The notes under the pieces were generated by a model. That model was not told the origin of the DNA. It worked only from the letters and a program-made list of their open reading frames with translations, and searched no databases. 64,000 bases of DNA, taken from Narcine bancroftii. Lineage: Eukaryota. How positions within the stretch are numbered: position 1 is the stretch's first letter; every line of letters begins with the position of its first letter. Location of the stretch: assembly GCF_036971445.1 (NCBI RefSeq), contig NC_091478.1, forward strand, positions 32,302,001 to 32,366,000. The letters run 5' to 3'. The position numbers and the translations under genes are program-made. Shown piece by piece: positions 1 to 64,000 of this stretch.

Positions 1-189
1 TGCAGCTTTTATTTGCTCTTGAATGTCTGAATATTTATTATTCTTCGTATTTTTGTCTCTTTTTAATTCAACTGTGTGTACTACTGTAGTTTTTTTTTAA
101 GCCAAGTATCTTCTTTGGCTGCAACAAGCAAGAATGTTGTACAATATATGAAAATGAACCTTACCATCATAATTTGAAACTTTCACGTT

Positions 190-710
190 TATCTACATTA
201 TACTGCATCTGCCATACATTAGCCATTCTTCTAATCCGTCCAAATCATCCTGCAGCTGCTTGGGATCTTCTTCCCAACTTCCTCTGCAACCAGCTGATTT
301 ATAAATATTAAATAAATTCCTCCATTTCTGCCTTAAATCTACCTCCTCTTATCTTGAGGCCATGTCCCCAAGTTCTTGTCTCACTGGCCATCCATTTCTT
401 TCCTGATTTTACATTTCTATGAGTTCTCCTCTTTTTCTTTTAAACTCCAGTGAGTTTCAGGCAATTTACTCTCTCCTCTTATGCTAACCACACCCCCACC
501 TCCATCTTCAGAATCAACCTGAACTTCCTCTGCACCAGTTTCAAGGCCACTAGATCCTTTCTCAAGTCAAGAGACCAGAACTGCATGCAATACTCCAGAT
601 GCAGCTTTGCCAGTACCCGTTACAGTTATGGAACTTCGCTGCTCTCCAATTCAATTTCACTAACAATAAAGGCCAATAAGCCCTTTGCTCTCTTGATTAC
701 CTGCTGCAAA
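190..710 (-). mobile_element. Degenerate CR1-type LINE fragment
   Basis: GACCAGAACTGCATGCAATACTCCAGATG is the reverse complement of the CR1 ORF2 'HLEYCxQFWS' region. Confidence 0.65.
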
Positions 711-3199
711 CTTTCTCCTTTTAATGAAAAATCCAAACTACCACTTTTCTTCCAAAACATTACAAAAGGAATGGAAACGATTGAAGGTTTCATGACCACA
801 TTGAGTGGTGGAGCAGACAGACAGAAGGCTTACCCAGCTCCTAATTCTTATATAAACCATTAGAGCATCTGTTGCATCCAGGAGAGATATAAATTTCAAT
901 AATTACCCCAAAAGGAAAACATTTAAAAAAATAATCCAGTCAGTTCTTCAGTTAAGATCAAAAATACAATTAATTCCTCAAACCAATATTTGGGGCAATT
1001 ATGAAAACCATTTTCAAATTTTAGCTATGACATTTTTGCCAATGGCAAATTGCAAGGGATGAGATAAATAGAAGAGTATGACAATGTTGAATCTTGAAAA
1101 CAAGAAAACTAGTATCAGAATTATCCTTTGAGGCAGTCCTACAGGATGAAGGATTTACTTTTAAGCCAATTTTTTGGGGTCAGCAGAGGCTGCTAAAACT
1201 AATGTGAGAACCATAGACTCAACAGCAGATGGGGTGGGGAGCAGTTTGATGAAGCGGTGTGCTCTTTCCACTGCACTTATAGAGCTTCCACATGCCCTGG
1301 TTGCATGGCTTGAAACTCCACACACAATCCCCAACACTTCTTCTTCACTTCAAGCCATGGCCAATGAACTCTCGGAATATGTAAATATGTTGTATTTCCT
1401 CAAAGATGTTTTGAGCACATCCTTGCATCTTTCCTGTCCACCTTTTTCAAGAGAATGTTTAGAAGTGCATCTGTTTTAGAAGCATGCGATGTTAGACATG
1501 AAAATGTGGTAACCTCCCCAAATTAGCCAATTGGGTGCAATTGCAGCTTTGTTACCAAACCTGGGAGAAGGATCGAACATTGGTTCTATTATCCTTCGAG
1601 TGAATTGAGGTATTTTTCCTCAATGCCTTATGACTTACAGCTAATCCAAGTTTCAGGAAGGCAGGAAATTGCCTGATAGACTACAAGTTTTGTGCCAGCT
1701 CTTGTTCTTCAATACCCTTTTCCTCAACTGACCAAAGGCTGGCTTGGTACATTTAAGGCAGTGAAAAATGTATCTTTAGTTGTGATGTGAGAAGTGATCC
1801 ACATTTTCCAGGAATTATGTACATTTAGTGCCAGATGGCAGTGTTGTTGTCTATGGTGGTACAAGTGTACAAATTAATCAAGGTAGTGCATAGAAAGGGT
1901 AGAGAGACCAAGGTGACTACATGGACTTTGGACAAAATAGATATATTGTTATGTAGAGAAATAAAGGCACAAACTGAAGGCTGTCACAGAAAGTCAATCC
2001 TCAGATGAAATTCATATTAACCATCACATGTGGGTAGACGGAAGATAATATGGACATGAAGTTAATTAACCATGATTTATCTTGATTCTTTATCACCTTG
2101 AAATGAGAAAAGGATCAGTTTGATTTATGCTTTACTTTTTTTTGTTGCCTACACATCTGCTAACTAATATCCAAATACTTTACATGAATACTCATCTTAG
2201 CTATCCATGATTCTTTAATGGTACCATACACCAGAAAAACTTCATAGATGGATGTAATTTAGTAAGTTGCCAGTCGGAATGGTGTGATGGATGAAGGCCT
2301 ACACAAACTGATAGACTGGTTGCAGGAATGGGGAGGGGGCTGTAACTGAAAAATATAGAGTTTTACAGGAGATGCTATGAACGCTGAATAGATGAAATGA
2401 TGAGAATATACTCTTACCACAAATCAAGATTGGATGTAGCCCATGGATATGGATGATCAAACAGTAAACCTATTTACACACCTAACTAGTGAACTCAAAA
2501 GCACACATCTCAAATAAATGACTGCAATCTAAATGCAAAACCAATTATGCTTGGCAAATCCAGAACACTAATGTCGATGCCATTTCTTCAGTTGGGAAGT
2601 GACCCACGACATGAAATGTTTCTAACAAAGAAGATTAAATTTAGATTCCAGCTGATTTACAAAGTGGCAATCTTTGGAAAAGCCACATGATAACGATCGT
2701 ATTTATTGCACAATGTCCATATACTCCAAAATTCTTGCTTGCTGTAGCTGAATAGGTACTTTATAAATAAAAACTAAACAAATACAATAATATACTTGAT
2801 TGAATTAAAAAGAGAAAAGAAGTACAGAAACTATAATGTATAGTCACAGTTTCCCACATGCAAACAAATTGATTTTGCAATAATACAATCAGTCCTTTGT
2901 TTGGCGCCACAGTGGTCGCTGATTAGTGTGACAAAGAGAGGTTCAAGAGCTTGATAGCAGTTGGAAAGAAACTGTTCTTGAACCGAGAAGTGTTGGTCTT
3001 CAGGGTTCTGTTTCCTCTGCCCCAAGGGTAGCAGTGAGAAGAGATTATGTGTAGTTCAAATTAACCTATCTGCCCTACTATGGCAGGTGATTAAAAATAA
3101 TTCACAACTCTAAACTATTTTACCATTTTGATAAAGTGACAGGTTATCAATTAACAAATAAATAAATAATTAACCTCCCTGTGCTGATTGTCAAGACAA

Positions 3200-4345
3200 G
3201 GTTATGATCATCTGATTGCATGAGTATAACCCCACGAAACAATGTTCTCCCGACCTCGGTACAAAACAGACACTTAGCCAGTCATAACACACATATGGAC
3301 AAACAATGAGTATGCAGGATTAGTACTGTATTCCTACATACAAATAAATAATATTGTTTTGTAAATTGAGGGTCTCGAATGGTTTGTAGGAGCAGTTCCT
3401 TTGGTGGTTCAGCGTTCTCACTGCCTGTGGGAAGACGCTGTTCCTCAGCCTGGTGGTGTTGGCTCTAATACTCCTGTAGCTCTTTCCCAAAGGTAGCAGC
3501 TGAAAGATGCTGTGTGCAGGGTGGAAGGAGTCCTCAATTATTTTGCGCACCCTCTTCAGACAATGATCCCAGTAGATAACGTCAATGGAGGTTGAGGATG
3601 GGGTGGTGGGAAGGAAAGTAGGGAGACCTCAGTGATCCTCTCAGGTCCTGTGGATTGACCATGACACATTTTTCTTCAACAAATGTACAACACCGTGATG
3701 CAGCCAGCCAGATTCTCTCAAAAAGGTTGCTGTAAGAAGGTTGACATAATGGTGGCTGGTAGCCTTGCCCATTTCCATCTTCTCATGAAGCGCAGTCGCT
3801 GTTGTGTCTTCCTGACAAAGTGAGGAGATGTTGTGGTCCACAGCAGCTCACAAGTTAAGCGAACTCCAAGGAACTTGGTGCTCTGTACTCTACTATAGTA
3901 TTGATGTGTATTGGAGGTCAGTCAGTCCTCCTAAAGTCAATGATCATCCCCTTCATCTTGTCCACATTGAAATTCAGGTTGTTACTCTCATACCATATTC
4001 CCCCTCTTCTTGGTAGTGCAACTCATCATTGTCACTGAGGAGGCCAACTTCTGTTACATCATGTGCAAACTTTATGACTCTGTTTGCAATGGATCTGGCA
4101 TTGCAGTCGTGGTCAGTAGCATGAACAAGAGCAGACTGAGCATCAACATTCTGCTATCAACCAGGACAGACTGTGGTCATTCCGTTAGGAAGTCCAGAAT
4201 CCAGTTACAGGGAGGGGGCATTGAGTCCCAACGATGACAGTTCCTGCAATGACATGTTGAAGATGTCTACGAAGACCTCTGTCAATTGGTCTGCACAGTC
4301 CTTCAGTACCTGACCAGGTATGCTGACTGGTCCTGCTGCCTGGTC
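3200..4345 (-). mobile_element. Degenerate Rex1/Babar-like LINE, 3' part
   Basis: Minus-strand [32 protein letters not shown] and HPAHSIFQLLPLGKSYRSIRANTTRLRNSVFPQAVRTLN. Confidence 0.75.
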
Positions 4346-4617
4346 AAGCAGTAATATGAGGAAATACTGATGAATATGATGAACTATAAAAAGATAGAGC
4401 CTAAACAGGTGAAGAATTATTTGGAGTAAAATTAAATACTTGTCAATTCTGCTGAAAGAGATCTTGAAAATTATATAGATCATACATTTATTATTATCAT
4501 GGTCAAAGAAAAAAGGCAAACATAGTTTTAAAACTCAGACCAACTTTACTGCTAGCACAGCTCCAATACAGGAGAATGGAGTGGAAAGAGGTAAGAGCAA
4601 GATATTGGAACACTTAC

Positions 4618-4709
4618 TTATCTTTTCCAATGGTCTCGTAGTCCTTAACCACAACAAGAATTGATGAGGAAGCATTTAAAGACACTCCTTTCAAATCAAA
4701 TTCAATTTT
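4618..4709 (-). CDS. MYOF: Myoferlin coding exon 3; gene continues left of the window
   Basis: ccacag|KIEFDLKGVSLNASSSILVVVKDYETIGKD(K)|gtaagt, 92 nt; human ILEFDLRGIPLDFSSSLGIIVKDFETIGQNK. Confidence 0.93.
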
Positions 4710-5099
4710 CTGTGGATGAATAAGTAAAATAATGGTCAAGATTCTTGATTCACAATTATTCTTCTTGATTCATAATGATCTTATTAGACATTGAATAATT
4801 CAAATAGTTTGAATTCTACTTGTCAGTCAACCCAAAGTTTTCTGAAAAAAAAATTAGTTCAAAGTTCAGATTTATTGTCAGAGAACATGCATGATATCAC
4901 ATACAACTATGAGATTCTTCTTCCCAGGCAGAATTTCTGCTCGTTGGTAGTGCAAAAATCTGCACTCAAGAAACGTATACAAAAGTGAAATGTGAGCAAA
5001 GAAAGAAATGCAAACAAATTGACTGCAATACAGAAAAAAACCCCTGAATATTCAGTCATAAATAATGTGCATAGTTAAGAGTCCTCAAATGAATCTCTG

Positions 5100-6520
5100 A
5101 TTGAGTTTGTTGTTAGGATGGTGAAGCGGTCACAACTGTTCCTGAACCTAGTGACCTAGTGGTGTGAGTCTTGCAGCATACATACCTCTTTCCTCATGGC
5201 AGCAGCAAAAAAATAGAGCATGAATCTTTGATGATTGCTACTGGTCTCCAACTGCAGCATTCAGTGTAGATTTCCTCGAAGGTGGGGAAAGGTTTGCCTG
5301 AGCTGTGTCCACTACCCTTTGCAGAGCTTTCCTCTCAGAGTCATTGGTGCCCCTATACCAGGACATGATGCAGTTGGTCAGCACATTTTAACTATACATT
5401 TTTACATGTTTGCCAAAGATTTTGATGTCATACCAAACCTCTGCAAACTCCTGAGGAAGTAGAGGCACTAACGTGCTTTGTTCATGATGGTATTAGTGTG
5501 TTAGGTTCAAGATAGATACTCACAGGAATTTAAGTTTGCTCATCCTCTCTACCTCTGATCCCCCAATGACCTCTGGTTTTTCTTCCCAAGGTCAGCTCCT
5601 TGGCTTTGATGCAAGGTTGTTGTGAACACACTATTCAGCCAACATCCCTCCTGTTTGCTAATTCATTGCCCTCTTTGTTGTCCAGGTGTTCTCAGGGTTC
5701 ATGCCAGTTAGATGGCATCTGCCATAGACCTATTGCTGCAGTAGGAAAATTGGAACAAATCCATGTCGCAGTTCAGTCAACAGTTGATATGCTTTAGCCC
5801 CAGCTTCTCAAAACACTTCATCACTGTGGATGTGTGTACCACTGATCAATAGTCATTTGGGGAGGTTACCACACACTTCTTGGGCACTGATACAATTGAG
5901 GCCTCTCTAAAATGGGCAGGTACCATGCCCTGCTGAAGTGAGATGCTGAAGATATCCATGAATATATTGGCAAGTTGGTCAGCACAGGTTTTCATTTCTC
6001 AGCTGGGTACTCCATCCAGACCAGATACTTTTCTTGGATTCACTCTCATGAAGGCAGCCTGCATGTTATCTGACAGTAGAGGCTATTCAGGGACATCCGG
6101 TGACAAGAAGTTCTTCCCTGTTCTGGTGACAAATTGGGCCTGGAATTTATCTAGGAGTGAAGCTTTGCTGTCTCCAACTACACTGGATTAGATTTTGTAG
6201 CAGATTATGTCATTTTGGCCCCGCCACAGTTGTCAGGCATCTTTTATTGTTTTCATTCTCATCCTGAATCTCCATTTCATCTGGGAGATGATTTTTCCTA
6301 GGTCGTAACTGCTCCTTGTGCAGATGTCTGGATCTTGGACAAATGCCTGTGATCTGGTTCTCTGTTAGTTCCAAATTTCATTGTTCATCCAGGGAGACTG
6401 GTTTGGGGGAAACCCTGAACTATATGGTGGGGACTCACACATCCACAGCTGTTTCTTTATAACATCTGTAACAGCCCTGGTGTAATCATTCAGATCCTCA
6501 GCCGAGTTCGAGGCAGTCCT
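5100..6520 (-). mobile_element. Degenerate Rex1/Babar-like LINE
   Basis: Reverse-strand RT-like remnants similar to 3200-4345; many stops. Confidence 0.6.
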
Positions 6521-7354
6521 GTAACCATTCATTTTTTTAGTATTTTATTTTTGATTTTCCAAAGACTCATGCAAATCCGATAAACAAAATATTACATTCT
6601 CTTCCCATGTAATACAGAGTTCTTATTCCTCTCTCCTTACACCCTCCCCTCCCATCCCATCCCCTAAATTATACAAATATCAAAATATAAAAATACAAAA
6701 ATACAAAAACCACCTAAATAACAATAAAGACATCGATCCTCCTTGAACCTAGAAGATCTCGGATATTAAATAAAAACAGGTATGTGGGAAAGCACATGTC
6801 GTCTGCGCTGCATTCCCATTTCATATTCTTAATCCTTTACCTGTTAGGGCAGATTGTTTCTTTTTTCTTAGTCAGGTGTGGGAGGGGTGGGGGGGGAAGA
6901 GGGGGTGTGAATTATATCGAAGCATCTATGTGTCTCAGATACAGTTGCCAGACTTCAAGAAATGTGTCGTAACTTCCATAAATTGTCATGTTCCACTGTT
7001 AAGCCTCCTGCGACTACCTTCCATCAGTCCTGATCTCCTGATCCTCTCTTTTAAAGTGAGAGGCAATCTAATCAACTCTCAATGAAAAGCCAATTGTAAA
7101 TCTGATTGTATTGTCACAAAGTCAAATTCACATAGATTGGAGAATTATGCAATATCATAATTACAACCAAGCAATATAATGGATTCTAAAATTTAGACAA
7201 TATCCTCCAAAATGGCAGTATCAGAAACCATTCTTAAAAAAAAAAATGTTGGAAGTCAGGGGTTCAGTAAAATCTGGAGGGGTGATTGGGGAGGAGGGAG
7301 AAAGGTAAAGGAATTGTCAATGTCTCAGGCAGGATCAACACCAAGTAGGGACCA

Positions 7355-7891
7355 GCTGCAGTTCTGGTCGCCTAATTATAGGAAGGATATAAACAGAGTG
7401 GAGAGAGTGCAGAGAAGGTTTACCAGAATGTTACCTGGGTTTAAGCATCTAGAGTATAGGGAGAGATTGGACAGATTAGGTCTTTATTGTTTGGAGCGTA
7501 GAAGGTTGAGAGGGGATTTGATAGAAGTATTTAAGATTATGAAAGGGATAGACAGAGTGGATGTGGATAGACTATTCCCGTTAAGAGGAGGAAAGATTAA
7601 AACGAGAGGACATGAGTTAAGAATTAAGGGGCAGAGGTTTAGAGGTAACATGAGGGGGAACTTCTTTACTCAGAGAGTGGTAGCCGTGTGGAATGAGCTT
7701 CCGGGAGAAATAGTGGCGGCGGAGTCAATTGTATTATTTAAGAAAAGGTTGGACAGGTCTATGGATGAGAAGAAGACGGAGGGTTATGGGCATTGTGCAG
7801 GGAGGTGGGTCTAGAGAGGGGTGTTTGGTTCGGTGTGGACTAGAAGGGCCTAATGGCTTGTTTCCGTGCTGTAATTGTTATTATTATTATT
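7355..7891 (+). mobile_element. Young 5'-truncated CR1 LINE 3' end
   Basis: Open ORF2 C-terminus QFWSPNYRKDINRVERVQRRFTRMLPG...RRRLRGDLIEVFKIMKG...FFTQRVVAVWNELP, followed by a (TTA)n tail. Confidence 0.9.
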
Positions 7892-8159
7892 AAGTAAGGT
7901 GCTGTGCCCCTCCCATATGGTCATGGCTATTTGTCGCCGTCAGACCCCTCCCCCCCACCACCCAACCGCTCCTGGCCACGTCACTAATGTGCGACAGGCA
8001 TCACTAGCGCCTAGCTCGTGACGCTTGACACAATAAAAGCGGCACGTTCGACCGCTATGTTGGAGGGACAGAGGACATTAACGTTCTTCAGCAGGACCAG
8101 CATCTGCCCCCCCCCCCCAACCTTCCCCCCGCTGAGCAACTTTGACCCTCTCTGACATC

Positions 8160-8666
8160 ACAAGTACTCTGTGATTAGTAAGGGATCGCTTAAGGAAGTA
8201 ATGTTGGGTGGGAAGGGAAGGTTGAGAACCACTGCTCTAAACCCAATTGTTAAAATATTTTGCTTGAGAAAAATTGTCATTGGCCCATTTCCTTTGGCGT
8301 GATGAAATCGTGCACATAACGAGTCAATGAGGTACGATTAAAACAGTGGTTTTCAAACTTTTTCTTTCCACCTACATACCACCTTAGGCAATCCCTTACT
8401 AATCACAGAGCACCAATGGCATAGGGAATACTTAAAGTCTCACTGACGAAAGGCAAAGGAGGAAAAACCCAACACCCAACCCCAACCAACCAATTTTCCC
8501 CTGCAGCCGCTGCAACCGTGTCTGCCTGTCCCGCATCGGACTTGTCAGCCACAAACGAGCCTGCAGCTGACGTGGACTTTTACCCCCTCCATAAATCTTC
8601 GTCCGCGAAGCCAAGCCAAAGAAAGAAGAAAGATGTGAGTGGAAAGAAAGCGTTTGAGAACCACTG
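8160..8666 (-). mobile_element. Compound hAT (Charlie-like) MITE interrupted by an RTE tail
   Basis: CAGTGGTT...AACCACTG modules around the same ~110-bp core as at 30399 and 51509. Confidence 0.75.
8439..8632 (+). mobile_element. RTE-clade LINE 3' tail (~190 bp)
   Basis: Near-identical to the 3' end of the RTE at 36735-37579; GAA-rich tail. Confidence 0.9.
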
Positions 8667-8914
8667 CAATGCATCCCCCACCCCCAACATTTATTCTGGT
8701 GCCGACCCTGGTCTCAGGTCAAGACTTTTTATTATGCAGTCCTTTCTACCCACCCCCACTCTGCAGATACTGCTAGAGTTCCTCCAGCAGTTTGCTTTTT
8801 TTGGCTCCAGATTCCAACATCTGTACTCTCATATGTCTCAGGAATGAGATTGGAATGGTTTCAATTTTTATTTTTAAATAATTTAAGAATGAATCTTAAG
8901 CTAAACAATCTTAC

Positions 8915-8970
8915 CTCATTCCACACTGGGTTCAATTCATTGTCAATTGACCTGGTTTTCTTCTTTTCAC
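8915..8970 (-). CDS. MYOF: Myoferlin coding exon 2
   Basis: ctctttcag|GT GAA AAG...(G)EKKKTRSIDNELNPVWNE|gtaag, 56 nt; phase continues from exon 1. Confidence 0.95.
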
Positions 8971-9214
8971 CTGAAAGAGTCAAATGTCAAAATTTACAGA
9001 GTAATTTTTTTTGCAAATCAAGCCACAGTGAAAAGACATGATGAATCAGTCTAAATTTCACTTTTAAATTTTTTCTAGCAAAGTGCAATGATTTTGGCAT
9101 CTCTTTCCACAAATGTACCTTTTTTAAATGAGTGGAGAAAAAAAAGTAAATACTCAATTATTTTTAATCATAAACAAGTAACTTAATTCTGAATTATCTC
9201 TAGTGTTAGATGAT

Positions 9215-9860
9215 GGCACCTTTTTACATTCCACCTGGCTATGTCCACAATTTAAGACCCTTTGGGTAGAATTGGGGAAAGTGTTGACAAAAATTGTGGG
9301 GTGAACTTCCCGCGAGACCAAGAATTATTTCTTCTGGGGAATTTGGCAGCTATAAAAGTTAACTTCTCCAGAAGTTAATCTCAATTTATTAAAATTGCAT
9401 TGTCAATAACCAGGAAATGCATAGCAGTAACATGGAAATCCAATTCACTACTTCACATTGATCGTTGGAACATGGAACTGCAATGTTGTATTCCCCTTGA
9501 GAAGATTACTTACTGTCTTAGGAATAGATCTAGTATGTTCATCAAATTTAGATTACTTAAATGCCCAGATTGTATAATTTATTTTGATATTTGTCAATGA
9601 GTATACTCCTTATTAGAAATGTAATACTTTTAAAATAATGTGACTGATATGTCGGACCTTGCTCCTGTTGCTTTTTCTTTATCTCCCTCTATTCTCTGCT
9701 GTCTGTCCCCTTTTCTTTCGAATCTGGGGAGGGGGCGCTGGGAGAAGGGGGACTCTCCTTTTTATATTTTCAGACCTTATGAATGTTTTTCTAATAATTT
9801 TATCATTGTTATTAATATTAATTCCTTTATTCTATATTTTCTTAAAAATATTCAAAAAAG
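9215..9860 (+). mobile_element. Degenerate L1-like ORF2 C-terminus and 3' tail
   Basis: GTFLHSTWLCP...RKCIAVTWKS...CIPLEKITYCLRN, then a G-rich 3' UTR. Confidence 0.65.
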
Positions 9861-11547
9861 TCTCTAGCATTTAGAATAGATTAAAGTGATGAATTCCGAA
9901 TATTTGTCATCTTCCCATCAACATGTTTTGATGCAGAAGTGAGAGCATATCCAATTAACACTTTCTCCTGATTGGCAAATTTAGGACAACTAATAGGTGA
10001 GCAGTGATTGGAAAATAAAAATCATGAAGCAGGTGCGTCAAAATAATGTATTTCTATCAGATTCACTAAAAAATAATTCCACCAGAAAAGAACAGGTCAA
10101 TTTGCCTACCAGTTCACTATTTACTTCCATTTCTAATATACAAGGACATAACTAGATTTGCCCAAGAGGACAAGAAGAATTTCTAAGATATCCTGTACTC
10201 TGTTCTCTAAAAAGCATTATATCAAAACCAACACTTGCTTTTTTTTTTGGCTCCAAATTCCAACATCTGTATTCTCATGTCTCAGAAATGGTCCCGATTT
10301 GTTAAATTTAAAAAAAATTGGTTTGCATCTTGTTTACACATATTTGATTTGAATACTTTTGTCCACTTCCTCTGCACTAGGGTTTTTTTTTTGCTCTGGG
10401 GTGAAGCGCAAGGACTCCCAAGTACCATATTGATAATTTATTGTAACAATATCACGAAAATTGCAATAAATGCTGATCCTCAAGACTGGAGGAGTGTCTC
10501 TGAATACAACTTTAACAAAAATGAGAACTTAAGAGAATAGCTAAAATCCCGTTGGAAGGAGGTTGGTAGAAGTTGGCAAACGTGTCTGCACATAATAAAG
10601 CAAATGAGCGAGCTAGGTAAAGGCAAACATCCTAGAACCTCAACAGGAAATTTTCTCCCCTGATTCTCCATAGCTTTTTTTCGAAATATTTCACCATGGA
10701 CATAATATTGAATGAATCACAATTCCTTCCATTTTAGTGCTTGGAAATGTGTAAGAAACCATTACCAACTCTTACCACAAACCCCACTCCCCCGCCAAAT
10801 ACATTCACTGCAGGTACTGGCATGCCGGTTTATGGTTTGATCAAATAAAATTCAATTCTACGCAAGTCAAGAACATATCTGCAATTTGCCAATTTGTTAT
10901 GAGAGGCTTCTAAATCAGTTGCGTGTGGCTTTGTGGCTGATAGACAAATATTGTTACAAGTGCTGGGCAGAGAAGAGGAACATTAGGACAAAATATGGAA
11001 GAGGCATACAGCAGAGAGAGTGAGCACATTTCCTCCTCAGGGATTTACCAATAGCTCAGATCGTTCCAAACAAAAGCACCAATTCAAGTTGCATTTCCAT
11101 CTTTTGCTTAAAATTTAAAATGTTTGGAAAGGATATCAATGCATATTGTAAATATTAGAAAATGAAATCTCAGCCATATTGTTCAAGACATTAAAAAGGA
11201 GATCAGAAGTTCAGAAGACTGAAACATTGAAGCAAATAATTACTTTGCAATTATCCCACAATTTGAACAATTTAAGGGAAGCTAACTTCCAAAGTAAACA
11301 CGTGCACCAGATAAAATGAATGTCATAGGTATATTTATGTGAAACAAAACATATGGAAAACTATGTTTTGCCTATGTCTTGATAGGGCAGAAATTCTATG
11401 GACTTGCATCCCTGGTAGCAGCTAGTCACCTGGTCCAAGATAGCATTCATCAAGGCTGATACAATAGCTAAGCTAGATCCTATTCTTAACTCATTCTCAG
11501 AAACATCAATCAAGGCATAGCTGAGCAGCATCAAGAAATCAATTGAA

Positions 11548-12663
11548 TCCAGAAGAAGCACGAAAATTTGCAGAACAATTACAAAAATAGACTGAGGGAG
11601 GAAGACGGGTAATGAGAGTTAAAATGATCACGACTGATATGTATGTGGGTAAAGACAAAAATAGACTGAGGGATGAAGACGGGTAATGAGAGTAAAAATG
11701 ATCACGATTGATATGTATGCAGGTAAAGAGGTATAAGAGTGAATAGAGACAATGAGCATACATGAATGTATCTGTACTTAGAGGAAAATATAGATAGTAT
11801 AGACAAGAATTAATAAGGGAAGGTAATGGAATAGAGAGAATAAGGAGGGAATTAAAAGAGGGACCTTTGTGACATATGAAAAGTGAAATCTTTTCTGGGG
11901 GAGGCGGGGTGGGGGGAAATAGCGGTCACTGCAAAATCAGTTGACGCTTGCGAGTGGATTCGCAAATCCAAATGGAGAGGGGAGATGTGGTTGTCCGACA
12001 AGGGATAAAGGACAACTCAGGAGGTGAAGGGGAGATTGGGGATAAATAAGATAGAAATAGGAGAATAAGGAAAATGTTAGATGTTGTAGGAATGTTGTCT
12101 TATAAAGAGTTGAAAATAAGAAAACAGAAATGGAAAAGGAGGAAAGGTAATGATGGAAAAACGGAAAGAGAAGATAAACAAAATATAAAAGGGCTACGCT
12201 GAACTATATGTCTTTAAATATTAATGGAATACATAACCAAATTAAAAGGAAGAAACTACCAAATTTAAATGAATAAATGTATTCCATTAGAAAAAATAAC
12301 ATATTGGTTAAGAAATAATATTGAAATATTCGAACAAGTATAGGAGCCTTACATTAAATACAATAGCGAAAACCTACCGGGGACAAACATTACCTAAGTT
12401 GATGGAAGGAGAAGGAAAGAAAAGAATGGACTCAGTAGAATTTCTGGTGTAATTTTGTTGAATGACAACATTGTCTGACTGGCTTAATGCAACCTAGATT
12501 GTATACCTAAAATGGATGAGAGGGGGGGGTGGGGGGGTGGTTTGGGAGGAAAGGGGGGGGGGGAGAAAAAGTCACTGTATATGTGTGAAAAGAAATAGTG
12601 TATATCATGGCTAATGTGATTTATGGTGTGAAAAATAAAAAAATTTAAAAAAAAAAAAAAAAA
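11548..12663 (+). mobile_element. Internally deleted, 5'-truncated L1 (HAL1-like) with polyA and TSD
   Basis: ORF1 end (PEEARKFAEQLQK*), spacer, ORF2 start (ATLNYMSLNINGIHNQIKRKKL) fused to ORF2 end (MNKCIPLEKITY), AATAAA, polyA; TSD AAGAAATCAATTGAA at 11533-11547 and 12664-12678. Confidence 0.8.
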
Positions 12664-13897
12664 AAGAAATCAATTGAAAATTTTCCCTTACTCAACGGAG
12701 ACATTGCCATATTAGTGATACATCATTCAAAATTTTATATCAACAGGCTCCGCACCTCTAATTGAACTGGGTATCATAATTTCAAGACAAAGCTCAAACT
12801 ATAAAGGGGAGCTGATATCATGATCCAAAGACAGAGCTAAAACAGACAGTTCTAACATAGAATGAGAGAACATTGGGGAAAAAAAATTGGAGAATTCATC
12901 ATGTATGGCGGCTGCAACATTCCCAATGAGAAGATGGGGACCCACTTGCAACAAATATTTTTCCATCTCAGAAGGTGGTGATAAATAGGACCATGAAAGA
13001 GAAGGGAAGAATCAGATAGATATTTTGAAGGTTGAGAACAGGGTGAATATGAGCAGCACAAGTAATAAAGTATGGGCACAGGAAGTCATGTCAATGCAAT
13101 TTTCAATGTACAAAAAAAAAGAGGGGGGAGACCAAAGAAATCTGTGGTAGACATTTCACAATACAAAATTGGACTAGTGTAGCTTGAGTCCACATAAGCT
13201 CGATCTGGAGAAAGTGAGTGGAGTTGTTCATTGTGAAACCTGCTAAGTGTTTTCAGCATTTTCAGATTTTGTTTCAGAGTTCCTGCATCTACCGTTTATG
13301 TCCTTTTCATGTATTGGTCTCAATGATTTTCTCCTACTTATTACTTGGGCTTTGTTTTCTGTGCTGCGCAATTGCTCAGCACAAGGAGTTTAAGGTGCTC
13401 TTTCCGTGCGATAGCCTACAAGTCACCCTTGGGCAAGGTGTAGTACTGGTTTAGCCACCCAGTCAGAGTCACCTAAAGCCATGGATTGCAGACGGTGGAT
13501 ATTTTTGGAATTTATGGTTGTAAAACTAAAAACACTGGGCAGGTGAATCTGCTGGTCAATGGCCAGGGCTACCCATCCAGGGTGGACACTGCAACTGAAG
13601 AAGGCAAAGGGAAACCACTACAGTGATTCTTCCTTTGTATAAGCACGAACTCAACATCGACTAAGGTCTCAGGTTAAAGATGGAGCATTCACCAAAGGAG
13701 AAAAGGCCACAACTACAATTAGGAGGGTCAGAGATAGTGAAGGATGGAGAGACATAATCGCCCATGCCGAATGTCAAGGCACCTGAATGATGATAACTAG
13801 GGCTGTTTTGCTAATTCACAAAATAAAGTTATTTGATTTAAACACATTGCATATTCATTTTTAAAACGTTCAAAAATTACATTACACATTTGCCCTT

Positions 13898-14113
13898 TGT
13901 TGGGCACTACCAGTTGCCCCAATAACCACAAGGACAAAGACTGAGGGAAAAGATACGATTTATTGTACAGAAAACTTGAGCTGGCTCCGATCCAAACAAG
14001 GGGAGAGGTGGTCGGTCCTTTATGGCCTGGGTTCCAGGGGAGGAGTCCAGGTAAGTGTCATCAGGGGTTGGGCCAGCCCGAACCAATTAGCATATACAAT
14101 CCATAGCATGACA
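13898..14113 (-). mobile_element. Solo LTR (216 bp) in MYOF intron 1
   Basis: TG...CA termini; perfect 5-bp TSD CCCTT (13893-13897 / 14114-14118); minus-strand AATAAA at 13959-13964. Confidence 0.75.
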
Positions 14114-14966
14114 CCCTTGCTACTGAATTCCTGCTTGTTTCCACTGAAGTAGCGAGCTGAGAGAAAATCTCGATAGCTACGTGGGTGCGTGACCTGCCGA
14201 GTTTCTTCACCGCGTTGGTGTATTACAGTACAATCACAGCGTCTGCTCACTTTCCTTTAATACCAAATCATGGCCGGGGCTTGTTTCAGTTTAGGATCAA
14301 CTCAGCTCGAGAAATATTTGCGTCCTGGGACACTTCTGGTTACAATGGCACACAAAGAACACGAAACGTTTCCAATCAACGAGGAAGTTGGATTGTCTGT
14401 CTGTATCCCTTCGGCGAATATAAGAGTGAAACTATTAACTCATTGAAGGATAAACATTTATAGATATGAAAATTTAATAGACGATTTAACATAAAAGTTA
14501 AAACAGACCTTTCCAGACTATTTAGAACTGGAAAACGTCCATAAAATGAGTTTCTCAAGATTAACTTGATAAAACAAAGGGCCAATTGGTGGGACCGGAT
14601 GAGTGGATGCAGGAGTGGATAAAACAAAACAAGTAACCACGCCTTAAAAAGGCAACCAAATCTCAATTCACGAACCAGGGTGGGGATGTCATACGCGAGG
14701 AAAGAAAAGCGTTAACAACGGCAACAGGCTAGGAATTTTTTTTTTCTCTTGGTATATCGCAAATAAAAATTAACCCTCCACGCCCTTCAGAAGTTTGGGC
14801 GGAGTTCAGCTGTAACTTTGAGCAAACACCGAGTAAAACTATATCTCTTCAGAAACTAATTGATTAAAGTATCAACAGATTAATTCGAAAAGCATTTGGC
14901 TGTCATGCCCAGCTAATTTTGTGTTACTGTTGGCGCACAGTTTGCTTCTTTGTTAAAAACACTTAC

Positions 14967-15054
14967 CTTTAAAAGTGACCGATGCTATCGGGTCGGGAGT
15001 TCCAAAAGTTGAACTTGGTAGATTACTGGCTGACTCTACGATCAAGCGAAGCAT
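14967..15054 (-). CDS. MYOF: Myoferlin coding exon 1 (C2A domain start)
   Basis: Minus strand from ATG at 15054 reads MLRLIVESASNLPSSTFGTPDPIASVTFK-G|gtaagt (88 nt); matches the recalled human MYOF N-terminus MLRVIVESASNIPKTKFGKPDPIVSVIFK. Confidence 0.95.
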
Positions 15055-15152
15055 TTTGACCTTCCCAAGCAGCAAACACAGATGGTTTCAACGACGACGT
15101 TTAGCCTGACATCGTCGGTACATCTATCCGTTCTCCAGTGGTGTAAGGGAAA

Positions 15153-15404
15153 TGAGTCAGGAGCTCCGAATGAGAGCTCTAATAGGACATGTCTAGGTTG
15201 AGGCGGATTGGTTACCACACCTGGAAACCAATACCTCCACGACCTACCAAAGGACGAACACCGAAGGACAGGCAGCAGAACGCGAGTCGCATAAAAGCAT
15301 TGCCACGTCGTGCAACAGTAAAAAGAAACTTCTGAAAACAGAAATTTCATGGGCACGCCTCGGGAATGACTGGCTTAATTTGTTTAAGCGTCACAGCTGG
15401 AATG
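15153..15404 (-). promoter_or_regulatory. Putative MYOF proximal promoter with AP-1 and two TEAD/MCAT sites
   Basis: TGAGTCA at 15153-15159; GGAATG at 15363-15368 and 15399-15404; CCAAT-like boxes near 15207-15232; region is CpG-enriched relative to the window. Confidence 0.5.
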
Positions 15405-15559
15405 TTTTGATAACTCAATGTTCTGGCAATAAACTATGTCAGTTGCCGTCCATCAATAACTAAAGATGTGTTTTAATGGTAAGGAAAATAGGGTAATGAT
15501 CAATGTAAGTCAGAGAGCCACTGGATTAACATTCTGGAGTTAGAATAGCGTGGAATACA

Positions 15560-16660
15560 CAGAGATGCAACAAGGACAGGATTCCCCTTCTCACCAGCCT
15601 CCACATCCAATACATCATCCTATGCCACTCCCACCTACAAGGTGATCCAATCATCAGACATATCTTCCTCTCCACCTTAACCTAGGCACCACTCGATCTG
15701 TGACTCCTTCATCCACTCATCCGGTCCCACCAATTACCCCTGTGACCGCAGGAAATGCTTCACTTGCACCCACACCTCCTCCATCAATCCAGCCCTCAAA
15801 CAGTCCTTCCAAGTGAAGGAACACTTCCCTTGTGAATCTGCAGAGGTAATCTGTAAAAACACAAGATGCTGGAGAAGCTCAGCAGGTCAGTGTCTTTTAT
15901 GTAGCAAAGGTAGATACATAGCCATCGTTTCGGGCTTGAACACTTCATTGATGCAAGAGGTGTGGGTGCAAGTGAAGCATTTCCCTGCTACGTACCAAGG
16001 GGCCAATTCGTGAGATGGGATGTGTGCTTGCCCTCGCTTTTAAGCTGTAATGGCCTGTACTCCATGCCATAGATGGCGTGTATCTGTCTCTAGCTTCTTC
16101 TGGAATTGCCATTTTGCTTCAGAGATGCCCTTCTGCAGGTCGTACCTGGATTTCTTGTAAAGATCCTGATCCCCGGCCTTAAACACCCTTGTTTTCACCC
16201 TGAACTGTTTGCAAATTCTCTGATTTATTCAGGGCTTCTGGTTGGGGAACACCCGATATGTGTGCTTGGGTACACAGTGTAAATTGGGCCTATTCCATCT
16301 GGGGACCCTCCAACCAGCTGGTATTAACATCAATTTCTCTAGTTCCCCCCATCTCTCTTTCCCTACCCCTACCTCCTTTCCTCCAGATTGCTACCCCATC
16401 TCTCTCCCTATCCCTCTGTTCCTTACCTTCAGCTCTGCATTCAGAGCTGTCCCCCTCCCCTAATCAATTCTTGGCTTTTCTCTCCTGCTCTCCTATGGCC
16501 TTTTAGATGTTCGACTGTGCTCCTCTCCCACCTTTTTATTTAGGCTTTCTTTTTGCTCACACCTTGATGAATGCCTCAGGCCTGAAATGTTGGCCATATG
16601 TCTTTGCCTGCTATGGATGCTGTGGGACCTGCTTAGTTTCTCCAGCACTTTTGTGTAGAT
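15560..16660. mobile_element. Penelope-like element fragments with an interleaved Rex1-like piece
   Basis: PLE-like sequence CCCTGTGACCGCAGGAAATGCTTCAC...TTCCAAGTGAAGGAACACTTC and terminal repeat TTGATGAA...CCTGAAATGTT...TTCTCCAGCAC in both orientations. Confidence 0.55.
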
Positions 16661-18878
16661 GTACCTTGACATGTTTTGTCTGTTGAGCTTGATATGAACA
16701 AATGGGCAACTGATAAAGTGCAAAGCCAAAAGATAAGCTCAGGGTCAGTAGTAGAGATAATAGATGAAGAAGTTGGAAAAACCAGTACATATCCAGAAAA
16801 GAACTATTTTATAGCCTCATATTTTGCTGTAGAGAAAACAAATGTCTGAAGACTGTGAATGTATAAAAAGACTTGACACTGTATCAGCAGGAGACAACTT
16901 CAGACACTAACCATTTACAAGGAAAAGATCATCTACCCCCCCCCCCCCTCCCATCTTGGATGAGGAGTTGGGAAGACCCCTCATTGTGAACCTAGCCAGT
17001 TTGCAAATGTGTGGGTAATATCCCAGCCTAGAAGGTAAATTTTATGGTACTGTGTGTGTTAAGTAATCAGTATATGCTAATAGTTTACAAAAATGCTTCT
17101 ATTGCATGTGCTTATTTGCCTGAAAGTTTTAATCAGCTAATGCGGGCAATGCCTCTATATTACTTTCAAAATTGCCTGGAAAATATAGGGTTCAAAAGGA
17201 GATGGATCTCATCCTCATTGCACCCATCTGGTGGGCAGCCAATAACGGACTAAGACTCTGGCTGTGCGTGAAGATTCTGACAAGGAAGGCACCTTTGTGC
17301 TTGAGTCCTGAAAATGAAATATTCTGTTAAATGACTTTTACAGTCTGCTCGCTTTGTTTCAGCCATGGATTTGTGAAAGAAAACTCTTATAAATGAAGCT
17401 TTGTCCCGTGATGCAATAGCACAGGGGTTATCAGGATGGATTAATTTCATGCAATGGTTACAAAAATACATTAAAAGAGGATTGAGGAAGTTCAACATGT
17501 CCCCATTGTCCCTCAACAACTTCCAAAGGTACACTATCAAAAGTATACTTGCTTGATGCATCATCACCTGTGTGGTTTAGGAGCTACTCTGCTCAAGATT
17601 TGAAAATGCTGCAGAATACAATGAACGTAGTTCGGTAAATAGCACAAACATCCCTCCCCTCTGTGGACTCTATCTACAATCTGCTGCTAATGGGAAAGGC
17701 AGTCAAACATCTAAGCGACCTCCCATAGGGAGAAGGCTTAAGAGTATGAAAACACATGCCAACAGGTTGAAAAAGGTTCTTGCCCTGAATGAACCTCATT
17801 AACAGTGCTCTAATGCTGCCCTAGCTTGGTGCTAATTAATATTAATTTTCATTGTATCCATCCATGGCCCATCCCTTCGCAAGTGAAGATGAACATGGTG
17901 CCTTGTAGCTTTTCAGCTTTAGCCACCGTGTGCCAGGGCAAGAACTTGGAGGCGAGTGCTTGCCCAGGACAATGCCTCCCTCTGGGTCCCACGCCACTGA
18001 GCCTGGCGGAGTGCAAGGCATGACAGCCAGTGACACAGGATTTCCCCGCAGTGATCTGTTTCAAGACCATGCTCACTGGCTGTTGTCCTCACGGATCCTT
18101 TGCCCGCTGAGTTTGCTGCTGCAAATCGCTGTGGAAACTGTTTCCTACACTCTATTACAGCTGCCAGCCCCTGCTGCCAGACTAACATGTGCTATTTGCC
18201 CATAGCTGGGGCCCTTTCCAGGTACTGACGGCTGGGCGAGCCAAGCTCGGGGATCTGAAATCAGAATTGCCTTCTCCTAGCGTTTGCCTAAAGAGGCAAA
18301 ACCTGCAAGGCAGCAGGTGGTTTGAATTCAGTTTACCATCTCTTCGCCTTTGCCGAAAGAGGCTTTGCCGACAAGCCAATATACTCTGTATATTGTATGA
18401 ATGTTAGAGAAAACCTGTTAAGAGAACATGCAGTTTGCAAAATAACTATAGTTTTTTTGTTAAAATGTGGACTTTATATCTGGAATGTATGGGTTTAGAT
18501 GTTAAGTAAAATTTTTATTTGTGTTTATAGATGTAAATAGTTGACAAATCACACAGCAGCCTGTTACGATTTTATGTATTTAAAAAAAAAAGCTCCAAGG
18601 GGTTGTAAGGGGTGGGGTAGTTTGTAGTATTTTTAGGTTTTATTTTGTATTTTATACACTTGTATTTTGTAAAATTTTAAATAAATACATTTTTCAAAAA
18701 AAAAGATAACTTGTCAGTCTGTTCACAGAATGACTCTTCTCATCCTATGAAGTTTTTTTGAGACAAGTAAACATCTCAGCAGTGCCTGGGTTTTTTTTGA
18801 TGGGGAATCCATCCTCAGTGTTGAATACAAAAGGAGATAATGGACCAACACTGAACTCAAATATGTCAAGCAAGGCAA

Positions 18879-19147
18879 CCCCTCTCCTCCCCCCTCTCTC
18901 CCCCCCCCTCCCCCCCCCTCCCCCTCTCCCCCCCCTCCCCCTCCCCCCTCTCCCTCTCCCCCTCCCCCCTCTCCCCCTCCCCCTCCCCCCCTCTCCCCCT
19001 CCCTCCTCCCCTCTCCCCNNNNNNNNNNNNNNNNNNNNNNNNNNNNNNNNNNNNNNNNNNNNNNNNNNNNNNNNNNNNNNNNNNNNNNNNNNNNNNNNNN
19101 NNNNNNNNNNNNNNNNNNNNNNNNNNNNNNNNNNNNNNNNNNNNNNN
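18879..19147. other. C-rich low-complexity tract (G-quadruplex-prone on the minus strand) ending in a 129-N assembly gap
   Basis: Near-pure C/T tract 18879-19018, Ns at 19019-19147. Confidence 0.9.
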
Positions 19148-19387
19148 CTCCCAGTGATGCCACTTCATGGCTGGAATCCTGAAGCAGCCCTCAGACTTGC
19201 TGGAGAACCTCAGCAGGCCAGGCCGCATCCACGCGATTGCAAAAACCGCAAAGGCAAACACGCCGGATATCCGGCGACCTCCGACCGTGCCCTCCTTCGG
19301 AATGGCCCCCAGTGGTCAATCTGCGTTTCGAACGAGGAGCCTTACTCACTGATTTACCTCTTCATCCGTCCCGCCTCGAAGCGCTCA

Positions 19388-19452
19388 TGCGCATGCGCCC
19401 GCCCACCCATGTCCCAGGATGCACCGGGGTCGGAAGCCGCGGGGAATTTGAA
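19388..19452 (+). promoter_or_regulatory. CEP55 core promoter: NRF1 site, ETS site and CDE/CHR cell-cycle element in a CpG island
   Basis: TGCGCATGCGC 19388-19398 (NRF1); CGGAAG 19431-19436 (ETS); CGCGG 19438-19442 + 4-nt spacer + TTTGAA 19447-19452 (canonical CDE/CHR spacing); CpG island ~19200-19920. Confidence 0.8.
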
Positions 19453-19530
19453 TTGGGACAGTGACCCTCGGGGCGGCGAGCGGTTAGCGGGCTCGGAGTC
19501 TCCCCCCCTCGCCCCCACCTTGTCCGGGCA

Positions 19531-19701
19531 ATGACCTCCAAGAACATAACGAGTAGCCGATTCGGCCTGGGGAAAGCCGGCCTGTCCAAAGCGGAGAGCG
19601 ACGCGGAGAAGCTCCGGAAGGAGAACGGGTGGCTGAAGAGGTCGCTGGAGGAGCTGAGCAAAGGCCGGTCGTGGGAGAGGGAGAGGAACAGGCTGCTCGA
19701 G
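19531..19701 (+). CDS. CEP55: Centrosomal protein of 55 kDa, coding exon 1
   Basis: MTSKNITSSRFG...ERERNRLLE|gtgggt, 171 nt; human exon ends KERHRLLE. Confidence 0.9.
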
Positions 19702-20083
19702 GTGGGTTGGCAGCCGCTCCGGCTCCACAGCCGGGTCCGTCCTATCGCCCGGCAGCCTGCAGGCTGGCGTCCTTCAACCTGGCTTGCCGCCATCGGGGCA
19801 GCTGGAATTAAAGCTGGAAGCGCTCAGTGCGACAGGCAGGGTAGAAAGGGAGACGCCGTGAGAGATCGTCCCAAGGAGAGGGGTGGGTGGACTAAAGTTT
19901 TCTCGCCTGCTCTCCGCTAAATCCCCACTTTGGAGAACTTTTTTTTTAGTTCCCTCTGTAATGTCGGAAACAAGATTGTGGAAGTTGTTAGCCTGAAACA
20001 ACGCAGCAACTCTGGGGAAACGATTAATGGCTCAGGTCGATTGCTTTAATTGATGAAGATCCGTGATAGGAGAATTAAGAGGC

Positions 20084-20613
20084 TGTACTGACAATAACTA
20101 TACCAGCAGTGCGAGTATAAGATCGCTTTAATAAACTAATGTGTACATTAAGAGGTCTTGTCTCTTTCCAAGTGTACATATTAGTTTATTAAATTGTACT
20201 GACAATAACCACACCAGCAGTGCGAGTATAAGACAGCTTTAATCAACGAATATGTACACTAAGAGGTCTTGTCTCTCTGCAAGACCTCTTAGTGTACATA
20301 TTAGTTTATTAAATTGTACTGACAACAACCACACCAGCAGTGCGAGTATAAGACTGCTTTAATAAACTAATGTGTACATTAAGAGGTCTTGTCTCTTTCC
20401 AAGTGTACATATTAGTTTATTAAATTGTACTGACAATAACCACACCAGCAGTGCGAGTATAAGACAGCTTTAATAAACGAATATGTACACTAAGAGGTCT
20501 TGTCTCTCTGCAAGATAAAGCTGGAAGGCTACACTGTAGCTCTGAACTGCTTGATATACAAGGTCACCGGGATGACCCCTGATGACCTAGTGGTATAATT
20601 ACATATCACCACA
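20084..20613 (-). repeat. Solo LTR (20426-20613) whose end is amplified as 111/120/111-bp tandem fold-back units
   Basis: Units start TGTACTGAC at 20084, 20195, 20315, 20426; the array ends ACCACA at 20613; flanks GAGGC/GAGGT (5-bp TSD, one mismatch). Confidence 0.75.
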
Positions 20614-21759
20614 GAGGTAATATGGCCAAAAAAAAACCTCATTTTAAGTCGTAAAAGTCAGAAGGCAGACATGTTTGAGTCTTTCAGCAGCAAATTGGCT
20701 GAAACAAAAATGGACTTGCATGGAGTAAATGAGTAAATGATGATGGAGTAGTGTGGGTTTTGGAAACCGCCTCATTAGACAAGATGCAAGTTGTGAGAAC
20801 ACGAAAGTGCAGAAGTTGGGGAAAGAGAGCACACGAGTGTTCACACTTTTTAAAAAAAAACTATTCAAGCTGTCCATTTAAAAGACTTCACAGAGATCTG
20901 AAAATTCAACATTTTAGTGGGGACTACAGATTATACTTTCGTCCTTTCTTCTGTACTGTACATGCTCAATTGCTCAATCAATATTCAGCCAGTTATTTTA
21001 TCTTGCGGATATGGACATCATTGGCAGGTCCAATGTTAATTGTTCATCCATAATTTTCCTTAAAAAGGCTGATGTGTACCAAAAGCTGTTGTTTAAGGAT
21101 TTCAAGAAACAGAACTAGTGAAGAAGGATACATGTTGTCAAGTCAGACGGTTATATAACTTGCAGAGGAACTTAAGTAGTTGTGTTTCTGATACCTTTTG
21201 GATTTGGAAAGTCTTTCAGGGTAGCCTAGTTAAGTAGTTACAGTGCATTGTCTCAAACAGTCATCCTCAACCTTTTTCAAGATGCATACCAATACAGGTC
21301 TCACTCACTACTGAAATGAAAAAGTCAAGGGGTATGGGTGGAGACATGATTGTTGAGATAATTTGGAATCCTTGTCTCCAATGAGATAATTTGGAATGGA
21401 CGAAATTAACAATGGTCAGAAAAAATATAATTGTAATGTTAACCAAGAATGATAACCGTTAAAATAAGAGAAACATCGGAAGAGCAAAAAACACGTTATG
21501 AAAATAAAAAAGAACAGTGATTTTACTTGTTACGACAATTGTGCTGGTACTGACAGTGTTGCCAAGCCACATCTTTCACACCAATATGACGAGTGTATTT
21601 TTTCAAACCAACTTTTTAATTATTTCCCCAAATATTCCTACTCCCCACTAAAATATTCTTAAGCCCCACACTCCACCAGAATATTCTCATGCCCCACCTT
21701 GAGAATCCATGGAATAGATGGATCAAGATGGTTATAATTTTTACATTTAAATTTTAATG

Positions 21760-21930
21760 ATTTAATGTTTGAAGAAACCCATGCCATGTAATTACACCCA
21801 ATTAACCTATCAGCCCCATATGTTTTGGAAAGTGCAAGAAAATCGGAGCACCTGGAGAAATCCACACATACCACACAAACTTCTTACAGATAGCACTGGA
21901 TTAGAGTCCAGTTCCCTGGCATAGCACTAA
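21760..21930 (-). mobile_element. V-SINE/HE1-like SINE fragment
   Basis: GAAAATCGGAGCACCTGGAGAAATCCAC is the reverse complement of the V-domain core. Confidence 0.6.
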
Positions 21931-23506
21931 TTTGAGGACCATACTTCTGAAGATGTTGTTTCTTTGAGATGTTAAACTGAGTTCCTGTCTTTCATCCTCA
22001 GAGGTGACAGCAGAGTACACAAAAGAGCAGTACTGTATCTCGTAACCTGTTGAGTTTCTCCAGCACTTTTGTATAATTCACTAGATCCCAGCATCTAAGA
22101 TTTTTTGTTCACCTGGAGATGACTGCTGAGTTTTTTTCTGTTGTGGTCAAGGGATTTCTTGTGAATGGTATTGGTAGTCCTTCGAATAGAAGAAGAGACA
22201 AACTGAGATGAATTGCACAACAGAAACCTGTGCATGAGCAGCCGTTGCACAGGGCCAATCCCATTCTCTCGGCAGAAGAGACCTTGATCCAGTGACTCAA
22301 ACAACCGTTAGGACTGGTGACCTCTCTTGGTGCAGTGGATGACCAGGATGTCTAAGTATCTTGCCATTCTTTTAGCACTCTGCTAGGCCTACCTTCTTGA
22401 CAATTGGACCATTAATCGGTCTTCAGCTCAATACGCCAGGGCCAGACTTCATACGCTGGGCTAGACACATCCCCTACCTCAATGAGGATTTAAGGCCTGT
22501 TGGGTATCCTTACCTGGTTTAGCCATCTGCCAAGACAGTTTACCAAGGTGTGGCTGCTGTGCGTGCGACAACTACTTGGAGCCACAGGTGAGAGCTGAGT
22601 GCCAGGTGGATGAGCTGCCCGAAAAGGGCATGGCAGGCTCTCCTGCGCAAGAGGACTACCCCTCCTGAGACACCCCAATGTGAATGGTAGCGTTGTGTAA
22701 AATGTGTTCATTTTGTGAATCAATAAGTTGGGCCAACTTGATATCTTTAAGTTCAAAGGAGAATACAGACAACCCCACATTGTGGGGGTGGGGGGGTGGA
22801 ATCTATGTGTTTGTAGTAGAGTTCGAATCACTATTTTAATTTCATAAACCTGCATCATCTGTGTGTGCCTCCAAAAGCCAGTTAAAGAAAATGTAATGAC
22901 TTTTTTGTGAACACAAGTTTGGTGAGCATGTTTCATTGTCTATTGCAGATTTTTTTGGGTGTGATTTGTGAATCTGGTATCAGCAAATTTCTGTAATCCA
23001 AACAACAGTAATGCAGTTACAGTAATAATTGGTTTGCAATGGTGAAACATTTGTGATTTTTGAAATTTAATTTATTATAGACGAATGCATGAACCTTTGT
23101 CATTTGTCCAGTGTAGAGTTCATGCTTGCCTTCACCATTGCTTTTAAGCAGGCAATAGTTTTCATAATTTATGTGGGTGTTTTATTGAAATATGCCTGGG
23201 TATTTAAAAAATCTAAAATATTACATTGTTTTTGTACTTTTTTTGTTTGCTTCAGCTGTTCAGTGCTTCACAGAACACCGGAGAGCATTCTTAAAATTTA
23301 TTTGTTGGCTCAGTCTCAAGAGAAAAACTTCCTTGGACTAAAACAACTTGAGCTGTTTTTGATTTTTGTGCATATCTTTGTTCCATTTCCACACCCCCAT
23401 CCTCAGTTTCAAAAAAAAAACTGAACCGTGCACCCCCCATTATCATTGGATTGGCCACAAATTTGTATGAGTGCTTGGAAAGCCATTTGCAGTAATCTAA
23501 AAGTGT

Positions 23507-23730
23507 GGCATGGTTAGTGTAGTAGGTAGCTTAATGTTATTCCAGTGCCAGCGACCTGGGTTCAAATCTGGTGCTGTCTGTGAAGGGTTTTTATGCTCTC
23601 CCCTTGTTTGCATGGGTTTCCTCCGGGTACTCCAATTTCCTCCCACCCTTCAAAAACGTACAGGAATAGTAGGTGTATTTGGGGGGCATGGGGTTGTGGA
23701 CCAGTAAAGCCGGTTACCATGCTGAAAGTC
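23507..23730 (+). mobile_element. tRNA-derived V-SINE/HE1-like SINE
   Basis: A/B-box-like head GGTTAGTGTAG...GGGTTCAAATC and V-domain GGGTTTCCTCCGGGTACTCCAATTTCCTCCCAC. Confidence 0.75.
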
Positions 23731-24061
23731 TAAAAGATAAATTCTGAAAAATTGCCCATTATTTTCAATTGGGGGAGGAAATAGTGCTTTCCCACCCACC
23801 TCAAGCAGACTTTTTTGTTCCAAACATTTAAAGCTGAAAGGTTGAATAAAAAATATCCTAAAGATCTTCCAATTATATTAGCTTTCACTTTCAGTCCCAA
23901 TAATTTTGCTGTTTTCTTGCTTCAAAGCTATACTGGCTTCTCTCCTTGGAGAAAAGTTTCAATAAACAATCCATTTTGATAAAACTTGGTGAAATGTATT
24001 GGATATTTCTAAACATGAAATTTCCAAGGCTGTGTTAACCCAGTATTTTCTTTGTATCCAG

Positions 24062-24340
24062 AAAATTCTTGCCCTTGAAACTACAAAACAGAAGCAGATC
24101 CATGAACTTGAACAGAAAGATAAGCAGATTCTGTCAATAAAAGATCAACTATCAACATCTGATGTCGATGATGTGACCTCCCTACGGAACCAGCTTGCAG
24201 AAAAAAGTAAAGATGCCAAAAGAAGGGAGCAACTCTACAAGTCCTTGAGCGAGGAAACTGAAAAACTGAAAAACGAATTGTCTGCAATCACTCTAAAATG
24301 TAAAGAACTAGAAAACAGTGTCCCAACACTTCAAACCTCG
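24062..24340 (+). CDS. CEP55: CEP55 coding exon 2 (coiled coil)
   Basis: tatccag|KILALETTKQKQIHELEQKDKQI...ELENSVPTLQTS|gtaaaa, 279 nt. Confidence 0.93.
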
Positions 24341-25699
24341 GTAAAATAGTTTATCAACTTAATATTTTACTTAAATTTGTGGATGTATCTAAAATTTAAC
24401 TCTACATTTCTGCCAGTAACATTTCTTGGGTGTAGAATGATAAACTGTCCTCATTGTATGCAGAATAGTGTCCTATACAAAAATGCTGGAGAAACTCTCA
24501 TGCTGTGTTGTTTATGTACTAAATATAAAAATACATAACCAATGTTTTGGGCCTGAGCCCTTCATTAAGATCCCTGAATAAAATGGTGGTGGGGGGGCGG
24601 GAGGGAGAAGAGGGCATAGAGTGGAGTGTAGGGCCACAGGCAAGAAGTCATGAGTGGATTGGGGTGGGGGGGGGCTCAAGAGAAAAAAGTTGGTGATAGG
24701 GGAATGGAAGAAGTGGGGGGGGGGATCAAGTTGGGGAAGAGGCTAGAGGGGAGTTGCAGGGAGATGAGGGTCAGCGATGGGAAGAAAGGGGAGCTTGGTG
24801 GGGAACTGGGGAGGAGATGAGAGGGTCTGAGGGCTTGGAGAGACAAGAAAGAGGGATCAAAAGAGTAAATGGATGGTGAGTAGGGAGAGGTATGAGGGGT
24901 TTTCTATCTGGCTTTCCTTGGATTCACTCTCATGAAGGCACATCATCTTCTGACACTGGCAGTAATGGATCATCTGAAGATATGGGTGGAACTGTATTTC
25001 TTCCTTGTTCTCATGGTCAATTCAGGCATAAAGTTCATAGAGGAGTGAAGCTTTGTTATCTCTGATTGCACCAGATTTGGTTTTGTAGCAGGTATATCTC
25101 CAGGTACCGGAATGTTTTCCTTTTTTTTAAACCAATTATGCTAACACACATGATTAAAGTCTGCCTTGATGTTGAGGGCTGTCATTTATCTTTGGACATG
25201 AGGACCAAGGCTTTGATGAGTTCTGCTGCTGAGGGCTTGTTCCTATCCTAGCTGGGTTCTGTGGGTAGGATATTATGAGTCACTTATTAGCGCTGTTTAT
25301 GATTCAGAGGAGACTGTGTAGGCAGTAATTAACAGGATTAGATTTGTCCTGAGTGTAAAGAAAGCAGATAAACAGCATTATACATGGGTGGGGTGGGGGA
25401 AAATAGATGTCAGAGTTGTAACTTCCTGGAACAGCTTGGCTGGAGATGCTGCTGAGTTATTTTATGCTTCTTATCTACTTCCTTAGGGACCTTCCTCCTG
25501 CCATTCACACCTCCCCCTTACCATTTCATTCAAGCACCTGCCCACATTTTGTTCATACCTTGATGAAGGGCTCGAGTCCAAAATGTTGGTTATATATCTT
25601 TATCTTTGCTATATAAAGCACATTTTGACCTGCTGAGTTTCTCCAGCATTGTTTTTACTTGAAAGAGGTCACGGTAATTAGTGATTGTGGAGTCATTGT

Positions 25700-26405
25700 T
25701 TTTGGAATCGATAGATTTAGGCGTGGCCCCAGAGGGCTGAAAAATCACAAATGTCACCCCACTCCAAGAAAGGAGTGAGGCAGCAGAAAGAAAATTATGG
25801 GCCAATTAGCCTGACATCAGTGGTTGAGAAGACATTGGAGTTGATTGTAAAGGATGAGGTTATGTTGAAAAGGGGTCAAAGGAGGTTCACAAGGATGATT
25901 CTTGGAAGGGTTATCACATGAGGAAAATTTGACACCTCTTGGCCTGCATTCTGGAATTTAGGAGAATGAGGGAGGGTCTCATTGAAACATTTTGAATGTT
26001 TCTGTTCTAAGCAGGTGTCCTTCAATTCTGAAGTTATGCTCCCTTCTCCAAGTCTCTCCCATCATGGGAAACAATCTTTAGACATTTATCCCATCCATGC
26101 CTTTCCTTTCCCATGATGGGAGAGACTTGGAGAAGGGGGCATAACTTCAGAATTGAAGGACACCTGCTTAGAACAGAGGTGTATGGGAATTATTTCACCC
26201 AGAGGGTGGTGAATCTGTGGAATTTGTTGCCAGATCATTAGATGTTATTCAAGACAGAGATTAATAGGTTCTTGATGAGACAAGCCATTGAAGGTTATGG
26301 GGAGAGGCTGGGCAGTGAGGCTGAGTGGGGAAAATGGATCAACTCATGATTAAATAGTGAAGCAAACTCAATGGGTTAAATAGCCTGTTTCTACTATGTC
26401 TTATG
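25700..26405 (+). mobile_element. CR1 LINE fragment containing a 71-bp-arm inverted duplication
   Basis: CR1 ORF2/3' UTR motifs (CAGAGGGTGGTGAATCTGTGGAATT, GGTTATGGGGAGA); hairpin 26001-26177. Confidence 0.75.
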
Positions 26406-28979
26406 GGCTTGTATATCACAGATAAATTGATGAGGACGTTAAGTGAGTTCATCCATTCTTCAAATCCATTGTCTTTCAGGACTCAGTTGGCTCTTTTTGT
26501 GGTGACTCTTGGTGATATTATTTAAAACCTCTAGATTATGTTCTGTGCCCTTTGCTATTTTCCGTTCTTTCATTTGTTGCTCAACGTGGAAGATCACTTT
26601 CATCTAATGAGGGAAGATGCTGTAGGTTAATCAGGACGATGTTTCTGTTTGACAATGCCATGAAACTTGTCCTATTGAATAGACAAACAAACAGTGGGTT
26701 AATGATGGAAGAGCAATATTGTAGGAAATCTGCAGAAGTGTGGACAATCGTAACGTGGAATGGAATAATAACAGTAAATAAGAGAATATTGGTGAAGGAA
26801 TTACTGGTAATTGCTCTTGTGTTCATTATTGTTTTATACCCAGCAAGTCATTCTGAGCAATGATCCTTTGGACAGAGTCCCATGTGGGTATGATGAGTAA
26901 AGGGAAGGCCACACAAAGCTAATTTCAGATTTTTTTTTGTCTGAATTTAGAGCTTTAAAATATTGAAAGTCTTTTGTAAGACTGATAATTGGAATACTCA
27001 AAGTACACTATAAGCTTGCAGACTACAGCAAGTGCAGAAAGATCTGAGAAAGATAATGAGTTTAAAAAAAACCCCACAAAATTAGTTGAACAGTAAAATC
27101 TGCAGAAGCTGTGATTGTAGTGAAATAAACTAAATTGGGCTATGGTTTTGTGAAAGGAAAATAAGGTATTTGATTAAGTATAAAAATATCAATGAGAGTA
27201 CTGTATCACCAAAGTAATGGCTCTTATGGAGGAAGACATCAAGGAATATTGTATTTTGATTTCACTGGAAAAGTGGATGCTCTCAATTTTGCAATAAAGA
27301 GCCAATAATTAAGCTGGATAGGATAAAAATATTATTCATAGATATTTAAAAGGATAACAGTCCATAAGTTGCCAAGAACGGTCAATCAAGCAAAGATGTT
27401 CGATAAAGATTGAAATAAGAGTGGAAATCGGTCTCTAGCCTCATTCTTTAAATCAACTTTGTATATGAGGCTGTGCCAATTGACAGAAATAATGAATCTT
27501 TTGTTGACCATACAGGACAAAACTAATCATGATTTAGAAAAGTATGGATTACCAAGATGGTGGCGCTGGCTCATATACAGTAATGAGTGTTGCCACTGGT
27601 GTGGACCCAAGAACAGCAAGGGCAAGCAGAAGTGGTTTTCCATGGTTTTCTTGCCTGTAGAATGGACCCCCTGCCAAGAAAGAAAAGCCTTGAAGAGGAG
27701 CCTACAGGGTAGGAAAGCAGAGTGACAGATAAGTGAGTGACTCAGTGAACAAAGGCCACACTCCAGACTGCTTGACAACCAGCTTGTGGGAACCAGGTAT
27801 TGGGGCCAGATTCATGATGGCGAGCTGGCACTAACAGCTGCAAGGATTTGGAACCGGGCCAAGGAAGACGGTTTGCATGCCTTGACACAAGTTTGCTGCT
27901 GGATTGGACAAGAGGCCGTGCAGCTACAGAGGTTACAGGGGTACATGAAGCAGCAGCATGAGAGGGTCTATGGACACGAGGTTTCTTAAGAGGCACTTGC
28001 TTCTCTTTCTTGTCTTATTAGCAGTGCTGTATTGATGATACATCTGTATGTCTTTACAATGCAAACAAAGGAAAAGCTTTGTGTAATTTTGTGTATGTAA
28101 TAATAAAGGGAATCCTAATAGAGTAATGGGCATTGCATTTAATTTGTGTTTCATAATGAAGTAATGGACTGTTGATTCAAAAGGCATTTTACAAAAGGCT
28201 TGAGAAATAGATTTCATTTACTATTCTGAACAGCTTTCTCTATTTGACCTGCTTTCATCAAGAATTTGTGAATGCAGCCCTATCTCTGTTCTTGCAACAC
28301 TTAAAAATAACCCAATTAACTTGCCTTTCCAAATTCTATCGTTCAACTGTGTGTCTGCCTATTTCACTTGGGTTTTGTAAGGTCCTTGGAATCTGATACA
28401 AATTTCTTCCTTGTATGGTACATGTTGTCATATTTATTTCCTTGTTACAGGAGGCTATTCAGCTCACTGAGACTGCACCATTTCTCAAAGTAATTCTATT
28501 TATCCATTTATTTCCATGTAACCTGTTTTGCATGCCTAACAGCATTCTCCAAAAATAGCCAGCATGTCTTTGGGATTTAGGAAGAAACTAGAACACCTGG
28601 GGAAACCATATGTGTGGCACCTGAAGCCATGTTCTTGAATTTTATACTTTGAAATGATGCCCTGCATCCTATGTAGCCAAATAATAATCCATTGTTTATT
28701 AAAAAAAAAGCCATGATCCTATATTAATCTCAGGAGGGTGCAGCATATCTTCCCATTCTGAAAAATTAGTTGAACACCAGCTATCTCTGCTTTCTGTTAG
28801 TTCAATTTTGTACACGTACTGTCACTGTCTCTAATTGCATGGGATTCAATTATTGTAGCAAGCTGATTGTCGGTTACCTTTTTGAAGTTTGTATCTGTTA
28901 CGTCATTTACCTTGTTTGACCCTCTGTATTTGTGTCATAAAATAACTTTGCTTAAAATTGTCAAATATGATGTGTGAGA

Positions 28980-29700
28980 TGTTGCCTTCAGCAGAGTGAA
29001 TCCAAGGAAAGCTAGATGGAGTACCCAGCCAAGTACTAAAAACTTGTGCTGGCCAATGTATTCACGTATAGCTCATCCAACATCTCATTCCGGAAGGATA
29101 TAGCACACCTGTTTCAAACAGATGCAATTGTACCGGGGCCTTAGAACAGTGTGGTAATCTACCTAAATAATTACTGACCAGTGGCACTCGTATCCACAGC
29201 GATGAAGTGTTTTGTGAGGTCAGTATTGAAACATCATGCCCAGTCTTGAGAGTGGTGACATGGATCTATTCCAATCTGTCTACTGCAGCAAAGGGTCTAC
29301 AGTACATGCCATCTCATTGGCTGTACACAAAGCCCTGGAGCCCCTGGATAACAGACATATACATCAGGATGTCCTTTATTGTCTACAGTTTGGCATTCAA
29401 CACCATAATCCACTCAAAACTAATCAGTTAACCAAGACCTGGGCCTAAATACCCCACTGTGTAATTGGGTCCTGGATTTCCACACCCTCAGACCCCAAAC
29501 AGTGCGATTTGGCTCGAACATATCCTGCACAATCTCCATCAGCACTAGAGCATCACTGGGTTACATTGTTAGACCCCTGCTCCACTCCCTTTAAACCTAT
29601 GACTGTTTGGCTTCATATGACAGCATCATTTACAAATTTGGATAAAAAGAGGTGATAAGTCAACATAACGGCCTTTTATAGTGAAAATTAGCAATCTGTA
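28980..29700 (+). mobile_element. Degenerate Rex1/Babar-like LINE RT fragment
   Basis: Remnants RVNPRKA..., P-VALVSTAMKCF, SLAFNTIIH. Confidence 0.7.
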
Positions 29701-30398
29701 AAGACAAGTTTCCTCTGCCTTTAAGATGCTCCACTTGCCTGCATAAAAGTCCAAAGGTGGATTGGCTGGTCCAACTAGCTCCGGATTCCCTGCACCAAGT
29801 CGCTCCACCTCCTATGTTAAAGGATTACTGCTGAAAATGGCTCTAAACAGGAAGATAAGATGATTGTTGTCGCGATGACAGCCCTGTCGCCCCACTGTGC
29901 TGTCACAGAGTGGCTGGCGGAGCTTTCAAGCTGCACTCACTCACTCAAGCCGCTCACCCGCTCTCTTGGGCCTCACCACTCCTGACAGGGCTGTCAAGAT
30001 GGATTGTTGTGGTGCTGCTAGTTGGCAGATGGGGCAAGAGAATGGGGGTCTGGAAGAGAGAGGGAGGTGTGGGGAATGGAGGAGGAAGAAAGCAGGGTGG
30101 TGGGGCTAAGGCAGCAGGGCGAGGGGGCTGTCACAGGTGGCCGCTGCTATGCTACATATCGTGCTCTCCTTTTGCCCTGGGAAGCCAGCATGCTCCTCTG
30201 GGCAACGTAAAAGGACTGTGCGATCTGCCTTTTCTGTCCTCTGCATAAAAGGCAAATTTGCTTTTTTTTAAAACATGAGCAGTTGATAATGTGGCTTTTG
30301 TGCACAAAAAACCAATTTACAGGAGGGGGATTGAAAATTTGGCTGAAGGGTGAATTAACAATAATCTCTTATTCAAAATCAAGGAGCTAAATGTAGAC

Positions 30399-30671
30399 CA
30401 GTGGTTCTCAACCTTTTTCTTTCCACTCACATATCACTTTAAGTAATCCCTATGATTAGTAATGGATTGCTTAAGGTAGTTTGTGAGTGGGAAGGGAAGT
30501 TTGAGAATCACTACGCTAGACCGAATTGTTACTGAAATATTTTGCTTGAGAAAAATTGTCATTGGCCCATTTCCTTTGGAGTGATGAAACCGTGCACATA
30601 ACGAGTCAGTGAGGTACAATTAAAACAGTGGTTTTCAAACGTTTTATTTCCACCCCCATACCATCTTAAGC
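30399..30671 (-). mobile_element. Compound hAT MITE (second module truncated), nested in a Rex1-like element
   Basis: CAGTGGTTCTCAACC start, shared core, second CAGTGGTTTTCAAAC at 30626. Confidence 0.75.
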
Positions 30672-31345
30672 CAGAGGTGTACTATCCAGTGATCATTGGG
30701 GGAATCAGAGATGGAGAGGGTAAGAAAATTTAAATTCCTGGGAGACACTATCTTGGAGGACTTTGTAATGTCATTGTGAAAAAGCACACCAGGATCTCTA
30801 CTTCCTCTGGACTTTGAGGAGGTTTGATATGACTTTGGAAACCTTGGCAAACTTGCAGATACGTAGTTAAAAGTGTGCTGACGGCTGCATCATGCCCTCT
30901 GAGCAAAAAGCCCTACAAAAAGTAATGTACACAGCACAGTACATCACAGGCAAAACCTTCCCATCATTGAGAAAATCTACATGGAATGCTTTTGCTTCCC
31001 TGGAGAGCAGCCAAGCACTACCTTGGACATGCCTTGTTCTCGTGGCTGCCTTCAGGAAAGAGGTAGGGGAGTTCCAAGTCTCATGCCACCAGGTTCAGGA
31101 ACAGCTACTACTCCTCCACAATCAGACTCCTAAACAAAAAAACTCAATCAGAGACTCATTCAAGGATTCTTTTCACATTTTTTTTCTGTATTCAGTCAGT
31201 TTGTTTCTTTGTTCGTATTTTTCTCTCTTGTATACATATTTTTCTTGTGTACAGTTTACAGTTACTGATAAATAGAAATTTTGGACTGGCTAGCAGAAAT
31301 AAAAAATCTCAGGGTTGTAGGTGATGTCATATATGTACCAACAAT
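30672..31345 (+). mobile_element. Rex1/Babar-like LINE 3' end
   Basis: FKFLG...EQKALQKVMYTAQYITG...TTRFRNS remnants and an AATAAA tail. Confidence 0.65.
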
Positions 31346-32556
31346 AAATTTTAACTTAACTTTATTTGCAGTTGTAGCAGAAATCAGCCTTGTTTTTAAA
31401 GGGCCATTTGAGGTTTTCTCCTTGGATGACCATTATTTCTAAAAAGCTTCCCACACCACACATCAGGCTGATTTTTGTTTTTTGTCCACTGCAAGTAAAC
31501 AATGAAGAAACACAACATGCCCATAATAAAAGAAAGTGAGGCTTGACAAACAGGCTGGTGAGTTTATTGAACAGGATTAACGTTAAACACTGGAATAGTG
31601 CACTCAGTAGCTGATTAAAAAATACAGATCCAGAGACTGACCTGCTCTTGGCTAAAACTAACGAACTCTCAATCTCGTGACTCCCCTGAACAATTTAGTA
31701 CTCTAGATAGAATTCTAATGTAGCTTTGAAAAGCAAACTAAGGGTTGAGTCTCATGTGGTCTCTGGGTCAATAGATTACTTGGCTTATCTGGTTGATGTA
31801 TTTTTTTTTATACAGAAATTGTCATGTTTTGGCAAAAATTGTATTGGATTCTTGGTGACACAAATTAGTGCCTCTGGCAAGAAATATGATTTTTAGGAAA
31901 CTAATGTCTCTTCCCAATATTTTTTTGTTATTTTCATGACTTTTCACATTAACTTTCAAGCCTTGCAATTAATACTACGAGTACTTTTCTAGTGATGAAA
32001 TTCTCTCACCCAGAAAAATAGTGTAGAACCTCAACCTCTCAGTCTCTGATTAATTGTTAATTTTTTAAAATTAATGACAGAACCAGATGTTTTTATTTTG
32101 ATATTATTCAATCTCTCTTTTACTTCCTTCATTCTCTCTTGTTTCTGCCCTGATTTGACATTAAATTCATCCACTTTGTTTTTAATCCTTCTTTTGGTCT
32201 TTATTTGGATTTTTAAAAATTCTTGGGGCAACAATAGCAAATACCAGAGGATATCTGTTGAGTGAAGGAAAGTTTAGGGGAGATGTCAGAGGAAAGTTTT
32301 CATTTACACTAGAGAGTGGTGGGTGATGGAATGCGTTGCTGGGAATGGTGGTGTAGGCTGGTACAATAGGGACATTCAAATGCCTTTTGGATAGACACAT
32401 AGATGTGAGGAAAAAGAGAGGGTTATGGGCATGAGGGAGGATAAAATTAGATTGTTCTGGCGAAGGTTTACATAGGTCAGCACAATGTTGCGGGTTGAAG
32501 GACCAGTACTGTGCTGTAATGTTTTATGTTCTAAATTTTTATTAATATCCAAGATT

Positions 32557-32704
32557 TAATGTGTCTTAGATTTTGTACTTTAAATGAATGGGGGGGGGAG
32601 GTAGGGAGGGTGGGAGAAAATGACACTGTATATCTTTGAAAAGGAAAATGTATGTATCTTGGTCAGTGTGGTTTATGGTGTGAAAAATAAAAAATTTAAA
32701 AAAA
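32557..32704 (+). mobile_element. Short L1 3' tail insertion with TSD
   Basis: Same tail as 12500-12660 (TGGTGTGAAAAATAAAAAATTTAAAAA); TSD AATATCCAAGATT at 32544-32556 and 32705-32717. Confidence 0.8.
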
Positions 32705-33950
32705 AATATCCAAGATTCAATTTATTGTCATGTGGTAAAGTAGTGTCATATTACATGAAATTGCTTTTGCTTGCTGTAAGGCAGACAGATTTGCCATCAG
32801 CAGAAATTGCCTGAAGTGCATCTTACAGTCAGAAAAAGAGAAGCAAAAGAGAGTCCTCCCCCCCCCCTCCCCCACACACCCCCAGAGTCACCAAGTGTCT
32901 GTAGATTCCCGTCCAGCTCTTCTGCAGCCACACAGGGTTTAGTCCAAATCATTGCCAACCCGAGCTCCAGGTCCAAACCTCTGATATGATCAGGAAACCT
33001 TCAACTCCTTCAGCATTCTCTCGCATCTGGGTTCTGTTACCTGGTACCCCTTCAGCCAGTTTTGAGCCAGTCTCCAGCAGTCCACAGCTCGGCACAAGTC
33101 CCCTGACAGCAGTTGCCAGCAACCTGCTGCATCCGTGGGTCTTTCAGCCACAGATACTCCTCACTGGTCCGCTGCAGTGGTCACTGTCCTGTGGGTCATC
33201 TCCTCTGCTTCTCCGACGAAGGGGGGTGTAACCTGTCTGTTTTCTGGTGCCCTGTGCCAGTCCTCTGCTTCCCTGGAGTCTGCAGCTTTTTGTGGATGCT
33301 GCCATCTTAGGCACAGACCCTGTGGTCATGGAATTTTAAATAAAACTACCGTCAGCTCCTTTAAAGGGCCATTCAAAGCCTGTCTGGAGCTGATGACAGG
33401 AGTGCTATATCTCCGCTCCTTGCTCTCTGTGGGTCCGGACCAGCAGCTCCGGCAAGGCCACAACATTAGACAAGCTCTTAAAGCAATATGCAAGCAGTTC
33501 TACACAGACCTCACAATATTTTGTATATGTCACCAAGTTCATTTCCCGAAAAGGCACAAATCAGGAATTTAGTCACTGGTCATTTCTGAACCACGTGCAG
33601 TCCAGTATTTGAGTACAGATTTGGACTAGATTGTCTGTTAAATCAGTGTCTGATTAGACTCCCTATATGCCATTATTATCTAGAGCAAGAGCTATGGTAA
33701 CTTCTGCCCAAGCTTGAGATTTTTTTTCCCCAGTAAATTCTACCTGGTAGACTTTTGACTGTTTCCAATATTTTGTATAATTTCCATTTTCAGGATTAGT
33801 TACTTAAAATTAGCTGGCAGATACGCGAGGGGGTAAAAACCAACTTGATTGTTAATTTTAAAACATGCTGGCTGATTTTATGAAATTTCTGCTGCCCTTT
33901 TATTTTTGTGGCCCTAACATTGTATCTTAATTTTTTTTTGTGTATTCAAG

Positions 33951-34004
33951 AGCCAAACTGCATCATCACATGAACTTGGAACTGTTCAAACTCAACTGAA
34001 GGAT
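33951..34004 (+). CDS. CEP55: CEP55 coding exon 3
   Basis: ttcaag|SQTASSHELGTVQTQLKD|gtaagt, 54 nt; human ...EMEIQLKD. Confidence 0.88.
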
Positions 34005-35482
34005 GTAAGTACAAAACCAAAACATTATAGATGCTGGAAGTCTGAGGGTTTAAAAAATAAATGCTTGAAATATATCCCTGAAATATTCAGGTCAGGCAGG
34101 TATTGGTGAAAAGCAAAACAAATTGCAAATCTACGACATTTCAGTTCTGAAGAAAGGTCACCAACTTGAAATTCTTCTTTCCGCACAAAGAAATGATAAA
34201 AAAAATATGTATATCAAGTATATATAGAGGGATACAATTTATATTTTATATTTGTATATACCATTGTACTTGAGAGATGGTTAAATAATCCCTTTAGACC
34301 AGAGATGAGAAGTTTCTTCAACCAGAGGCATCTGTAGAATTCACTGTCACGTGCGGCTGTGAAGACCGTGTCACTTAAAGCAGAAATTGATAGGTTCTTG
34401 ATGGAAAAAAGAAGAAACTTGGGAGACCGACTCGCACAGGATGCGGGTTGCTGGTGACTTGCAATCGAAGAACTCGCACTAGGCTGTGGGTTTCTCGTGG
34501 GAACCAGGTATTGAAACTGGGATTTGAAAGGGTGCTGAGGGCAAGAAGGGCTCCCAATGGTATCGAATGTTTGGATCTGGAGCTCAGGTTGCTGATGGAT
34601 TGAACTGTGAGGCTGAGGGCGCCCTCGAGGAGAATCTGCGGATACTCAGTGTCTCTGAAGGGACACTCATCTTCTCCTATTGTTAGGGATGCTGGGCAAC
34701 CTTTTGACTGCCTTGCATCAGACAAAAGTTGAAGTGTATAATGTACAATAAAATCCCCATTATCTACCACCTACTGGGATTGCATGTGGGATAGGCAAAT
34801 TTTCTGGTTGACTTGAGACTACTCTTAAATGCCTAAATAATTCTGGCTATCCATCCCTTAGGGTGATGGTGGTTCCTTTCAGTCAGTTTGTGGGGTTTGA
34901 TATGAGGATACCCCCCCCCCCCCAACCTGCTCAGAAAAGAACAGCATGTGCATGTATGGATTTAGGTGAGAAGGGGTTTCACAGGTCCAGACCCACCCTC
35001 TCGACATCCCCTCCCAGATCCAGCAGCATGGTGAGGTCCAAGACGGCTGGGGGAAGTTCTGTTGCAGTAAATGGCCAGAGTATGCTTTGATGCAAGGGAT
35101 GCCCTTTCCATGCTTCACGGCACGTGTCTGCTAGATGGCTGTTGACCCTACAAGACGGTTCGTCCACCTTTTGATAAGTCTGGTTTTCATCCTGCAGGCT
35201 GCCTACACCCTCTGCACCAGGCAAACCTGGTGGGGGAGCCAGTTTAGTCACCAACCACCTGACCATGTGACTGGGTTACATTGGACAGAGCCTAACTAAT
35301 ACACTTGCATTAAGAAGACACCCTTTAAAAGACCAAAGACAGTGTAAAATAAGTTGAAAGAAATCAGTATTGTAGTCTTTAATTACGTAAAGTTCACTTT
35401 AACCGAGTAATCCTGTAATTTACAAGACTTGAATTTAAATTCAAACCCTAGCCATTAGTGCTGTAACAGCATTGCACTAGCT

Positions 35483-35755
35483 CTTCTTTTTTCTTCTTAT
35501 TTTTCTTTGGCTTGGCTTCGCGGAGGAAGATTTATGGAGGGGTATATCCACGCCTGCTGCAGGCTCATTGGTGACTGACAAGTCCGATGCGGGACAGGCA
35601 GGCACGGTTGCAGTGGTTGCAAGGGTAAATTGGTTGGTTGGGGTTGGGTGTTGGGTTTTTCCTCCTTTGTCTTTTGTCAGTGAGGTGGGCTCTGCGGTCT
35701 TCTTCAAAGGAGGTTGCTGCCCGCCGAATTGTGAGGCGCCAAGATGCACAGTTGG
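35483..35755 (-). mobile_element. RTE-clade LINE 3' fragment with 18-bp TSD
   Basis: Encodes RASWR...CNHCNRACLSRIGLVSH; TSD AACAGCATTGCACTAGCT at 35465-35482 and 35756-35773. Confidence 0.88.
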
Positions 35756-36734
35756 AACAGCATTGCACTAGCTACCATCATAATTAATCCCCTTCCACAA
35801 GTTTACAGAAAAGCATAACCTTTTATCCAGAATTCTGAAAACCGGCAACCTCCAAAAACCAGCACTTTTTTCGATAGATGACATCTGCTCAGCAAAGACG
35901 GAGTTTGGCACCAAACATGACATAGCGTGACCCTAGCTGAACTCCTGTGTAACCCGTCATGTTCCATTATTTTATAAGCACCTCCGAATCACCTATACTG
36001 ATGCCTGTCCAGTGTCGCAGCGCTTTCACTTGGCCCAGCGGTGGAGGCTGAATGGTCGTTGACACTCTCCATAATCCCCACACAGCTGAAACCGCTGTAC
36101 CAGCGCCAGTGCAGAGGAACCGAGAATGGGGCCATTCATGTGGCATTGGTACAGCAGGGGTTGGGGTAAAAGGGAGAGACGGCCGTGCGACTTGAGCGGG
36201 CAAGTGCTCCGCATTTGGAGTCCTGGTCAGGCCCTCGGCGCAACCCGGCTCCCCTCCACGCCAGTGTCCCGATCAGGCCCTCGGCGCAACCCAGCTCCCC
36301 TCCATGGAAATGACATCAGAAGAGTGAGCAGCATTGCTAGTTCAGCAGGGCAAACCTGCACGTGTCCAGGCAAGTCTCAGTGCTCCCTGCAGGGTCCATC
36401 CCTCCAGTCTTATTTATCTGAAAGCCTATATATCTATTTATTTATGGTTGTTTGAGTTTCCGGTTGATTGATTTCCAGATAAATGGGGGTTTTACTATAT
36501 ATAACATGCTCTACTTGGAATTAGAACAGTTCTTAAATTCTCCACTAGATGGCACAAAAGGTTTCAAATTTTTGAAAAGAACTACAGTATCTTTTCAAGT
36601 TATTTGGTATGATGAAGGAAAACTCTTCAGTATTAATGACTTTTCTCGGAACTCTTGCCAAGATGTCATTAAAAGATACTCAAATTGCCTTTTAATTGCA
36701 AAGTATTTTCACCATGGTTTGTTTGCTTACATTA

Positions 36735-37579
36735 TCTTTCTTCTTTCTTCTTTGGCTTGGCTTCGCGGACGAAGATTTATGGAGGGGGTAAAAAGTCCAC
36801 GTCAGCTGCAGGCTCGTTTGTGGCTGACCAGTCCGATGCGGGACAGGCAGACACGATTGCAGCGGTTGCAAGGGAAAATTGGTTGGTTGGGGTTGGGTGT
36901 TGGGTTTTTCCTCCTTTGCCTTTTGTCAGTGAGGTGGGCTCTGCGGTCTTCTTCAAAGGAGGCTGCTGCCCGCCAAACTGTGAGGCGCCAAGATGCACGG
37001 TTTGAGGCGTTATCAGCCCACTGGCGGTGGTCAATGTGGCAGGCACCAAGAGATTTCTTTAGGCAGTCCTTGTACCTTTTCTTTGGTGCACCTCTGTCAC
37101 GGTGGCCAGTGGAGAGCTCGCCATATAATACGATCTTGGGAAGGCGATGGTCCTCCATTCTGGAGACGTGACCCATCCAGCGCAGCTGGATCTTCAGCAG
37201 CGTGGACTCGATGCTGTCGACCTCTGCCATCTCGAGTACCTCGACGTTAGGGGTGTGAGCGCTCCAATGGATGTTGAGGATGGAGCGGAGACAACGCTGG
37301 TGGAAGCGTTCTAGGAGCCGTAGGTGGTGCCGGTAAAGGACCCATGATTCGGAGCCGAACAGGAGTGTGGGTATGACAACGGCTCTGTATATGCTTATCT
37401 TTGTGAGGTTTTTCAGTTGGTTGTTTTTCCAGACTCTTTTGTGTAGTCTTCCAAAGGCGCTATTTGCCTTGGCGAGTCTGTTGTCTATCTCATTGTCGAT
37501 CCTTGCATCTGATGAAATGGTGCAGCCGAGATAGGTAAACTGGTTGACCGTTTTGAGTTTTGTGTGCCCGATGGAGATT
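36735..37579 (-). mobile_element. Young 5'-truncated RTE-clade LINE with open ORF C-terminus
   Basis: FTYLGCTISSDARIDNEIDNRLAKANSAFGRL...QLRWMGHVSRMEDHRLPK...CNRCNRVCLSRIGLVSHKRACS*, no internal stops. Confidence 0.92.
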
Positions 37580-38110
37580 AAACAGATATACCCCTGTTTT
37601 TCTTTGGGAAGCAAGCTATTGTATATTGGTCTTTCTCCACATTTTCATAATATTTTTTCAATTGTGAGCTTGGAGGCTTTACTACTTCTACTTGTCTGAG
37701 GTAAATGGGAGAATTTGCACATACTTATGAAATCAAGTCAGCACATAACTCCACTATATATTAAAACCTTCCTCTGCTTGTTGCAAATATTTATTGATCA
37801 CTTGACCATTTTTTCTATGGTGTAGCAGGGTAGTAGTTAAGACAGCAAATAGAGAAAAAAATCTTGATCATGCATAATCGGTTGGTTGGCTTCCTCAAAA
37901 GAAACCTTGATGCTTTGTTGCCTTGAATCTTGACTTTTTAATGCTGACCATAAGATTTTAAAGCAAACAAAATATTACATTTTCTTAATTTACAGACATT
38001 GTATAAATCAAATGACATTTGTGTGTGCATAGTTTTTTAATATAGCTTTATTAAATGCACAAGTTACTTGACGATGTATGGCATAAAAAAATCTCTGGTT
38101 TTCCGTATAG

Positions 38111-38237
38111 GCTCTTGAGAAAAACCAGCAATGGCTTGTTTATGACCAACAACGGGAGGCCTACGTCAAGGGATTGCTGGCCCGGATATTTGAGCTGGAG
38201 CAGGAAACTAGAAAACATTGTGATATCAGTGGAGCAA
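38111..38237 (+). CDS. CEP55: CEP55 coding exon 4 (EABR, ESCRT/ALIX-binding region)
   Basis: gtatag|ALEKNQQWLVYDQQREAYVKGLLARIFELEQ...GA-A|gtatgg, 127 nt; donor chosen by phase. Confidence 0.95.
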
Positions 38238-39104
38238 GTATGGAGCAATATCATTCTTGAGCTTTTATTTTTTTTAAAAAATGTACATAAGTGCCACAAT
38301 ACAGTTTCTTCAAAGCATCGTTGTAGTGTGCATGCAAAGTAGAGCACTGTCTGTCAATTTTTATGTGTGAAGTTCTTAATTTGCCAATCAGGCAAATCTA
38401 TTAATGGGCCTTAAAATTGGAAGCATGTATTTTTCATATTTCATGCAACAGTTTGTTTTTTTACTTGAATTGTTACCTGCAACATCTTGATCTTAAAAAG
38501 AGCACAGGTAGCACACAACTTTCTGTGAATAATTTAAAAAGCCATTACATTCTGACTGGAAAAATCATTGAATCTTCTTATCTATTTTAGGCCTCTAAAT
38601 TGCTTAATTTGTATTCTAGGCCTGTTATTTACTGCAAAATATCACTTGATTTATTTGTCTAATACTGGATCTATTGTACAAAAAAAAGGACTTTAAAATG
38701 CTTTGCTTGCAATACCTTTCTCTTTCTGGTTCTCATGAGCTTTCACTAGAATCTTTAAAATTTGTTTTGTACTGTTCTTGACAGTAAAAGAATCCTTTGT
38801 TTTCAGGAAGAGTTTTTGAATGCATTATATTTCATGAATAAGTTGATTAAGTTTTTATTAGATCAATCTTTCTAACTGTTTCAGTCAAAAGTTTGAGTAC
38901 AGATTTGTCTTGTTTACCATACTTGCTATCCAAATATACTTTAATCTTTAAATGTGTATTCTCAAATATTCAACTGATTATTTAATATACAAGTAAACAT
39001 CTAGCTGTGTTGGATTCTTTTGTTCTGTGGAAAGATTTTGGTTTTGCACCTTTTATTTTGTCATGTTCCTCTTGACTTAAAATACATTTCAATGAATCAT
39101 ACAG

Positions 39105-39421
39105 ATCAATTCTCAGAAGATAAGCAAGACCAAAACAGTCAGCTTCTTTTATCTGCTCAAAAAGATAGTGAACTACAACGCGAGATTGCAGAGGGACTGA
39201 AGTTGGAGCTTTCTGATATGAGAAGGCGTTATGAAGAAAAGAGCTTGGAAGTCAAGGCCATGGGTATCAAATTTCAGGCAGAACAAAGTTGCAACAGATG
39301 GAAGGCTGATGAAGATAGAAAAGCCTCAGCTGAAAAGATGCAGAAACTTCAAATGGAATTGGAGACCACTAAAGCCCAATATGAAGATGAAACAAAAAGA
39401 TCAGCAGATCTTTTGTATCAG
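39105..39421 (+). CDS. CEP55: CEP55 coding exon 5
   Basis: acag|AT CAA TTC...LELSDMRRRYEE...EDETKRSADLLYQ|gtcaaa, 317 nt. Confidence 0.92.
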
Positions 39422-40729
39422 GTCAAAGTTTACTTGTGCTCAATGATAACTTTTTGTTCTGCAATTGTACCAGTGAAACACAATTTAGTGTAATTTATCA
39501 TAAGTTGTGAATGCACAGCATAAAATTATATGTGCTGTAAAGATAAGCTGAGAATACAAGCCATGGCACTAGATATTCGTAAATTTATCACGTTGTGTCT
39601 ATTTGAATCCTAAAAGAATAATTTCCTTCTGTCCAACTTTCAGTGTTTCTAGTACACTTTAAGATTTTTCTGCCAATTTGATTTCTTTATGCTAGTTTTC
39701 TCAAATATTGTTGCACGTTTAATTCATAGACATTGATGGCTTTTGTGGATTATCAATCGTATAAAACTTAAGATCTCAAAGGAATGGGCATTCAATATTC
39801 TAACTGGATGCCATCTCACCAAGGTTCCCATCTCACCAAGGTTCCCAATTCCTTCTCTGTGCAAAAGTGTATTCTATTGAGTGGCTTATTGTTAGTTTAT
39901 TGGTACTGGTGTTTGAATCTTGAATCTTTCACATGTTACATTAGGATGTTATGGAACTGGACTCATGAAATTGGAAGAATCAATGTGAAAATCAGAAGGG
40001 CTGAAAGCTGTTGAAATGCACTGAAAATTTACTGGTAGAAATTAGGCAAACATTTAGTTTTGTGAATATTTTGATTGCTACTGAAACATCTTTGTTAAAT
40101 TTCATCTTTAATGTAGACTAACACATTCAATTGATTTATTAGAACTTCATGCACTGGAACCTATTTGGAATGCTGGTACAGTATATTGCTTCATATCTAA
40201 GTGCAGATTTACAATTGCTTTAAGAGATGGGTTAGATCAATGTATGTGAGGTTGAAAGACTACTACATTGGATGGATAATCCATTGATAAGTGGTACAGG
40301 TGATCAGAAGTAGACGGAGGCTAAGTAATCCTTCACAGCTAAATATATTTTTTAAAACCCAACTGTTTCGTCTGAGCTGGAGTTTCCTCAAAGTTAAAAC
40401 TATTAATGTACTTCCTAATTATTGGTTTATTGGCTACTCTCGATGTACAAACTTCATCCATGTGCTATAAAAATTGAAAATTTAGTCTGCTAATTTAAGG
40501 TATTTTCACTCTCTTGGGTTACGTCAGGGTGGCCAAACTTTTAATTTTTAATTTAGATGACAGCATGGAAACAGGCCATTTCAGCCCATGAGTACATAGT
40601 AGGTTGATTGGGCGGAAATGGCCCGTTAACGTGCTGCATGTCCTCCTGATGATCTGATGTGTTTGAAAATTATTTTAACCTGCCTTATTTAATTAGTCAT
40701 AAAAACAATTGTTTTTACTATTTGTGTAG

Positions 40730-40801
40730 ATCCGGCTCCTTCAAAAGTCCTCCATAAACCAGCAAGAAGAACAATCAAGAAATCGAATAATGGAACAACA
40801 G
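40730..40801 (+). CDS. CEP55: CEP55 coding exon 6
   Basis: gtgtag|IRLLQKSSINQQEEQSRNRIMEQQ|gtattg, 72 nt. Confidence 0.92.
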
Positions 40802-41169
40802 GTATTGTTATGAACAATGTATTTTAAAAAATAAATTAGATGTACACTAAGTTTAATTCATAGAAAGCATTTACAAATTCTTCATTTAATGTTGTCTGTT
40901 ATGGCCAAGGAATGAAAGTTTATGGGATTGTAGACAAATGGATTTTGGGATGGCTATGCTAAACACTTCATTTATAAAGTCACGTGGCTCCAGAAATGTG
41001 CATTCCTGGGATATCGATCTGTTCTTCTCATTGGATTGGAGTTGATACACTGACTTGATTGCATTGGTTATAGATGGGTTATGCAGGGTCATGAGATTAC
41101 AGATCATGGATGAAATACTGTTATGTTGCTGTTGAACCATAGTGTCTCATGTTGTGAATCTTTTTTTTA

Positions 41170-41510
41170 TCCAAGTTAAGTTTATTGTCACCTGATTGCA
41201 CAAGTACAACTGGACAAAACTGTGTTCTCTAGTCCTTGTTACAAACATGCAGGAATACAACCAGACATAACATACATACAGACAAACAGCACACATGCAG
41301 GACAAGTATTCATCAATACAAATAAATAAATAGTTTCATGAATATGACACTCTCAGATAGTGTGAGCATGTCCTTTGGTCGTTCAGCATTCTCACTCCCC
41401 ATAGGAAGAAGCTGTTCCTCAGCCTGGTGGTGTTGGCTCTGATACTCCTGTATCCCCGACAGGAGTAGCTGAAAGATGTTGGGTGTGGGGTGGAAGGAGT
41501 CCTCAAAGAT
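41170..41510 (-). mobile_element. Rex1/Babar-like 3' fragment
   Basis: Same family as 3200-3550 (RGYRSIRANTTRLRNSFF). Confidence 0.7.
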
Positions 41511-42511
41511 TTCAATTCATGAGAACTCCATGAGGCTGTCCATAATGTAAAAACATACTTCCTTGGTCTTTTGTGATGGATTTTTGGACATTTTATAAAA
41601 TGGCAGTGCTGCCACTGGTGTGGACCTGGGACTGTGGAGACACAGCATTGCTCAGAAAGGTTTAACTGCCCGGTCCTAATGCCAGTGGCTCCATACAAAC
41701 TTTAAGTGGCCTGATAGAGGAGCCATCAGTGTTTTTTAAACTAAAATCCAGCAGCTACTGGTCTGTGCCCAAGATGGTAGAGCCTCTGCCTGGCAGGTGC
41801 CTCTCCAGAGCAGGGATCCAAAAACATTAAGATCCTTTCCACAACCCCCCCTCCACCCCAATTAAGAAGCAGAGGATGCTACAGAACAGTGAGCACCTCA
41901 GTGGGGGTCAGCAGCTGAGGGACCCACATGGGCTCCTGGAGTCTGGTTCATGGGATCCAAGTATCTGGAATGGGTTTCAAGAGGGTGCTGAGGGTAAGAA
42001 GGGCTACTGAAGGGCCTTGGGCATTGAAGGCTCACTGATTATGTCAGAGGTTTGGATCTGGGGCTTAGATTGTTGATGGATTGAACAGGTGAATGGACAT
42101 TCAGTGACTCTGAAGGGATTCTCCTTTACTTCCATTTCTCTCATACTGTGAGGGGTGCCAGGTGACACTAATGGCGACTGCCTTATGGCAGGCAGAAGGC
42201 AAGTTAGTGTAATATTGCATGATAATGACAATAAAAGAATCTTGAATCTAAATCCAGAGGTTGTTAATTGTTTAAAATATATTGTGAAAGGAATCCCACT
42301 GACTAGTTTGTATATTTAACCATTCTGTGATTGGATTAAAAATGGGTATTATTTTAACTGCTTTTAATAACTGCTTTACTGTGTGCCTCTCTGATAATGC
42401 AACTTTCCTCCTTGGATCCTATTGGGTGGGATCCTGGGTGTCTGGACCATAGTCTACGTTGACCATGCTGAGAATCCCATATATCATAGCTTTTTAAATT
42501 TAAATGTATAA

Positions 42512-42700
42512 ATTTTAAACATACAGCATGGTAACAGACCCTTTTTCCCCACAATGCTGGTAAGTTTTGGAATGGTGGGAGAAAATCAGAGAACCCAGAG
42601 GAAACCCATGTAGACATGGGAGAATGTACAAACCCCTTGCAGAGAGCGCTGGATTCGAACCCTGGTCAGTGGTGCTGTAATGGTGATACACTAACCATGC
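42512..42700 (-). mobile_element. V-SINE/HE1-like SINE
   Basis: GGTGGGAGAAAATCAGAGAACCCAGAGGAAACCCA...GGATTCGAACCC (reverse V-domain and B box). Confidence 0.7.
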
Positions 42701-43393
42701 TGTGCTTGTTCAATCCACCATCTGTTATTGGGTTATGGGTGTTCTGTTGGACCTATGTCCTTTTCCCTTGAGGACTGGTGGAATCTATGATACAGAAATG
42801 TGTTATATTTGCAGTTAATTAACTCCTCAATCTCTTGGTCATTCTCATCAGTCCAGACCTGGTTCTTAATAGAGAAGCCAAGAATATTTTCACAGATGCT
42901 CGTTATGGTAGACTGTATAGAAGACAACATTTTATGGACTCTTCAATGTTCTTGGCTGAAAGTTGATAAGTTGTCTGGGTGGTCCTGTTATTGAGAAGTA
43001 GAAATTCTGCCTGGCCTGCAGGAAAAGGAATGTCATGTTTGTACTCTGACAATAAATCTGAACTTTTAATTTTTGAACTTTGAAATCATTGTCCAAAATG
43101 ATAATTAAAACTGAATGCCGTTCTTAAGAGTAGCGTCACTAGTCTACCTTTTTTATCCCATTATTTGTCCTGTGATCTCCCGTAGTGGCTGATTTGAAGA
43201 TGCCCTTGTTCCTCCATATGTATTCCATTTAGTGGCTTGTCTACAGCACAAGATTAACATTTGTTAGTTTAAACTGGTTTAATTGGTTAGCTTCTATTTT
43301 GCAATAGTGAACAAAACAATCAGCATTTACCATGAAGCTAAATTTTGCAAATAATTTTCAACTGTGAAGTTACTTTTGAATTTTATTTTATAG

Positions 43394-43519
43394 ATGCTGA
43401 ACATTTCTTCAGACTTTGAAAATGAGAAACTTGAACGTCAAAATCTGCAGCATCAATTAAGCAAAGTTTTGAAAGAATTGCGTAAGGCACGAGAGCAAAT
43501 TGCAAGGCTTGAGAATACT
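43394..43519 (+). CDS. CEP55: CEP55 coding exon 7
   Basis: ttatag|MLNISSDFENEKLERQNLQHQLSKVLKELRKAREQIARLENT|gtaagt, 126 nt. Confidence 0.95.
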
Positions 43520-43773
43520 GTAAGTATCCAGATAATTTACTAGCTTAGTATCCTTTGTAAAGTATGCTTCCATTTTTCCATACAAGATGTTGATGTGATT
43601 TCCTGCATAATGATGACTGAACTCGGCAGCATAATGAACACTAATGAACAGCATAACGACACTAATAGGCTTAATTAACATTGCTGAGATATGTTAACTG
43701 ACATTTTGGCGGGGGCAATGAGAATAGTCAATATAACAAAAAAAGCTCAATTGTAAAATGGGTATAGGAATAC

Positions 43774-43963
43774 CTCACTGACAAAAGGCAAAGGAGGAAA
43801 AACCCAACACCCAACCCCAACCAACCAATTTTCCCCTGCAACCGCTGCAATCGTGTCTGCCTGTCCCGCATCGGACTTGTCAGCCACAAACGAGCTTGCA
43901 GCTGACGTGGACTTTTTACCCCCTCCATAAATCTTCGTCCGCGAAGCCAAGCCAAAGAAGAAG
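43774..43963 (+). mobile_element. RTE-clade LINE 3' tail (190 bp) with 10-bp TSD in CEP55 intron 7
   Basis: TSD ATAGGAATAC at 43764-43773 and 43964-43973; near-identical to the other RTE copies. Confidence 0.9.
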
Positions 43964-44140
43964 ATAGGAATACAGTACTCCATACAGTACGATAGCAGCA
44001 GCCTTCAAAAAACATTTTCTGGCCTCTGACGATTGAGATCAAATGAATTACTGAAAAAAAAAATCCCTTGCTGAACTCTTACTGGAATGAATTGTTTGCA
44101 ATTTTTCATAAATAATTTTAAAAACACATTTTTATTTCAG

Positions 44141-44332
44141 AAAGCAGAAGATATCCGCATCTTGGAGCCAGTGTTGAACAGGGATAGAGGAGAAGAAGAA
44201 GAGAAATTAACTTTTCAAAAATCCAAAAATCATCTGGATGAGAGTTTCTTGGAATGTCCCAAGTGCAAAGCTCAGTACCCAACCAGTCAGCACCGTAACC
44301 TGCTGGAGCATATTGATTATTGCAATTACTAA
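44141..44332 (+). CDS. CEP55: CEP55 terminal coding exon 8 (NEMO-like C-terminal zinc finger)
   Basis: tttcag|KAEDIR...LDESFLECPKCKAQYPTSQHRNLLEHIDYCNY*; exons sum to 1338 nt (445 aa + stop). Confidence 0.95.
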   Translation, partial: KAEDIRILEPVLNRDRGEEEEKLTFQKSKNHLDESFLECPKCKAQYPTSQHRNLLEHIDYCNY

Positions 44333-46138
44333 GATCTGTCAAGTTTGTTTTTCCTCTTCCTTTTCCAGTTGCATTTTTAAAGTTTGCGATTTTTAAAGAT
44401 ATGGCCCCAGGGAATAATTAATTAGGAAATTAGATGGCCTTGGTCATTAGAATACATGCGAACAATGGTTGGGATTGTTTACAATTTTGTTCATGGACAT
44501 TATTTCTTCAAATGGCGTTGATCTTTTTTTCCAAGTACATCCTTTTAAATATTCTGTATTAATCAAGTGGGAAATAATACTCTTATATCATGCCAAAAAA
44601 AATTCACCTGAACATTAAAAAAAAATTAGAATATTTGGAGTCTCGAACATCAAGCTTTGCTGCATTATCTTGCAATTGCTCTAAGGCTTCAGTGTAATCT
44701 TGAACTGCAGTCAGTTCTGTAGATAAAGCAAACTGAGAAGATAGAGTTAAATTAGGGCAAAGGGCTGTTCTGTTATGGACAGAATTCTGCTATGTTGATT
44801 AAGCACTCCAAATCTTGCAGTCATTTGTTAATGTTTCTCAGCAGGGCAAAGGAATTTTAAATTTGTTTTTTTCCCTCCCTCTGATTTGCACATGAAAGCA
44901 AAACTGTGAAATAATTCACAATACAGTACTTGCATTTAGTTCGTTTGCTGAAGATCTAGTTTTATGCATTGTTTTTCTACTTGGGAATATAGCGTTTTGA
45001 GAAGTTAAATGTATTTTACTGATTTTAATAGTTTATCGTAACTTGAAGTTGTAAGTCTTTTCCTCTGTAACCTCGTTTAACATGTACACCTATAAACATA
45101 TACTTTTCGTCGTGTTGACATGCCTTCACAGTTCCATTCTTAGAACTCCTGGGAAGCCATAAAAGCCTTTATTGCTTGATGACCTGCTTCTGAACCTGAT
45201 TATGGCATGTTTATATTGTATTAATTGGTTGTTTTAAAATAAGCATAAATTTTTTTTAAAAATTAGTTTTTTTAAGCCATTTATAGTGATCTAATTGATC
45301 ATGGTGTTCAATGATCTAAAATTAACTGACATTTGGATGCAAACAACTTTCTCGCAACCTTTGATTAACCTTTTTGTTCAGTTAGCTTTGCCAGAGATTA
45401 CTGAATTTGGTGATTTCAAAGAACTAGTATTGCAGGAAGCACTGATGGGGAAAATTTACTGAAGCAGTTTTCCAGTTACAGCAAAATATTGAGATACATT
45501 ACTGAATATATGCTACTGTTAAATATTATTTTAGAATATTTTGTTTAAAGATCTTTCCTTTTTAGAATGTTTATTTAAATGCTCCTTTTGAATTAAGATA
45601 TAAGCATACCATCTTTTGGGTAAAGGACTTGTGGAAAATGAATGATTATAGGTTGCTCTTTCCATATTTATTTTTCACACCGAATGGTTCTGTTAAGAGG
45701 TGCATTATTTTAATATATGAAAGCTTCATAATTTGAATCTGTTTTGCACTTTTCTTTAAGCGTAAAAGGTGCAAAGGGGGCGGACTATTTCAAGTTCAGC
45801 CTCTATGTATATGCTGTAGGGCCAGAGCAGGAACCATGACAGTTTCCTTCCAGGTTGTTGTAATTTTGCCATTATTTTTGGATGGTTTTAATTCAAGTTT
45901 TATGAACCATCCATTTGCAGCTTGGGTAACAGAATATTAACCAGTTCCTGAAGTTAATCTTGAGCCAGTTACAACAGATGGCATGATGTTGTTCTCTTGC
46001 ACAATATTGTTGAGAGGCATCTGGTCTGGAATGTCGTTCCAGAAAAGAACTGGGATAATAAACGTGGAGGGTGGGGGAATTTTCAGTGTGGTTTGTAATT
46101 TTCTAATGCACTGTAACAACCCACTTCATTCTTCCCCA

Positions 46139-46387
46139 AATAAATTTTAATGTTTCTTAAAGCTTCACCTCTCAAGATCAGTTGTATATGAATATAGTAA
46201 ATTAGTTTGAATTTGTGGTTTATAGTTTGAATACTAACATTTTAGCTCAAACCAATAACCTCAAGAAGTTGAATATTTTTATAAAACTTAAATTATTTAG
46301 GTGAAGTCAGAATGGGTTGTATAGAGTTTTATTTTTCATATTTTAAACATTGTCCATTTTTATAATTATATAAACAGAGTGATTAAA
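46139..46387 (+). terminator. Candidate CEP55 polyadenylation signals (long AU-rich 3' UTR)
   Basis: AATAAA 46139-46144 and ATTAAA 46382-46387, the latter followed by a GT/T-rich tract. Confidence 0.4.
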
Positions 46388-47629
46388 AATATTGCATTGT
46401 TTGGTTTCTTTTTGCTGAAGTAATCTCTTTATTTGCAAACAAAATATTTAGTCATTTTAAGGTAACTTGAAATAAGTGATTTTATCTCAATTTATTTCCT
46501 TATCAATGAAGCATGTCAAGAGCAGTTTGCCGTTCATTTTCTGCTCAGTTGAAAATGGTATATATGTTGTAAAAGATTTGGTGTCAAATAACTTGCATTT
46601 GTTCAGCCAATTGTAGAGTCAGCTTTTTTGCAACATTAGTGATGGAACAACTTGAAGTGATAGGGAGAATCTAGTCTGGCTAACTTCAATAATGCCTAAT
46701 ATGCCTCAAAAGAGGTGATTAAAAATATTTACTTGCTGAAGAGAGTTGTTTCATATCTTTGTTTCTGCTTTATGTCAAACGGAATTGCATTGCATCTGAA
46801 CATTTTGAAAACACCTTTAGACAGTGTCTGTGAACAGAAAGTGGACCTGAGGTGGCCAATGTTACCCACATTAGAAGATGTTTAGTGCGCTGCAGTTAGG
46901 TCTAAACAAATTTTCAAAAGCATGATAAATGTTGACTGTTGTAACACACCTAATCTTGAAGTTGGTCAGTTTTGTTGCAAGGAAACCGAGCCTTTGGCCC
47001 AAGTGATCTACACTGACCAAGTTGCCTACCCGAGCCAGTCCCTTTTGCTTGTGTTTGGCACATATTCCTCTAAAACATTCCTATGCATGCACTTGTCCAA
47101 ACATCTTTTGAACCTGACATTTGTAACCACTTCTGCTCCTTCCTCTGGCAGCTCATTTCTGTGCAAAAAAAAAACAAATCAGGGTGGGAGGGCAGAAGAG
47201 CTGGGAAGTGATGGGGGAGGGTACCGTCCTCTGAATGGAGAGGAAAGGGGGTGGGAAAATGGAGGGAAGAAGGATAGAGAGAGATAGAGGAAAAGGAAGG
47301 GGCCTAACAGAAACCAGCAGGTCTTCAGTCATTTGTAGTCTTTGTTCACAACAGAATAATATGCAGAGAAGTCCAATTGTTAATTCCTAACAATTTGCTG
47401 GCTCCATTCAATTATGTAATTGTCTAATTTCTCCAGTCCTTAAACCAGTATGTGATCCTGGCTGACTGGTGATGTGATTATTTACATGATTGATACTGTG
47501 TGCAACATGCCAAATCTAAATAAACCATGCTTGGTTAAAGCAACATTGAAGATATGGAATGATTGCAGTTTCGGGGATAGTCTAGAGCAGCTATTCTCAT
47601 CTCTAGTAACACATTTTTTTAATGCAGTC

Positions 47630-47743
47630 CAGTGGTTTTCAACCTTTTTCTTTCCACCCACATATCACCTTAAGTAATCCCTTACATATCACAGAGCACC
47701 TATGGCATAGGGAATACTTAGTGGTATGTGAGTGGAACCACAG
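47630..47743 (+). mobile_element. Single hAT MITE module
   Basis: CAGTGGTTTTCAACC...GTGGAACCACAG; same module as in the compound elements. Confidence 0.7.
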
Positions 47744-49029
47744 GTTTAAACAAAGCAGATCAAATTTAACCAAAATCTATTTTAATTAAAAGCTGTGGTA
47801 ATGTGCCATCTCCTGTATTTTAAAATTAATAATACATATGTTTCATTAGTCTTATTAAGACTTATTGGTATTAACCAGGCCTAGACAGGTCTCAGGCACC
47901 CAGTTTCAAGGCAATCCCTAGTTTCCACTCTCAAACTTGCCTCTCGGTGATTAAGCTAAGCCTGGATGTTGGTGCCCATGATGTTCCCTTGGCTAGATGC
48001 AGGTTGGTCCTTTTTTCCTTCAGTTTCCATGTGCTTCAGCCCTTAAATCTTAACTTGTGATGATGTTATTGGCTGATCTTATAAGGAGTGTTTTCTGCTT
48101 TGGTGATTCATAGTCCAGACCCCACTGACTGTCAGTTTTGTAGGAAATCTGCTATTCCATCTCAAAGATGGGATTTTCAAATATGGGAATTTCTGGACAA
48201 AGGAAGACTTAGCCAAACATGTCTTGGTAACAAATTACTACTCTCAACAAGTCATGTCTGGAAATCCCTTCTCATGATATTCTAATCCACAGGCATTCCC
48301 TGATAATCCAGATATTCAGGCATCCCTGATAAAAACCCTTTGTTGATACAAACCACTGTTGGTTGTGTGGCAACAGGCTCCGATAGATGAGTTTTTGTCT
48401 CTGCAACTGTGTGGCCTGCTTTACACTACTGACTTACAATATCATTAAAACAGCTTCAAAGAATCTCAGTAAATGTTTAATTTTGGTGTCATCTTATAAA
48501 CATTCATTATTTATTAACTTTTTTTCCAGGATTGCCAAGGGAATCATTAACAGCTATGCTAAAAAGCACATTTTGATAAGATCACCAATGCACAAGAATG
48601 GAAAAGATTAAATTTTTTTAATTACAGGGGATCTGGACATTTTACTAATAATTCCATGCAATTCCCTTGAATAAGACAAATTGCAGATTTGCATTATCAG
48701 ACATAACCTCATTTCCTCTCTCTGCCTTTTCTTTGAGTTCAGAATGGAAAAAGTACAAATTTTCTTGGTGACTCAAAACAAGCGCAACATCACATCTTAT
48801 CTTGAGTCTTGTAAGAATGATCTGCACAAGGATGTCTTGTAATCTGGTGTCTGAACTTATTTCCACTCCAGAAAAAGTTGATCCCCCACCCCCTTACACA
48901 ATGCCAAAAAAGCTAAGGTAGTGTCCAGGGTTTTTATTTATATTTGACAAAATAATGAAGAAATTATTTTAGTGAGGGCAGAAAAACTATTTATTGTCCA
49001 AGCCAAAACAGAAAACCCAGTATAATAAA

Positions 49030-50065
49030 GAGTGAAATAGTGAACTGGATTTGATAGTGGCTGGATGGGAGATGCCAGAGTAGTGGTGGATGATTACTTC
49101 TCAGACTGGAGGCCTGTGACTAGTCGTTTGCCTCAGGGATTGGTGCTGGGACCATTGTTGTGTGTCATTTTTATCATTGATCTGGATGATAATGTGGTAA
49201 ATTTGATCAGCAAATTTGCAGATGACACTATGATTGGAAGTGATGTGGGCAGCAAAGAAGATTTTCAAAGCTTCCAGAAGGAGCTGGACTTAGAAAAATG
49301 GGTTGAAACATGGCAGATGGAATTTAATGCAGACAAGTGTGAGTTGTTGCATTTTGGAGGACAAACTAAGAAAGGACACACACAGTAAATGGTAGGGCAC
49401 TGAGGAGTGCAGTAGAACAGAGGGTCCTGGGAATACAGATACATACTTCCCTGAAAGTGGATAGGGTTGTAAAGAGAAGTTTTGGCATATTGCCCTTTGT
49501 AAATCAAAGTATTGAGTATAGGAGTTGGGATATTATGGTAAAGCTGTATAAGGCACTGAGGCCAAATTTGGAGTTTTGGTCACCTTACTGCAGGAAGGAT
49601 ATCAATAAGGTTGAAAGAGTGATTTACTAGGATGTAGCCCGGACTTTAGGAACTGAATTACAGGGAAAGGTTAAACAGATTAGGACTTTATTCCCTGGAG
49701 TATAGAAGAATGAAGGAAGATTTGATAGTTATTTAAAATTGAGGGGGAAAGACAGAGTAAATGTAGATTGACTTTTCCCACTGAGGGTAGGTGAGATACA
49801 AACCAGAGGGCATGGGTTAAGAGTGAAAAGGGAAAAGTTTAGGGGAACTTCACAACACAGAGTTGTGGGAGTGTGGAACAAGTTGCCATTTGAGGTGGTG
49901 AATGTGGGCTCAATTTTAACTTTTAAGAAGGATTTGGACATGTACATTGATGGAAGAAGTATGGAGGGCTATGGACTGGGTACAAATCAGTGGAACTGGG
50001 CAAAAAAATTGGTTTGGCACAGGCTGAAAGGGCCTGTTTCTGTGCTGTAATGTTCTATGATTCTA
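49030..50065 (+). mobile_element. Degenerate CR1 LINE (RT plus 3' end)
   Basis: SDWRPVTSRLPQGLVLGPLL...ISKFADDT...WQMEFNADKCELLHFG; CTGTGCTGTAATGTTCTATG tail. Confidence 0.88.
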
Positions 50066-51508
50066 TATATTTTATGTCTTAGTAATTTGGATTGGAAGAG
50101 TGAAAAAATGCCTTGAATTTTAAACTCATTTTACAGTTATTAGGTAAATAACATCATCATGGGTAACATCAGTGAATTGCATATTTCAGTATTCACAACA
50201 ATTTTTCTCATCAGCTATGTTATTTATTGCTTCAGCAAATTAACTTAATTCCAATCTATGCCAACCAGTGTCATATTAGAGTTAACAGCAAGGCCAAGGT
50301 TCTATCTTTAATGCCATATTAATTTTCTTTATTAATAGGAGGCCATTTTGGCTCATCAGTCTTTACCAGATCACAGAGCATTCCCAATTAATTTTTCCTG
50401 TACTATTTTTCCCACTCCTACTGGATTGAATAGTGGTTAGTCTTTAATATACAGTATTTAACATAGACATGGAAGCGACAGAAGACTTTTCAACCAACAA
50501 CTGCAACCTATTAAAGCATGACTGATCCTTGACTTCAACATTGCTTTCTCAATTCAACCGGTCAGTAATGAACCAGATTCAACTCACAGCCAGTGCCATG
50601 ATCATTTAAGTAGCGTCACTAATCGTATTATGTGGTGTTTGACCTGAAGATGTACAAAGCAGCTGAAATATTCCAGATCTGGATAAGCTGTCCTGGCGAT
50701 AAACCAGACAATTAAATACATTAAAAAAAACTCCATCTAAGGTGTTCATAAAACAATCTCAAGACGCTGGCTGAATGTTTGGGTACTTCAGAAACTTTCT
50801 GTGAAGTATTCCGTACATAAGTTATGAGGAGCAATTGTAAAAAAGACAGTCACACTCCCTGGAACTTAGCAGTTGAAGTGTTCAAATCATAGGTTGAATG
50901 AAAGGGTATGTTAAAGTGGACCTTGGTGGTTTGAAAACAAACACAGCTGCACAAACTTTTAATCACTTTGCAAAGCATGAAAACTTAACAGCCACAAGTA
51001 CTGCAATGAGCAGCTTGTCTTGCTATCAAGACAGTTTCCTCATGGATTGAAAATTATGTAATTTTATACCTTCAGACCCCTAGGGTTCCCTAAAATTCAA
51101 ATTGACAGCTCCATATGGCTGCATACATCTATTCCTTAGAATTGGGATTTGTTAATCAGGGTTGTGTCCTGTACCCAATGGTCTTTTACTACCAAAAAAG
51201 ATTGTTATCAGCTCTAGCTGATAAAGAACAGAATGCAGAAATCTGCCTGCCAGTCAGTATTTTAAGCATTCTCAAGTAGATAAAGAAAGAGGCGAGACTC
51301 CACAATAAAGATAGCATTTTTGAGAATTTAAACCCACTTTGTTCTCCTGATAATTAGGAAACAAAGGGAAGTTGATATTTGGAACAATCTACTGTAAATG
51401 GCAAATAAATTTAAACCAGAACAAAATAAACTTTTGTTACCTAGAATGATGAAGTTGTTCGAGCAAAGGTGGTAATGTTGTTTAATTCAGATCAGCCATA
51501 ATTTAACT

Positions 51509-51863
51509 CAGTGGTTTTCAAACTTTTTCTTTCCACCCACATTCTACCATAAGTGGTCTGTGATTAGTAAGGGATTGCTTAAGGTGGTATATGAGTGGAA
51601 AGAAAATGTTTGAAAACCACTGTTTTAATCGTACCTAATTGACACGTTATGTGCACGGTTTCATAACTCCAAAGGAAATGGGCCAATGACCATTTCTCTC
51701 AAGCAAAATATTTCAGTAACAATTGAGCCGAGAGCAGTGATTCTCAACCTTCCCTTTCCATTCACATACCTCCTTAAGCAATCCCATACTAATCACAGAG
51801 CACCTATGGCATCGGGATTACTTAAGGTGACATGAGTGAAAAGAAAAAGTTTGAAAACCATTG
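51509..51863 (+). mobile_element. Complete compound hAT (Charlie-like) MITE
   Basis: Outer TIRs CAGTGGTTTTCAAAC / GTTTGAAAACCATTG; 8-bp TSD ATTTAACT/ATCTAACT; internal TIRs ending 51622 and starting 51735. Confidence 0.85.
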
Positions 51864-52315
51864 ATCTAACTGAATAGCAGAACCAACTTAAGGACAGATT
51901 GACTTATCTCCTGTCATTTTATTTCACATAAGTCAACGGAACTATTTAGGATACTCTCTCCAAATAAATTTACATTCATCTTTTAGTAAGGTGAGCCACA
52001 ATGAACACAACAGTCCATATGTGGTTTCAACAAAGCCTTTTAGAATCCAACAAGACTTACTTTGTCAAATATGTCAAGCACAATGTTTAAAAAAAAGGTG
52101 AATATCCTATTTGCTTATGGATCTGTATGTCAACATGTAAACATTCAAGTCCATTTTGGCATTAACCTGTGCCACAATAATTGTAGTACCTTTGGTTTAA
52201 GCTTCTATTCCTTAACTAATAATTTTGATTAATCACTGTCTCCCCAGAGTTTATCATTCATTTGGTTGAATAAATCTAATTTGGCAGTAATGCCAAATTT
52301 TGCATATTTAAACAG

Positions 52316-52444
52316 GAATATCAGATTTGCACACTGGTGTGGCCAAATGCAGTGGAAGAAATCATTTGGGATGTGTACTACAGCCTGGTTGATTTTGCTA
52401 TTCCAGGATTAATCGTTGTTGTCAGTTACACAAAAATATTAAAG
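52316..52444 (+). CDS. FFAR4: Free fatty acid receptor 4 (GPR120), second coding exon (ECL2-TM5)
   Basis: aaacag|EYQICTLVWPNAVEEIIWDVYYSLVDFAIPGLIVVVSYTKILK|gtatct, 129 nt; human EISICTLIWPTIPGEISWDVSFVTLNFLVPGLVIVISYSKILQ; syntenic between CEP55 and RBP4. Confidence 0.92.
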
Positions 52445-52899
52445 GTATCTTCATTCCATAGAACTAATGGATGTTGTACATTAAAGCACAAAATTCTGGA
52501 AATGCTCATCTGTGGAGAAGGAAATAGATTTCAAAATAATGACTTTCCATATAAACTGCTGCATTTAAAATAATGTACAGTGAAAGAAATGAACATTTTT
52601 GTTGAATTCATGTTCCATGAGGACAGTGGGTTACTGAGGCCATATTGCAAAAAGGGACTTGGGTGTTTAAATGTTGACATGCAAGTCAAACAGCACCAAG
52701 TATTAAAACTATTGTGAACTAGGAACATGAGGCTTGGTTGTTCTGAAACTCAGTGAGTTGGATTGCACTGCACACTGCATTCTGCTCAAGGATGTTGCAA
52801 GGTTCATATGGACTAGTGTGCACTGACAGTTGGATGGAATTACCCACATTCCCAAAGACCCCCCCCCCTGCTCAGAGTCTCCCTCTGTCCCTTATGCTC

Positions 52900-53262
52900 T
52901 CTTGCCCAGTCACGCACTGTCCCTCATGACCTCTGCCCATCGTCAGCCACTGACCCCTATGCTCCCTGCCCATCGTCACCCACTGTCCCTTATGCCCCCT
53001 GCCCATTGTCACCCACTGTCCCTCATGATCTCTGCCCATTGTCACCCACTGTCCCTCATGACCACCCATGTCCATGGTCACCCACTGCCCATATCCCATG
53101 GTCACTCATGCCCCCTGCCCAGAGTCACCCACTGTCCCTCATGACCACCCATGTCCATGGTCACCCACTGCCCATATCCCATGGTCACTCATGCCCCCAG
53201 CCCAGAGTCACCCATTCTCCCACAGAGCCCCCCACTGTCCCACATGACCCCTACCCATGTTA
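52900..53262. repeat. 30-bp minisatellite in the FFAR4 intron
   Basis: About 11-12 units like CACCCACTGTCCCTCATGATCTCTGCCCATTGT, with a ~90-bp higher-order duplication at the 3' end. Confidence 0.9.
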
Positions 53263-53376
53263 TCCATTGTGACAATACCACTCTCAAATCAGGATTAATA
53301 GTATTCAGAATAACGTGTTAAATGCATGAATTGACAATAAATTTTCACTTTGTGACGATACAACCTTTTTATGCAG

Positions 53377-53790
53377 ATAACTAAAGCTGCCAGTAGAAGA
53401 CTGCAAGCCAACAGACCACATTCGGTTTACCTGCAGCAGATTTCAGTTTCCAAACAGGATTATTGGCTCTTCCGGACTCTCCTGGTCCTCATCCTCTCCT
53501 TCTTTATCATGTGGACTCCCATTTCTCTCGTCATCTTTTTACTTATAGCACAAAACTTTAAAGGTGATTTGCAACTTTCCTCCACCTGGTTTTTCTGGGT
53601 CAGTGTATTTACCCTGGCCAATTCCGCTGTGAACCCTATTTTATATGGCACCTCTCAATGTAAGAGCAAATGGAAACATATGCTTAATTTCTTCTCCTTA
53701 TCCCGTTTTAAAAACCGTGGCAGCTTGGCTGCAGAGCATGTACTAAGGAGAGTAAGAACTCAAGATCATCAGACCCTCTGTTATTTGTAA
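53377..53790 (+). CDS. FFAR4: FFAR4 terminal coding exon (ICL3-TM6-TM7-C tail)
   Basis: atgcag|ITKAASRRL...VSKQDYWLFRTLLVLILSFFIMWTP...FTLANSAVNPILY...TLCYL*; WxP and NPxxY motifs intact. Confidence 0.93.
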   Translation: MTKAASRRLQANRPHSVYLQQISVSKQDYWLFRTLLVLILSFFIMWTPISLVIFLLIAQNFKGDLQLSSTWFFWVSVFTLANSAVNPILYGTSQCKSKWKHMLNFFSLSRFKNRGSLAAEHVLRRVRTQDHQTLCYL

Positions 53791-54286
53791 CTAAATTATG
53801 AACAAAGAGAATTGAGTTAATTCATGGAGTTAATTACATAACTGTAACCTGAGCAAACACATTGGGTATTCTCAGGTGGAAGAAGCTGTGATTCCAAATA
53901 TTGTATGTGTTTTGCATTTGGGTTTTAGTGAACGTTCTGCATTGGATAAGTAGATGCAAGAGGACAGAATTGATTCTCAAATTCTATAAATCCATTGTTA
54001 TACTGTCAGAAAAATAGAGCATTTATTGTAAACTTTTCCTTTTTATAGTTATCCTAATCTGAGATCCTGATTCTAATTAAAATAGGTTTACACACAAATG
54101 TTGGTCATAACTTTATTTGACAAGTAATAATAGCGCAAAAGCAATACATGACTGGAAGTCCACTTGCACTTAAAATGCGAGCTTTAGAAAAATATATTCA
54201 CGGTGACTGAACCTGGTCCAGGTGTGGCACTTCAGACCAATATTCACAACCATGATCCTTGCCGAAGTGGCACCAATCCAGTGGCT

Positions 54287-54300
54287 CTATGGGCACGAGT
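54287..54300 (-). CDS. RBP4: Retinol-binding protein 4, terminal coding exon
   Basis: tcttatgcag|AC TCG TGC CCA TAG gives (D)SCP*, supplying the conserved last Cys; minus-strand AATAAA at 54112-54117. Confidence 0.8.
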
Positions 54301-57300
54301 CTGCATAAGAAACAAAATATACCTCATTCAGATTCTGTGATCATAACTCTAACACAAATGTCAATGGATTGAGTGAAATATCCTTCTGAATCAATGATTA
54401 AAAATGTCAGAATGATAAGAAAATGTAAAGGATGAACAGAAAAAAGCAAGAACCATCTCAACAATGTAACTCGCATTCACTCCAACAGACACGAAATTTG
54501 AGAAACCATCACCTTAAAGAGTATAGAAAACAACACATGTGGACCCTTACTCTGGAAGCCTCATTCTCCCCCTCCCCAAAAAAATGTATTCACTCTTTGC
54601 TCACATTCTAATCACTGACCAGAAATCTAGAGAGGTTGGCGTATGTTGTTAGTTTATTTGCTACTGAAGCTCCCATTATTTTAAGAATAAATGCGTACAA
54701 CGTTCATACACACTCATCTGCTCTTTTTAATACATTGGAGCAGCTCTTTTCTCTGGGCACTGGAGCATCTGCGAGATAGACACAGTTCTTTGTGGAAGTC
54801 TCAAAGTTTAGCACTGGTGCGGGCTTGAGTAGCCAACACCCTACAGTATTCCTCAATGCTGCAGGCTACTCTTGCACAGCAATAATGGAGTCCAAGGGAA
54901 TAAGCTGAAGTTCAGCAGACTTCCTAGCTCTTGGAATGTCTGCTGAATCTATGCCAGATCAACTCTGGAACAAGGACTACAGTCTAATTTAAATCAATGC
55001 ATTATTGATAGGAGAGAGGTAAAGGTATCTTTTTATTTAATTTAATTGACTTGATGTAAATGGATTTAACGAATTTAAGGATGCATGTTTTTTGTTTTGG
55101 CTTTTAGAATAATGTATATTTTTAATTGTTTTTTTCCACATGCCTCCTTGGTATTCTTAAATGTGAATATCAATTGTGAATATGAATGTGAATAGGACCA
55201 TGTTGGAAACTACTGTGTGGCCTGAGGTTAGATAGCTGGCAATCTCAGGATCAATGGAAATCTGTCTTATTACCCAATATTACTGTTTGAGGGGACTCGA
55301 GAACTTTTATAGTCTATGGGCAAAGTTATGTTCAAGGGATGTTGATAATTGGGCCAAGAAAGACATTCATACTTGTTAAAACTAACCTTGTAGATGTTTC
55401 TGACTTCATAAAACAACAATAAATGAAAACAAAAACTGCAGATGCAGGAAATGTGAACTCAAACAGAAAATGTTAGAAATACTCAGCAGGATCTGTAGAG
55501 AAAGAAACAAGAGTTAATATTTCAGGTCAAAGCCCTTTCATCTCTTCATCTTACCACAGATGCTACCTGGCCTGCTAAGTGTTCCCAATGTGTTTTTGAT
55601 CTGATTTCAGATTTCTTTATTTAAAATTTGGGAAATGAGGATGAGAAGCTGTTGGAACAAGAGAGCTTCTCGACAACACCAAGATGAGTTACGGCACCAC
55701 CTGGGGGTGGAATTAAAAGGGTGAAAGGAATAAGATTCAGAAATCCTGGGAATCAGTGTTGGATTTTCGTGTTTTGCTACCTGTGTTCGAGTCATCCGGG
55801 TTACAAAAATTTTCTCTCACATAATCCACAAATGGCTGCCCAAAATTTTTAAAAAAAGGAATAACATTCAGTTTCAAGGAATTTATTTGAACACTAACTA
55901 TTTTTTCCTAACTCATTTTACCTAATGCATGGCTTGTGGTTTCACGTACTGGTAATGGAAAATCTTGATATGGGCTGTTTTACAGGAAAGTAACGCCCTC
56001 AAACATGGGAATTACCTGTACATATATTCATTGATGTTCACATTCAAGAATACCAAGGAGGCATGTGGAAAAAAAGCAATTAAAATAATATAAATTATTC
56101 CAAAAGCTAAAACAAAAAACACCTCCTTGAACAAGGAAGTTGTTCATTAAAGGAACAAGCAAATACAACACCCTTGCACAATCATCTCCAGTCAGGAACA
56201 ATATCACTGGGGAGCTATCAAGGCTAAACCAATATTTGTCATATTTCAGAATTTAAATTGTAAAAAAGCATTGCATTTGTTTCAGAAAGTATATGACGAC
56301 CATATCATTGACTGACAGCCATGGTTCCACTGGGATCCACCAATTACAAGCCTTCTGGCCTCCTGTGGGTCCCTGTCCACTATAAATGCTCAGCCAAATA
56401 TGTAGGTCTGAGAAGAGCTGGAGTTTCCATTGCTGGACTCACTGTTGAGCCCAGTGGTAGACCCCTGACACATGGAGAAAGACCTCTGGTCTTTGTATCC
56501 AACTTCATATTGGCTTCAAATCATTTGAAAGCACAAAGGAAAATGCCGATGCTTTGACAGAGGAATTCTGGAAAAAATAGTTTTCACCCTCTGCATTTAT
56601 ACCTGGGAATTGCAGGTTTAAGAATAGCTTTCAGCTGATAAACATGTTAATCCCCAAGAAACATAAAACCCTAGTTTATGAAGGAACATGTTTTTGGAAT
56701 TAACATTTCTGAAATCAGTCAAAGTAATGCAACTAACTTTAATAATGTTATTTTGGGAAAAAACAGATTTTAATGTTTCCAATTACAATATTTTGAACTC
56801 TGGAAATTTGAGTTAATGAAATGTGGGAAAGTTTTTTTGAAAATACTTTGACTTTTCATGATTAATTTCCCTTTGGTTTCCTTCAGCAGATTTTTTTTCA
56901 GGATTGACTGTTGGTTCCTCCATTGTAACTGCAGAGTACGATGGCGACCCACAACAGTAGAAAATTAAATGAGTGGAAGTGCTCAGGAGGCATCCCAAGA
57001 CCTCAATACAAGAGACAAGCCAAAATCTGGTGGACTGAGGCGTCCTTTAGCATTAAGGAGATTGTCGTACGGTAATGAAACCCTTGTCAACAGAAGCCTG
57101 AGTTAGGAAGTACTGAAGAGGGAGAAGCTTTCAAAGGTTTGCTAGATTTGAGAAGAGTAAATTGGAATAGGCCACAGCTTGGAGCCCATTGATAGATGCT
57201 GGAAAGTTAGTATGTTCCAGTGGGCTAGTAGGTCGAAGGCCAGGACAGAGAGAGTAGTTACATTTTGTGGGTAGATCATATTTGGAGCTTGGAGTCTATG

Positions 57301-57360
57301 GACCTGGGTGGACCAAATAATCAGGAGGCACGGAACCCTCAATGGTTTTCATTCATTTAC

Positions 57361-57573
57361 CTGTTTGAAGAACTCGCTTGTATTTGAATGCCAGACAGAT
57401 ATGATCCTGCCACTTCCGGACAATCTGCTGCGTTTCAGGGACCAGACCCATAGGATTGCGCGAGAACACAAATGAATAGCTGTCAGCACAAGTCCTGTTT
57501 TCATACAGTTTTCGGCATGTATATGTGATGGCGTAGTTATCATAATCCGTGTCAATAATCCAATGATCATCAT
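57361..57573 (-). CDS. RBP4: RBP4 penultimate coding exon
   Basis: tttcag|(N)DDHWIIDTDYDNYAITYTCRKLYENRTCADSYSFVFSRNPMGL...ICLAFKYKRVLQT-G|gtaaat, 213 nt; lipocalin TDY motif. Confidence 0.95.
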
Positions 57574-58929
57574 CTGAAAGAAAAACAGTATTCTTTACCC
57601 CAACAGTCACATAAGCCAAGTGAGGTCTACTCGACTTAACAATACTCCAACCTCCCTCTCCAATTTCCTTTCTTCTGTTTGTCATAAATGTAAGTGCATG
57701 AAAAACTCCATGCTAAATCCTGTCCATCCACCATCCTTCTGTGACCATCATTGGATCCTAATCCACCAACATGTAGCTTTAAAATTATGACCATTTCAAA
57801 ATCTATCTAGCCCTGGTTCCACATAAACTTCTATAATCTCATTGCATCCCAAATGCTTGTACCCGAATACCGGATCAAGGTGAATGTGTTACTGCGACTC
57901 GTGATCTTTTCTTCATTATCTTTTGTTTCAATTAAATAATTCAATATGATGCTGTTGAAACGTGAAATCTTGCAAGATCCTAGCAGATCCTCTCTGCTCA
58001 TAAAATACTCTTCTTTCTACTCTGTAAGTATTCTTTCACAGCTGTATGAATGCTAGATACAATGGCGTATCTAGGTAAAAGAGCGCCAATGGCAAGCACT
58101 GAAATTGCGCCTCCCCTCGTTTTAATAAAAACCCACAAAGTTGACAGTTGGGCAATTTTCATGCACAATTGGGCTGGCGTTAACTGCCACACAAACTATG
58201 CCACCTGACATATCCTTGCAAATTTCACACATTGTGCTGTAATTTATTAGAGGTGAATCAGTGGATTAACTCCCACCCAGGCCCCTAGGTTGAGCTTTAT
58301 TTAGTAAGGGAAAGGCTCCCCAGTTCTTGCCCCCCCACCCCCCCACTAACAGAACCCTCGATTGTGAACCACACCACACCACGTTGAGGTTTACCATTCC
58401 TAGTTGCCAAGTCATGGGACACCCCAGGCTCCAGCCCGTGTTGAAGCGACCCAAGCCTTGTGTTTATTTCCTGCCATTCCCGGCTGGAAGCTACAACCTC
58501 TGCAGAAGGACCCACGGCTTCTGTGCTCCTGAAAACTTTGGGTCGGATGACTCGGAAAGTTCCAGGTTGGCAATTCACCGGACTGCTTTGGTCTTTGGGG
58601 CCGCTTGAGCACCTCACAGCGGCAGTTCAATGGGCAAAATGGCCGTCTTCCTTATCCATAATCCCCCACACAGTTGGAACTGCTCTGCGTTTCCCTGGTG
58701 CTAGCACATTGTTTCCAGCTGGTGGGGGATTGAGTAAGGAAGATGACAATTTTGTCCATTGATCCCACACTGAGCCGCTACGAGGTGCCCGAGTGGGCCC
58801 GAACGCTGAAGTGGCCCAATGAGGTGCTGGAGTAGTGTTCTGGCAGCACTGCACCCCTGGCTGGGATGAAATACATGCACTGAACTGGTTACCTAGTATA
58901 TTCAACAATCAAGGAAAATACAATATGTG

Positions 58930-59414
58930 CCACGCCAACCCTTGATTCAGGCATACAGCTCTATGCTACTACTATGAACTAGGGACACTAATTAAACACT
59001 CTCAACCCTTTAACAGTACAGTGCACATCTTAGTACCAACAACTAATTATCAACAATTTCTCCAGTCATGATCGCTGCAACATGGTTCTAGGCCTGAAGT
59101 GAAGCAGGGTGGTTCCAAAGGCAAAGAGGGCAATTCATGCACACATGGTTTCAAGACTCCCAACAATGGCAAATAGGGCAATTTGAGCACAAGTGGCACC
59201 CTTTATAGTGCTGGAGAGCTGGGGTCCTCGCTCAGGTCGTTTACAGGAAGCCAATGGCTCAGTGCCATCAAGGTTAAGCCAATTACAAAGGCCAATGGTC
59301 CAAGGCCAAGTACAAAGGACTTGGCAAGGTGTGCACTTAATGAGTGGGGCAGGGCCAAACCTTGATTGGCAGTGCTGGGTAGTGCTGTCATGACCCTTCT
59401 CTGCTTCACAATAC
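58930..59414 (-). mobile_element. LTR-like sequence in RBP4 intron (boundaries uncertain)
   Basis: Minus-strand TGT start at 59414, several CCAAT boxes, CTATAAAAG TATA-like box near 59200-59208. Confidence 0.35.
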
Positions 59415-59979
59415 AATCCAGAGTGGTGAAATAGTAATTCACTTGTTCAAATTATATTACCCTTTTCAGTCACACACCAACACACTTTTAATTCACAGTG
59501 CTGTCAGTGTCACAAAGATGATACTCTGCGTTTCACTGGCGATGGCACTGGCAGAGTGGTTCCAGATGTGTGGGGGCTTTATGGGTAAGGAAGATGACCA
59601 TTTTTCCCATTGATCCGCATTGAGCCGCCACGAGGGGCCATAATAGCCCCAAAGTGGCCCAATGAGATGCTAGCCTGGAGCAGCTCAGTGAGTTGCTGGA
59701 GCGCCGTTCTGGGATGCCCAAGTGGGATGTGCCCTGAATCCCATACCCTAGATCTGCCTATGGCTAGAGATAAACTGTTAGACTGCTCGATGAATAACCT
59801 TTCTCACTGTATTAGGTAATAAGGTGACAACAAGACATCAAAAAAGTCTATTGATGGTTTTGAAAAATCTATCTGATTTTGTTTTTTGCCCTTAAGAGTG
59901 CAAAGCTAGACCAGCCAGTTCAGTCAGTCAAATTATGACCCACTACTCCATACACACCACTACATCACACATTTAATGC

Positions 59980-60195
59980 CAGCATGGTTAGTACAATGCT
60001 ATTACAGCACTGGTGACCTGGGTTTGAATGCGCTGCTGTCAGTTCTCCCTATGACTGCATGGATTTCCTCTGGGTGCTTCAGTTTCCTCCCATGTTTCAA
60101 AGACGTACAGGGTTAGTTGGTTAATTCTTCACATGGGTGTATTTCAGTGGTGCGTGCTCATGGCCTGATGTATATTGTACCATATTGTACCTCAA
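59980..60195 (+). mobile_element. V-SINE/HE1-like SINE
   Basis: GGATTTCCTCTGGGTGCTTCAGTTTCCTCCCA V-domain; similar to 23507-23730. Confidence 0.7.
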
Positions 60196-60939
60196 AATTA
60201 AAAAAAATTAAACCCATTCCCCTTGCAAATGGACAACACTTCATTTACCACCAATTATGAATGAATATTGTTTTTACTTCCCTGTTTTGACATTGCTCCA
60301 CCTGAATAAATTTACGTATTCCTTTTTCTGTTCTGACCAAGAGAGTAAAATAGAAAGAAGAAGTAAAAAGACAAAAAAAAACAAAGCAATTGATATTTAT
60401 CTTGGCTTATTGGATGAGAAGATTTTTTTGTATGGATATGAACATATACATTTTGTTAAGAGTGAAAGAACTGAACGAAGACATATTCCTTTCAAGGAAG
60501 TGAATGTTCAGTAACGTAGATGAAATTCACTGTAGAAATTATTTTTTCCAGAATTATATTTCATCCGTACAATATACAGTAATTAATCGTGACATGTCAC
60601 TGTGACTAATTTAAAATATACCAGCATTACTCACTCATGTTTTATCTCCAAATAGTACATCAGTGAAATGTTTGAGAGGCTGTCACTCAAGGCCCATCCC
60701 CTGGGTGTTCATTGATGGCAGGATACTTTCCCCCACACCAAGTGGCTACACCAAGCTTCAGTGCATCCTTCAGCAAGTCATCGTAGAGTTTTACAGCACA
60801 GAATTAGGCTGTCCATGCTGAACAATTTATCTACCCAGGCAAGTCCCTGTTGCTTGCATTTGGGCATTTTGGCCCTTATTGTTCAAAACCTTTTAAACCC
60901 AAGTACCTGTTTAAATATATTTCATGACAGGACAGTTAA

Positions 60940-61565
60940 GCCATTTCAACTTCATCTTCAAGTTTGCCAATAATACCAGAGTAGAAGGCCAGGTATCAAA
61001 AAACGACGTGATGGTATACAGGAAAAAGATTAAAAGTCCACTTGTATGCTGTCGAGATAACAACCTCTCCCCCACTATCAAGCAGATGAACGAGATTATC
61101 ATTAACTTTGGGAGAGGGGGCAGATTCCATACACTCATCCACATTAATGGAGCTGAATTTGATAGAGTTGATAGCTTCAAGTTATTAGGAATAAATCTCT
61201 CTATTGACCTGATGTGGGACAAGCGCTTTGACACAACAGTCAAGAAAGTGCACAGACATCTCAAATTTCTTGCAAGACTAAATTCGGCATGACCTCCCTT
61301 ATCCCTCAACAACTTCTACAGGTACACCATCAAATGCTTACTTACTGGCATCACAGCATGATATGGAAGCTGCCATTGACAAGAACAGAAGAAGGTATAG
61401 AAGATAGTGAATGCACCTCAGAACATAACACAAACTTGGAAAGGCAGCCAACATACTGAAAAATCCATCAAACCAAAAACCACTCTAATCTCTAGCCCTC
61501 ACATTGGGAAGAAGGCTTAAGAATCTGTTTCTTCTCTGCAGTCATCAGGCTCCTGAATGAACCCC
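60940..61565 (+). mobile_element. Rex1/Babar-like LINE RT/3' fragment
   Basis: IFKFANNTRVEG...WC-like RDNNL...RVDSFKLLGINLS remnants. Confidence 0.75.
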
Positions 61566-61779
61566 ATGACAGTGCTATCATGGTGCCTATGTTTGGTGCT
61601 TATTAGTTTTCCCTTTCATTGTAATCCTACACTCAATAAATTGTGCTTTTTACTTGACTATATGAATGTTAGAGATAACTAGTTGGTCTGTTTGCAGAAT
61701 AAGTCTCCTCACTATACTAGGTATTTAATTTAAAATTTCAATTGGACCTGTCACAATCATTTACTCTGGAGCTTGTGAA

Positions 61780-62200
61780 AAAGTCGTCCCTCAGGTCAAT
61801 TTTAAATCTTTCTCATATTCCCTTAAATCAATGAACTCCACCCATAACCTGGTGATTGTTTACCTTGTTCTTATGATTTTTTTTTTCCCCTCCAAGGTCA
61901 TCTGGACCTGTGCTCAAGGCAGAAAAGTGCCAGCCTATCCAGCCGCTCCTTAAAACTCAAGCCACGACATCATCCTTGTGAGTTGGATTTGCACCCTTTC
62001 CTGCTTAATGACAACCTTCCTACATCTGGGTGACCAGAATTGCACACAATATTCCAAGTGTAGTTCCAACAATGTCTTGTACAGCTAACTCTTCTTGTAC
62101 TCAGTATCCTGACCAATGAAGGCAAATGTGCCAAACACTTTCTATACTGCTCTGTCTACCCATATACCCATACCTTATACTGTGCTGTTCTGCGACACTC
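61780..62200 (-). mobile_element. Degenerate CR1 fragment
   Basis: GGGTGACCAGAATTGCACACAATATTCCAAGTG is the reverse complement of HLEYCVQFWSP. Confidence 0.7.
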
Positions 62201-63733
62201 TCCAGACAAACCAGAGTATATCTTTCACTGAGTTGATGATTTTCCAGAAGCAGTTGAAGATCATCTTGAGAATGTAATTTTTAAAATGTTGACTGGAAGC
62301 GAAGATTTCCAGTCAACATTCACTCCTTTCTTCTTACCGGCTGGAGCTGATGATGACCTCCTTATTTGGTCAGGTAGTAAAAGACTATTAACCATTGGGT
62401 AAGGGGCATTATCCTGACTAAAAAATCCCAAGAGAATTCTAAGAAACATGTGTTTATAAGGAGAAGTCTGTTCAAATGTTCTAGAGGTCTGGAAATTTAT
62501 CTGTATAGATATGCAACTTTGTGAGCCTTGAACCAGACTTTCTTGGAGTGAGACTACCTGCTTGCGGCAGTGATTCCAGTTGTAATGGGGTTCTCATACT
62601 TTGCAAAGTATTTTTGTAGCTGTATTAGTGTTTGTGTTCAAGCAACCTCAGGTCCATTTTAACATTCTCAGTATGCATCCCTGGGAACAGCCTGTGGAGA
62701 GTTCTATGGTGCCTCTGTCATAAAGCATTGGGGTATCACTCTAACTCTTCCACCCACAATCTTTTGTGTTCCTTTATACTTTTTCTTAAAGCATGTTCTT
62801 TGACGGAGCGTTAGGCCATCTACTCTAATGTGCCTCTGTGAAGTTATTGTATTGAGGGGCATACAGATGGCTGACCCAGCAATACCAGTGAGCTGCCTCA
62901 CGAGCACACGGTTCCAGGAGCAGGCAGAGAACGGCCGCCCCAACACACATTGGTCTCCCCTGGGAGCAGCAGAGAGCTGCCCCAGGAGCAGAAGAGAACT
63001 ACCTTCCAGCACACAGTGGCCTGCCCTGGAGTAGCAGAGAGCTGCCCTATAAGCAAACAGATAGCTTGCTCCACGAGCACACAGCAGGCTGCCCGGGACA
63101 CAAAAGAACTAACCAAGGCCTGATATCGAATTCTATGCATGTCAGGTTGCACCAGAATTGCAAGTGAATGGGATTTGCTGGAAGGTAGGACATAAACAGC
63201 AGACTCCAGGAGAAGTTTATGGAGAATTAAACAAAAATGCCTGTTCATTGTAAAAATGGGGGCGAGAGAAACAAATGGGTGGCTGAGAGTTGCAGCAGAT
63301 ATTAAGCAGGGGTAGAGCAGACTCGGAATGATAATATGGAATCGGGGATAGATGGAGCTTGATAAAGTATCCAAGCTCAATATGGAATTCAGTTGTGTTT
63401 CAGACCATTGCTCAGGAGAGGGAGACAGGAAATAAGTGACGGAAACTGATGATATCTCATTGCTTAATAGAAAAAAGTTCTTACTCATCTAGTGTGAATG
63501 TCAAACAGTCTCACAATTTTACGTTAAGGTAGTTGGAGGTAAAGCTGAGTGTTAAATTTCACATGGAAAATTGTGCACTCGGGTGATACCCTCAAGAGGA
63601 ATTGTACAGCAAAGAGTTGAACACAGACAAGGATAGATTCTTAGAGGACATCAGAGTTAACTGCTGATTTTTACATTGAGATGGAGCCCTGTTGTGTCTC
63701 CACACCTCTCCCCACTCCCACCCTACCACTCAC

Positions 63734-63840
63734 TGCCTTTCTGGAGGTACTCGGCCGCTCCCCAGTACTTCAGTTGGAACTTAGCGGGGTTCTCTGTGTC
63801 GTTGAAGGTCCCCATCATTTCAGCACATACGATCCAGTCC
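63734..63840 (-). CDS. RBP4: RBP4 internal coding exon; gene begins right of the window
   Basis: ttgcag|[37 protein letters not shown]|gtgagt, 107 nt; human [35 protein letters not shown]. Confidence 0.95.
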
Positions 63841-64000
63841 CTGCAATAGTCAATGAAGGAAAATGGGAACAATAAGACCATAAGATGTAGGAGCAGAAAT
63901 AGGCCATTCAGCCTGTCCAGTTTTCTCTGCCATTCCACCCTGAGCTGATCCATTCTCTCCCTCAGCCCCATTCCCCTACCTTCTTCCCAAATCCTTTGAA

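Follow-up and report, generated by a model that had tools for sequence, protein, structure and literature searches.

The FFAR4 locus in the assembly of the electric ray Narcine bancroftii lacks its first coding exon and is probably a unitary pseudogene

The gene for FFAR4, the free fatty acid receptor 4 that senses long-chain fatty acids, in Narcine bancroftii has probably lost exon 1 by a deletion in the electric-ray lineage, which leaves exons 2 and 3 as a non-functional remnant, a unitary pseudogene. The window analysed is a stretch of 64,000 nucleotides (RefSeq assembly GCF_036971445.1, contig NC_091478.1, positions 32,302,001 to 32,366,000 of the forward strand), and window positions are used below. 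The absence of exon 1 is real in the assembly and probably also in the animal. The disabling lesions found in the assembly are this absence and a frameshift in the tail of exon 3. The features of the locus are listed in Table 1.

Table 1. Features of the FFAR4 locus and its surroundings; the flanking genes carry the names that we take them to have
Feature	Position	Strand	Observations
CEP55 penultimate coding exon	43394-43519	+	Open frame; GT donor at 43519, phase 0; depth of the X6 bin fits the CEP55 contig
CEP55 last exon	44141-46612	+	Coding part 44141-44332 (translation), followed by a likely 3' UTR of about 2.3 kb
Partial hAT-like MITE copy, terminal module only	47630-47745		94-95% identical to best other copies
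5'-truncated CR1-type LINE fragment	49032-50066	+	One collinear piece, 79-80% identical to other copies
Complete MITE	51509-51863		Target duplication matching at 7 of 8 bp
FFAR4 coding exon 2 remnant (ECL2-TM5)	52316-52444	+	43 codons, open frame, AG and GT intact
C-rich minisatellite	52864-53258		Periods of 33 and 83 bp; lies between exons 2 and 3, in the intron
FFAR4 coding exon 3 remnant (ICL3-TM6-TM7-tail)	53377-53790	+	137 codons and stop; frameshift near 53776
RBP4 last exon	54100-54300	-	Converges on the FFAR4 remnant; AATAAA near exon end

By sequence similarity and clade placement the locus is an FFAR4 orthologue. The top protein match of the remnant is a RefSeq record from N. bancroftii itself, with 100% identity, and the next-best matches are ray and shark FFAR4 proteins with 60-74% identity. 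Exons 2 and 3 align with residues 233-347 of human FFAR4 (PDB 24qh_A, E 8e-28). Compared with four intact ray FFAR4 proteins, exon 2 is 77-84% identical and exon 3 69-72%. In a tree the two exons fall within the FFAR4 clade together with the rays (bootstrap 100). No other locus with exon 2 or exon 3 came up when the whole assembly (3.3 Gb) was searched; exon 3 matched once. The position is also that of the FFAR4 orthologue, between a coiled-coil gene upstream and a minus-strand lipocalin exon downstream. We take the upstream gene to be CEP55, a name that comes from an earlier note on this DNA and from synteny; a Pfam search with two of its exons returned no match, and the coding end of its last exon translates to a C-terminal CxxC zinc-finger-like motif. 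The downstream gene is presumably RBP4, again by synteny. Its lipocalin match (Pfam) lies at 57353-57712 on the minus strand, and some 310 nt separate its AATAAA from the stop codon of FFAR4. CEP55-FFAR4-RBP4 is the gene order that would be expected.

The earlier note had described exons 2 and 3 as intact. This holds for the open frames, the canonical splice sites and the WTP and NPILY motifs; the frameshift in the tail of exon 3 had been missed. The junctions at 52316, 52444 and 53377 are all phase 0, there is no internal stop, and the translation bears out the statement that exon 2 contains no in-frame ATG. Only positions 136-260 of the Pfam 7tm_1 profile are present. The frame of exon 3 ends in QTLCYL-stop in place of the conserved C-terminal tail, and the ancestral tail, SVICN-stop, is found at 53777-53794 in a different frame, a shift that fits the loss of five bases. 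The tail motif P-x-[VI]-I-x-x stands at the end of 13 of the 15 other chondrichthyan sequences aligned, the two exceptions being models with non-homologous tails. Contigs of two sequencing runs, labelled X1 and X5, cover exon 3 including the shifted tail with 0 differences and 0 gaps, and the frameshift is therefore not a consensus error. On its own it need not inactivate the receptor. Private changes at otherwise invariant columns number two outside the shifted tail, and 4 of 66 when the tail is included; intact relatives have 0-5.

Exactly 180 residues stand before the start of exon 2 in 11 of the 12 FFAR4 proteins examined from sharks and rays; the remaining one is further extended at its N-terminus. 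The earlier note had assumed a first exon of about 190 amino acids; the part missing here corresponds to 180 residues in elasmobranchs. The best score of a profile made from the N-terminal halves of the 12 proteins, with stops read as X, was -2.2 bits for the window and 1.6 bits for the interval 44333-52315, compared with a maximum of 2.9 bits in 30 shuffles of the interval, so that no trace of exon 1 was detected there. In the same window the exon 2 and exon 3 profiles scored 88.9 and 210.2 bits. In a leave-out control, planted 30-residue remnants carrying 20% added random changes scored at least 17.6 bits in 9 of 9 placements; at 35% added change some dropped to background. Since planted 30-residue fragments would score at least 17.6 bits, exon 1 appears to have been removed, and neither eroded nor split. 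The claim that the interval contains no exon 1 is thus confirmed. The motif test in the earlier note reached the right conclusion by a weak route, because several of the mammalian motifs differ in sharks.

The search of the whole assembly with an elasmobranch FFAR4 N-terminus, which the earlier note had proposed, agrees with the result for the interval. With the N-terminal half of a stingray FFAR4 as query, all 138 matches (best candidates scored) were to other GPCRs, with identities of 19-36%; among rays this half of the protein is 72-89% identical. Exon 2, with its 43 residues, is recovered by the same search (E 1.5e-16). Whole-assembly searches of this one haplotype, with the best candidates scored, found no intact FFAR4 copy elsewhere. 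The seven helices of a functional receptor, with TM1-4, Arg99 and the ER motif of TM3, are not all present at the Narcine locus in the assembly. All nine relatives aligned have Arg99, and one study describes it as needed for FFAR4 agonist activity (PMC8154576). As the earlier note had stated, the interval 44333-52315 is free of N, the sole N run of the window lying at 19019-19147. It likewise has no CpG island, the observed/expected CpG ratio being at most 0.31 in every 1-kb bin of 44001-52000. We give the latter no weight because shark FFAR4 is not established to have such an island.

The main alternative, an intact FFAR4 in the species with exon 1 absent from this haplotype assembly only, through repeat collapse or a haplotype-specific deletion, is unlikely. 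The good preservation of exons 2 and 3 would fit such a reading, as would the exon-1 sequence carried by all other rays among the matches listed. The Narcine assembly represents one haplotype, hap1, according to its description (10.1101/2025.02.26.637739), and a further report gives a missing-exon case in the same assembly, in which exons 2-3 of GbY have dropped out (PMC13023373). A GbY-like first exon is found at G000:C24:31905118, with a 200-N run, a putative gap, about 8 kb downstream; the gap signature of that drop-out therefore differs from the FFAR4 interval, which contains no N. DNA contigs of X1 tile 43941-47654, 47708-49106, 50040-51530 and 51839-53070 with 0 differences, X1 being a possible source of the assembly and hence not an independent one. 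Contigs of X5 tile the same stretches, also with 0 differences. The repeats at 47654-47708, 49106-50040 and 51530-51839, the three stretches at which a collapse could be sought, are not bridged among the contigs or reads listed. They measure about 1 kb or less and differ by 5-20% from other copies, however, which makes their collapse in a long-read assembly unlikely. Contigs of a further run, X7, give patchy cover, with one identical 254-letter piece over exon 2 and no repeat bridged. A break in X1 at 47192-47216, with overlapping ends, is crossed unbroken by X5, and there is no other fork in unique sequence among the listed contigs. The frameshift in the tail, real in the reads of two runs, also argues against a whole gene. 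Mis-assembly is accordingly less likely than a pseudogene derived by deletion.

The earlier note had proposed that CR1 and hAT insertions occupy the interval. This is not borne out: no more than about 1.9 kb can be recognised as repeats, and about 2.3 kb is covered by the CEP55 contig that reaches 46612. The hAT-like MITE family consists of an inverted-repeat element of about 375 bp with 8-bp target duplications. The target duplication is kept in 10 of the 19 copies with both ends, and one end is absent in 10 of 29. No target duplication was found around the partial copy at 47630-47745. The flanks of the complete copy were adjacent when it inserted, because its target duplications match. The CR1 fragment differs by 8.9% from the majority at the columns of its family alignment (7.7-10.8% per 200 columns, with no step). 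This even divergence neither proves nor excludes recombination between two copies. The fragment probably predates the loss of exon 1, and is thus not a later filling of the gap. The stretch 47750-49030 is single-copy in the assembly and 50070-51500 contains only an old repeat; no moved copy was recognised in either. Our search for a breakpoint at the repeats of the interval did not locate one.

Two RNA-like runs, X5 and X6, were compared as contigs, which drop rare variants and carry no strand. Both contain spliced molecules, since an X5 end at 54303 continues into the sequence of the next RBP4 exon (57364 onwards), the CEP55 acceptor 44141 is the exact point at which contigs of X5 fork (depth 9-16), and an X6 contig joins upstream sequence to 44141. 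The latter is 3198 letters long, unbranched and of depth 216, and comprises 726 upstream letters followed by 44141-46612, an end that as a contig end cannot fix the true end of the CEP55 RNA. The X6 bin with the penultimate CEP55 exon has a depth of 73, which fits passage of this contig through the exon.

These data bear on the suggestion that CEP55 reads through into FFAR4, with 43519 or some donor before it spliced to 52316 so that the CEP55 coiled coil would be joined to TM5-7 and exons 2 and 3 kept open. The phase-0 compatibility of 43519 and 52316 that the earlier note had pointed out stands, the product would be in frame, and X5 contigs do cover the intergenic stretch. No junction was found among the joints listed for the two RNA-like runs: none of the 15 listed (1865 further joints exist) connects 43519 with 52316, and all 15 lie within repeats. 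The X6 CEP55 contig runs into 44141 without a branch. A single X5 contig (51831-52965) crosses 52316 and 52444 unspliced and unforked, and another (53277-54184) crosses 53377 unspliced, while the fork at 44141 shows up in this run at lower depth. Many exon pairs would agree in phase by chance alone, and frames may plausibly stay open without selection, as our simulations below suggest. We regard the fusion as very improbable. The same small probability attaches to a tissue-restricted capture of the FFAR4 exons by CEP55, in which the zinc-finger tail would be swapped for three helices to give a membrane-anchored cytokinesis adaptor.

Cover of exon 3 need not reflect the receptor gene. The X5 contig over this exon has a mean depth of 495, which may come from overlap with the 3' end of RBP4 and is not read as FFAR4 expression. 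The flat X5 cover is most simply explained as read-through from RBP4 or as genomic DNA. Run X6 leaves the exon 2 bins uncovered and represents exon 3 by one 174-letter contig of depth 3; missing cover in X6 or X7 was not counted as evidence. When proteins were searched for partial products of exon 3 and of exon 1 (22 and 6 matches), no electric-ray-like sequence came up; as these searches missed Narcine's own exon 3 too, they are uninformative.

The RefSeq record mentioned above (P0003) is a 259-residue N. bancroftii protein named 'free fatty acid receptor 4-like', the exons 2-3 part of which is 100% identical to the locus. The NCBI model of the locus is also without FFAR4 exon 1. Its residues 1-79 map to the CR1 reverse transcriptase frame at 49065-49301 and match RVT_1 (Pfam). 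The model could be taken to indicate a new first exon, such as this CR1 frame, spliced to exon 2 to encode a three-helix membrane protein, and it is indeed in frame, with an ATG and a GT donor. The 79 residues are plain CR1 reverse transcriptase, however, of a kind that a gene predictor forced to find a start could borrow. The X5 contig over 52316 shows no splice from CR1 into exon 2, and no relative among the best 120 of 214 matches listed has a CR1-FFAR4 fusion. A new first exon of this kind is thus hardly to be expected, and P0003 is likely to be a prediction artefact fused to CR1.

The divergence of exons 2 and 3 is consistent with a remnant whose drift has been short in terms of substitutions. 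Among six rays the Narcine branch is the longest, with 0.23 from the node common to all and 0.10-0.18 for the others, a comparison in which the electric-ray rate is uncontrolled, and the tip branch of an intact shark FFAR4 (Hemiscyllium) reaches 0.21. In simulations the chance of acquiring no stop, frameshift or splice-site loss was 51-62% when neutral divergence was 1%, 24-36% when it was 2% and 3-10% when it was 5%. With 24-36% survival at 2%, selection is not required to explain the open frames, provided that little divergence has passed since the loss. We put the neutral change since then at no more than about 5%. Given the low mutation rate measured in a shark, 7e-10 per base per generation (PMC10587355), a short divergence could still be long in years. 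Of the earlier proposal that exon 1 was deleted recently, the deletion is supported, and 'recent' applies only in these divergence units.

The deletion would have fallen between the 3' end of CEP55 and the old intron 1, and would have taken exon 1 and probably the promoter too. Lacking the start codon, TM1-4 and Arg99, the locus could give rise to no FFAR4 receptor. What remains would likely be covered only by unspliced read-through, antisense from RBP4 and sense from CEP55, or by genomic DNA, and its slight drift would have left time enough for the one frameshift.

Unitary pseudogenes formed by deletion of a first exon are a known general class. The Narcine locus resembles them in being a single-copy gene at its ancestral position, disabled and with no replacement copy, and it represents an early stage with no internal stop. 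Compared with FFAR4/GPR120 of other rays and of sharks (P0004 of Amblyraja, P0006 of Mobula and P0009 of Hemitrygon), exons 2 and 3 are alike, whereas residues 1-180 are absent and the last residues are frameshifted. Two studies describe ffar4 as absent from zebrafish, salmonids, spotted gar and coelacanth (PMC10029227, PMC10002231). Narcine shares with these fishes a lineage-specific lack of FFAR4; unlike them, in which no gene was found, it keeps two well-preserved exons. The word 'shark' is absent from PMC10029227. In the literature searched, which covered few subscription papers, we found no report of FFAR4 loss in a ray or of a CEP55-FFAR4 fusion.

The probable loss of FFAR4 in Narcine is an ordinary lineage-specific one, a new instance and not a new kind of system. 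The 259-residue 'FFAR4-like' RefSeq entry likely hides it from tables of gene presence. The lesion is visible and the loss datable because two well-preserved exons remain in place. If real, it would be an independent loss of FFAR4 beside those of bony fishes, and apparently the first in a cartilaginous fish within the literature searched.

In the RefSeq free fatty acid receptor 4-like protein of Narcine bancroftii (P0003), CR1 reverse-transcriptase residues (window 49065-49301) are joined to those of FFAR4 exons 2-3, a fusion that is likely to be an annotation artefact. FFAR4 and RBP4 are convergent and lie tail to tail (53790-54300); the FFAR4 stop codon and the RBP4 poly(A) signal are only some 310 bases apart. 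The RBP4 3' end and FFAR4 exon 3 are found, unspliced, on one contig from X5, an RNA-like sequencing run.

Elsewhere in the same assembly, on G000:C24, a GbY-like first exon is present at 31905118 and is followed about 8 kb downstream by a run of 200 Ns (31913046-31913245, L069). This run likely accounts for GbY exons 2-3, described as missing in PMC13023373.

Several repeats of the window are listed in the table. The hAT-like MITE, an inverted-repeat element of about 375 bp, is abundant and is built from palindromic modules of about 130 bp; its target duplications are 8 bp long, often with a central TAG core. The LINE, which we take to be RTE-like, appears to belong to a young family, because its short copies in the window are 91-100% alike.

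Repeats in the window
Feature	Positions	Strand	Remarks
LINE 3' end	36802-37644	-	280-codon open frame
Short 3' pieces, same LINE family	8439-8623, 35500-35756, 43772-43962		
Inverted-repeat element, ~375 bp	8164-8470, 30399-30671, 47630-47745, 51509-51863		
Direct repeat	20084-20515		201 bases, 97%; CEP55 region
Inverted repeat	26001-26177		71 bases, near-perfect; spacer 35 bases

Three FFAR4 models of other chondrichthyans are also irregular. In the FFAR4-like protein of the sawfish Pristis pectinata (P0007), tagged 'LOW QUALITY PROTEIN', the N-terminus is unrelated and about 36 residues (TM4) are missing where the exon-1 part ends; exon 1 may therefore be damaged in this species too, or mis-called. 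The models from Rhincodon (P0147) and Scyliorhinus torazame X2 (P0146) have an intact first half; exon 3 is absent or cut short and the C-termini are non-homologous in both, which could reflect assembly gaps, isoforms or further losses.
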